NCBI GenBank assembly: GCA_965637545.1
Contig: OZ281499.1
Span: forward strand, 7,812,001-7,876,000
DNA from: Phallusia mammillata
Taxonomy: Eukaryota
Direction of reading: 5' to 3'
DNA: 64,000 nt
Shown: positions 1-64,000 of the stretch, in pieces
Position numbering within the stretch: the stretch's first letter is position 1
How the letters are laid out: the number at the start of each line of letters is the position of its first letter
Notes under the pieces: generated by a model
What the model saw: only the letters and a program-made list of their open reading frames with translations
Told to the model about the DNA's origin: nothing
The model's database searches: none
Program-made: the position numbers and the translations under genes

Positions 1-479
1 AGCATGTAACTCGGCTGCAACTTTTTATCAATCGTCCTGCGAAAACCACTACAATATTGTAACAACGAAAGATTACAGCAACTTTAAATTGGTCTTTTTT
101 GTTCACCCAAGCTGCATACGTAACGCACATTAACGTTTGTATAGAGCTGCGGCGACACTTTACAATCTTTGTCAACAAACATTGCGACGACAGGCTGTAT
201 TTACCAACTAAACACAATGTGGGCCTGGCTTGTAAAACCTAGCAACGGATATTGGGTGTCATATTTCGGCGTTTTCTGTGCTTGTCTACAGTGTAACTTA
301 GTCCACGAATGTAATGTATCGCGTCACACTTCATTTGCCATCTGTATCAACCTTGCTTAATTCTGTACTTAGTCTAGCATTATGCATCGTGGGTTTAGTA
401 TGGCGTATGCATGATGTATGTTCGTTTACATTACATGGCTCAGCTAAAATCTATTTCTGCCAGTCGTGTCACTTCGTTA

Positions 480-525
480 AACTTTGGAACTTAACTTTAA
501 CTTTTAAACTTGACTTAACTTTAAA
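480..525. repeat. Degenerate (AACTT/AACTTT)n microsatellite-like tract
   Basis: aactttggaacttaactttaacttttaaacttgacttaactttaaa: about seven imperfect AACTT(T) units. Confidence 0.5.
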
Positions 526-2864
526 AGAAACCTTTTCTGTGCCGTGACTAACTTCTTGCCCCAAAACCCAAGCAACTCGTTTAATACATACGTACTACAT
601 GTGAACAAACAACGTTTAAAGTGCCAAAAATTGCTTTACAAGTCCACAGAACAGCAAGCGAAATGAACTGAATCATGCTAAAAGGTTAGTTTACGAAAGC
701 CGCCACCTTTCCGCCAAAACCATAAATATGTCCCAACTTTGCACGTAGCCGGCATGACACATTATAGGATGCGAAACAAACGCATAATGGGAGGAAGTTG
801 TTGCTACAGGAAGGCGCGAGGATAAAGCGGATGACAGCTTCAACAATTTTTCCACATGGGCATAACAGTGTTGGTTTAATAAAACTTTCAACAAAGAGGC
901 TTCGAAGGCCAAAAAATCGGACAGGTTTGCCAGGATGCCGAAGTCCTGTTACAACTTGTGTATGTTTATAACACAACATATCATCAGTGAGCATATCGCT
1001 TTTTACGTCTATTTGGGCAGTTATTTTCCTCAATAAACTTTAAACAGATCCGTGTGTGTGTTGTTCTATATTATAAAATACAACAGGGGTGTGCAAAAAG
1101 TTGAAAAAAGGGTTGTGCTTCCCTCGAAAAAGTTTACATTTTAAATAGTGTGGCACTCTAATCTAAACTATTTGAGTGCGGTGCTTCCAATTCTTTTTTG
1201 TTTTGTTTCTACGCCGCTCAATACGTCTTCAACTAGTTTTCTGCTAAAGCGGCTAAAATCACTTGCGAATTTCAATGGTAGTTTTGAACTAAAAGAAAGC
1301 GTGTTTGATACCAAACAAAACAAGGTCAATTTATATAACATTAAAGTGCGGCTCTCAGTCTAACTCTGCATGTTAATTACGTCTGGTGAATCAGTCTTTA
1401 AGTGGTATATCTCTGAGATACATTATATCTGCTGGGCTAATCACTAAATCCTACCAAATTATCTCTTCTTCAAACGTTTTGCACTGCGTGTCGGTTGAAT
1501 GGTCCACTGGTCGTTTATCGAAAAGCGCGTTAAAGTAGTTTAAACTAATGATAGTTAGGTTATGACACAAAGGTTTACTTTGCAAAATTACATTCCAGGA
1601 AATCTGACTCAATTGAACGTATGTTAAATGAACAATTGATCACCTGCTGGACAAAGAAACCTTGTATATTTACTCTCACAAAATCGACATTTTTTCACCT
1701 TAAAACAAGACATAACTCTGTAGAAATCTATCTTTCTTTGATATCACAAACACTGGCAATGTCACAACTACTTTCTCCGTGAAAACTTGTGAGCGCATGA
1801 CCGTTATTTATGAACGACGGTACAAGAATAGCCTTATTATGTCACGCAACAGCTCAAATACCGTGCGTCACAAAGCAAAGACTGTGATGTTTGGTGTGTT
1901 TGAGTGCGTCCAGACTCGACAAGCGTGAGCAATAGAGCGTGTCGAGGTGGAAGAGGGACAACACGTGCTTTAAGCGCGGAATCCTTGGTATTTTATGGTT
2001 GGTACATCAACCCATACAGAGTTACTTTAGTTGTGCCAGAATGGATATTCACACTCGGCTGCTTTTTCGTCGTAAATTCACCTTGGTGGATCGAACTTTC
2101 GGCTCTGATTACAACTCAAAACCATTAATCATAAGCCTTTGAACGCACAGGATGCATCAGCATTTTAGGACAATGATCTGTGCTACCTCTTTAAACCAAT
2201 TTTCGTTTGTTCAAATATGTGACTAAATTTACCTTTTCAACAGGTGGTTTAGAGGTGTAAAATGATGTACTATATATTTGCCTTCGATCTTGTTTCTCAC
2301 TTATTTCATGTAACGAGAAACAAACGAGCATAAACTTATACTGAACATAGCAATGATCACCTGCTTGTTATTGGTCAACCTTAAACACCGAAAACTAAAC
2401 ATATTTTATGTCGTACTTAGGGTAAAGGTGATGGACACATTTGTCCCTTTTGCCAATTCTTTGTTGTCAGTGGTCACATTGCGTAATCTTGCGCATGTTA
2501 TAGAATCCACATTGCACCCTTCTCCTCAGCACTATTGCATTGTCACTGGTATTTACTTTCTTTGTAAATCACGCTTTCGCTGACGGTGATCACGTAAGCT
2601 CTTGTAACCATAGGTTGTTCCAATACAAAATCTATTATAAAATATACAATCCTTAAGTTGTTTTATTAACGATTTTTTACATAACATTGCGAGAATTCCA
2701 AGTGTAAAATACTTTCCATAAAACAAGAAGTGGGTAAAAAAACGCAGAAGCATTTGTCGTTGAAAACGGATTCAGGAATACAGCGACTACCGAGTAAGAA
2801 ACCCTATCTAACGTTTGTTCATAATTATTCCAATGTTGACATGAACAAAACAATGATTTTACAC

Positions 2865-3223
2865 TAGTGTTTCTTAACCTTTTTAGTGCTCGTACCCTTT
2901 GAGCGTATATAAAAGTTTCTCGTCCCCCCTGTCTACAATGGCCAAAGGAAGTAAACAAAATTGTAACAACAGAAATTAAACTCGTGTATTTATAACTTGT
3001 GCGTTGAATGCATGCATTAAAACAGTCTTGTAAGTTCAACAATATTTACAGCACACTAACAATCAGTCAATTCAAATCAGTCAAAGAAATATAACAAAGT
3101 AACTTGCTACGCATTCTTCACAAATATGCCTAATAGCGTATAATTTCACACTGCATGTCGTACCCCCGGCTTTGGTGCTTCGTACCCCCAAGGGGTATAC
3201 GTACCCCTGGTTAAGAATCCCTG
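2865..3223 (-). mobile_element. Non-autonomous hAT (Charlie-type) MITE, family A, copy 1
   Basis: Ends tagtgtttcttaacc...ggttaagaatccctg are imperfect CAGTGxTTCTTAACC TIRs. Flanks ttttacac/ttttagac form an 8-bp TSD with 1 mismatch. Subterminal cgtacccc repeats are present, and the body is homologous (inverted) to 32177-32514. Confidence 0.85.
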
Positions 3224-4652
3224 TTTTAGACCACCTTGTCAGTGGCTCACTTACAGCACTATGGAACTTTCGAGGATTACTATGTTGTAGGGATGGACTT
3301 TAAGGACGCCCGTAATAAAAACTTGTACTGACCTCTTCAAAAGTAATTGTAATTTACTCATACCGCCATCTTACGGAATATAACAAAATTGATAACAAAC
3401 ACATGGCAGCGGTGTAACTCATCGAGTACAAATATGAAAAATGGAGTAACCTATCAAAGGTGATTATTATTTTTTTAGAATCATATTAAGTTGTATCATA
3501 GTTGGGTTTTTCCCAAGAAGTTTGTCGGCTTTAAGTCATCGAATTTTAAATGACTTTACGAAATAAATTTTGTCCATGATTAACATTTAAACAAGCCTTT
3601 TGTAAATCTAAAATTAACTGAAGTCCTGTTAAATGTGTATTTATCAGCATTTCCCTTTCTTTGCCTTTAAGACCAGTTCGCTAAATGACCAGGAGCGCGC
3701 TGTTTGGGTAATCAGGTACTTACAAAAGAGTTTCTGGCTCGTAAAATAGGCCTTTCTTTGGGTGGCACAAGTGACGAAAGGTTCGGCTATACAAGTATTT
3801 TATTAAAAAGATTTTATAGTATTAATAAGCTGCACCGCCTAAATTAAACCATTGGGCGGTTTTTGGCTTCGGTTGGTGAGCCGTTTTTGCAGGTTTCTGG
3901 CCGTTTCCGAATTAAGGAGGCAGATTTGATATAAGACACATCTACCAAGGTGTACGTGTTTTGACGAGTGATTTGTGAGTTTCAGTGGAGTCATTACACC
4001 ACGTCGACAAAGGCAAATATATAAAACTAAGCCTTTGAATGTTTGGCGTCAACACCATTTGTTAGTTCAGTTCTCTAAGTCTAACAATAGTTGTGCCCTA
4101 CTCATTTAAAAACTACTAGAATTCAGAAGTGATTACTGGATACACTGTTTGTGCGCTTATTTTCACATGTTAAAGACTGTATGAAGACACATGCTTATAT
4201 GGCGCATCAGAAGTACCGTTTTAATATAGGTTTGTAAGTAGCCTAACATGTTGAAATCGTTTCCATCAATTTTGTTAAACAGCATCATTGTATATGACAA
4301 TAAGAAACAGCTTTATTTACAAAAAACAGCATCACTAGTAAGGTTATAACTTTGTCAAGCGTGCAAAGCCAAAGCCTAATCAAAGTGCACTCAATATTTA
4401 AAACACAATTTTCTTAAAACAATACAGTGACAGATAAAAAAAACAAGTGCAGCATATCACATTATAAAATCGAATATCTACCAATAGAAGACAGTTGCTA
4501 GTCTTAAATACTATTAAAATTTCAAGCTTTTCTATTTTCAACTTTTTCCAAAAGCAAGTTGTACTTACTGATTTAAAATCAAATTCTTGTGGAATATAAT
4601 TAATTCAACACTTTTAGTCACCGTTAAAGCGACAAAAACGTGATAAACAAAA

Positions 4653-6863
4653 TCACAATAACTCGTTAGTTGTGCGATATGTGTAGGGTGGGGGAGCTTC
4701 GTTGCCCGTTTCGTAGGGCAAATATATGTTCTTAAAGGCGTTGCCTTTTCCAGATTGTGCCTCAGCGATCTCTTGGTACGTTGGTGGATAGTCTGGTGGC
4801 CGAACAGGCTGGTAATGACAAAAACGGTTACAAGATAGAAATTGAGTGACTATGGTTAGGAATTGAAACACGTATTCTTAATTTTAAAGGATATGTATGG
4901 ATGTGAAGTGTCTGTTTTTAAGGCAAAAGTTTAACGCTTTAAGGAAAGGAAAGTCGTTTTGTGTAAAACGATTCATAAGAATATCTTCCAAATTGCTTGC
5001 TCTCTACGTGTTTTGAACTTTGTGATATTGTAGCATTTTTCAACAGCGTCGTTTAGCTGAACCAGTAACAATAAAAGTATTACATTTTCACATGAAAAGA
5101 AAACGTTGTTGTTGTGGCGCCATAGTTCCAACGGTTTATCAAAACATTGGCTGAACGTGCGTCGTCATACTGAATTTAATTTTGTTTTTCTCTGTAAAGT
5201 GTAGATGCGCTTGCTATAAAACTTCGTACGTTGTTTTTAGATGTTTTTATTATTTTATGTAAATAATTGGTCCCCATTGGCTCGAAATGCGTCCTTTTCT
5301 TCTTTGAGTTGAATTAATTTATTCGCTTGGTGAAAGAACACATTGCGAATTTATAACTAATAAGCGCAATTTTGACAAACGATTGTAGCGTTGTACAACA
5401 CCTGTGTGTAGACAACCTTACTATGAATAAAATTGGTCCCAACATTAAGTTTGCATCCGTCTACTGTAAGCAGGATAATACACTTAAAACGATGCACGTT
5501 TAATTCCTAATCCTGGCATTTGTTGCCGTTTTAAGCCAAAAAGTTTTTGTTAAGTTATTGTACCTGCGAAAGTGTTGGGTATATGGTATTTTCGGAATTG
5601 CTGGGAGTTGCGTTAAGAGCAATCGTAGTGTGTCGTGTGGTTCTGGAAGAGTTTCCAACTCGCCTCTGATGTTTCATTTTCGATTTCTTGCACCAATAAG
5701 TCACGCACCCGCTCAAGATCATTAGAGACAGACCAAGAATAAACCAAAAGTCTAAAAACCGGTACAAGTAGTGTTAACCTCCTTGCGAATTTAAACCCCT
5801 CACAAATCACAATTAAACATTACAACCAAACCCTTTATCAGACGATCCACAGAAATAGCAAAACAACAACTAATGAATTGATAACATGACAATCAGCTTC
5901 TAACCCATTCTTAAATCATAGCCATATAACTTGCTACCTAACCGACACATATTGATTTACTTCAAACACAATTCGGCGGTTTGCAAGTAAAAACGAGATT
6001 CAAAATTTGTGTAACATTAACTGAATTTGTCGCCCACTAACGATATTAAACGACAGGTAAATTTGCAACAAATTGTTATAAGTTAAAAAGGGCCTAATTT
6101 CATCTGGTTTGTCCGAATTTCAATGTTATGTTACATGTTTTACGGTTGAGGTTTAAACCTTAACATTTGAACAAAAACAAATGAAACTTACACCATCTTG
6201 CATACCACCGCCAGTAGTAACAACACTTGTCTCCGCAACAGTAAGCCGCTTGACTGAAAAAGTCTAAAATGCATTTGCGAGGGTTAACTGACGGGTTCAA
6301 TCAAATATTTTCACATCAAAGTAGAGTTACCTTCACATCTGTCGTCATCATCGTTGTCATTGCATTGTCGCCGATTGTTGTGTCTGGCCTGAAAACAAAA
6401 ACGAATGCGGTGAAATAAACATGTTCTTATGGATGTTTTCAACTGAACCCTGTGTCTTTGAGGCGAGTGATGTGAATTATGACAAATCAAAATCATTTAC
6501 ACCATCTGGAAGCTTTACTAAACTTGCAATATTTTGCAGACAACGTGGCTCGTATTTTATAGATACCACAATTAGTCCATTTATGACGTTTTGCATTGGT
6601 GAAAATGATAGTTTGGGCATTCATTTCATGCAATCAAAAAGTTCGGTTTCGGCCCGAACTTTTTTTAAAATTCGAAACATCGAAAAACAGCGTATTCGGC
6701 CGAAAGGTTTCGGCCAACCGAAACTTCGGTGCATCACTAATTAGAAACAAAGAAAAAAAATAACACCAATACAGAAAGCCTCACGATGACTTACCAATGC
6801 TGAAGCGGCTTGAATTATCAAAGGCAATCCTAACTTCCAAATTATGTGTTCTAATGTAATCAT
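4653..6863 (-). CDS. 156-aa single-pass membrane protein with signal peptide and cytoplasmic PPxY motifs (WBP1/VOPP1/TMEM92-like architecture)
   Basis: Exons 6863-6795, 6388-6331, 5751-5564, 4808-4653; all introns GT-AG and phase-compatible (0,1,0). Protein: MITLEHIIWKLGLPLIIQAASAL-ARHNNRRQCNDNDDDDRCE-DFWFILGLSLMILSGCVTYWCKKSKMK...IYPTLSQ-PVRPPDYPPTYQE...EAPPPYTYRTTNELL*. Confidence 0.8.
6640..6739. mobile_element. Solo right end of a TAGTGATG-type hAT element in intron 1 of the PPxY gene
   Basis: Ends in gcatcacta (reverse complement TAGTGATGC, like the TIRs at 43891 and 58601) and is preceded by a cluster of TTCGG/CCGAA subterminal repeats. No matching left end or TSD was found. Confidence 0.5.
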
Positions 6864-8715
6864 TTTCAGAGTAAGTTATTAAAACCCCTACAATAAACAA
6901 GCATAAAGTATAACATTATTTTGAACCGTTAGTAGGCATACTAAATCGTAATCCTTGATATTTTTCCACAAATCTACACTCTTAGTCATACTCTTGCTGT
7001 TGAAAACTTAGCTTTGTTGCGACTCCAAAACAATCACAACGATGACACTTTTATTATTTAATGTTGGAATACACTCTCATACATCATAATGAATTTGTTG
7101 TCAATAAAACTAGTGGGCAGATTTCGTAAATGAAAGCGGCAAACAAATAATCGTGACACAACAATGTGAGAAATTCTGTTTTAACTCAAGTCTAAACTCT
7201 AAACTAAGTAAACTCTTACACTGAAAAACTTGCCTTGTCATTCAGCTCCCCTTTCTTCAATTGCTAGCGTTAAGTTATGTGTAAAAGTTTCCAGAACTTA
7301 AGCGCTGCTGTTTTCAGAACTACCCCGGCTATAGGGCAAACAGTGAATACATTAATCTTTGCCTGCCTTCGTTTTGTAGAAATAGTAATTTTTCAACAAC
7401 CGGGTCTGTGATCTGAAGCATAGAATTAAATTTCCTGTTGTCCATCTTCGATACAAATGACAACCCTTGTTTACTTAAACTCTGCATCAAACTGTGCACC
7501 TTTATGCAATAAAATGTGCACAAACGTATAAAAAACAATGCAGAAACTCTCCAACACATATTAACCCACACCAATTTTTGCACGCCAGTTTTTTTAAGCG
7601 ATCACTTAAATGTACATCACAAGTATACAAAGCTTTGTCCCAAATCCGGTTCTAGTTTCTGTATGACCAGCTTCCAAGACAACAATACATGATCAAAAAC
7701 AACATAGTTCACCAAGCGAATAGCTAGTTACTTTATCATCGATAATAAAACAAACGCTCGATTTTCGGCACTGTCAACCTCACAATGAGTTTGCAAATCT
7801 GTTCCAAGTCCCGCAGACAATGCGCGTCACGTGGGAGTGACGTCACGCAATGGTTTTATTGTCAGGCAAACGGGAGGGTTTGTGAGATAGACTGCTGGGC
7901 ACACAAACATACGAGTCCGTCCCGAAAGCGCTTTGTCCCCACCGAAATTGAACTAACGAAACCGCATTTAAAATCCGCACAATGGTTGACAATAGAGAAA
8001 AAAAGGGCTTTGTAGAGTTCTGACAAGACTTAGCTACGCCACGAGTGTGTTGGAAACCGAAAACAAACGCATTGCGACTGCGAGCCTATGTAGAATTCAC
8101 GTTAGAGGACACCACTATATCATCACTGACACCATGCTTCCGTAGGTTTAACGCGTAATGAGCATGTGACTAATCAAACTACGCACATTGGGCGTCTACG
8201 TAAATATATATTTTGTAGTAATTAAACTAATAGCAGTTGTAAGTAATTAAACAAAACGCATTTAGTATCACGTATTAGCATTTTGTAAAAAAAGAGTTTC
8301 TAAATCATTGTGCGCAATCGGTAATTTTTGTGTGGTGTGCACTTTTGAGACAAGATTCCATTATGTTCTGAATTTAAGGTTAATGTGGCTTCCGTAATGA
8401 ACCAAATTTGTAAAAAAATCATGTTTGCCTCGAATTACACATTTTTTTCAAGAAGTAATTCGTACGTTCGAGCGGTAAATTCGATTGAAGGCACATGAAT
8501 CTAAATCGGGGCATCAGCACAGCTAGCGTAAGTATACTTTTAGTTGCTTAAAAAGAAAGGTAAAAGGCCAACACACATTGTTCTTGTGTGAATATACTAA
8601 AACAAAGTTAACATTAAGATAAACCAGGGCCTAAATATGACGTATGTTAAAATGAAAGCAAAAAAAACGAACAGACAAAGCAGTAACGAATAAACTATGT
8701 GGTTTTGGAATAAAC

Positions 8716-8772
8716 GTCACTTCTCTCGGCACACAGGTTTTGAAAAGAGTCACTTCTCTCGGCACACAGGTT
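8716..8772. repeat. Two-copy tandem repeat, 33-bp period
   Basis: gtcacttctctcggcacacaggtt occurs identically at 8716-8739 and 8749-8772. Confidence 0.9.
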
Positions 8773-9949
8773 AGAGTTAGACAAACCATGACCAGCCCAG
8801 ATGCAAAAGGTGCAACACCCCAAAAAAATCCTGAACTTTTAAAATTGCCCACTGGATGGTGGATACATTACAGGTCTGGCTGATTCTTTCCAAGTAAAGA
8901 ATTTAAAAATGATATACAGCATTAATTGCTAAACCGAATGACGTCATATTTTATCAGATGGGTATGCTATGTTTCTAAAAATAAAGGAAAAGTAAAACTA
9001 TACGATGCATGGTCAATGCTGTGCCAATATCTGTTTTTCAATTGAGGATCACTCAATGCAAATAAAATCGATTTCATAGCAAAATGTAGCAAAGTATATA
9101 ATGGATACACTGCATAAATAAGTCACTAAAACCCGAAACGTACAAGTAATAATTGCAGAATTTTAGCCTTTGGTAGGCCTACCACAGCCTTCTATTATTA
9201 CAATTTCTCTTTCGATTACACCGGGTTGTCAAAGGATGGGTCAGTAAGCCGCCAGAACGTTTGATTTAGCCGCATGTGGGGATAATAAATACGCTAACTT
9301 GTGCATATGTTAAGCTGCAGACAGTGTACACTGTTTCGACCTATAAGGTCTCATCAGTGCAGCTGGTGACGAGAGATCGGCCGCATTGGCTAGTATAGCC
9401 ATCAAACGGCACTCCAGTTTGTGGTGAGCAACAGGGTACAACCCCATACATCACCCAGTCTGTGCGATGCCACAACTGGGCATATAGCACAAATGAAACT
9501 GGCTCACAGTGGCCAAGCAACTGCTTGGGAACCACAGTGAAGTCGGCTCAGTGTCACAGTATCAATGTAAATAAAAATTGCTTATCATTTATTGGCTCAT
9601 ATGCTTTTACACTTATGCATATGTATTTCCACATTTTGTATTCCTCCATCAAGGTTTTAACCTCACCAGGTATTCTAGCTCTCTGCTGTTGGCATGTGGA
9701 TTCCTAAACAACAATAGGTTTCCGCAAGGACTACAATTTCTCTCTGCCACATTAAATCTTTAAGTCATAACAAAAATTGACTTCCATGGCAACATTTGGG
9801 CAAAGACGTGCAACAGTTGGCTGCTTTTCACAAAATGGGAGACTTTTATTGTATGGAACAGTGTCCGTACTATTTACAGCCACTGCTGCCTTTATCAATA
9901 AAACAACCTTGTTAACAGGAAAACGCCACGTTGCCAAATATTGACAAAT

Positions 9950-10300
9950 CAGGAAAAAAAGGCCTGATGTAAATATACAAGTATGTTTCTCAAACACTGT
10001 GCATTTGTTGAGCGTGTTGATTTCAAAATGCTTCCCTCAAATGGCTTATGGAGGTCGATTTGGACATATGACCAACATTCGCTCGTAGCTGTATTCTCCG
10101 CGTCTGCCCATTTCATAGTAATGGTATCTGCCCACGATATAGTAATGGTATACGCGATACACAATTTTGGTATGAATCGGAAAAACGCTTTGGCATTCAT
10201 GTACTCGAAACATTGCCGCAAGTATCGCATCAATTTTGTCGAGAATTGCTGACAGAGCAGGCGCCGTGATGGTTTGTTTGTCGTAAATGCGGACGTTTGA
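9950..10300 (-). mobile_element. Highly decayed LINE reverse-transcriptase fragment (possible)
   Basis: Minus-strand frames give SAILDKI..., FRFIPKLCIAYTIT and YVQIDLHKPFE, resembling RT motifs SKLLEKI, FGFRPKHST and FIDLSKAFD. The similarity is weak and frameshifted. Confidence 0.3.
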
Positions 10301-10587
10301 ACAGCGAGGCAGAAATAGCAATGATGTTAGTATTTCGTGCAGACAGTTATTTTGAAAACTTATTCCAGCCTTAGTCATAGTTTAGTTTCAACATCTATAT
10401 GTTAATAGCACAACGAAAGTTTTACAAGCAATATATTTCAGAATTCAATACACTCTGTGGCAAAAACTGTTAGTTAAGTTCGTTTTTTATGAAAAAGTTC
10501 GCTAAGCATAAAAACTTTAAAGACGAATTTAATACATAAGGATATCAATATTATTTCAGCTTAAATTTAGTACTAATCCTTTTAGAG

Positions 10588-13081
10588 CAGTGGTTCTTAA
10601 CCTGGGTTAGTTTGAACCCTTGGGGGTCGACAAAGCCGTTTCAGTGGCTTGACGAAGGTTCTCAATATTTAAAAAAATACGTATCATATGTTTGGCGATG
10701 GGTCCAAAAAGAATCTTCAGTTTCTTAAACACTTTCAATGTAAACCAGTAACCACTGGTAATGCCTGATTCTTCTGTGACGCGCGCAATAATTGTTATTC
10801 TTGTAAGCAGAAAAAAATACAGTTTATTGTTAGAAGAAAAACTAATTTCTAGAATTATTAGACTACAATTCTGCAATGTCTCCGTTGTTAATTGCCTATT
10901 TAGTATGTCGTCTTAAAAGGAAAGTGGTAAGAAGATTATGTAAGGTATGATTTTACTTGTGCAACAGAATCAGATGGAACACCTCGTCCTCAGTGCGTTT
11001 TTTGTAATAGCTAGTTAAGCTACTCCCAGCAAAGTTATAAAGTGCCAAACTTGATGATTTGGAGGAGAAGAGGGCTGGATTTGATTCAAATGCAACCTTG
11101 CGGATTTATTTCAATTTATAAACCAATTCTCACAGTGTCATATGAAGGTAGATATTTAATTGCGACGAAGGTAAACCGCACACGATAGGCGAGAGACTGT
11201 CATATGCTCTTCTCTTTAATGGCCAACACTATTTTGGGAAAAGCGTCTAAAGACAAACTTTCGTTGGTACCGCTATCAAAAGACGACAGTCTCATCTAGA
11301 TCAGGGCTTCCCAAACTTTTTTGTTCGCGACCCCTTTTAATCTCATTAAATTTTCCGCGACCCTTTACGGATAATATGATAAACAGTGCAAACGATTAGT
11401 TTGTTGTATTTTTTGAAACGCTAAATTTGAGCGAAAACTAAAAACAACCTACCGGTACTCGGAGTCTACTACTTTACGCGTTCCAACACCGATAACTTTT
11501 ACGTGCTTTGTCTTTAGCTTCTGTCACATTGTTTTGCAAATAGGCACTTGTCACAATTTCTTGTGGTTTGGACGTTTGCTGTGCGTCGAGAACATACGCA
11601 CGTTCGTAAAGGACAATTTGCCGATTTGGCAATTTTAACAACGATTTGTGTTTTAAGTAATTTGTTAGGGCGGAAAAATAAAAGTAAAAGCAATTCATGT
11701 TTCAAATCATGTATTGTTAACGCCTAAACTGAGGTCACCTGGACAAAATTCAGGCCGTTGCAGTTATTTGCAAACGGATATTAAACACTGCTTAGAAATC
11801 GTAGATTTATTGCCTATTTTTTATAAGAGAAAGTTATTGCGCTAAATAACACTATACGTCATGTTTATGCTGCATTAAAATGCCTGTGTATTTCAAAACA
11901 ATTGCAATTGTTGCGTTTCAACCGACCTCTGTTCGATCAATGGCCTGACTACAAGTGCGTTAGCGCTAAGCTGGAAACGTTTTAAAACCGACGTAACTTG
12001 AACAAACATGCCATTGTGACGTTATACAAAGGTCAAGGCCGGGGCTGTGCGGCATCCCCTCACCCCCGTACTCTACGCAAGATTACTTTCTGCAAAATTG
12101 GTACAGCTCTCTGCGACCCCCAGTTTGGGAAGCCCTGATCTAGATGATTTAAAGAGGAGTCCAACAAAGTTTAGCTTACAACTTGAAGAAACAACCTATG
12201 TTGCTAACTTATGCCAACTCTTCGCGTTTGTTTACATCTTGGGATTAGAGGTAGAGGTCAAACAAGAGTTTCTTATTTCTCGAGTACAGCTCGAGAAACC
12301 TTCTCAGGCAGTTGATGTGAAAAAAATCGTGGACAATTTCTTTACAATGAATGGTCTATTGTGGTTTCATCTGTGATTGAACTCCTGCCATGATAAGCTC
12401 GAAGTGTGGTTGAGGGGCTTTGGTGAAGAGTAAATCTCCACAAATTACTTTTACTCTGTGCGTCTTGTACCGACACGGCTTTGCTTCAGAAACATTGCCT
12501 CCTATGCTTGCTGTAGCTCTGAAAATTGCTATGGAACTGTAAATTACATGCGAGGACGCGCCGTCAATCATGGCAAACAGATGGATTCACAATTTAATGT
12601 TTTGCTTTACCATTATGAAGTTCACTGGTTGTCTCGAGAGAAAGTTGTAAGTCGTGTTTTTGCCTTACAAACAGAACTCAATTTCTTTTTTCATTGACTT
12701 ATTTGAACTTATTTGGTGAGCAACATCACCTCAGTTGTCAAATGCAAAGATGTGGGATGCTCAGTGTATTTCGAAAGAAATTGCAAGTGTGGCTAAAACG
12801 CATAGAAATTGACACTTTCGCCAACTTTTCACTTTTAGATGAGCTTATAAGCAGCACCAACAATGTAAATGACTAATTAGAGAAACTGAAGGCAGTAATT
12901 GCTGAGCAATTGAGTCTATTGAAAACCTTGTTTAAGTATTATTACCCTGACCAACGCCAATATCTATCTTCAACACAAGAAATCTAAACACATTTTGCAA
13001 ATGTTTGTGATATTGGGGATCGACGAAAGGTAGCAGAAAGTCGTAGGGGTTCGGTATATTAAAAAAGGTTAAGAACAACTG
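10588..13081 (+). mobile_element. Decayed hAT-Charlie (ZBED5/SCAND3-like) transposon with internally deleted transposase pseudogene
   Basis: TIRs cagtggttcttaacc (10588) and ggttaagaacaactg (to 13081); flanks ttttagag/ttttgggg (6/8 TSD). Transposase remnants: PRPQCVFC (BED finger), KPHTIGERL, KLSLVPLS, KFSLQLEETT...QLFAFV, LLYHYEVHWLSREKV. Many stops and frameshifts; the C-terminal dimerisation domain appears deleted. Confidence 0.9.
11302..12137. mobile_element. hAT-Charlie-type MITE nested in the decayed transposase
   Basis: Perfect 16-bp TIR cagggcttcccaaact / agtttgggaagccctg and perfect 8-bp TSD atctagat (11294-11301, 12138-12145), matching the Charlie NTCTAGAN target consensus. Confidence 0.95.
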
Positions 13082-13588
13082 TTTTGGGGTTTGGTTTGAA
13101 TTAAACATGCTAGGTTGAGGCCTAATTTCACATTTGTGTCGTAGTTTCAACATGGTAAACTTATAATACAGGCTGAGCTTGGGCTTTATTTGCTTTTGCT
13201 TTTTGGTTTTTGCCAGTTTTGGGCCAAACATTTGTTTTTTTATTTCTGTGCGCAGTGTGTTTTTATCTACATTGCACAAAACAATAGCGTTTTCACAGTA
13301 AAACGTGTGGAAGTACGTGGTCGGTATGTCTAGACAAAGGCGGTTTCAGTTTTCTTTTTGTCAGGATAAACTCGTTAACCTCATACAGCGCAAATTACAT
13401 ATTGAGTATTAAGGCATTTTTGCAATTTAAATTAAAGTTGCCAAAACCATCCGTAAAAATATCTCAGAAACATGGGCTTCTTTTAAAAAAAACAAATTCA
13501 TGGCAAAGTTTCTTTCTAAACGACAGATGTAGCTTTTCAAAAAGTGTGGTAATAAGACAATTGCAGTCACATAAGAGCCCACTGAAAG

Positions 13589-14727
13589 ATGTCATCTTTG
13601 ACCGGACTTATTTGCGCCTTGCTTGCTGCGTTGCTTAGTGCGCTCATGGGATTTCTGGTGAAGTATTTGAAAGAGGCAAGCATGGAGATGGCACTCATGT
13701 TCCGTTTTTCGATTCAGTACTTTTTCATGCTGCCAATTATGCAATGGAATGGAAGGACTTTTGTTGATGAAAAACCACGATTAAACGTATTGATACCAGT
13801 GGTAGGATTGGGCGGAGCATTTTCGTCGTTTTGCTTTTACCTAAGTCTTAGCTTCTTAACGATCAGCGATGCTACCGTCATTGGTTGGGGGTCCATCGGC
13901 TTGATAGGGATATTTGCATTCTTTTTTCTGAAGGGTAAGTTGAAAAACGAAACAAAATAAACCTTTGATTTTACTGATATAGAATTAAAACACACTATTG
14001 GATCGTGTCTTTTTGTTGTTTGGAGTTATGTTAGTTATTTTACGTGTGAAATACCGTTGATCATCTGCACATAAAAAACAAAACATTGTCCGATTTAGTA
14101 ATTAACCATAAAAATACCCTAAAAATAGGTACGAAGTTAATAAAAATTATTTTTTTGTATCTTTGTTTAGAACCATGCGGTTTTGTGGAAATACTTTTTT
14201 CTGCCGCGGCCCTAGTTGGGCTTCTTCTCATATCTCGCCCATCGTTCATCTTCGGACATCAAACACATATTCAAAAAGAAACAAACCGACCAATTGGAAT
14301 CTTACTTGCCATAGGTGCAATGTTTTTCAACACTGTTTCTATCGTAGCTTTGCGAAAACTTGGCAAAGACCTCCACTTCAGTATTTCACTTGTATATCAC
14401 GCATTTTGCGCAGTCGTTGTAACGATCTTGTCGTTGTATTTCAGAAACGCTTACGCACTTCCCTGCACTTCTGACGTCATATACATGACGACATCTGGTG
14501 TTTCGGGATTGTTATATACAGCATTTTTGACCGTGGCGCTACAGTTAGAGTCGGCTGGCCCTGTTACAATAGTAACCAGTAGCCAAGTTGCAATTACTTT
14601 CCTTCTCGAGTATTTCTTTTTGGGTGTTGTACCTTCAACGTTCAGCCTTGTTGGCGCGGGTTTGGTGGTGGGCAGTACCATAGGTTCTGCAGCAGTTAAA
14701 ATGCGACGGGCCAGTAACGAAAACTAA
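13589..14727 (+). CDS. SLC35G/EamA (drug-metabolite transporter superfamily) protein, 300 aa, paralogue 1
   Basis: Exons 13589-13934 and 14171-14727 (AAG G|gtaagt ... tttag|AA CCA; phase 1); 903 nt open. About 10 hydrophobic segments; motifs VGLLLISRPSFIFG, LRKLGK..HFS and ALQLESAGPVTIV..SQV resemble SLC35G1. Confidence 0.88.
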
Positions 14728-15189
14728 CATATATTTACTAATTTCCAAAACTTTCTATTGTAGTAGGGTTGCTTTGTTTTCTGTATTGTAAACTAATTGG
14801 AAGACTCCCCTGTTCAAAATTATCAAAAACAATGAAGCAGTTCTATAATATCAAAAGCAATGTTCGATGCGTAAGATATAGTATTGTGCAAAAAAGAAGA
14901 TACTGTCGATTTGAGCAGTATTTCCCCATTAATAAGTTGTGACCCATTGACTCAATTCAATGGTTTATTTGTCACGATTTCGTGTAACAGTAACAAAGAA
15001 AATTGCACAACAAGTAACTACGTGACAGGTCAACAAAAGGCCAATCATTGGCCGCCAAGTCATTGACCCATTATCGTCTATTTGGAATAACGATAAAAAA
15101 AAAACGAAGATCGGCAATTAGCAGTTAGCAGTCACCTGGAAAAGTGATTGCTGGGGCAAAGTTACGAGGTAATGCAGTAGGACGGTAAA

Positions 15190-17445
15190 AAAACAAACAG
15201 TAATAATACAATACAATGTTTGCAATTTAATTCAGTACGTAAAAGAAGAAGAAGCAGAAACGCAGTAACAACACAATTATACAATAAGCGAAAATGCAAG
15301 GATATTTTTGAACGAATCGTTGTGTGCGCACGATCGAACAACTAGCTGGAGGGCAAATTAGCGACAAGAAAAGAAGGCCAGCAGCAGTGCGTAGGTTGAT
15401 TGTGTGATTGGGCACAGTTAATCAATGCAAAAACAACGTAAGGCATGTTTACAACAGCACGTGGGCGGGGGCAGCATGTAATGACGGAACCATTTTTTTT
15501 TTAAATGGAGCATATCTGCTAACAAGAAACTGTTTTACTTTCTTTTTAAAAGTGTGTAAGCCCACATGTTTAATGTTTTCTGGCAGAATGTCCCACATTT
15601 TAGAACTGGCAAAGAATATGGTATTTTGTGCTCGTTTGGTCGAAACGCGGTGCAAAAAGTATTGACCTCTTGATGCCAGTCTGGTGTTGTGTTGGTGAAT
15701 GTGCTGGATTGGTGTTAAAAATTGGTGAAAAGTTTCAGGTAATGCCATGCTTTTAAAAAGAAACACAAATTTAACTACCTCTGTGAAGTGTAGGGCCTAT
15801 ATCTTTCAGCTTTACAATGTTTGTTTTTTTGTACAGGGGAGCTGGTGATGTCCGATATGGGCTATGAGTAATGATTTTTAAAATCCTATTCTGAAGGGAT
15901 ATTAATGGCTGCAAAGTAGTTTGATTAGCAAAGCCCCAAGCTATTAATCCATGCAGGAGGTATGGGTGTACCAATGAATGGTATATAGCTCGGAGGGTTG
16001 GAAATTGCATGAGATGTCGTAGCTTTGCAAGTATGCCAGCACTGCGACTAATTTTTTTGCGAAGATATTGTATGTGGGGTTTGAAATTTAAATTCTTGTC
16101 AAAAAACACACCAAGGTATTTCACTGCTTGCACCTCTGCAATGGAGTCATGTCCGTATGTTATTTTGAAAGCGGAATGAAGAATGTGTTTGGTTTTGGTA
16201 AATATCATAAACTTTGTTTTTTTTGTAGTTTAATGGCAATTTATTCACCCGCATCCATTGGTCAACCTTGCCAAATTCATTATTTACATTTTTTTGCAGT
16301 ACAGAGGAGTTGCTGTCTGACATCCAGAGAAATGTGTCATCGGCAAACAATCTTGTATTAAATTTTGATGCTGTCGGTAGGTCGTTGATGTACAATATAA
16401 AAGCAAAGGACCCAAAATGGATCCTTGGGGAAGGCCACAAGTTGTATTTAGACAGCAAGATTTGTAGTTTGGATGGATGTAAGTGATTTGCTTCCGATCT
16501 GTCAGGTAACTTCTGAAAAATTTCAGTATGTGACCTCTAAAACCATAGCAACTTAACTTTTGCAGCAATATAGAATGGTCAACAGTGTCGAATGCTTTTG
16601 CCAAATCCAAAAAAATTCCACAGGTGATGTGATCATTGTCACAATTTAATACAAGTTTGTCGTGAATTTCTGCTATAGTCAAATTTGTTGAGTGTTTGGG
16701 TCGGAAGCCATGTTGGAACTTAGTAATCAGTTTAAACTTGTTCAGGTAATTTGTCATTCTGTTGTATATTAGTCTTTCAAATACTTTTGTCACAATTGGT
16801 AAGAGGGATATTGGCCTGTAGTTGGACATTTCCTGGGAATTCCCACCTTTGAAACAGGGAATGACCTTTGCCAGTTTGAGACAGTTTGGATAGACACCGG
16901 AAAAGACACATTCATTGAATATGTCACAAAGCAAGGGAGATAAGTATGGGGCTGCAAGTTTGAGTAATTTAGCAGGTATATCATATGGCCCTGGTGCCTT
17001 CCTTTCATTTAATGCCAATATAGTATTATACACCTCATTTGTGTCTATAGATATAAATGAAAATGAATTGGATGTTGGATGGAGAAGAAATGATATTGGG
17101 GATTGTGGTGTAGACAGAATTTTGCTTGCCATGTTGCTGCCAATTGTCGAAAAGTAAGTGTTGAATGCATCAGCTATCAATGTGGGATCTGTAATGTGTT
17201 GTGAGTTATTAATAACTTTTGTGATGTTGTTTTGTTTGTTTGTGTGAGGTGATATTGCGTATTATCTGCCAGGTTTTTTGGGGATTGTTTTGGTTAGCTG
17301 TAAAAAGGTTTGTGTAGTGAAGTTGTTTAGATTTTGTTATAACATTTTTAAGCATTATTGACAAACAATATTTTTCTTTGCGGTGCACTTTACAAATTGA
17401 ATGTAGATATAAATGCACGCATGCATTTCATCATTTAGCTTTTAA
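15190..17445 (-). mobile_element. 5'-truncated LINE (CR1/L2/Crack-like) with frameshifted ORF2 reverse transcriptase
   Basis: Consecutive minus-strand ORF pieces: KTWQII, ADAFNTYFSTIG, KAPGPYDIP, NYRPISLLP, QHGFRPKHST, FLDLAKAFDTVDH, GLPQGSILGP, LFADDT, KYLGVFFDKNLNFKPHI, HNTR. Several frameshifts; no endonuclease domain. The 3' end lies in a tattg/ttc-rich simple tract, so boundaries are approximate. Confidence 0.93.
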
Positions 17446-17850
17446 ACATGACATAATATTCAGACGATTATTTGAAGAAAAAAAAACGAAAATAGAAAGA
17501 GCGAGACCCGCGGTTTGTTGCCTCATACACTGAAACCAGTATATTCGCTTTTTATTTAGGAAATTAGCAATTCAAAAGATACATGATCAAACTTTCCTTG
17601 TCGTAGCGTTTTATTCCAACTATATATAGATACCACAACCGGAACCTTTTCACACAGCTGTTAACATGCATTCATAAAAAAAAGAAAACAAACGTAAGGG
17701 TTAATACAATGTTTAGAAAAGACGCGTAGGCTACATGGTCAAACACATACCTAAGGGTTTAAATATGTCGCCAAACACAAGGCAGGAATACCAAAGAAAA
17801 GAAAAAAACAAGATTCAATCAAGTTAGAACAACAGGTAAATAACCTTAAA

Positions 17851-18878
17851 TTATTTTCGCAAACGATTCCTCCTTATATTGATTAGTGTCAAAGAAATTG
17901 CACTTAACAAAATAAGAGCAGCGCCGACAACACTGCAGAAGGTACAACACCCAAAAAGAAATATTCCAAAAGAAATACGATACTAACAGGGCCAGCGGCT
18001 TCTTTCTGGATAGCCACAGTCAAAAAAATCATATAAAGCAATCCACAAAAAGCAGACGACATCATAAATAGAAGGTCGGTGGTGCACGGTATGAAGAAAA
18101 CATTGTTAAAATACATTGAAATGAGTGACGTAATCAACATACACAGTGCTTGATAAAAAGCAGTAATGCTGAAATGAACTTTCTTTCCCAGTTTTCTTAC
18201 CGTCACTATACAGACCGCTGTCAGGAACATTGCAGTAACGGAAAGTATGATTCCGATGCCGCTATTTGGGTTATTTCCTTCATCTGTTTGACCCCCGAAC
18301 ATAAACGATGGACGAGAAATGAACAAAAGTCCTAAGACTGTTGTTGCGGTAAAAACTACTTCAATGATTCCACAATGCTCTGAATTAAACGTGACACATT
18401 TAAGCAAACGACATTGTAGAACAACTGTTCATCACACAAAGGTATATTGTACATTTTTAACAGTTGTATTGACTTACCTTTTAGAAAAAATACACGAGAA
18501 AATTCCCACCAATGCCACTGAACCCCATGTAATAACTGTGGAGTCACTTACTGACAGGAAAATCAGGCTGTAGAAATAAGCGTAAGATGCAACAGCACCG
18601 CTCAAACCGACGACAGCCAGTAACGCGTTGTGCCAAAGTCTGTGTTCAACAAACGCGATTCCTTTCCATTGCATTGCCGGCAGCATAAAAATGTACAAAA
18701 CAACACAACGAACCAGCAGCGTCTGGTCCATGCTCGCTTGCTTAACGTACTTGACAAGAAAGCCCATCAGAGAAGAAAAGACTGAAGCCAACAGGGCATA
18801 TAAGAATCCCAGCCGAGATCTTACACTTTGCATTGTGTTTGACATTTTAGTCCATTCTCCGTTTGCTACTCCATTCAT
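17851..18878 (-). pseudogene. SLC35G/EamA paralogue 2, probably pseudogenised
   Basis: Exons 18878-18478 and 18379-17851, with the same intron position as paralogue 1. An extra T in the run at ~18485-18490 shifts the donor to phase 2 while the acceptor needs phase 1. Eight codons (TSSQVAIT) are missing at ~17975. A further frameshift lies at ~17935, after which the homologous tail VVGAALILLSAISLTLINIRRNRLRK* continues in another frame to 17851. Confidence 0.72.
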
Positions 18879-21800
18879 CTAACAGTATAAGCAACTGGTA
18901 AACACCAATTTGCAAGTAACTTATCGGACAGAAATACAGTAATTTCATAGAAAACCGACACGACTCATGTATGTTGTTGATAAAATAACCTAATACATAG
19001 CATTTTGGCTTAGTGTACTGTGCGGGCTAAAAAGTGCATATTTTCATGTTATACACCAAGCTATTTTGTCCGCTTAGTCTGTCCTTCTCTATCTATTCTG
19101 TAAGTGCCTCACCTCAAAACTCTCATTCTATGTCAGAAAAACATGCACGTTTCGCGTTTTTTCACAAAACCGCTGACAAAACAAAACTGCTGGCAAAAGC
19201 GTACTCACGAATCAGACGTAAGTAAGATATAGCAGCGCTGAAGGCAATATCAAAATTCATTTTACACATCCTCGAGACTGTTAGCATTACTAGCGCTTTG
19301 TGAACCAGTAACTTTTGTCGCCAGGTGGCACAGTCTAACTGGTTTACAAGTGACCGGTTTTAAAATTTTGTGCATGTTGGCGTGATCAACATAATAACAA
19401 GCTTTACAGAGGACCAAGCAGATCAACTCATGCGACAAGTTATGACAACAATAAAGTATTACTAAGTTGTTGTACATTTTGCTTTGACTTTCAATGTTTG
19501 AACCTAGCTTCGTATAGGAAGCGCTGTTGCTTCGTCAATTATTCTTACAGATAATTCACTATTTAATCAGTGATCGTCGACAGAAGATGCCTACTATTTA
19601 TGGGAAAGATCCTGTAATAAACACTAAATGCTAGCTTCGTATAGAGAACGATTCATGCATAAAGTTTTAGTCTGCACAAAATATTCATTTCACACTGCTT
19701 TTAGCTTCTGAAATATTTTCGTTGTTCGAATAAGATATTTTTATTCGGCCTAAATTGACAAACGATGAAACGAGGTTCTACATTTAACAATGGATATTTT
19801 CGGAGAAATTTTTTGATAAAGCATAATTTTTCTTAATAGCACCCCCCTTATTTCCATTAATAACATCCAGCAATACTTCCTGTTTTCTCTTCAAATCTCT
19901 TGATAATTTAATAGTGGTTAAAATGTTCGTGCCACCCAAACCTAATCACGAGTGTTAATAACGTCGAATGGGTTCATTTTCGGGAAATCCCCGTGTGCTA
20001 TGGGCCAATCGCGTACTTCGTGAAAGTCATATGGTCCCATACCAAAACATAAATTATGCATGACTTGCAACCGACCGCATTGCACGCTTGCACAACAAAA
20101 CCCTGTTTTATCTGATAGCAAATTAGCCAGCAATGCGTTATGCTTTTACGTTATGCATTGACGACCGTATGGTGCCATACGAGTTTGCTTATTTCGGGTT
20201 TTTCCGTCTACGTGAGAAGCACACTGTATGTAAATGCGATTTGGAGACATATGCATTGGTTACGTGCAAAACTTTGCAAAGCGTTGACAACGTGAGTCAC
20301 CTCTTGCTCGGTGCAGCGTTTGTGTTATTGGATGTTACAAACTATACGAGCGAGCTGCGAGTTCCGCAAACCTTTATGACCTCCCCCACGCGGAAACGCT
20401 AAAGTTTACTTTCGTTAGCAGAAAAAAGGGGGCAAATTACTACCTTGTTAGAATAAACAGAAAACCGCGTATGAATAAATCTTGCAACAGATAACTATCG
20501 ATCACAATATACCGTCTGTAAATAAAGTTTAAAGTGGAACACAATCAACTGTAAATAGACAAAAAAATACCGTAAATGCTTATCGACCACAAAACATTTA
20601 AACGCCACTTATTTGCACACTGATATAACTCAGTTTTAAGTTGGCGGAATTTGTTTACCATACTAGCGCAAAACAATTGTGTGCCAATAAATCAAGTTTC
20701 GAAACCACAATCCACTTGACGTATTGGTACTTTCCAAGGTTAGCTTCAGTACATCACGTAAATATAGTGGTTAAATTAAACAGTTTATGTGCACTCATTT
20801 GACTGCAATTAAGTCTTTACGAAATATTTAGCAAGTTGAGTCAACTGGTAATAAATATCTATGATTCGGTAAAGCGGTTGAACTTCCAAGAATTTGACAT
20901 GTTATTAATCATGCTTGATAATGTATTGGTTCATTCCGTTCAAGTACGTTCGAGAAAATGTTAAATATAACCCTCAGTTTTCGCACCAACCTGTTTAACC
21001 TCCAAAAAGATGACAAATAAAGCTGACTTAATTCAAACTCATATTCGATAATAAATATTAAAACAACTTCAAAATATATTTAACAATCAGGAAATATTAT
21101 TTTGTAATAGTTTCCAACAAAATAGTAAGTTGTAGCCTAAATAACGAAACCATATCAAAACATCACAATAACATTACTACATACATAATAATTGGAGGCG
21201 GAATCAAACTCAAATAAAAATGTTTTTCAGCGCCGGTTTTGACGAACAAGTTTCAAAACATAAGGCATAAAACGATGAATACATATGTATGATATAGGTC
21301 AGAATGTATTTTTAACTTCGAAAAACAATACTTGTTCAAATGGGACGCAACGTGAATAAGCGTACATTTAATAATGTTTAACACAACTTGATCAGAATTT
21401 TTTGAACACAGCAAAGAGCAGCGGTATGTACACTAAGCGAGTAGCCTTTTCTTGTAAGGGCAAACAATTTTTTGATTTTAGGAATTTCAATATTCTGGTA
21501 CATGATCTGTGGAATTTCCTCTGCTAAGTTTGATCTTTAGCTATGAAAAGTACGACGATCACGTTTTGTTTTGAAATATTTCCATGCACCCGTTTGACTA
21601 CTTGAACTTTTGTTTATTAATACCAAGCCTAATTAAAGTTAGACTACTTGTCGATATTTTTGTCGGGCGTGATTTGAATGTTTCCACAAGAATTGTGAGC
21701 GATATTGTTGTGTATCACGCTTTTAAAGTTTGGGCTCTGTTTTGCAAAATTTTAATTATTTCAAGTGTTTCGAAAAAAGTGTGTGGTGAACAATATTTTA

Positions 21801-23984
21801 GAAAAGATTTTGATAAACAGAAACCTTTCATAATTTCACCAAGATTGATTGCAAGCAAAATTGATTTTAGGCATCGAAAATGTAAATAACCAATCAAAAA
21901 CAAACACCTTTAGCGCAGTGTTGATTGGTAGTCAAATGTATTTAACAGTGAAACTGAGCCGTTGAGATTTATGCATAACAACGATATGTTTATCAATGCT
22001 GCCACAAGCCACGATTAGGTGTTTCGTCGCTGAAACAGACCAGCAGAACCGCTTATCTATGATAACTGCACAAATTCAACCCGTGACCTTTTGACGTTCC
22101 TTGGTCAACATTTACAGTGCTGTGATTCACATATCGAACAAGGTGGCCAACTATGTGGTCATGGGGATCGCATCTATTTTGGACATAACCTTTTAAATCT
22201 TCAGATGCAAAGCTACAAGTTTCTTCAGAGCTTTGTTTATTGGAATTTTCAAGAACCCGTTGTGCAAAAAATGTTTTCTTTCGATGATTTGTTGGCATTC
22301 CATTCCCGGAAATTGTCTGCATTTACTATTCGGTACAACCTATAAAACCGCACGTGTTGTAAATGTACAACAAACGTGCTAGTATACTGTAGTGAAAACA
22401 ATCTCACTCTATCGATTATAATGGTAGGAAGTCATTATTTCACAGCACGAAAATATTCTATTGATTTGTAAAATAACGGTAAATATATTTGCAACAAATG
22501 CCGCATGTGAACACACCACCTGCTAGGCACGGTTAATACCCAATTAGTCGTTTGCTGTTGTTATGAACCCCACTGCCCCGTTGTTTTGCAAGGACGCATT
22601 ATACCCAGCGGGCAGGTGCGGTTATTAATAAATTTCCGGAGTTAGCCGTAACAAAGTGTGAATCGAGTTTCAAATAAGCGGTGAACTCAAGGCAAACACT
22701 GAAACGAAAACACTGGAGTTGTACGAGTCCGCATGGTGGTTATATGCTGCAGTTATCATTTACAGACGCCGTATCAATTTCCGCGGTTGATTCATTGGAA
22801 TTTCAATGGGCCTGAATGGCAGCGTGCATCATTCCCTCAACCGAAACAAACTCGCATAAACTCTGTTTGCAACACAAAGCCGTGTGCACTGTTCAGCCAA
22901 GAACTGACATTTCCTGCTGTTTTTGCTGGAAGAACGAACGAGGGTGTCATTATAACATACTCTGAGTCCAATGCGAAACTTGCAAGCAAAGATAACTTTT
23001 CAAGAAAAGTTTTAAATAAAGCATAAATTGGATAATTTCATTTTTGTATACTCAAACGCGTTTTGATAGTCCTTGAATATTTAAATAAAACCGAAACCGA
23101 CTAAATTGATGATTTGTAAAACAAACAATAAACCGCATTTGCACATCGCTGTGAGCATTTTCGATGTTTTTTTATGACAGTTTCTGTTTGACAATGATGT
23201 AGCAATAGACGTAGTGTTCTAATTTAACAGTTAAGATAAATTAACAAAACTGTAGAATTTCCATATTTTCGATCTTCCTTTGACAGCCTCCCCGGACTTC
23301 CATGTACGTGGGGATTCCATTTTTGGTAATCATGCGCAGAAACGAAAAATCACTGCGTTAAGCCGGTTCAGTTATTGCGCAAATTGATGCCCGACACAGG
23401 AAGAACCAGAGTTCAAGAGGTAGTGCAGGCTGTTTTAGCGGTTACTGTTGGTTCCCTGTTACCGAAAGGTCGCAATAAATTGACATTTTCCTTGTATTGA
23501 AACTGGGTGGGTCAACGAACCCCAACAAAATCTTTGTTAATTCATTATCTATGACAAAAATTTGAAATTTTGAGTGTTTAAACATCCATCCAAATTCGAT
23601 TTAGCTTCAAAATCAGATTTTTGTAAAATTATGAATTTGTATTAGTATCAGCCCCTCGTTCGATATGTTGTATAAAAGTGATTAGAAATGGATAATAACC
23701 CTTTTAACTAGTTCGGTATACATAAGGTAATTACTTATTATAGGCTTTATACACCATAAGTATAATCAATGTCCGCCAATCTGCACAGGTTGATATCTAT
23801 TCTGCCTTAAGTAAAGAGATTAGCACAAAAACACAAAAACAATGTGTGTTTAAGCGTTAGATCACATAACCCGAATCCAAATTGCAATTCAATATATGTG
23901 CGAGTTACAATGTGTTTTCTACCAAAAAACTATTTTGTACAGTTGCAGTGGACTTCGAAAATACTCTACAACCAAAACGCCCTG

Positions 23985-24035
23985 CCAATTGGCAAATTGT
24001 CAACGCAGCCCCAGTACGCGAGGCAGCAATATAAA
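23985..24035 (+). promoter_or_regulatory. Candidate Pol II core promoter (CCAAT + TATAAA)
   Basis: ccaat at 23985 and tataaa at 24030 in CpG-rich sequence, followed ~190 nt later by a donor-like ACG|gtaaag at 24227. Motif-only evidence. Confidence 0.3.
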
Positions 24036-27000
24036 GCCATAGTGCGGGGTGTGTCTTGCACAGTGCGTGTCTGCCGCTGATCAGGTCAGATGACGTGCAT
24101 TCGGCACTCTGATATCACTTCCGTCCACGTAGCTGTGAACTGGCGCGACCGCCTGCACCAAAACTGTTGTCACTTCACTGTTGATGTAGCTTGGCTCATG
24201 CTCAGCCAGGGTGGTACAATGAATACGGTAAAGTAATTTTTAGATGCTACACTAATATAGTGAGTTGATTTGAAGCGCTTTAGTAAATATTTTTAATAAA
24301 CAACGCGTCGAACATAAGCATCATGTCGCATATTTTACAAAGTGCATTGCAGGACACGCGAGTATCGAGAAAGGCGCCACAGTGAATGGCAGGCGAGTTT
24401 GACATAAACATTATGAAAGCGCGCTGGTATTTTATGCGTCGCGGTCGCGGTGCCATTAGTTCAGCGGTTTGTGGAACAGTTTGTGTGCCGTCGCTGAACG
24501 CCCGATCGTAACTTGGCTTTCCAGATTTCCCGGTAATGGCGTGACTGTGCGCGTGTTTCATCTTTGCCGCTCGGGTGTGAATTACAAGCATGTAGTGGTT
24601 GACAGACCGCAAGATTTCAGGTCAACTGCCTGTTTTCATTAATCTCGCGTCACATGAAATCTATCTTCGGAGGTCTCCGCGCGGCCGCAGGCTCTTGACT
24701 CTTGGCATGGTTAAAAGATTCCTAAAATTGCAAGCCGATCGACTGAGTTTAGGCGGGTTTTCGTGAAATGAATGGGCATAATACGCGAACTTACTTGAAC
24801 CACTAGGCACAGGTGTTCCCGCAATTAGCCAATCAGATTGATTTTCTGTTTCGGGGTTATTTCGGTGGAATTGTGTCGTGCTGGTGGGTCTGATTTCAAT
24901 CGCTGTAATTTTCGCCATACCATGATTTCCATCTGTGTTGACAAACCACAATGTTGGGTTTAGGCGCAGGTGGTCGCTTCATAGAAGCTTACATGCAAAT
25001 TATTTTCAACTGATGCCGTCGCTTTGGCGTTAAATAGTCCGGGATTGGTGTGTGCAATGGCGGGGAACAACCGTCTAGTGTTTTAACAAAGGAAAAAAGC
25101 ACTGCGTTTTTGAAAATCTTAATACCAATGCTGTATTCAGATGAGAATTTAGTTGTGTAAAATACAACTAGTTTCTGTTAACGGACTATTTAGAAGGTTG
25201 ATGATTCAACTCTGATGTGTAAGTATCACGCACGACCATTGCTTTACACTTACTTTGCGCTGTAATGCTACACAACCAACAACAGTAGTTAACTGAGGTT
25301 TAGCTATTAATACACCCAATTTGTTGACTCTGTACACACGCCAGTTTGTGGCGTTAATTAATCTTCATTCCGCACTGCACAAGCGTTGGTCGTAGGTTAA
25401 GCTGTACTAAGCGGAAATAGTCAGTCTGTGCGGAGGCAAGTGCTTTGGGGGCGGTTATTTACAAAGCAACTAAAAGGTCGCATTGCGTACAGTGATAACC
25501 CTAGATAAGGTGGATTGTGCCCACAGTTCAGGGGAGGTGAGATTGTAGGGTAGGGTGGCCTCATGATATTGTTTAATTTTAAAACTTCCAGGTTTCTGCC
25601 CACACGTTTTGTGAAAGGCCTCATGAAGTTGTTTTTATCAGCGGCGTAAGCGCGATAAGACCGAGTAAATATTAGCATTCCTGCAGTCAAATTGCGGGAG
25701 GTTTTTCAAGCCATATGTAAGGTGGGTGTGTTAGCTGGCTCAATACGATGTTAATTCTATAACGACTGTGGCTTTCCACAGGTTAACGTGTAACTCGTTA
25801 ACAGTCGGTTTGTGTCAGTAAGCTGCGAGTACCGTTTAGCTTGTTAATCTGCAGTTTGATAAGGGTTTATTTGTTTTTTTTATTGGATGGGTGACTGTTT
25901 AACTATATGCAGATAAATTAACATAGAAGTTTAAAAAAGATTCGTCATTTCGACGTCGTTAGTGTCTCGTAAAAACTGTTTATTTGTGACTGGTTAATCA
26001 CAGTTTGGTTCTCCATACAATGACATGCAAAACCGGATTTTGTACCAAAGTTCAATACCCTCTTGAAGTTGCGTGAGATACAATTATATGTCGTGCCAAC
26101 GTTCGAATTATGCAGACAAGCGTGTGTGACGCGAACACTTCCACAGAAAACTGTCAGACGATAGACCCGACTGACCCGTTGGCATAATTACTGCCTCGAC
26201 TCGGGTGCAATTTTCGGCGTAGGCCTCGGCAAACGCGTTTAACTGCAGCAGAAGCAGTATTTCTCCTTTTTCGCGAAAGGAATTTCGCTTTCGCAGCGTT
26301 CCGCCTTTTTTCGCAAACCCGAGCCTAACTTCAAAAGCGGCTCGCGCCAGGCTTGTGCTGGTAAAGAAGGTAAGGACTTGAATCAAACGAGTCCGGTTTC
26401 TGCTTCGCCAGGCGCAAGAACTTCCTAGTGTTGGTTTGGGCGTGAAGAGCTTGAGTAAAGCAAGTGTAGAACTAAGTGTAATTAGCAATGCTTTATATTT
26501 AGACGTGTCTTTTGTTTCATGATTAAAGGTGATTTTTTTATTACTGAACAGCAAAATCTTAAGTTTAGTCTGACCTTAAAGCGCTTAACCGGCATTTGAA
26601 TTACTACTTCATTTTCTTCTTTGTCACGGCGCAAATCGATGCTTGTTAGATTAGAAACTTTTGCTCTATGGTCAGACTTTAATATTGCTACGTAAACGGA
26701 CTTTGACTAGTCTTTAATAGTACCTATCTAGTTACAGTCCTGATGACCTAGCCTACAATCTATACTACAGTTAACGAAGACAATTGACAGATTATGCATC
26801 TAGCACTTCTAGCCTTCGTCGTTTGTTTTTGCTTTTGTGAGCATTAAGTGATAAGGCGTATAGGCTATTAACCGTATGGCATTATCAATTTGCAAATTTC
26901 CGTTTTTGACCACGCAAATATGATAATCTGTATCTAGCACCAAAGTTCAATTGCTATTAAGTGCTTTGAAATGCGGCATCTTCTGATACTTTCGATAGTG

Positions 27001-28880
27001 AGGAAGTGACCGATTAACAACTTAATGAGAACGTTGTTTTAAATGTTATTGACAACATCAACGAATGTGACTGTTGGTTAAAGAGACGTATTTTTCCATT
27101 TCTTTACAGTGCGTACCCACTTTTCATGGTATTAAACTTAATAAACAAATAGTGATATAACCGGTGCAAAGACAAAGATTTCAATATTCTTTCCTAAATG
27201 ATTAGTGTTGTCAACAACAGCACAGTCTTGTCCACTACCTATTGATTCACATCTTGCTGCATGGAACCGCAAAAGTCGGAGCAGTACCTAGAAACGTAAG
27301 GCCTACCTTGCCTGCAGTAAATCCAATCCGCGTGGTATCGTGCGTCATTGTAGAATAACGTGCCATCATTTGGCTATGGGGAAACCACGCCGCGTTCATT
27401 AAAGTTTACGCTGGACCCGTTTACACTCTTTGCATAGAACCCTGGCCTTTTCCCCACATGTAAGGTATATCTCGACAGATTTTTTGGCGCGCGGCGCGTA
27501 CGTTATGCTTGTGACGTATGCGCGTCCTTTGATAGTTCACCAGACTTGTTTGACTTTTCCTTTATCCGCTTTTCAGTTAGAGTCTTAGAGATGATTTGCC
27601 CAGCGCGTAGAACAGCTGTGTTCATGTTTTACCAGACCGTTTTTAAACTAATGTACAAGGCACAACAGAAATTTAAATTGCGTTTATCTATGCGTACCGC
27701 ACAAAAATATTAGAGATGTTTTTCTGTCTTCATAAAGTTCAACATTATTATATAGGTGATGAATTGTTTGTTCAGGATTAGGACTTTCAAATTAATAGCT
27801 GATAGGGGTTTCAACTGTTTTAAGAACCTATTTGTCACCTTTGTTTATTCTCGGGTTGCTTTTGCACAATTTCTGCAAGGGGGTCCGTATAAAGCAAAAG
27901 AGCAAATAGGGGCAAGTTTTCTCGAACGACTGAGTCACGGACGATTAGTTTTTACGCGATGATAGAAGTCTCAGGCTCACCAGACCATTGCAACTAGTGA
28001 TGCTCGGAATATGTCTTATAATTGACTGATCTATGCTGTGTCCCCTCCAAAAAGTCATTAGCTGTAAAAATGTTAAAAAGATTTTTAGAGAAGTTTAATT
28101 GAGTTCAGAACTGAGATGACGTGGTTTTTTGTCCGGTTTTGATGTTTGTGTTAGTAAGATTAAAAGAATAACAAAGTGACTGTTTCCTGACTAAACCTAT
28201 TAGCTTGGATCTACATGGGATTTTAATATCTGTTGAAAAAAGTTTCTTTTAAAAGGAACGTTGGTTTTAAAAATAAGTCATGCAATATTGAAATTGTAGG
28301 AAATAACCTAAAATAGCTGAGTCAGCTTATTTTACGATATTCTACTGGTATCTAGTTTCATCGTCGAAATTTTGATTAATTTTAATCTAACCCTCGTAGT
28401 TTTCAAGTCATTAATAAGCGCGTTTTGTTTGGTCTGTGCACTATCGCGTGTCAATAAATAATTATCATTTGCTGCCAGTTCTTCATGCGCTCTTGTTGCC
28501 AGTTAATGGCTCTTCACAACAATTCAACGAAATTGAAGAGCTATGATCTTTAAAGTTTTGTTTCTATTTTGAGAAGTGTTAGAAGTCCACTGAATAGACT
28601 CGAGCTTTGATACGTGTTGATGAGATGCAAATTTAATGTCCCACTGCAGCCAGCAATTATGTAAATTTTTCCAATGGTCCAGCAGCACTACACCAACGAG
28701 TAGAAACTAGGTTTTATCATAAAAAGTTGGGAGTTTGCTTTTACACTTTCTATGTGGGTTTTTTAAACTAGCTCACCATGGAAAGAGATTTAACTGGGTT
28801 TTAACGACGGTGACTAATGAATCGTGTTTGGTTGCAGAGGTTGCACAATAAAAGTTTTAGTGTTACGTAAAACTGACATT

Positions 28881-31800
28881 ATGAAGATCGTCGTTGCTGG
28901 AATGCCGAAGACCGGTACCAAGTCCATCAAGGCGGCGTTGACCATGCTGGGCTACACTGTGTACGATGCAGAAGAGAACTTTGACAATCTTCATGAGGAT
29001 TGGACCAAGATCATGACCGTTGGCGGTAGCCCAGAGGACTTTCGACGGATGTACAAGGATGTGGACGCAACATGCGATGTACCAGCTTGTTACTACTGGG
29101 AAGACATGCACAAAGCTTTTCCTGACGCAAAGGTGTGTCTATATAAATACGTGGCAATGGTCATTAAAGTTTGTATCATAAATTGCAACAAAAAGTCTTT
29201 ATTGAAAACTTTACTCAGTTGATTAATTAATTATTGTAAATAGCTAAAAGTTGCATTTTTGCCTTCGCCCCTACGCTGTCTAGTCTATTGCACAAAACAT
29301 GATCTACCGGATAAACGATATCGCGAAGCAATGTGTGAAGTGCTGACATTTTGTAGCCTGTTGTATTGTATGTTTATTTGATGTTTAGCGGAATAGATAA
29401 GTCAAACCATAATCCGACATGGAACCGCATATTTCGCAGTAAATGCGAGCCTTTTCAAAACACACACTTTAAGCACTAGTGGTGACAAAGTAAACCCGGT
29501 ATTTTATTAAATTGTGATTGTCTTGCGATCAACTGCTTAGGATTCTTTAAAAACACTTTGTGGAACAAAATATTGCCACCGGCCTTGAGCAGCATCTATG
29601 ACTGGATCCTGTTCAACAATCAGTCTCTAAACTTTGCTAGCCTGCTGCGGAAACATTAATCTCTCCTTTCAGGGGACATTTCATTGCCTTTGCGTGCGAC
29701 GGATACGCTACTCTATAAATAGAAACCCGTGGTAAATGCGGTTGAGCCCTTTGTCGTCTAAGCGTGGCAGAAGTTATAAATACGTTTGCCACTAGAAGAA
29801 AGAGTAAAGTTTCTATCCGTGCGAACGGTCAAGGTCACTTCGGGTCAAAGACGGCGAGAAGTTATTTCAAACCAGGCACGTTACCTCATAGCAGAAATAT
29901 TTTTTCCTTATTGTCAACAAGTTCCAAAAACCGTGGTCTTGAGATAAACACTTGTTTGATAAGCAATAGCGTTGCAATCACACAGACACAAAAAATACCG
30001 TTCTGATCATTGAATTCATGCGTTGGCAATTCATCGGGAAATCAAACAAATTGACTCTAACATACACATTCACCGCTGCTTTAAGCTGAAAGCACGATAC
30101 GTGCACTCGAATCTGGACTTAATGGCGGATGCTTAAATCGTTTGAACTACCATAACAGGAATTTAATCCTACCACGTTACCAAATTCGAGTTTCCCATAA
30201 GAGGATTTTATAGTATATCCGGTGTGCATGTAACAATATAGTTCAGGTCAGGAATAGGTAGCCAACTCAGGAATACTTCAAAAATCAACTTTCCAATCCA
30301 TTTAACCCTTGCCGCACGGTTTTACAATTTAGGCATTTGACATGGGCCACAAACAGTCAAAATCAAAAAACTAAGAAGATGCCCTAGTAATACAGCCGAG
30401 GTCTTGTGTAACACCATTACTGGCATACCAAAGGTCTTGTACATATACGCTGTTGTACCACGTCCTAGCATTTCCAAGAAAGGATTATAGGTCAAACGCT
30501 TGCACTATGTGTCTAGAACGGACGTTGAGAAGGCAGCGGCGTCTCATCAAAAGACTGTTGTGTGCCCGCAAATGCCAAGCCTAGCAGTTTGGGTTAAGAC
30601 TTGTGGTTCATGCGGTTATTGTGTTGTTTGCTTTGATATGTGCGCTTGTACACGAATTGCTGCTAAACCATAATTGTACTTAGTCTATTTAACAATATCA
30701 CGCATTTGGAACAAATTTTAGTAAATGTTTTTTTAAAGCTTGGAAGTTTTACTGTGGGTCGAAGTTTTTGAGTTTTTGCAACTATTAATCGAATTGTTTG
30801 TTGTATGAACAGGCATTTTATAACTGTTATTTCAGCAAACATAAAGGTTAACCGAACCTAAAATTACACTTTATGTTTTTCTACAAATCAGGGTACAGAG
30901 TCCTATAGCAATTCAGCACCTTAACCACAGAAAGTTTGTATTTATTCTCCACCCAGTATAAAAGAAAAGAACCACACGGAAATAAATCTAGTCGGCAGCT
31001 CGTGTGTCTTCCTTATCCACATGCTGCTGCACACATTTACGCTATCCTACACGTTTACCTGATTGAAGCGATGCTAAATGACATTCAGGGAAATTACTCA
31101 CACCACAACTAATATCCGTCAAAAATATCTGAATATCGATAAGTGGCGCAAAGGTTCCTGTTTAATAATTCTGCACTTCATGTCACCTACCGACAACAGG
31201 CAAGTTTTGTCCGATTTTATTTGGTCCAACGCTTTTTTACACCCAGTTCACATATCCGCAAAATTGTGCGGTCAAAACAAACCCTCTGCCCCGCCCTAAA
31301 TCTGCAAAGGAGTTGTATGGTGGAACACAAGAAAACACACACAAAATACACAAAATTTTGACAGTAATTTCTGTTTGTGTTTTCTTTTGACAATTTGAAC
31401 ATCTAACATTGAACAGAACAGTAACATTGAACATCTGTGCAAAAATCTCGCTATAAATCTTTTGTTGTCATCAATTAATTATCAATGCAAAGTTTCTACC
31501 CTCTTTTACAGGACTTGTGTTTGGTAAATTTTCAGCCCAAATTTGAATGTTCGGCCAAATCTGCTCGAGCTTATCTATGTGATTCAATTGATGCATTTTT
31601 GATAGATCGTGGGATGTTAATACACGAAAACCCTCCAATGTCATTCCACATCACCTTTTGTAACATTTAAACAGAAAATATAGGGGCACGTTTGATACAA
31701 AGACAATAATTAGCCAACTAACTGCGTTCATAGTTGTTTTGTGAGGCTTCAAGAAGCATTAAAGTTCGAAACCAAAATCAAAAAGTCGAAATTTCGGTGC

Positions 31801-34800
31801 CAAGTAATTAACTGAAAGTTTAGGCAACTTAAGAGAATGAATATTCTCCTCTGCGTCGATTCCGCAACAACTTGAAAATATGCTTTTGCATAAACAGTAC
31901 TACGTACGTCTTGTTGTTTATTGTGAAATGTTGGCTTCGCAATCAAACATGCACACATTAAATTACGCAGTTGCGCGTTCCTAATTTGCCACGCTAGGAA
32001 TGGAATTTGCCCAGAGGCGAAATATACAACATTTTGACCGGATGATTTTTAAACTTGTCTCAACCTCAACATTTTGATCATAAACAAATCAAACAATTAA
32101 ATTTGACTCAGTTATTTCTTCAAAGTGTAATATCCTTGTAAGCAATTAGATCCTTGTTAGTGAGCAATGGATTAAGGAGTGGTTCTTAACCATAGGGGTA
32201 CGTGTACCCCTTGGGGGTACGAAGCATCAAAGCAGGGGGTACGACATGCAGGGTGAAATTATATGCTATTTAGGCATATTTGTGAAGAATGCGTATCAAG
32301 TTACTTTGTTATATATCTGGAACGGGTTAGTTTTGTTCTACTTACAATATATACTGTTTTTATGCATGCATTCAACACCCAAGTTATAAACACACTAAGT
32401 TTAATTCCTATTATTACAATTTTATTTACTTCCGTCGGCCATTGTAGACAGGGGGTACGAGAAAAGTTTTTGAAAGCTCAAAGGGTACGAGCGTAAAAAG
32501 GTTAAGAAACACTGGATTAAAGAGTTTACCATATTGGAACCACAATTTTTTTAGACGCAGAACCCTAATTGAAAACCTTTAAGTAGAGAACTAGGAGATT
32601 AACATTGATTTTTTCGTCATCAGATTTTGCTCATGGTGCGCGAATCAGAAGATGAGTGGTGGGTAAGCATGGACCGTCAACTACGTATGTTAGCTAACTG
32701 TGGACTGTACAGTCGGATGAGTACTTTGTCACCGCACTGCGCACGATTACAACGTTTCCTCAATACAGCAAGTGAGTTAAAATGGTACTTTAAACATATG
32801 TTCATATTTATCTTTAAGTGTGAGTCATCTATACTCGCGAAAACGCACATTATGTGTTTTTATTTGCACCTAGTTGAACCAAAAATGTTAGAAACCTGAT
32901 TCGCTAGAGGTTAATGTTGTTCAATAATACAGATTACGAAAAAAAGGTGCCATAAAGTATAAAGTATGCAACGTCATCATTATGTACATTGGTTTGCAAC
33001 ATTGCATATGGTGCCACAGAGCAAATAGAAGAACATGCATTCAAACTGGGCCGGGGTACTCTTACATAACTCTCAACGTTTTGAACCGACGAGTTCATGG
33101 TTTTGAACTGACGGCCAGGGTTGTAGGTTTCTTATTTGTAAACATATTCCATTACATAACTGCGCGTCAGCTGTTTAAACTCAGCTATGGTCCGCAGTCA
33201 CATTTACGCGAAACCTTCATTTCGAATCTTGGTGTTCAACAAGTCGGTGTGTGTATAGTGATTTAATCCACTTCCTTGGCCATTGAAGAGACACGAAAAA
33301 CATGCGGAATCGAGTTTTACAAGCATTCGATAAGTTTACATTTGTTTATACCAGATTTCCGAATATACTAGTATATGCCTTTAAGCAGCATCAGCGAAAT
33401 CCAGTCAACAATAACAGAGAACAAATAGAAGTTGACACGGTTAATGCGGTATAGACTGGACTGTTTGGCGACGTGTCAAAGCTCATGTTGATTGAGAACC
33501 TGATCTTAGCAGATTTGTATAGTGTTAGATGGCGCCTGTCGTCTTCGCTTTAAGACGCCCATTAGAGCGGAAATGCGTTGCAACAAGTTAAGCTGGACCG
33601 CAAAATGGCGAAAACCCTGCATTCCAGCGCAAGTGGCGCTTGAAAACAAAAACATGTTGACTCAGCTTTTTGCCAGCCATTCTTACAACGTGATGTAGCG
33701 AAATCCGATCCCTCTGTTGTACTGCAGTTTTGTGTGGAAAAAATGATGATTGGCAGCTTGCAAAGATAATGTGGATGTTTTCAACGGGTGTGACAATCAC
33801 CGAGCGAAATTGCGTGATAAGGCCTTGAAATATGTTACTCGTTTCCACAAAACAACGACTCAATGTCAAGGTTAAAGCTGGAGTTTGCTTACTGTTGCTG
33901 TCATGTATGTCATTTCACCGACAACGTAGCTAAGTAGCTAACCTAGCTAAGCACCCCGTTTGTGAAATGACAACCATTTTAGAACGTATTCAACATTATT
34001 TTTCAAACGCTTTTTGGTGGTTGATTGCGAACCACTATTAAAAATTTGATATTGCTGGATTCGATCTGTTAGAAGAGAATGAAACTTTTGTATGTTATAA
34101 TTTAGACCTATATATGACAAATTGGCTCGTTATGAACGTTTGGTGAACTTTGACCGAAATTAATGCACCACTGAACTGTGAACGCGCGATATGTGTTTGA
34201 CTCAACGTTTTAATGTGTTAGATTGTTGCTAAGTGTCTCACCGCTCGTATTTGTGACATGTAGTTTGTTAAATCAAGCTGTTAACCTTTGCCATGCCATG
34301 CAAATGTCATGGGGTGAAACACTTAGAAAATCACCTATAGAGGTCGAGTAAAAGTTCAATAAATAACGTAGCACACACACAAAGGAGTACGGGACACTTC
34401 TCTTTCAAGAAGCCGCAAATAACAACATAGCAACACACCACCGATAAAACCAACGGTAGCTGTAAAATTGCCAGAAAAAAAACAGTGGCTGTGTTCATAG
34501 TTCTTAGAAAATGAATGATGGGGGTAAAGTAAATAGGTATCCATTTCCCGAAGCAATATTTAAATGTTGTAAATGTTTTGAATCTAAGAACACCCCTTAT
34601 ACCAATGTTTTATCTTTTGCAGTTCGAATTGCCTTTGGATCAGCACCAATATCACCCTGGCAAACCTACAGGCCAAACGAGCAATCAATGAAGATCGCCT
34701 ACAGAAATCACAACGCCCGAGTGTTGCAGGTAGGATTTTCCGTGCATTGCAGGCCACGGGTTTCGGCAATCCATGACCTCGCTTAACAGATTTCTTGCTT

Positions 34801-35515
34801 CCTGTTTGTTGGGAAACCTTATGCTGACCTCACATGACTGTCTGTTGTCTCTAACGCAGTCGCTTGCTCGGCTGTTGACAGTTAAGCATTCTGCATCTAT
34901 GACTCAGCTAGCGGTTAACCGGGGTGTTTTGTAATGTGTTTACTTCTTGTAGGGCGAAGGTGATTAGAAGTGTAATGTAAAAGGGCATCTTAGAAGAAAT
35001 AGTTGTAAGCAGGCGCCAAACTACCTGAACCCTTTTTTTTCAAAACAAAACCCGAACGAGGCCAGTTGGTAGAATTGGAACACGAATGAAACCAAGTCAT
35101 GCCCGAATCAAGTCCGTTTTTCTTTAAAACCGATCCATACCGGCCGACCTAGTTTACAACCCTGTCGGAAGATAAATAGAAAGCAAATTTTTTTAACATC
35201 TTAATTCCATCAATAATAGATTACCTAATATACTTATCAATTTATTTCCAACAGGTGGCACCAAAAGATAAGCTCCTCGTGTACAAATGCTCGGAGGGCT
35301 GGGAACCGCTGTGTTCTTTTCTTGGCTGCCAAGTTCCCGAAGAAAGTTTTCCTCACAAAAACCAACGAGGAAGCATCCTTAAGGAAGAGCTGAGCAACCC
35401 AAATCCCGGTTACCGGAAAATCCAACGCGAAATCACCGTATCTCTTTGCGCGGTCATGTGTGGCGTTGGCTACATTGCATACCGACTTGTACAGGCTTCT
35501 TTTATGTTTGTCTAA
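28881..35515 (+). CDS. Sulfotransferase-domain protein (Sulfotransfer_4 / P-loop family) with C-terminal TM anchor, 255 aa
   Basis: Exons 28881-29132, 32624-32771, 34623-34729, 35255-35515; phases 0,1,0; 768 nt open. Motifs MKIVVAGMPKTGTKS, DVPACYYWEDMHKAFPDAK|ILLMVRESEDEWW, AYRNHNARVLQ|VAPKDKLLVY...EGWEPLCSFLG..VPEESFPHKN, then hydrophobic ITVSLCAVMCGVGYIAY. Confidence 0.9.
29826..29847 (+). promoter_or_regulatory. Candidate nuclear-receptor response element (DR0+DR4) in intron 1 of the sulfotransferase gene
   Basis: CGGTCA-AGGTCA-cttc-GGGTCA: three RGGTCA-like half-sites in direct orientation, including TCAAGGTCA. Confidence 0.4.
32177..32514 (+). mobile_element. Non-autonomous hAT (Charlie-type) MITE, family A, copy 2
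   Basis: gagtggttcttaacc...ggttaagaaacactg with gattaa(g/a)g-like flanks; inverted homologue of 2865-3223 (shared ggggtacgaagca, tgcatgcattcaac, ggccattgtagacagggggtacgag). It ends 109 nt upstream of sulfotransferase exon 2. Confidence 0.85.
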
Positions 35516-36304
35516 CACTCGTATTGGAGTTTTGCCCTTTCATTGCGCTAACTCTCCGAGAGTAACTTAGTCAGCAGGTGACGAAGTGGGATAAAGAAAA
35601 AATTTTATTTTGCAGAGCAAATACCGCTGTAATTACATTTGTGAAACTTTTCTTAGTAATACGATGATCAAAAAGTTCGTGATTGGTTAGGAAACAAAGT
35701 ATTTGCGTAACATTGCTGCCCGGTATTGAACCGTTTCTTTTTCTATAGAAAGTGTATTGCAATCGTTAATTCGACAAGTTCACTATTTAAGGCATTGTAA
35801 TTTTGATAATTTTTAGCACTTAACCATTGTTCCAAGGCAAAAAAATGTCCGTTAAAGTTACAGCGTTTTTTCGTTGAAACCGCTTTTTAGAGAAGTTTAC
35901 CAAATGTTTTCCTTTTAATTTCCGATTGAATGACAAAGTTCCACATTTTTCTGTTGTTTTTGTGTTGTGAATTCCATCGTTAAGACTAAAATAGTATGTT
36001 TTTCAGGTTCGATTGATTATGTGCATTCCTATCACAGGCCTTCCTACAAAGACGTGTGTGCTAAATAATTTCTCGCAGCTGAAGCTAACATTTCTATCTT
36101 CTCTTTTTTTCCAGATTTTATCAATTTTCTGTTATTCCTCGTGTTTTGTGTACTTTGCAATGTGTGTTCTTGAATAAGCGTCTAACCAATTCGGAAAATA
36201 AATTTCTCAAGCGTGTACGTATAGTGAATAAAGTACAATCAGTTTTAGATGGCGCACTTGCACTAAATTGTTGTTGCCCGTCTCAACAAACGGGTGCCGT
36301 CCAG

Positions 36305-36665
36305 CAGTGGCGTAGCCAGGGAGGGGCCAAAGGGGCCATGGCCCCTCCCAAATTTTCAAAGTTGTACATTGATAAACTTTAATTTAGTGTAGTTTCGTCC
36401 CTCATCATTGTGGTTTCGTCTATCAACTATCAAAGGAATATATAAATTACTAAAAATGACTTTTGTCACCAAATTGTAAGCCGAAATCCATGCTTTTTAT
36501 AATTATGCAGACATGGAATAAATCAATAAAGCGTTTGGCTGTCCCGTCGAACCACCGTTTGGCAGGTCGCCTGTTTGGTAAAAGCACGCCGAGCGTTTGC
36601 AAAAAGTTGTATAAGACCACAAATTATTTGGCCCCTCCCAAAAGTTTTGGCTGCCTACGCCACTG
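36305..36665. mobile_element. Non-autonomous hAT element with CAGTGGCGTAG TIRs
   Basis: TIRs cagtggcgtagcc / ctacgccactg; perfect 8-bp TSD ccgtccag (36297-36304, 36666-36673); subterminal ggcccctccc repeats. Confidence 0.93.
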
Positions 36666-37016
36666 CCGTCCAGGGTATTTTTTTCTCCACAATAGTGACT
36701 GACATGGTTTCCTTTGCACAAATTTCAATTTTAAATATTTTTACTGGATATTCTTACATTATCTACAGCATTAAAACGAAAGATGTCACCTTATTTAGAG
36801 CCAATAAGATTTTTATAAATACACTAATGAGAACATTTTCATGCTGTCAGAAAATTAGGTAATTTGTTTGGCACCGTACCAAACTTATTTCCGACGAAAA
36901 TCATATGTTTATTCATGCAAAATATTTCCATGGAAACAGTATGCACTGGGAAATTCCCTGATTAAGACAAGAACCAAACTTAAGAAAAATTCCTTAGTTT
37001 TTCTATTCTTTACACT

Positions 37017-40000
37017 ATGGAAACCGAAGTTAAAGCTAAAAGACGCCATGGCACTAAAAGCAACAAGAAAAAGCGAGAAAGTGAGTTCAGTGAAATTCAG
37101 ATTGTAAAATATTTCAGCCTTTTTTACCGCAGAACGAAAAAAGGGAGAACCAAATCTAGTAAAACCAACAGAACATGTTAAGAAAAACAATCGGCCAAAC
37201 TACTTCATAGGAACACGCTTTTGTAACCCAGAAATTGTAGGTAAATGATCTTCTGAGTCATAGTCTATGACTCTATAGTACAAATAGTTGCTTATACTGA
37301 ATACACCTAATTAATTTTATTTAGTGACATTGTTTTAAGGTTAGTTGAAATTTCATGGGTCCAACTACAATTATGTTTAATAAACTTCAGGAAAAATACT
37401 CGCGGTACAGGAACATGTAAAATCACAACTACACTTTTTAGCAAAAGCATGTGTGCCAATTGAAACTACTCATGTAACTTTGGCTGTTATGCATTTGGAG
37501 GATGATTGTGCAGTAGAAAAGTAAGAAGATTGTTTCTTCCTATAGTAACTACCACAATATGTTTTAATATTTAGGGCAAAATTATGTCTTAAAATGCTTA
37601 TCACACATAAATCATTGCAAAAATAATTTGATAAACACCTCTTAATTTGGCAGTTATTTGTTGTAGAGCCAGTACAATCCTGCAAGAATGTAAACACAAA
37701 ATATCCAATCAATTGGAAAATACAGATTTTGAAGTCAAAGTAAAGGATCTAGGACACTTCAGACATCAAGTTTTGTTTGCCAAACTCGAGGAAGATGACA
37801 ACTTTCAGAAATTAGTAGAAGTTGCACGTACATACGAATTTGTGTGTGTAGCATGTATCTCTGAAAATTGTACAACTGTGTAACAACTAAAACTGAGTTG
37901 ACATTTTGTGTATTTTTGCTGGTTTGAAAGGTTTTTATCTCCATTTTTTATTATCCAGAATTACTGCAAAGTGAATTTCAAGGTTTTGTTCGGGAACGAG
38001 ATAATTTCCAACCACACCTGACAATACTTAAACTATCAAAGATGAGGCACACTGGAAAAAATAAAGTAAGATTTCAGCAAACATATTAAAAAAAGAAAGT
38101 ATCTTAGAATGGTTTCAAATGGATTATTATTTGATGGCATCAAGTTTAACTGATACTGATTTCCAGATAAAGAAAATCGACTCTGGTCTATACAGAAACT
38201 TTGCCAAGCTACATTTTGGAAAACAATCCATTCAAAGCATTGAATTACTTTCGATGGTGAAGAAAAAACAACCAGATGGGTATTACTTCAGTGAGTCAGG
38301 AATCTCCATTGGTAAGCTGGACATTTTCACAATATAGAATGCATAGCATTACCCATTGTGAAGGTGTGCTGTTAAGAATATATATGTTTTAATTGGATGG
38401 ATTGTACTGTAAGTCACAAAAAGACAACAACTTCACTAAATACGGGAAATAAATAACTTCTTTCTGGGACAATCCCAAATAGCACTGAAACTCAAATATC
38501 AAATGATGAAATACTGTATCCAGTACTCAAGTAGAGTAAAAAAGCCAAAACACTGTTGTTCTTGGCTCAAGTCTCTTATACCAGATAAACCTAATTTTTG
38601 AAAACAATTTAATTTCAGGGGAAAATTCAAGTTCAAACAGTACTTGGTCCATAGATGATTGGGCTGAAAGTGTGGCTGTATGTTGCATTACAACAGCACT
38701 GATGACCCATGAATACAACAACCAATCAAATCTTAATGCATTATTTGCTGATAACCTTGCTACTAATATTATTAACAGTTGTCTGGCAAGCACCACAAGT
38801 ACGTTCAAACTTGATACTTAGAAGTGTGTATTTTTTTCTATTTTGTATGACATCTGCTATCTTGGTGTTATAAGACATTAAGAAAAGTTTTGTGAACACT
38901 CTTTTGCATGAACTAGCTAAAGTCAAGTCAAAACCACCAAAACCGCATTAGAAAATGAACATATGTAAACAACACCAAATTCAATGTCAAAAAAACAGCC
39001 AAGTTTGGTGAGAAAACCACTCCACTTTATAAAACTGTGTTAAGTAGCCTTTAGGTGGCGCACACAACTCACCACCCAAAACAGTAGCAGAAGCTAGAAA
39101 GGCAAAGTGGCAACAAAGCGAACAAAACTTTACACGTGACAAGCTGTCACCATGGCCGGTATTCGTGTTTATCCCAAAGTTCAACCCGGTGCAACCGTGC
39201 ATTCAAGTTGCGTACCGATGCTTTAAAGGCAATTGGTTACTTTGGTCGGCTCAGGAAATCCTGACACGTCGTGCCTATTGATATATTTGACAGACCTACC
39301 CGAACTCCCATGACTTGTGTACTGTTTGGGTGGGTGGGATATTACGTATCGAACCAAGTCTGTAAGACGTGTTAGGTGATCTTGTTGTTGCCTATTTTTG
39401 CGGTATGAAGTCATTGCATTTGGTAGGTTTTATTTTCGTGCTGTGCGACTGGGTAGGTGCCAGACAAAAGATCTAAATATGAAATGCACCTATTTTTGTA
39501 ACCCTTTTTGCACGCAATATGCATTTTTGCTTGGTCTCGTGTGTAAGTCGGTGAACTTTAATGACTGTGGGATTCAATCACAATCAAAATCAAGACAACG
39601 GAAATGACAAAGCATTGCCTTTGTCTCAAAATCTGTCACCACGATTTTTAAAATATTATATCGGCCTATGTTTTTGCAATTGCAAAATCTTTGAGGCATA
39701 ATAAGTTCAGAAGAAATACGGCTTCGGCTCTTTGGGCATTATTAGTAACAAAATTTGAAGTAGTTACAGCCAAATAGTACGTAATAAACGTTTCGCATTA
39801 TTTAAATTCCCTTTTTTTAATTTTCCCTTCCTTAAATAAGTTTAATCCATCTGTTCGGTTCAACCCATTATTTTAAGTTTACATTCAAAACACCACTTAA
39901 AATTTACTGGTCTGCAAGCTTCAAAAGGTAAGAACCACTGTTCTACCATATTTATATTGTATATTTTTGACTTTTTTAAAAAACATTACGTCATTCGTGC

Positions 40001-40320
40001 TTGAGATTTTTAGATACGTATATACATTTCGCCTTTACAGCATTATCAGTATCTGACTTAATGTTATTCATTAACTTATATCAATTGACATATATTATAG
40101 TCTTCTACCATCAAGCAATTAGGTGGGAGATTGTAGTTTAAAGTACCATATATTTTTGGTTTGATTTGTGACAAATAAATGAAAAAAATTTAAGAAAATG
40201 TTGAACATAGGTGCCGCTGGAATGGAAGAAAAACTGCAGAAGTTTCGAGAAACAATCCGAAGCCAAGACGTTTCCAAGAGAATCGAGCAGGAAATCGACT
40301 TACAGCCTCCAGACGTTTAA
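37017..40320 (+). CDS. AKAP7: A-kinase anchor protein 7-like: NLS + 2H (2',5'-phosphodiesterase) domain + PKA-anchoring helices; ~334 aa in this model
   Basis: Exons 37017-37080, 37133-37240, 37391-37520, 37667-37827, 37959-38065, 38167-38311, 38619-38798, 40211-40320; phases all compatible. Motifs RPNYF, THVTLAVMHL (HxT 1), FQPHLTILKLSK (HxT 2), IELLSMVKKKQPDGYY match AKAP7. The 3' end is uncertain: read-through of exon 7 stops at 38821. Confidence 0.8.
39927..39940. mobile_element. Isolated Charlie-type TIR (right end)
   Basis: ggtaagaaccactg is the reverse complement of a CAGTGGTTCTTA(A)CC terminus; no partner end was found. Confidence 0.4.
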
Positions 40321-41577
40321 AAAGCTCCCTGTTGCCACATTGCGGATAGTAATAGTCTAGTTCGAGTGTAGTATGTGGTCAATTCCCCACAGATTTCATC
40401 GACTGGTAGAAGGCTGCGGTTGAAACAAACTATCATTGAAGGAGACTTCGTTTTTGCATGACAAAACACATTTTGGATTTGAAGTCGGTATTACACAAAT
40501 TAGATCCTTTTTAACTTTGACTAATTATATCCCGTGTCGTAGTGCCTAGGTTCGATTGTTTCCATTTCATACATTAAGCGTATAATTAAAACAAACGTAA
40601 TGTCCACAAAAGGCGTTCCATATAACTAACTAAATGTTGCACAAGCGAGCTTTTTCTAAATGCCAACTTTACGTAAATGCCTTACTAATATTTATATGGT
40701 TAAATATATAAGTTATAAGGCAAATACATCGTATTATTTGTAATGATAAGAACTTCAAGTCATAGTGATAAAAAATTTAAGTCATAACCCCCAGTGCTGT
40801 CGCTTTGTTATGGTGTAGTTATCAAACAACCTAAACGTATTGTCACGGTCATTACGTTAGATGTTTGTCATGTGGTAAATTTTCCATTGTGCCAAATGTT
40901 TGCTATTGGCGGGCACCAATTTAAATGTGTTTCCTGTGTGGTAGTGCGTGTTAGGCTACTTTGCTCGATATGGTTACACATTTAAGGCCTTTCGTTTGTC
41001 AAACGTTAAGGGAAAAAAACAGCTGTGGCAATGTAGGCCACGTTGGATTTCATTTCGATTCTACACATACCTTACAGATAACTAGTGATCGCAAAAGTAG
41101 CGTAATTACAAATCAAGGTAATTGTAAATTGGTTTACGAATCTTCGAATAAAACAACAACCAAGTAAAAGCTAAAAAAGTGCTAGTTTGTAGACTTTCAG
41201 AATAGAAATGTCCTTACTGGGACAAACGTACATCAGCGTTTAACAACATTTTAATGTTTGCCTTCAAAGCTGTTAAGTACCAACTACAAAGCTTCAATAA
41301 TAAAAGTCGTCGCGCCGTAAAATTTGTCATCACCATTTCTGAAGCGTTTGATGGTAAAGTTTTACAACAAGTTTAGTGGAAAATTCAAGCCTTCAGCTGC
41401 ACATTGTCGAAAGGTTTTGCGGAATAACACCAATTCAGTTGTTCTGATTTCTTTTTAAAGTTAAGGACAAATTCGGAATTTAAGGTTGTGTTTTCGAAGT
41501 CATATTTGTCTGTTGTAAGTTAAATTTGTTTCTTGAAAGTGGTTCATTGTAAGATTGTTGTATCAACTTCGTTAACA

Positions 41578-42399
41578 ATGGACCCTGCTGCGCAACGAGA
41601 CCAAATGATTCAATTCGTTTTTCAAAACATCAAATCAAAAATGCACGACAGTAAGTAAATTTATGTAACCATTTTGAATGTTGTGTTGGTAATGTGGTAA
41701 TAAAAGGAACTGATTTGTTTGTTAATCTGCATATTTTGTTGGTTTATGATCATTTTGGTGTTGAAACGGACTCCTATGTTACAATTTCGTGCGAAATATA
41801 TGAATTGAGTGTCATTAACATTTGTTACCTCAAAGGTTTTTGTAGCGATATTACTAGTGGTAATTTGACTTCCCGAACAGTATGTTATGTTTAGTCCAAC
41901 TAATGAACGGTGGTCAAAAGTCAAGTAAGTTATAAATTACTTTACAGAGGTGACAACGTGGAATACAAACATGATGATTGCCATCTCGGTTTTATTGGTG
42001 CTTGGATTTGCATTGTCTGTGTGAGTATAATAAATACACGAATTTCAAATACACAATAGAAGTCGAAATTACGTAAAATTGACCAAAATTTAACAAATTC
42101 CGCTGGATGGTAAATTGACGCGGGAAAAACAAGTTCGTTTTTTACTTTGATTTTCAACATCTGCAGGTGTATTTTGGTTTGACGTATTAGAATTGGTTTG
42201 AGTTTTCGAGTGTTGGTTCACGGTTTAAATTTGTAAAGTAAATATTTTATTTTATTACCAATAGCGGACTAAAACATATGCCAAATAAATATGCGTTTTT
42301 TTTATCAGATTGTTTGAAAGGAAACAAAGGCGAGAGATGGAAGCTCGACTAAAAAAGGAAAATGAAATAAAGCTGGATGTAGATGAATCCTTAGCGTAA
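41578..42399 (+). CDS. Unannotated 78-aa single-pass membrane microprotein
   Basis: Exons 41578-41650, 41948-42020, 42309-42399 with strong sites (A|gtaagt, tttacag|, GT|gtgagt, tttatcag|) and matching phases 1 and 2. Protein: MDPAAQRDQMIQFVFQNIKSKMHDKVTTWNTNMMIAISVLLVLGFALSVLFERKQRREMEARLKKENEIKLDVDESLA*. Confidence 0.75.
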
Positions 42400-43890
42400 C
42401 GTGTCATTTTGTTTTACTACGCCATTTTTTGCTACTTCATTTTTGTGTATACTGTGGATATTTTAGTCAAACACGCACCCACGTTAGGTTGTAATAAATA
42501 TGCGCCGATGTATTTATTCTATGCGGTATAATCATTTTTTGCTGTAAGGTGAGTTTCGCAAATCTAATTACACCATTATTCGACAACTAATCAGTTTACA
42601 ACCATATTTTTAAACAAAATAAATCAAGGCCACCAAACTTACAACAGAAGTTTACCGGAAAATTAATGCTTTAAAGTGAAAAAGATTTTTGATAATATTG
42701 GGTCACCTGTGTGATTTTCATTTATAGCCCCATAAAAAGCAATTACCAGCAGGAACGGTGAGGTCGGTGTTCGTTTAACGATTTTCGTTTATGGTTTTAT
42801 GCTTACATGTGGGCTTTAGTAAGCATGAAAAGACTACCAGACAGGGTTGTTGAACTCTCTGTACGATTTTTTTGTTTGTTTAACGACATGTAATAATTTA
42901 TTGTGCCTTTCTACAGAAAACTTTGTACCAACGACAGGTTTCGAAGTATAGGATTATAATCTAAAAAAATTAAAATGTTTTTTTTTGTGTGTGTGTAATT
43001 TATGTAGCCTACCGTGCAAACGCTAAAACAATTATCAATTTTCCGTTACTAATTGTTCTGTCGTTGAAATTACTGTGCGCTTATATTTAAGACTGGTGTT
43101 GGGTGTGGTAGAATAACTTTCGCATAAAAATTAACTTTGCAAATACAATAATTGGATCGTATATTTGCGAGAGTTACACAAACGAAGTCAAAAACAATGT
43201 GTCGCAAAAAAATGGCCAAAAACAACAGCAACATCAATCTTACAGTCCTACAGTGCCACAGTGGTATTATTGCCGGTGTATTGCTAGAATAGATGCCACA
43301 GTCGTTTGACCACGAATTCCTTAAACGACACTGTAACAAAGGTACAAAATTCACTAGATTATTGCGTAGAACGCCGGCGTCACTTGAATCTCTATCGATC
43401 TTGTGGTGAGTCCCCTGGTCGCAACGCTACCACTGCGGATTAAAGTGGTTTTACCCCACACGACTTACAATAGCTGATAATCAAATTCCAACAACGCTTT
43501 CGGGCTTTCGGCAATATTACAATGCTATTTTTCATTCGGATCAGCTTGTTTTGTTGAAACATTCAAATATTTAGGCGAAATATAACTTTATGGATTAATG
43601 GACAGTGCTTGTTAATCTGCTTTTGGTCTGGAAATGTGTTTTAATGTAAATATAAAAACAAATTGGTTTTGATAGTCGGTAGTTTACGCAAACACAAACT
43701 GATTGGAATTGAAAACCAAATTTTAAATGGGATTAAAACACATGCTTGTTGGTCTTAAAATGCCATTTTTTTACGAAAATAAGACATCTTTAACACAAAA
43801 TAGCATGCACTACACTATTACAAAATTACTGTTTACACATGGCCTGTGTGGCGATAAACTTACATACATTACAGCAGGTTTGGTTGATTT

Positions 43891-44328
43891 TAGTGATGGG
43901 ACGATACCAGGTTTTGAAGCGAGTACCGATACCGAGTACGAGTACCACATGTATATACCTTCGATACCGTATCGTATTCGATTACCGAGTACTTAAGTAC
44001 AGTGTTGTACTTGGTTGTATATCACCTGCTAATTTATCTGCCATGGCCGCCGTACAGGCGTGTACACACACATGCCGAAAAAAGTAATCTCCATACGATA
44101 GCGAAAAAAATACGTATAACCTGGCGAAACTTTTTCCCAAATTTGTACTGTCCGAAGCATATATTGGCACAAAGTTTTCAGCGTTCTTATAGTGTAAATC
44201 GGCCTTCGGTACTCGCACGTTGGTATCGAAAACTGAGACAAAATATTTCGATACCGAGTACGAGTATCGATACCACTGAAATCGTTCGATACCATCGATA
44301 CCGAGTACCGAGTACCGTCCCATCACTA
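43891..44328 (+). mobile_element. Non-autonomous hAT element with TAGTGATGGGAC TIRs, copy 1
   Basis: tagtgatgggacg...cgtcccatcacta; perfect 8-bp TSD gttgattt; internal gataccgagtac repeats; homologous to 58601-59004. Confidence 0.95.
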
Positions 44329-46079
44329 GTTGATTTACCAGTTTTTTTAGCGTTTAATCCTAATCAAAGCCGATAAAATTCGAACACATGCTTAAAGGGT
44401 TTATATGCAAATGACAACTCATAATCAGTTTCTTACATGTCGGATACATTGATTTGCGTCTTGCTAAGGGCTTTGATGCGATTAGAATTGGGCTTGAACA
44501 AGACAAATGATTTTCCATTACTGAAAACATGTTCGCGCAAAAGATAATACGTTGATGATAAAAGGTTGATAACGGCCCAACATAGAAGTAAATTGCATGG
44601 GGTTTAAATGCATATTGGAATTCGATTTGAGCGTGGGAACAAAAACGTTTAGCTTTGTTGCGCGTTGTATAACATTTATCGAAGGCAATAGACATAGTAA
44701 TACACAATCAAATAAAATACATTTATCCGATTTGTCATTAATATTGGGAAAGTAGGTATTTTAAGCCCTAAAAAGGTTGTGCATGTTTATTATTTTTAAA
44801 ATATTTGGCCTGGTATTGAGAAAAGTGTATATGCAGTCTCGAAAATATATTTCGTAGTACATGGCCTATTTAAATCTATACCACATTTCGCAAAAGCGAT
44901 AAAAATAAACACGTCTTAATCTTAATCTCATCATCGCTATACTAAGTACAATCAATTTCAATCGCAAGGTCTAATATACTTGCAAAAAAATTTTAATTTA
45001 CAAATGTTATTTCACTTTCGTTTTTTTTTCTGGAAAGAAACTGTAAAATCAGACACTGCATACAAATTTATTTTTAACCAAGCAAAACATCAGAAAATTT
45101 TAATACAACGACGTCTGTAAGGAAAAAGTATTCTGAATTATGCAGAGACGAGAGTTAGAATCCCGAAAAATAAAACAATTTGATTAAGTAGCAACTGCTC
45201 TGCTACCTAAAGAATTGGCAGTGCTTTTTGTCACCAAGGCATCACAGAAGTTTGGCATTACAAAGTCAACGGTAAGAAGTAATTAACTTACCCTTTGTAT
45301 ACGGACATTTATAATTGATGAGTGCGTTAAGAGGTTGTATATATGCGTTACCACTTTAAGTACGCAAGTTATGTGTGTTACAGCCCGTGTGTGACGACCG
45401 AAATCGCGACCCTGGGAATCTAGACTTGCTTAAAACGTTGTCTTTATGCATCCATGCCGACGAGTCATCGGGTAACCGTAATTTCTGGGTAAAAATGGTT
45501 AAAAAGTAACAAAATCATTTGAGCACGAAAGTGTTTTTTTTTCTCTTCTGTTTCTGTGTCGTAGTGAAATTCAAGCCTTTTTTGTGTTGCAGGCTTATTT
45601 TTTTAATTTTGTGCCATACTGTACAGTGTATACCAGTGGCTCACAACCTTTTACGGATCGCATACCACCTGACGACTTTATCTATCGCTGCGAACCACCT
45701 AAACCCTGTACGGATGGGTACACCAATTAATAAGCCTATTCTTCTTGACTCGGCTCGCATATTTACGATACGAGCAAAGTCGGGAATTCTAAAAGAATGC
45801 CCAAGACACGAGTTTTGCCCAAAACCAGGACTAATTAGTTGGGTCAAGTTGCATTTAATGATCTGACTTGAATATGGTATAGCAGAAAACTACTCGGGTA
45901 TACCACATTAAAAGCTCCGGCGTACCAATAATTGTAGACAGACCTCAGGTTGATAACCACTGGTGTGTACGAATAATATACGAAGCACTGTACGCCACAG
46001 TCTTGTCATTTTTTCCACATTTCATTAGAAATACCACAACGCTCCAATAATATTCGGATATGGGTAATTAATTTACAGC

Positions 46080-49000
46080 TTTTAATTGCACACCAAAAAA
46101 TCGATGTCAATTATCGAAATAAAAATTGCCGTGGCGTCGTTTAAACAGCAATCAATTATTGCGTCATAATGGCATTTTTCCATCGAGGAATGAAGCGAAT
46201 ATGGTCGATTAGACCATGCGTAACGATCTATATCTTGCTAATGGAATTAAATATTACAGTCCAATGCGCTAGTGAATGCTACTGGGCTATCGTGACTGTT
46301 TTATTCAGGGTCATAATTAAAGGCGTGATACGGAGGCAAAGCTAGTACAACACACACGTGATTAGCTGTTAAAACAATGCACAAATTTATATTATCCTGA
46401 TCAGAAAGTCCTGTTAACAAAGAGACTTGAACGATATCAAGGGAAAGAATGGTCTGGTCATAAAAGGCGAAGTTAAAAGTTTTTTTTACCAAGTAACGAT
46501 TTCACTCATCTGAGATATACGCATCCCGGCAACATTGTTTTTAGTACATTAGCTCAGCGGCTCTCAAACTTTTTTTAATTTTTTATCATAACGGCCCCTT
46601 CGCAATGATTTCGAGCACTCGCAGTTCAAGTTAAATAAATTTTTAAACTGAAAATACCTTGACAAAATAAAACTGTGGAGTTACCTAATAAAAGTTTTCT
46701 TTTCGAAAGTATTCCTACAGCAAAATATACAGAATAAATTTATTGTAATTTCGTGGGATCACTTTGCGCGGGAATGTTTCAAGGGCAATTCATTGCGTTA
46801 CAAACAAGAAATTGTGCGCGAACAAATGTCTCTTTTTGCTACTTTAAAATAGAGTAAAGGGCCACATTTTGTTAGAAGACTCATTCATTTGTCACTTTTT
46901 GCCTGTAAAGCTACAAGACTTAATGTTACATAAGATTGTAGAAATACTCCAAGCTCCTCGCGGTCCCTCTAAAATCGCTTTGCGGGCCCTTGAAGGACCG
47001 CGAACCCCAGTTTGAGAACCGTTGCATTAGCGGAAAATGATAGTACAAAAAAATGTTGTGTGAAAACAGCCAGCCTAACAAATTATTGACCTTTCGTTCA
47101 AAAGTCTTTTACCCTATGGAACTTACAGAAACGTAAATATTACATTAATATCACCTTTTTGAAACTAACTAAATCTACTTATTAAATACTGACCAATTAA
47201 ATGTTGCTGTCCATAATTTACTTTTTTCAACGCATAGAAAGAATTTTAAAATTTCAAGTGACTTTTTTTGCAAAATACAAAACTTAGTTTTTACTATTTT
47301 ATCATTCAATATTAATTATCACTTATCAGTGTACTGAGAATTGGGAGGTCAAGCCTATAGAAACGTTTTAACAATCAGTCGAGCAAAACGAACAACAAAT
47401 TAATCGTTAATCACATTCGCAATCCGGCTTTGGCATGAGAACACATTTGTTCCTGACGCAAGGCTTAATCATATTTTCTCTGTGCCATATGTTTAAGAGG
47501 CCATCGAAGCGACGAAGACAAAATGCAATTAAAATAATTTACAGCGGCCAAGCGCCCGTCCACCCGCACTAATGCCGTAATTCGAATTAAAGGGGTTTCG
47601 CTGTGCAAGGCGACGGCTTTTCGAGTGGTGTTACCAGGCATTAAGAAATTAAACGCCATTCGCTCTGTCGCACACAAGTCCGCGGTTTATTACGTTGCGA
47701 TATGGCAGCGAGGGCAGCCTGTCAAAAAAGCTTGTGAGCGCAGTTAATCGCCTGCTGCCTTAAACTCCTCGCAATCGATTCCCTGGCAAGCAGTAGCGCG
47801 CGTAATTTGGTGATTAAACTATACATGCGGCTAACAAGGCGAGGTAAACGGTGACCGTCACTGTAGTTGCTTGGGCCAACAACACAAGCGCCATGTTGCA
47901 TAAACGAGAGAACAGCAGCATTGCTGGTGCCAGTCTCTGCAGCACAGAGCAGTGGACAGTTACGCGGCGGAGGAAGGGGTTAAAACGGTTGTGGTACATT
48001 AGAAACAGGTATATGAGGTACATAGAAATAGCAGGCAATCCAAATCATAGATTTAATATGTTGTACTAGACTTGAAGTAAAACAATGCAAAAGAATTGGT
48101 AATTTGGTATTAAACATACTAAATGATCAGATTAAAATTAACTAAATATTGCAAGTATAAAGACGTGGAACCTAGAGCTTTAAGATATCCAAAGGGTTGT
48201 CAGTTGTCATTGCTGTTATTTAGTGTGGCTAATTTTGAACCGAGATTTAATTTAGTTTGCAATAGCAAAAATTTTGATCGTAAAACAGCAAATATTTCTC
48301 GATGCGAGATAATTTTTTTATTTCACATTTCCTGAAATCGAAAACTTGGCCATTGATTATGTGCAAACTGCAAAGCATGTACCAATTGCAGTTGTCTCTG
48401 TCTTATTAAGGTGTAGTGCGTGCGACCAGCTTGTAAGTCAACTTTAATTGAAGTGGATGTGAAAAGCGATGTTACCTTGTCAGGGCAAAGAGTCGTATTG
48501 GGCAGTGACTAATAATTCATGAGGATAATTTGCATTGAACAACCCAAAAGCAATCGACTTCTGACAGGTTAAAATTAACAACAATAACGCTTTCATTTAC
48601 AGTTTTCATTGTGGACTTTGCTCTCCAGCGTGAGCGATGTTACACATAAATAATATAGAGATTATGATTTTCTCTACCTATTTAATTGTAACTTTGATTA
48701 AATGACTCTGCAAATCACCAAATTAGCACTGTGGACCTCTACTTTTTAGTATTTTTAACCGAGGATCCCTACAAAATTGGCCTATTTCACGTTTGAAAGC
48801 GCCAGTATAATCTTGTACAAAACCATGACTCGGCTGTTAACCAAACCAAATTATTAACAACGCATTTTTTTAATTTGTCGTAAAAAATAAATACGAATAA
48901 TCCAAGATAAGTGTGCTAGTGACTCAGGACAGAAAGACGACCAATAACAAAAAATAGACAGCACAATTGTGGAACATGAATCTGGTCTAGATCATTAATC

Positions 49001-49110
49001 GCAATTTACAACGTATGTTTTTTCACATGTGTAGATTCAATTAGGACTGGTTTACCTACTGCACCTTGACTTTGATGTTTTCTGTTCGGCAGTGATTGGC
49101 TTAAGTTAGT
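46080..49110. promoter_or_regulatory. Putative Rx upstream cis-regulatory region with Onecut-like and Otx/homeodomain-like sites
   Basis: ATCGAT/AATCAAT-type sites at 46100, 46150, 47773, 48352; TAATC(C) sites at 47466, 47745, 47812 (reverse), 48898; numerous TAATT cores; CpG-rich block 47460-47960. Motif-only evidence. Confidence 0.4.
46555..47024. mobile_element. Non-autonomous hAT (Charlie-type) MITE upstream of Rx
   Basis: TIRs cagcggctctcaaact / agtttgagaaccgttg; TSD cattagct/cattagcg (7/8). Confidence 0.88.
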
Positions 49111-49159
49111 TATTGTGTGTAGATTTGCCAGAGCCACGCTTTATCGCGAAGCCCCCAAA

Positions 49160-52100
49160 ATGGATTCGAACGGCGCCGAGAAGACGTCGCCCCATTATGA
49201 TGTAACAACGAAAAACGCGTCGCAGCCGAAACGTAGACTCTCAGATCCTTGCCAACAGATTCAGACTCCCAAGATGGACGCGCAGTATTATTATGAGAAT
49301 GCCAAGAGTGGCAATGAAGAAAAGTTTACTTTACCTAGCGATGTATTTCACAACGCTGCTTTGATGCAAAGTCAATACGCAGCTATGATGTTTCACGCAA
49401 GAAATCACAAGATAAAGCACAACAGCTCTGAAACGAAACCAGGTTTATTTGTTCAACAGTACCCACAACCTGCTGTACGGGAAGTCTTGGGCGGGTATTT
49501 AGAGCAGATGTACTCGTCCTTGTACGGGTACAACTCGCATCAGATGACTAACTCAATTTTGCAGCACCATCAAAACACCGAGCAAGTCGCAGATGCTGGT
49601 TCAAGGCAGCAACGTGTTTCGAATGAACTGGCAAGCGTGAAACAACGCAACTTGACAGAGGATCAAGTAAGTTTCCAATCTGAAATTTCGCGGCATACAC
49701 GCCACGATTCGATTGACAAGCAGGAAAACGATATACATGCAAAGGCCCAGGCTATTAAAACAGTAGACGCTGACAAACTTCTTGAAGTCGAAGCCAAAAA
49801 TGGTGTCATAAAACAAGAAAGGTATGAGGATCACGAGCTCAGAAATCCACTTATTGTTGGAAATTCAAAACAAGAGGCTGTACACCCGCTGGTACAGCTC
49901 AAGAGCAATGATAATCAGACCAAACCGTTGGCACCATCGACAACCAGCTCCGATGAAATATCACCTTTTACGCTGGCTGCGTCGGCAGACGGTAAACCTG
50001 CTAAGGAAGGATTCTTTTTGCCGTTTGGCCAAACCAGGGTTGAGTCTAAATACTCAGGGGATTTGAAACTTTCTGCCGGACTGCAAAGTAGCGATGGGAA
50101 ACGTGGAGCGATGGAGGCAACATCTGGGGAGGCGGAAGAGCATCGTCGAAAAAAATTGCGCATTGACAGTAAAGGCGACGAAACATCGCCGCGCAGGCCC
50201 AAAACAACACAAGAAAGAAAAGTATCAGATCCAGAATTTCCCGTTAAAACCGCAATTGACAACAAAGGAATTGATAACTTGGAGCACGAAGTTCTACTCG
50301 CTGCTCTGTTGCAGAACAACCCGACGACGGCTTTGGATCCAAGCGCCGCCGCAACCATCCAGCAAATATACGCAAAGGCTCTGGAAAATAGCGGTTTGCC
50401 TAATCCAATTAAATGGATGTTTCCACCCGCCATGATGATGCTACAGCAACAAAACGAGCGACCAATGACGCCACCTGAGCGTTACCTTGACAACGATGAT
50501 GACGTTTTCAGCAGTGATGACGAAATCGACGTTTCCAACGACACTCTGGGCCCGCGGGAGGCCACAAAGGCGCCGGTTTTTAAGCCCAACGCCTCAAGCA
50601 AAGGCGACAACAATAGCAACAACAATATACTTGCCATGTATTCCCTTTTATCAAAACAAGGAAAGCGAATGAGCACAGATGAAGGTCAAGACGCATTCAT
50701 GAATCGCTACTTAAGTGAATCTGAAAATACGAAACCCACTACAAATCATTTTACGCCTAAAAAAGCTTTTACGCAAGGTAAAATGGTCAATCGATACTTA
50801 CATAAGCGAGATAACGATTGCAAGTAAATTGTCATAACGGCAGGCGGTTATGCCATTGCTTTATTGTTAACATCGATTTGTTTTTTTCCGGTAGCACAAT
50901 CAGTCCGAACCAATGGTCAGCAAACTGTCAATTACAGACTCCAAACGAGTCAACGAAATGACGAGGCATTTGACTGTCCATCTGCAGGTCAGTGTGTCAA
51001 ATAAAAGACAAAAAGGCTAAAAATAAAAATTAATTTCTTAATGCCCAACGATGTTTTGTAAACACCGTGTGAAATTAAGAAACAATAATTGAATTTTTAT
51101 TTGTTTGTATAATTATCTCTTGTTAACATTACTTAATTTTGTGAGCAATGCAAAGAACCCAAGTTTCAATTCCAGAAAAGTCTCCAAACCTGTCGGATTC
51201 TGACAACAAAAAGAAATTGCGTAGAAACCGAACGACATTCACGACCTTTCAGCTACACGAACTTGAACGAGCATTCGAGAGATCACATTATCCGGACGTG
51301 TACAGTCGCGAAGAGTTGGCGACTAAAATCAACTTGCCTGAAGTCAGAGTTCAGGTACGAAAATCAAGTTTTCAAAAAATAAAAATGTTTTGGAACCATT
51401 GTTTAAAAGTTGTGCAGTGTTTGAGTCGAAAATAATTGAAGTTAAAAAAATATTTAAATCTGGTTTGCTCATGATAGTGACATATGGTTCAAGTAAGAGG
51501 CATATACTAACTACCAATAAACCGCTTAACGCTAATTTATTGAATAACCTTAATCTGTTAAACGATTATAACACACTAAGACAAAGGAGTATTAATGGGT
51601 TTGGCGAGTAATTTCCAACAATGCGATAAACTTTTAAGCCTTCGTTGCTTCGTTACAAGAAACAACATCAAGCAAATTTTCACCAAATAAAAAATAAGTT
51701 TCGGTCTTTTCTAAAAGGTGGCAGCGTTAATGCGTTGGTTTTCAGCCAACATAACACATGCTTTGTCCCCAATAACAAAGCTAAATTTTAGTAGAAAAGA
51801 TTTACCACCGTAAACCAAGAATTTGCCTAAGCTTGTATTGGGACAAAGCAACAAAAATTACAACATAACACTAATGAATTGGCAATCACTTGACACGATA
51901 TAATTGACTGCAGACTTTGCCCAATCACCAAGCGGGCAATTTCTCACTCAGCGATGACAACAAGGCCGTAATTTGAAATGCATAATTAACGACGGGTTGT
52001 AAAAATCAGCCATCTGCAAGTCACGGCCATTGCTGGGTGGAATTGTCGCGACCCAATGTTGCTAAACTACGTATGGATAATTCATGACAAATAATAAACC

Positions 52101-53558
52101 GGAAAAAAGATCCCTAGGGCAGGTAATTAAACGCAGGTGCTTTTTCGCAACTTCTTCCACCAGCTAATGCTACAAACGCTTATCATTAATTCATTTTGTG
52201 GTCTGTCGTCGTGCAATCATAGAGGAGCCCGATTTAATCGGGGTGAACAGTTAAGAAGAGGTGCCAAAAAGCGAGACCACAAGCGTTCCAGTCTGTAAAC
52301 TTGTAAATGGCGAAGAGATACACCCTGACAGAAAGGGAAGGGTTTATTCTAGAAACAACTGGGAAGAGTTTGAATAATGAATTACCGTCACCTGTCAAGA
52401 CTTCAATCAGATTTTTGCATCTTGATTTCTTGCAGATGGTACAGATTACGACATAAAGTGTATCCAATACGTTTAGCTATCACCTCTTCTTATCAGTGGT
52501 GACCTTTTCAGCACAAACACAATCATTTTTACACTGACTGATAGATTTTCTGTTTAGATCAAATTTCCATTTTCCTAAATCGGCAACAGTTCTTACGCAG
52601 GGTCATACCTTACGAGGTAAAAAGTGGTTTTACATTTAGAACGTCCGCGATCTAATTAGACGATGTAATTGTCACAAAGAAAACGTTTCGCTACTGCAGA
52701 CTTGTGTTACGCAGTTCTTTGTATAGTGGGATTAGTTTTCCCGTCACAAATACCTTTACTGTCTGAAAGTTGACTTGGGAGTTGGGCCATCATCTTAAAG
52801 ACATTACTTTCTTACCGTGCAGGTTTGGTTCCAGAATCGGCGAGCAAAATGGCGACGGCAAGAAAAAGTCGAGGCGTCCAACCACGAAAGAGAGCTTGAA
52901 AATTGTAGCCATTCCACCGCTCTTGGTAAGAGAGTCTAAAAATGACTTATAGAGAAAACGTCCTTTACAATAGTGAAACACATTTTCCAGCTTTTTGTCG
53001 CTTTGACTGATCGCCCTTAAAACGTATTATTTAATTACAGGGCCGACCGTCTCAGGCAAGTTTACCACAAAGCCAACCCCAACCGAGCATTTCACTCAGA
53101 GTGATCAAACACCAAGAAGCCCGATGTCGCCCCCTACCGGACAACATTTAAGCAAATTTCCAAACCCATCCAGTGCATTCTCCATTCCATTTTTATCGGG
53201 AATGTTTTCGAGTTCCCGTGAGTCGATGTTCACTGCGCCAAACGCTGGGGTTCTAAAAAACGCTCTTACCGAATCTTTAGCGCCACAAGGCGGTAACTTT
53301 TTTACAAAGTTGTCGCCTCCATTCGGCGCTCATGACTTAGATTCAAAGTATGCCTTGCCGCTGCAACTTTTGTGCGCATCCCAAGCAAAAGAAGGAAGGT
53401 CACTTTATGAGTCACAACTTTTTGATTGCCGAAAAGAAGACAAAGAACGGTCCCTGTCTCGACAAACCATGTCTCCAGAAAGAAGTCCCGAAGGAAACAA
53501 ACCCTACCCGTCAAGCTTTGAGCAAAACGAAAAAGTTGCCCTGATGTCTCGAGAGTAA
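49160..53558 (+). CDS. Rx: Retinal homeobox protein Rx (paired-like Q50 homeodomain), ~836 aa
   Basis: Exons 49160-50777, 50895-50987, 51176-51354, 52823-52925, 53041-53558; phases 1,1,0,1; 2511 nt open. Homeodomain [46 protein letters not shown]|[15 protein letters not shown] is nearly identical to vertebrate RAX, with the conserved intron between Q46 and V47. Confidence 0.93.
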
Positions 53559-55250
53559 TCGTGTAAAGCAAAGACAAACTGTTTTTCGCGTAAAATCATT
53601 GTGAGCCTTTGTCTTTCATTTATTAGAAAATTTGGGACAAAATGGGCGCCGTTTTTCTTCTTAAATGCGTGTTTAACAATGATGCGGTTGGATGTTTCGG
53701 TGTTGTTCATACTTCAACGGCTAATTTTTCAATTTTTGTACATATTGAAGTTGTTTACCTAGTTCCTCTATATAGCATGATTTACTGTATTTTATGAAAA
53801 TACAAAACAATGTTTTTTGTGCTGAAAATGTTTGTTGACAATAGAAATCATGCGAAAAATTACTGAAGTATCGCAAAGAGTATTTGTGCTTCAAAATTAT
53901 GGGAAAAAATACAAATTTGGATCGCTCGGTGCATTGTTACCACCGCTTGGTGCAGCGTTCTATCACTTGTTGTACCTTTTTAATGCTTTTTGTACTGTTT
54001 CATCAATTGGTGCTGTTTTATATCCCTAAGTGCATATCTTTATATCGCTTGGTGGACCTTAACATTACTAGGTGTAGGCTAATAGTGTAGCCTACCAAGC
54101 GATCCAAGCTAGCCTGTATATTTTAGATGTAGGCTCTCCTATTAAATATAACATCCATTACCTTTAGTTCAAGTAATAACAGAATTACCTTGTTTGTTGT
54201 CATGAAACAATTTCGCAAGCATCCTTTAATCTCCAAGTTATTACCATAGTGATGAGAATCCAAACCAAACTACTCTCTCATTGTGGAAGGTCCACATCTA
54301 CAGAAGTTAACAGTCGCAAAAAGTTGTGGTCAACGAATTTTACAATGATTGCTGCAACAACTAGACCTTTTAAAGATTAACCTAAAATGTTTGAGACAAA
54401 TGTACTAATCAATAAAGTCTGTATAAAACAAACTGTTTTATATAGACTTTGTTATTCAGGGCATAAACAATGCACACATGTAAATCATATTAAATATTCG
54501 CCAATGCTTCCAAAGAATTTTCGACCGTTTTGTCACCGAAATGATTGTTGATGTCTCTTAAAACACAAGTATCTTTTGCCACCACTCTAAACTTTTCGGA
54601 TATGCATAACTCTTAATCATATAATTTTGCAAAACAAAAGGACTTAGGGTCTACCAAAAATACACTGAGAAAAAGCGCGAAATACTGCTGGCGTCACAAT
54701 GGATGGAAAACAATGTCCAGCCATCCGTATCTTTGTATTAAGAAGAAAAATGCAAGCATTAAATTTGTTTTAAATCAATTTAAATAATTTAAAATCTCAC
54801 ACAATTTTTGCAATGAAAAATTGCAGTGAATGTACGCACACAAATAAACATATTTTTCCAAATGCAGTTACGGGAAAACACCTATTCTGCTCTTAGTTAC
54901 GGACAGCAGGTGGAGGTATAGAGGTTGTTGATTTTATATGTTATCTTGAATCAAGATCAAGTGTATGATAGTTTATTTCGAGAATTAAGGCACCGAAACC
55001 AATATTGATAAAGTATTGCATTTGGTTGATGCAGGTAGTGTACTTGTTGGGATCAAATCCATTTTAGCCGAAAGGATTTATCTTATTTTTGCGAGTGTGA
55101 CAAGGCTTTCAGAAATATATTTTTAATTTTTTAAAGTTAAAGTTTCACACCGTTGTTTTTCCTTCAAATTATCCAAAACAACTGTTAGTAAATTGGAGAA
55201 AAATATGTTAATAATGCCCTTCTATTATGGTATAGCTGGTTTTTAGGAAA

Positions 55251-56294
55251 ATGGAAGAAGATGTACCTGAGCATCATGTTAAAAGAGAATACTGCGAGAC
55301 AAGACCCAACTACAGAAAAGGGAAACGAAAAACATGTGTGCGAGTGTTTACTGTCAATACTGAATCAAAGTATTTGATTGTGACTGAGGTTCCAAGCCCA
55401 GCATTGGAAAGTGATTTAATTAAGTTATTTTCTGCCTTCGGAACATTGAAACATGCCAGAGAGTTACAAGATTACCCTCAAGAGGAATTTGTCAAAACCT
55501 ATTTGATGGAATTTCAAGATATACAAGCTGCAAAAACTGCCAAAAAATATGCTGATGAAAAATACTTTTATGGGGGCATGCTACATGTTTGTTATGCTCC
55601 CGAATACGAAACTGTTTCTGATGTCCGAGAAAAAATTATTTATCGCAGACAATCTGTGACTTTACGAACTAAAGTTTTAGAAAAAGAATCCAGAAGGCTG
55701 AACAAAGGTAAAAACGCACAGGGGAAGACAAAAACCAAGGATGTTAAAACTGGACAAAAATATAACACAGTAAAAGTTCAAAATTCAATATCAGAGGAAG
55801 TCTCCCAACCACAAGCTTGTTCCCTAAATGATCAACCATCCAGCATTGCAGTAAATTATCCCAGTCTCGAGCAAAAGCCAACGAACCCCATTCCTTGCAA
55901 TAACTTTGGCATCCCCTTGTTTTTACCTCCTCCTCCTCCTCCTCCTCCACCACCATATTTTGATTCAACCCATGAAACAATATTTGCTGCAGAAACAAAC
56001 AAAACTTTGCATCATACTGAAAGAAAGATGGATGATCAACCTAAAAATCTTCAAGATAAATCAAAATGTATTGTGAAAAAAACATCACGCCTAAAAACTA
56101 GAACTGGATACTTCCATCAAAAATTTGTTGAAACTATGAATAAGAAGTTTCCCGAATCTAGCAAAAACGACTCCACTGTGTTAAATTTAGTTGCTAAGAA
56201 AGTCAATTTAAATTTTAAGCCACCACCATTCCAGCCTAGGAACATTAAAATTAAAAATAGTACCACTGATGTGACCTCAACTAAGAGTTGTTGA
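55251..56294 (+). CDS. RBM48: RNA-binding protein 48 (minor spliceosome factor), intronless CDS, 347 aa
   Basis: Single ORF; RRM region VRVFTVNTESKYLIVTEVP...DYPQEEFVKTYLMEF..IQAAKTAKKYADEKYFYGGMLHVCYAPEYET matches RBM48 (FFGGLLHVCYAPEFET). A (CCT)n polyproline run lies at ~55926-55952. Confidence 0.93.
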   Translation: MEEDVPEHHVKREYCETRPNYRKGKRKTCVRVFTVNTESKYLIVTEVPSPALESDLIKLFSAFGTLKHARELQDYPQEEFVKTYLMEFQDIQAAKTAKKYADEKYFYGGMLHVCYAPEYETVSDVREKIIYRRQSVTLRTKVLEKESRRLNKGKNAQGKTKTKDVKTGQKYNTVKVQNSISEEVSQPQACSLNDQPSSIAVNYPSLEQKPTNPIPCNNFGIPLFLPPPPPPPPPPYFDSTHETIFAAETNKTLHHTERKMDDQPKNLQDKSKCIVKKTSRLKTRTGYFHQKFVETMNKKFPESSKNDSTVLNLVAKKVNLNFKPPPFQPRNIKIKNSTTDVTSTKSC

Positions 56295-56532
56295 TACAAA
56301 CTAGCATCATGCTGAAGAAGATATATGCTATGTAAAATCAGCTACTTCTGTTGATTTCCGTTTTTTTAGCATTTACTCTTTTATTTATTGTTATTCTTGG
56401 TTGGCAAAAGATATGAGAAAATTACACAAAAACATTTTTTCATCTTTTTCAAATCATGCTGCAATTTTTTTTTATTTTTTGCAGTGTTTTAAAATGTAGG
56501 TTAACACCATTGGGATTTAAAATTTGACGAAA

Positions 56533-59500
56533 ATGGCTAAAAAAGGCAAAAAGAAGGGAAAGGGAGGAGGCAAGGCTAAGAAGAAAAGTGGTAAAAGAGA
56601 AGATGAAATGTCATTGAAAGAGGCAATAATGGCTTTCCAGTGAGTAGTGTTAAGTTTGGCACTGGTAACTGAACTGAAGTCCACTTGTCGTCTACTTGAC
56701 TGAGTTAAACCCTATACTACAGGCTTTATCACCCAATAATCCGATCAATAAACATTTTTTTAAATAAAACTTTTACTCAAGGCTAGTTTTGTACATTTTT
56801 TTATTGAATTAAAAAAAAATTGGAAATTTTATCTATTAAAATTATTTTTAGGACAAAGTACTTGTAACATACCAAAGATACACTTATGTCTATACTCATT
56901 TTTTTCATTTGATCCAAAGGCTTAAAGTTTTGTGTGCATTTCTATCTAGCATTATGAAATCATTATAATAAGCAGCCTAAATGCAAAAATCTACTCGTGC
57001 ATTACATATATATAGTAAAGGCTTGAAAATTCTAAGGGTACATAATTTGCAGAATTCAAGTGAAAGAGAAAACTTCTGAAGAACTTCAGTTTGAAATAAA
57101 AGGCCTCAAGGAGAAAAATAAACGTTACCAAGAAAGGGTAAATTTTTTGTATGTTCACATTTTTTGGTTCATAACAAACATTTTACTGTGTTTTCTGACT
57201 CTAAAGACCAAGAATAGTATAAGATACAGTGATGTTTACTTTGAAATTGTGCAGAACTGTATGCAAATTGTTTTATTATATATGTCGCTGAAAAAATGAA
57301 ATAATAATATTAACAGACTTCCAAGAAAACAGACTGCTAAATGGTGGACTTATTGTGAGAAAAACTCATTCAGGTGTTGGTTACTCATCGAGGTTAAAAA
57401 TGAAACAAACAAATCGTCTTCAGCCAAACTAAAACACTTATAAAATAGAATTTGTGTGAAATATTTTCATTTTTAAGTCATGTTTAGGATTACAAATGAC
57501 TGCATAGGACCGCTTCGCAATTTTAAGGGCACAAAAGTTTTCAAGATTTAATTTGATAAATACACACTTTCTGACATAAAAAAAAATGATGGATGGTTTA
57601 CTTTCTTCTCAAATCCCCAAACGAACCTAAATATGTCAACCACTGCATTAACTCAATTGTAACTCACTCAGGTAACATTATAAAACTATTTCAACAATTG
57701 TCATTAAAGCAAATAACTTTACCTATGTTAATATGTAATGACTACACTGAAATGCATTTAGGACAGGAATCAAATAAAAACAACAGGAATAGAAACAATA
57801 TTGGCTCAACATAAAATGTACACCACACAAATGATAGGAAAAAAAACTAGTTAAGTCAGGCCTACAATTTAATAAATACATTAAAATTTTGTCAACATAT
57901 GCCTTGTACATTTGTAGAATGCTAGGTTGAAAGATGAGCAGTTTATTCACATCAAAACATTGCTACGGCAAGCCAAGGAGCAGGAACAGGAGTTGGAACA
58001 AAAAGAAGTTTACAACAGTGAACATGTGGAGCAAGCACTAAAGGAGAAATGGGATGCTGGAAGGACTGAAGAAGAATCACTTGATGGTATTTTTACTGTA
58101 AATTGTGGCTTAGTGAATTTCAAAATACAATTGCTCCTTACTGGATGTAGCCAATGTTGTAGTTTTTCCAAATGTATACAGTTCCGTTAAATTTGTCCTG
58201 TGATAATACACTGATGGTGCTTTTATGATGAAGTATATTTCTGTTAAACAAGAAAAAACATTTTTTTTGTGGAAATAAACTTTTCAAACTTGTGGTTTCT
58301 TTTTGCAGTACTGGATTAACGCTATACATCAATTAACACATATTAATAGGGACATTTTAGTACTGTTTAACAAAAATTCTAAATCGAAATCACACTTTTT
58401 AAATTGACATCGTTGTCGTGTTCATGCCTATTACTTCTTTTTTACACTTTCTCAGAACTAAGACTTAAAATTGCCAGAACTGATCAAGATTATGGACAGC
58501 TTCGTGCAGAAGTTGATTTCTGGACCAGTTACAAAAGTTTTGGGGCAGATGAACACAAAACCCAGGTACGTTTACGTATTTCATCAACCAAGGTCAATGT
58601 TAGTGATGGGACGAGTACTCGGTATCGATGGTATCGAACTATTTCAGTGGTACCAATACTCGTATTCGGTATCGAAATATTTTTGTCTCAGTTTTCGCTA
58701 CCAACATGCAAGTACCGAAGGCCGATTTACACCATATAAATACGGGCAACTTTATGCCAATATTTGCTTTGGACAGCACAAAAGTGGAAAAAAAATTCGC
58801 CAGTTTACATGTATCTTTTTCTCTATCACGTATTCGGCATGTGTGTGTACACGCCTGTACCCCGACCATGGCAGAAAAATTAGCCAGTGATATACAACTA
58901 AGTACAACACTACACTTAAGTACTCGGTACTCTGTATCAAAGGTATATACATGTGGTACTCGGTATCAGTACTCGCTTTAAAACCTGGTATTGTCCCATC
59001 ACTAGTCAATGTAAAAATGTCCTTTTGACTATTTTAGATTCATTTGCTGGAAACAGAGCTAGAGGATATGCAGACCAACTTTGATGACATGTGTGGTATG
59101 TGCAGCTATTTATATATTTATAATTGTTTTACCATCTGTTGATACTCTAAACGAGTGGTTTCCAACTGGGATGGGGACCCCATGGAAATCCCGGGATTTA
59201 AAGCTTTTTTCTTATCCTGATCCAGGGATGATTTTTGTTGAAATCATGGGATTAAACCTAGATTACACCCAGGGGCATATCCAGAAATTTTTAAAGGCAG
59301 GGTCCAACATTTTTATTAGGGAATGTCCCTAATGTGAAGTCATTAGATTTGCTTTGGAAAATTTTCCTCACAAATGTGCTAGACCGCATATGACATCGTT
59401 GCCAGTAGTTATACCGTTGCCTATTTCGTTTTCTAGTTTAAAACGACATGTTAAGCGGCAAAGCGCTGCTTTGTCCAGAATTGTAAGCAGGCCCAAATCC

Positions 59501-62500
59501 GAAAGTACAATACTGAAACCCAGTACAACTTTGAACTTTGGCACTTTCACCAGTTCGGAGCCATTTAGGCAAGGGCACTAGCTTCTACCGTTATCCAATT
59601 GACAGAAAGAATATTTGATTTTAGCCATATCTCTGTATTTCCTCCTTTTGTCGCTGCTAATTGCTTACTTGGCAAATCTGCAGCAAGATTAGCGTGACTG
59701 TCACGTAATAACAATGGTTGTTTTTAAAAAACTGGGAACAACATCCAAAGGCTGAACGCCTTTCTAAAACGTCAATCCAACTGTTAAGTTGCGCAAGGTT
59801 ACAAATGCACTAAAGTTCTTAACTGTAGAAGGCATAAACTGTGCCAAGCATTGGCAAGTTACAAATCATGTGTCCCTTTATAACAAAACTTGATTAACAT
59901 CGATGCAATGTTTGTAACAAACTATTAAGTGTTTGGCCAGTCGAAACAATACAACATTAAACGTTTTTACCCATTCTTGTGACTTTTTACATTGTTTAAA
60001 TGCAAAAACTGATCGATATGTTAAATTTCGGCAGTTAGCACTTCGCAAGAAATCACAAACATTGTCCTAACCGGAACCGCGTTGCCATTAACAGATAGAT
60101 ATATTACTTATTATGGACAGCTGCAGCATACATGTTAAATCTTAAAGTAGCATGGTAAACTGAAGAGATAATAAAGTAGTGAAGTTTGCATTGGTAACAT
60201 TGAATAACACCGCTTGTCTGTTCATGCACCCACATTAAATTAATTGCTCTTTTCAGTTTGGGGAAAACAATCTTATCTTCCTTAAATAAGAGTTCACTAC
60301 ACGAAAATATGTGTTTAGCGCAACACACAGTCTGTTTCAGTACACTAAAAATGCAGCTCAAAATGTGTCTTTTTAGCACAGCATTTTATTCCCAGGATCA
60401 AAAAGTAAAAATCCTGAGAAATCCTGATCTTGGTATTTTCCAATTTAGGTCTGAAATCCCAACCCTATTTTCAACCCCTTTTCAAAAATATCTGATTTTT
60501 TCTGAACTTATCTGATTTGGATATATGGCTAAAACTCATGATTGTGCTAAAATACATTTGGTATATATTTGTTTATGGGTGCATTTGTTTAAAACTAGAT
60601 AAGGTTTTTTGTGTGAGTTTCTTTATTATCGCTTCTTTATTTGCCCTAGCTCATTTGAAAAAGCAGCTTGATGCTGCAAAAATGGAAGTCAAATCTCACA
60701 TGGACAGATGTATGGCTGAACAGAAGTATCTTGCATCTGAGAAAGCAATGGGAAAACTTGACCCAATAAGTGTTCAAGAAGTTCATGAAAACGAATGGCT
60801 GAAAAATGAGGCTGAGATTCATAGGTTTGTGTTGTTGTCCTAAAGAAAACACTTCACACTCAATACATTTGTTGCTTTTAACACACAAAAGCATTTAATA
60901 TTGTTGTCTTAAGCCCCTGTTTCTTAACCTTTCTTATTGGCCCTTACGTGGATAATGTAAAAGTGTTGTGGCCCACTATGTTATTTAAACCTACTTGTTT
61001 TAGTTGAAAACTTGCTGTTCAAAACAGCAAACCAGTTTCTTAATTCTTTTGGGTGCCAATAAAAGTGCTTGGGCTGGACATTTTACTCAGCCGACTGTTA
61101 AAACTAAACCTAACATTTTTGCCTAGGTCTGTGGCCTGCTTGCAAACTGCTCCATGGCCCATATGTTAAGATTCACTGTTTTAGGCAGTGGTTTCCAGTT
61201 TATTTCAGATAGTGGTTTTATGAAGTAGTTCCATTGGGAAGTCTTTGGTTTTTCTTCAACCATGTCACGTTTTGTAATTATGAGCCCCCAAAAGGTGAAA
61301 ATAGTATGCGCTGTCTGCCCTTACTCAATGTGCAACTAATCCATTCTATACATTCATAACGATGTTCCTGATAAACCACTTTGTTCTGTTTATAGTAAAA
61401 ATGACACAACCATCATCTTTATTAGAAGAAAAGCTGGTTTAATGAAAAACTCGTGAAAATAACTTTTGCATCACTGTAGAGCACAAGAACAACACCTTCG
61501 TGAAAGATTGGAAGATCTTGAGCGCGAAAACTTAGAAATTATCAGTGAATTGCTTGACTGTCGACAGGAAGATCTGAAAATTTCAAGGTTAGTTGGGATG
61601 TTCTTTTTCAAGTTTGTTTTCCTATTCACAATGTGTTTTTACAGAAACTTTTACATGACCCAGTTTGTTGACAATGATGCTCTGATTGATGAAAACATGG
61701 CAGACATGGATTTGAAACAGATGTCTGTGTATAAAGATGGTGGAAGCACACCAGATGTATTCACCCCTGCGCAGATGGGTACTTATGGTGCAAAATATAC
61801 ACATGTATATATGGGTCACATTTCTTGAAGGGGGCACATCTTGATTTCAAACCATTTTTTGTTCTCTGGTGAAGTTTGTACATGCACTTCTGGCATGAAG
61901 TCTTTGATGGATTTGGATAAAACTTTCACAGATGATAGATATAGTCATGTAGATGTGCCATCTGTTTGACTTGATCGCCCCAATATTTACCCTACTAGCC
62001 CCCCAAACTCTAAAACGTTTTTGTATGCTGCTGGACGCTTTCCAGGTAGAAGTCAACACCCTATGACAGCCTCTCCAGGGGTCAAAATTTTAAACATTTG
62101 CCGATTTGTATACAATTTTACTGGACTGTAGTTGGGTCATTATGGTTTGGTTACTTATTAGTTTAGGTGTGGAACCCTATCAGTCACCCCACTAACCCCA
62201 TAATGGATAAACTTTTAAACAATGTCTGAATTGGATGAAATTAGGACAGTTTATAGAAAACACCATTTTGAAGTATCGATTGATGTGTTTTACCCTGTAG
62301 CCCCATCATTTATGTCACTAACTAAAATAATCACATTTTAACTTTGTTACCATTTTATATTTTCGCTTTACAGCTATTGAAGATCGCCCAAGAAGTGCTA
62401 TGCAAGCAGCTGTGGAGGACAAAGTATTTTCCATCATGCCACCTCAGGAGGAGCTGGATGAAGATGAGGAAGAAGAGAATGATGAGGATCAAGATGCTTA

Positions 62501-63422
62501 TAATTTGGAAAAAGATATGGTAGGCGATGTTAAAATTGAAAATTACTTTTAGTGTCTTCCTAGTGTATAGTGTCAATGAATGTCAATAACCAATTTTAAT
62601 GTCATAACCCAAACACCCCTTTTTAGGGAGCCTAAAAAGTTGTGACTTTATACAAGCTGGTAGAAAACACAGATGTGCAAGACCAAAACTGTGCACTTTT
62701 AATTTTTTTTTAGGTGATGAGGGGGTGGGGGGGGCATGGCACCTTTATCCAATGTTCTTCAATAAATAAACAATATTAGATACAGTTTTTCACGCTGCTC
62801 ATTTGGAACTTTTTCGAAACAATAATTAAGAAGCAAATGCTTCCGACTCAAAATCAGTAGACACGAGGATGTGAAACTACTGATTTTGAATCACTAGCAT
62901 TTGATTCTTAATTATCATTTACTGAAACAGTTTTGACTCAGTGATCGTGAATATTAACATGCCTACTTTTAGAGGGACAGATCCGGTGCATAGCATTTAT
63001 ATTTTTCGAAATATGTCCAAAAAAATAGACATGCCCAGCCCAAAACGACCCAAAGCGACTTATTTTAATTCCAAAGTTTTAGCATCAGCCATTGTCCATA
63101 TCCGTGCCAATTAAAAAGAATATAAATTCCTTGCATTGTGCTTTCTAACTAACTTTACACCTACCTTGGTATACAAACTTCCACCATACAGGAATATCTT
63201 CATCTTGGTCCCCTGGAGGTGAAACTTCTTTGTGTTACCGGCGAGAAGAAACCCATATATGAAATGGATGCCAGAGAGGAAATTGTGGATGGAACACGAC
63301 CTGATTTGACTGTGACCCGGCCTCGCTGGCCTGTGCAGACACCCATGCTTCGTGCAGCCCTGGAAATTACCCCTTCTGATGTCACATTACCATCGACAAG
63401 TCCCGAAAGTATAGCGGCGTGA
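56533..63422 (+). CDS. CCDC83: Coiled-coil domain-containing protein 83-like, ~440 aa
   Basis: Exons 56533-56639, 57053-57137, 57918-58086, 58456-58565, 59038-59095, 60650-60824, 61480-61587, 61645-61778 (or 61739), 62374-62519, 63192-63422; phases all compatible. EAIMAFQIQVKE, RLKDEQFIHIK, VEQALKEKW, ENEWLKNE, DCRQEDLKI and LGPLEVKLLCV parallel human CCDC83. Confidence 0.85.
58601..59004 (-). mobile_element. Non-autonomous hAT element with TAGTGATGGGAC TIRs, copy 2 (CCDC83 intron 4)
   Basis: tagtgatgggacg...tgtcccatcacta; perfect 8-bp TSD gtcaatgt; inverted homologue of 43891-44328. Confidence 0.95.
60915..61179. mobile_element. Older Charlie-type MITE in CCDC83 intron 6
   Basis: Degenerate TIRs ccctgtttcttaacc / gttaagattcactg; flanks tcttaagc/ttttaggc (6/8). 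Confidence 0.55.
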
Positions 63423-63932
63423 ATGTAAATTTTTGTGATACAGTTGTTTTTTGTAGAGTTTTAAATATTTTCGTAAACTTTTTTATGATTGTTTTTTGGA
63501 GGTGCTTATTGTGATAGTTAGATTGCACTGTGAATTTTATTCACCATCCATTTCAATGAGCAAAAAGTACAACTTTTTTGTGCATACATAATGGTTCTCG
63601 GGCTACAAACAGGATCTGTCGTATCACGCACCGTGTGTTATCGTAATGTACACTAAAATATGTCGAATTTTAATCTCAAAACCGGAAGAAAAATTAAAAC
63701 ATTCAGTTGTGGTTTGTTCATAGTCATTAGTTCAAACTTCCAATGCACAGTTTCTAATTTTGTCCCCTATGTATTGTGCCTTTCACACTTACACTCCTTT
63801 CCTGCTTACTTCACCAGTATACAGCCATACAAACTAATCCATCACTGTTTATGCTTTTATACACCACAAGGTGTCGCGCGAGTACTCTGTGACGTCATCT
63901 TTCTCACCAATCCGTCCTATTAGCAAACGCAC

Positions 63933-64000
63933 CTGTCAGTATTCCATGCTTTTTTCCACCCCATTGTAAGTCACTTGTCTAAATCCGTCGCCAGTTTGTC
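63933..64000 (-). CDS. Possible internal exon of a minus-strand gene continuing beyond the window edge
   Basis: Open frame QTGDGFRQVTYNGVEKAWNTD followed by a donor-like AG|gtgcgt; too short to identify. Confidence 0.2.

What the first reader, a model, noticed from the sequence alone, without database searches (positions are those of the whole stretch)
38619..38798. Symmetric 180-nt AKAP7 exon encoding two tandem RI-type PKA-anchoring helices
Seen: the exon (aatttcag|GG ... ACA A|gtacgt, phase 1-1) encodes IDDWAESVAVCCITTAL (38651-38701) and NALFADNLATNIINSCL (38735-38785), 28 residues apart. Both fit aromatic-A-x-x-[LV]-A-x-x-[IC]-I-x-x-[AC]. Established: this is the pattern of RI-selective anchors such as RIAD (LEQYANQLADQIIKEA), whereas vertebrate AKAP7 has a single, RII-preferring helix (LVRLSKRLVENAVLKAV). 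Inference: the tunicate gene couples a 2H phosphoesterase to a bivalent type I PKA dock on a skippable cassette, so splicing could switch between a free phosphoesterase and a double PKA-RI scaffold. The two helices may come from an intra-exon duplication. This exon is not in the ORF track.
Basis: partly seen in the sequence, partly recalled or inferred. Interest (0 to 1): 0.75.

Follow-up and report, generated by a model that had tools for sequence, protein, structure and literature searches.

The report
Tunicate AKAP7 exon with twin docking-type helices
A sea-squirt gene related to vertebrate AKAP7 really does splice in a 180-base exon encoding two helices that look like protein kinase A docking sites, so this anchoring function may be older than vertebrates, but nobody has tested whether the helices bind.

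Summary
Exon 38619-38798 (+) has the stated splice sites, phase 1-1 and peptides. Spliced RNA contigs from four runs in three studies join it to both neighbouring exons. It is exon 7 of an 8-exon, 334-codon AKAP7-type 2H phosphoesterase gene (Pfam PF10469; best solved relative AKAP18/AKAP7).

Both segments fit the published AKAP docking pattern: aromatic-Ala at positions 1-2 and hydrophobic residues at 5, 6, 9, 10, 13 and 14. The pattern occurs only 4 more times in 128,000 six-frame positions, and no shuffle out of 200,000 gives two copies. Helix 1 lies where the vertebrate AKAP18 anchoring helix lies, about 13-16 residues after the 2H domain. Helix 2 has almost the same docking face as the RI-selective peptide RIAD.

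Three parts of the interpretation are not supported:
- No skipping junction appears in the contigs, so the exon looks constitutive.
- No similarity supports an intra-exon duplication.
- Helix 1 is barely amphipathic.

Binding, and RI versus RII preference, remain inference. No homologue of the exon was found, but the tools could not reach full-length orthologues, so conservation is untested. Published work states that the Ciona AKAP7-like protein lacks a PKA-binding domain. This is an interesting, testable lead, not an established anchor.

The parts
37017..37080 (+). Exon 1: start codon and a basic, NLS-like N-terminus (METEVKAKRRHGTKSNKKKRE)
   Evidence: ORF and GTGAGT donor. Joint 37080>37133 in spliced contigs of X1, X2 and X5.
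37133..37240 (+). Exon 2: start of the 2H domain (…RPNYFIGTRFCNPEIV). The acceptor is at 37133, not 37118.
   Evidence: joints 37080>37133 and 37240>37391. Translation.
37391..37520 (+). Exon 3: first catalytic H-x-T motif (HVT)
   Evidence: Pfam PF10469, E 1.1e-4. Joints.
37667..37827 (+). Exon 4: core of the 2H domain
   Evidence: Pfam PF10469, E 9.9e-9. Joints 37520>37667 and 37827>37959.
37959..38065 (+). Exon 5: second catalytic H-x-T motif (HLT)
   Evidence: Translation. Joints.
38167..38311 (+). Exon 6: end of the 2H domain. It aligns to AKAP18 residues 241-287.
   Evidence: Pfam PF10469 profile positions 163-207 of 208. PDB 2vfk/5jj2/3j4q, E 1.7e-8.
38619..38798 (+). Exon 7 (the finding): 180 nt, phase 1-1. 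It encodes an S/N-rich linker, helix 1, a linker and helix 2.
   Evidence: Joints 38311>38619 (X1, X2, X17) and 38798>40211 (X1, X2, X5, X17).
38651..38719 (+). Helix 1 (IDDWAESVAVCCITTALMTHEYN). Its docking-face pairs are WA, VA, CI and AL. It is the positional counterpart of the vertebrate AKAP18 anchoring helix.
   Evidence: AF2 single-sequence helix over residues 11-33, pLDDT about 60-66. Motif. Hydrophobic moment 0.12. Position plus PMC3814001.
38735..38788 (+). Helix 2 (NALFADNLATNIINSCLA). Its docking-face pairs are FA, LA, II and CL. Its face, A-L-A-I-I-C-L, compares with A-L-A-I-I-A-T in RIAD.
   Evidence: AF2 helix over residues 39-56. Motif. Hydrophobic moment 0.34.
40211..40320 (+). 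Exon 8: the charged C-terminal tail (…MEEKLQKFRETIRSQDVSKRIEQEIDLQPPDV), the stop at 40318-40320, and then at least 1 kb of 3' UTR
   Evidence: An X5 contig runs unbroken from 40211 to 41319.

Best explanation
Exon 7 is a constitutively included, penultimate coding exon of the tunicate orthologue of AKAP7 (AKAP18 long form). The protein has an N-terminal basic nuclear-localisation-like stretch and an intact 2H phosphoesterase domain. After a 13-residue Ser/Asn-rich linker come two alpha-helices separated by a short Asn-rich linker.

The most likely function of these helices is the one that the single C-terminal helix has in vertebrate AKAP7. They would dock into the groove of the dimerisation/docking (D/D) domain of PKA regulatory-subunit dimers, tethering PKA to the phosphoesterase. 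Helix 2 is the better candidate and resembles RI-preferring or dual-specificity anchors. Helix 1 occupies the position of the vertebrate helix but is less amphipathic.

Shown: the gene model, transcription and splicing, the motif and its non-random occurrence, helix prediction at low confidence, and positional equivalence to the vertebrate helix.

Inferred: any binding, its isotype preference, and bivalency.
For: - All seven introns, including both flanks of exon 7, are confirmed by GT..AG joints in contigs from three studies.
- The gene is AKAP7-type: PF10469 hits on exons 3, 4 and 6, two HxT motifs, and exon 6 is most similar to AKAP18 delta / AKAP7 gamma at E 1.7e-8.
- Both segments carry hydrophobic residues at positions 2, 5, 6, 9, 10, 13 and 14 and an aromatic-Ala at 1-2. 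PMC12083921 describes exactly this as the docking face and the RI determinant. The motif is rare in the window (4 other hits in 128,000 positions) and never occurs twice in 200,000 shuffles.
- There is no Pro or Gly in either segment, and AF2 predicts helices at residues 11-33 and 39-56.
- Exon 6 ends at the equivalent of AKAP18 residue 287-288. In AKAP18 a 9-residue linker leads to the anchoring helix at 301-317 (PMC3814001). The predicted tunicate helix 1 starts at +13 and its WA pair lies at +16/+17. The vertebrate helix starts at +14 and its first pair lies at +17/+18, a shift of one residue.
- Helix 2 has a hydrophobic moment of 0.34, close to the 0.32 of the AKAP7 core, and shares five docking-face identities with RIAD.
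- D/D domains of PKA R subunits are conserved in urochordates (PMC3508976).
Against: - Nothing here tests binding.
- Pfam's AKAP7 RI/RII-binding model (PF10470) does not hit exon 7 or exon 8 even at E up to 10.
- PMC3508976 reported that the Ciona AKAP7-like protein lacks that domain.
- Helix 1 has a hydrophobic moment of only 0.12, with V, C and M on its nominally polar face. It starts with W rather than F/Y.
- Neither helix has a hydrophobic pair at positions 17-18. Both polar faces lack the charged residues usual in anchoring helices.
- No homologue of the exon was detected, so conservation of the hydrophobic face is unknown: phmmer against 1.84 billion representatives gave 0 hits, the word search gave none, and PDB gave nothing relevant.
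- The AF2 confidence is low (pLDDT 61).
- AKAP-type motifs are degenerate and prone to false positives.
Confidence: 0.5

Rival explanations
1. The two helices form a structural helix-loop-helix. They would pack against each other, against the 2H domain, or against a second copy as a dimerising four-helix bundle, and have nothing to do with D/D domains. The AKAP-like periodicity would then be simply that of any helix with one buried face.
For: Helix 1 is hydrophobic on nearly all faces: mean hydrophobicity 0.49 and moment 0.12. This suits a buried helix better than a solvent-exposed docking helix. The polar faces carry Asn, Ser and Thr but almost no charges. PF10470 gives no hit and no homologue was found. 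AF2 gives a helix-loop-helix with a short linker.
Against: The double 'two hydrophobic, two other' pair pattern with small residues (Ala) at the second position and an aromatic-Ala start is more specific than general amphipathicity. The location coincides with the vertebrate anchoring helix (PMC3814001). The solved vertebrate 2H domain is complete without such helices (2vfk covers the domain).
Confidence: 0.28
2. The helices dock to D/D-type domains other than those of PKA. These would be R1D2/R2D2 proteins such as ROPN1L, SPA17 or CABYR of cilia and sperm flagella, so the gene is not a PKA anchor in the strict sense.
For: Vertebrate AKAP18 binds the SPA17-ROPN1L heterodimer at 82 nM (PMC8339350). 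AKAP28 serves such partners with a poorly conserved helix (PMC12083921). The unusual uncharged polar faces could reflect a different partner.
Against: Nothing in the sequence points specifically to these partners. The aromatic-Ala motif is described for RI (PMC12083921).
Confidence: 0.1
3. Exon 7 is a regulated cassette exon whose inclusion or skipping switches the protein between a free phosphoesterase and a bivalent, strictly RI-selective scaffold that arose by intra-exon duplication.
For: The exon is 180 nt and phase 1-1, so skipping keeps the frame (G|GT gives Gly). Both helices start aromatic-Ala. SKIP sets a precedent for tandem RI helices (PMC12083921).
Against: No skipping joint appears in four runs from three studies, and all contigs that bridge the region include the exon. 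Contigs do drop rare isoforms. There is no duplication signal (the register is ambiguous). Helix 1 has W rather than F/Y and is weakly amphipathic. The hydrophobic pair at positions 17-18 is missing.
Confidence: 0.1

Closest known systems
Vertebrate AKAP7 long isoforms (AKAP18 gamma/delta)
   Same: The layout matches: basic N-terminus, 2H phosphoesterase domain with two HxT motifs (PF10469), a short linker, then a C-terminal amphipathic helix. Exon 6 aligns to AKAP18 residues 241-287 at E 1.7e-8. Tunicate helix 1 starts within one residue of where the vertebrate helix (301-317, PMC3814001) starts.
   Different: Vertebrates have one helix, on the terminal exon, recognised by Pfam PF10470 and with a charged polar face (LVRLSKRLVENAVLKAV). 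The tunicate has two helices on the penultimate exon, gets no PF10470 hit, has aromatic-Ala starts and Ala at position 6, and has uncharged polar faces.
'AKAP7-like' proteins of Ciona and other invertebrates (Johnson et al. 2012, PMC3508976)
   Same: This is the same kind of gene: the AKAP7_NLS/2H domain without the Pfam RI/RII-binding domain, in a tunicate.
   Different: That paper concluded from the absence of the Pfam domain that these proteins probably lack PKA binding. Here a motif-level and positional match to an anchoring helix is present. I could not check whether Ciona has the same exon.
SKIP (SPHKAP) and the distal helix of AKAP220
   Same: These are type I PKA anchors with F/Y-Ala at helix positions 1-2. 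SKIP carries two RI-selective helices in one protein (PMC12083921).
   Different: They are unrelated proteins. Their helices lie far apart in large proteins. They are placed as vertebrate innovations, and their binding has been shown experimentally.
RIAD, a synthetic RI-selective disruptor peptide
   Same: Helix 2 (FADNLATNIINSCL) and the RIAD core (YANQLADQIIKEAT) have identical residues at five docking-face positions (A, L, A, I, I) and an aromatic-Ala start.
   Different: RIAD is an engineered peptide with a strongly charged polar face (moment 0.51 against 0.34). Resemblance to it does not show selectivity.
smAKAP
   Same: It is an RI-selective anchor whose Y/F-Ala start is required for RI binding (PMC12083921).
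   Different: smAKAP also has an invariant hydrophobic pair at positions 17-18, which both tunicate helices lack (H-E and T-T).

Membership tests
AKAP7 / 2H phosphoesterase (Pfam PF10469, AKAP7_NLS) | Profile match to the AKAP7 2'5' RNA ligase-like domain | tested here: met
   Exons were searched separately. Exon 3 gives E 1.1e-4, exon 4 gives 9.9e-9 and exon 6 gives 3.6e-6, covering profile positions 18-58, 61-119 and 163-207 in order.
AKAP7 / 2H phosphoesterase (Pfam PF10469, AKAP7_NLS) | Two catalytic His-x-Thr/Ser motifs | tested here: met
   HVT in exon 3 and HLT in exon 5.
AKAP7 / 2H phosphoesterase (Pfam PF10469, AKAP7_NLS) | The closest solved relative is AKAP18/AKAP7 | tested here: met
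   2vfk, 5jj2 and 3j4q at E 1.7e-8 to 3.4e-8 with exon 6. 5jj2 is the top, weak hit for exon 4.
AKAP7 RI/RII-binding domain (Pfam PF10470) | Profile match to the domain | tested here: not met
   No PF10470 hit for exon 7 or exon 8 at E up to 10. HMMER's filters can drop weak matches.
AKAP7 RI/RII-binding domain (Pfam PF10470) | A helix directly after the 2H domain, behind a linker of about 10 residues | tested here: met
   (exon 6 equals residues 241-287) combined with PMC3814001 (linker 291-299, helix 301-317). The tunicate helix is predicted from +13.
AKAP anchoring helix (functional class) | Hydrophobic residues at positions 2, 5, 6, 9, 10, 13, 14 of a 14-18 residue helix, without Pro or Gly | tested here: met
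   Both segments fit. The definition comes from PMC12083921.
AKAP anchoring helix (functional class) | Alpha-helical, amphipathic conformation | tested here: inconclusive
   AF2 without an alignment predicts both helices, but at pLDDT about 61. The moment is 0.34 for helix 2 and only 0.12 for helix 1.
AKAP anchoring helix (functional class) | Binds the D/D domain of PKA R subunits and is displaced by Ht31, AKAP-IS or RIAD | not testable with these tools
   This needs overlay, pull-down, SPR or a multimer model. No multimer prediction is available here.
AKAP anchoring helix (functional class) | Docking face conserved in orthologues | tested here: inconclusive
   No homologue of exon 7 was found. 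The length filter and the rule against joined models kept full-length orthologues out of reach.
Type I (RI)-selective anchoring helix | F or Y at position 1 and Ala at position 2 | tested here: met
   Helix 2 has F-A. Helix 1 has W-A: aromatic, but not F or Y. The criterion comes from PMC12083921.
Type I (RI)-selective anchoring helix | Hydrophobic pair at positions 17-18 | tested here: not met
   Helix 1 has H-E and helix 2 has T-T. PMC12083921 describes this feature as less stringent.
Type I (RI)-selective anchoring helix | Preferential binding of RI over RII | not testable with these tools
   No binding assay or complex prediction is available.
Alternatively spliced cassette exon | Length a multiple of 3 with equal phases, so that skipping keeps the frame | tested here: met
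   180 nt, phase 1-1. The skipped junction would read G|GT, which is Gly.
Alternatively spliced cassette exon | A skipping junction observed in RNA | tested here: not met
   No 38311>40211 joint in four runs. The inclusion joints are present in all that bridge the region. Contigs drop rare isoforms, so low-level skipping is not excluded.
Intra-exon tandem duplication | Similarity between the two halves beyond chance | tested here: not met
   22/54 nt are identical in register. Across all offsets, 379 of 500 DNA shuffles and 1436 of 2000 protein shuffles reach the best observed score. MAFFT chooses a different register.

The most novel reading that the evidence does not exclude
PKA anchoring by AKAP7 predates vertebrates. 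Under this reading the tunicate orthologue already tethers PKA through the helix at the vertebrate position and carries a second, RIAD-like helix. One 2H phosphoesterase would then hold two type I (or one type I and one dual) PKA holoenzymes. This contradicts the published placement of both the AKAP7 anchoring helix and the RI-selective anchors at the base of vertebrates (PMC3508976, PMC12083921).
Probability: 0.15. Interest if true: 0.65.

Novelty: new variant of a known kind. Interest (0 to 1): 0.5.

Why it matters
Two evolutionary studies place the origin of the AKAP7 PKA-binding helix, and of RI-selective anchoring in general, at the base of vertebrates. They treat invertebrate 'AKAP7-like' proteins as phosphoesterases without PKA binding (PMC3508976, PMC12083921). 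That conclusion rests on a Pfam profile and BLAST.

Here a transcribed tunicate exon puts docking-type helices exactly where the vertebrate helix lies. If even one helix binds an R subunit, the link between a 2',5'-phosphoesterase/AMP-binding domain and PKA is an older chordate feature. The 'FA motif' would then have an invertebrate example, and a natural tandem arrangement could be compared with SKIP. The test is cheap: two peptides and two D/D domains.

If the helices do not bind, the case becomes a useful caution about motif-based prediction of anchoring proteins.

Tried and rejected
Searches for relatives of exon 7 all came back blank:
- phmmer against 1.84 billion representatives gave 0 hits at E<=1e-3, not even a self hit.
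- The word-indexed search with exon 7 and with exon 6 found no candidate within the 0.55-1.75x length window.
- Metagenome loci with exon 7 and exon 4 gave pattern hits only, none confirmed.
- PDB sequence searches with the exon and with each helix gave only chance hits such as SidJ at E 0.28.

These blanks say little, for three reasons. A 59-residue, Asn/Ser/Thr-rich query needs about 41 bits in a library that size. Full-length tunicate proteins of about 280-340 aa fall outside the length window of exon-sized queries. I left out searching the joined 8-exon model.

Duplication was rejected. The exon 2 acceptor is 37133, not 37118, and the exon 4 acceptor is 37667. I considered exon 8 as an anchoring helix and rejected it: it has heptad-like single hydrophobic residues and no paired positions. 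I considered a membrane segment or palmoylation-type Cys-Cys site for helix 1 but did not pursue it, because the hydrophobic run is too short for a membrane span. Earlier-findings look-ups gave nothing relevant to this gene.
Full report
**What is in the sequence.** A polypyrimidine/AG acceptor precedes 38619, a GTACGT donor follows 38798, and the exon is 180 nt. The open frame encodes ENSSSNSTWS-IDDWAESVAVCCITTALMTHEY-NNQSNL-NALFADNLATNIINSCLASTT. The two quoted peptides lie at the stated coordinates, and their aromatic residues are 28 residues apart.

**Gene model.** I rebuilt the gene exon by exon.
- It has eight exons on the + strand: 37017-37080, 37133-37240, 37391-37520, 37667-37827, 37959-38065, 38167-38311, 38619-38798 and 40211-40320.
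- Together they give 1005 nt, or 334 codons plus a stop.
- Pfam's AKAP7 2H domain (PF10469) hits exons 3, 4 and 6 in colinear order.
- Both catalytic HxT motifs are present: HVT in exon 3 and HLT in exon 5.
- The N-terminus is strongly basic, like the nuclear localisation signal of the long AKAP7 isoforms.
- Exon 6 aligns to residues 241-287 of AKAP18 (PDB 2vfk, 5jj2, 3j4q) at E about 2e-8.
- Earlier notes of this scan identify the genome as a tunicate.

**Is the exon used?** Yes. Twenty runs of one organism hold parts of the stretch. I laid four of them, from three studies, on 36500-41500. Their contigs skip all seven introns at GT..AG boundaries, so they derive from spliced RNA.
- The joint 38311>38619 is present in X1, X2 and X17.
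- The joint 38798>40211 is present in X1, X2, X5 and X17.
- One 1199-nt contig (X2) runs through the coding region.
- The data corrected the exon 2 acceptor to 37133.
- They show a 3' UTR of at least 1 kb after exon 8.
- No contig joins 38311 to 40211.

The exon is symmetric, so skipping would keep the frame. On this evidence, however, it is a constitutive or at least dominant exon. Contigs cannot exclude a minor skipped isoform.

**Is the motif more than chance?** PMC12083921 defines the docking face of AKAP helices as positions 2, 5, 6, 9, 10, 13, 14 (and 17). It defines the RI determinant as F/Y-Ala at positions 1-2. I wrote this as [FYW]-A-x-x-Φ-Φ-x-x-Φ-Φ-x-x-Φ-Φ.
- Both copies in the exon match.
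- The pattern matches only four other places in 127,996 six-frame positions of the window.
- Shuffles of the exon peptide give one match in 0.07% of trials and two matches in none of 200,000.
- Neither segment has Pro or Gly.
- AlphaFold2 without an alignment predicts helices at residues 11-33 and 39-56 of the exon peptide, at low confidence (pLDDT 61).

**How good are the helices as docking helices?** The two are unequal.
- Helix 2 (FADNLATNIINSCL) has a hydrophobic moment of 0.34, close to the 0.32 of the vertebrate AKAP7 core. Its face A-L-A-I-I-C-L is nearly that of RIAD (A-L-A-I-I-A-T).
- Helix 1 (WAESVAVCCITTAL) has the right pairs (WA, VA, CI, AL) but a moment of only 0.12, because V, C and M sit on the other face. 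It starts with W rather than F or Y.
- Neither helix has the hydrophobic pair at positions 17-18 seen in smAKAP.
- Both polar faces are Asn/Ser/Thr-rich rather than charged.

**Position.** In AKAP18 gamma the central domain ends at residue 290. A 9-residue linker follows, and the PKA-anchoring helix is 301-317 (PMC3814001). Exon 6 ends at the equivalent of residue 288.
- Counting on without gaps, predicted helix 1 starts at +13 from residue 287, against +14 in the vertebrate.
- The pairs WA, VA, CI and AL fall one residue before the vertebrate pairs LS, LV, AV and AV.

Helix 1 is therefore the positional counterpart of the vertebrate anchoring helix. Helix 2 is an addition with no vertebrate counterpart. 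This is the strongest argument that the resemblance is not accidental. It partly rests on published numbering rather than on an alignment I could compute.

**Duplication.** In the 28-residue register the two halves share 22 of 54 nucleotides. Across all offsets, 379 of 500 DNA shuffles and 1436 of 2000 protein shuffles reach the best observed self-similarity. That is what a generic four-residue periodicity gives, not homology. An ancient duplication cannot be excluded, but nothing supports one.

**Relatives.** No homologue of the exon was found in any search. [quoted passage not shown] The blanks are weak evidence. The query is short and compositionally biased. Exon-sized queries cannot reach full-length proteins in the word search.

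**Literature.**
- Johnson et al. (PMC3508976) examined Ciona ESTs. They found an AKAP7-like gene without the RI/RII Pfam domain and concluded that the PKA-binding domain arose in basal vertebrates. They also note that R-subunit D/D domains are conserved in urochordates.
- Falcone et al. (PMC12083921) place AKAP18 and the RI-selective anchors at the vertebrate base. They identify the FA/YA start as necessary for smAKAP-RI binding. Together with a distal AF pair, it is sufficient to bias AKAP79 towards RI. They also note tandem RI helices in SKIP.
- AKAP18 also binds the non-PKA D/D pair SPA17-ROPN1L (PMC8339350), which is the basis of one rival explanation.
- I found no paper describing helices in a tunicate AKAP7-like protein.

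**Verdict.** The most likely reading (about 0.5) is that the tunicate AKAP7 orthologue carries D/D-docking helices at its C-terminus. Helix 2 is the best candidate, and helix 1 is the counterpart of the vertebrate helix. Strict RI selectivity, bivalency, the splicing switch and the duplication are unsupported or untested. The main rival (about 0.3) is a structural helix-loop-helix unrelated to PKA. If binding is shown, the finding moves the origin of AKAP7 anchoring before vertebrates. Until then it is a well-defined, cheap-to-test lead.

Noticed in passing
window 36500-36666: A short stretch just upstream of the gene is covered by many high-depth RNA contigs with numerous variant letters and loose ends on both sides. 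It is probably a transcribed dispersed repeat rather than part of this gene.
   Followed up: no
window 39012-39198: Inside the intron between exons 7 and 8, one low-depth contig of run X1 matches with a 13-nt insertion. It is probably a copy of a repeat transcribed from elsewhere, not an extra exon.
   Followed up: no
window 38527-38808 (-): An antisense ORF of 93 codons spans the whole of exon 7 on the opposite strand. The GT..AG joints fix the transcript to the + strand, so this ORF is probably chance.
   Followed up: no
window 40321-41319: The AKAP7-like mRNA has a 3' UTR of at least 1 kb: an X5 contig runs unbroken from 40211 to 41319. It ends about 260 nt before the 'three-exon microprotein' that another note of this scan places at 41578-42399. 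That candidate may need checking against read-through of this transcript.
   Followed up: no
window 15771-17180 (-): Two adjacent ORFs (298 and 145 aa) look like the reverse-transcriptase part of a non-LTR retrotransposon. They lie between two oppositely oriented genes for multi-pass membrane proteins of similar sequence (13589-14727 + and 17904-18878 -).
   Followed up: no
window 28824-29222 (+) and 35255-35515 (+): These ORF fragments have the look of a sulfotransferase-type P-loop protein (…GWEPLCSFLGCQVPEESFPHKN…). They are probably exons of the gene upstream of the AKAP7-like gene. I did not run them against Pfam.
   Followed up: no
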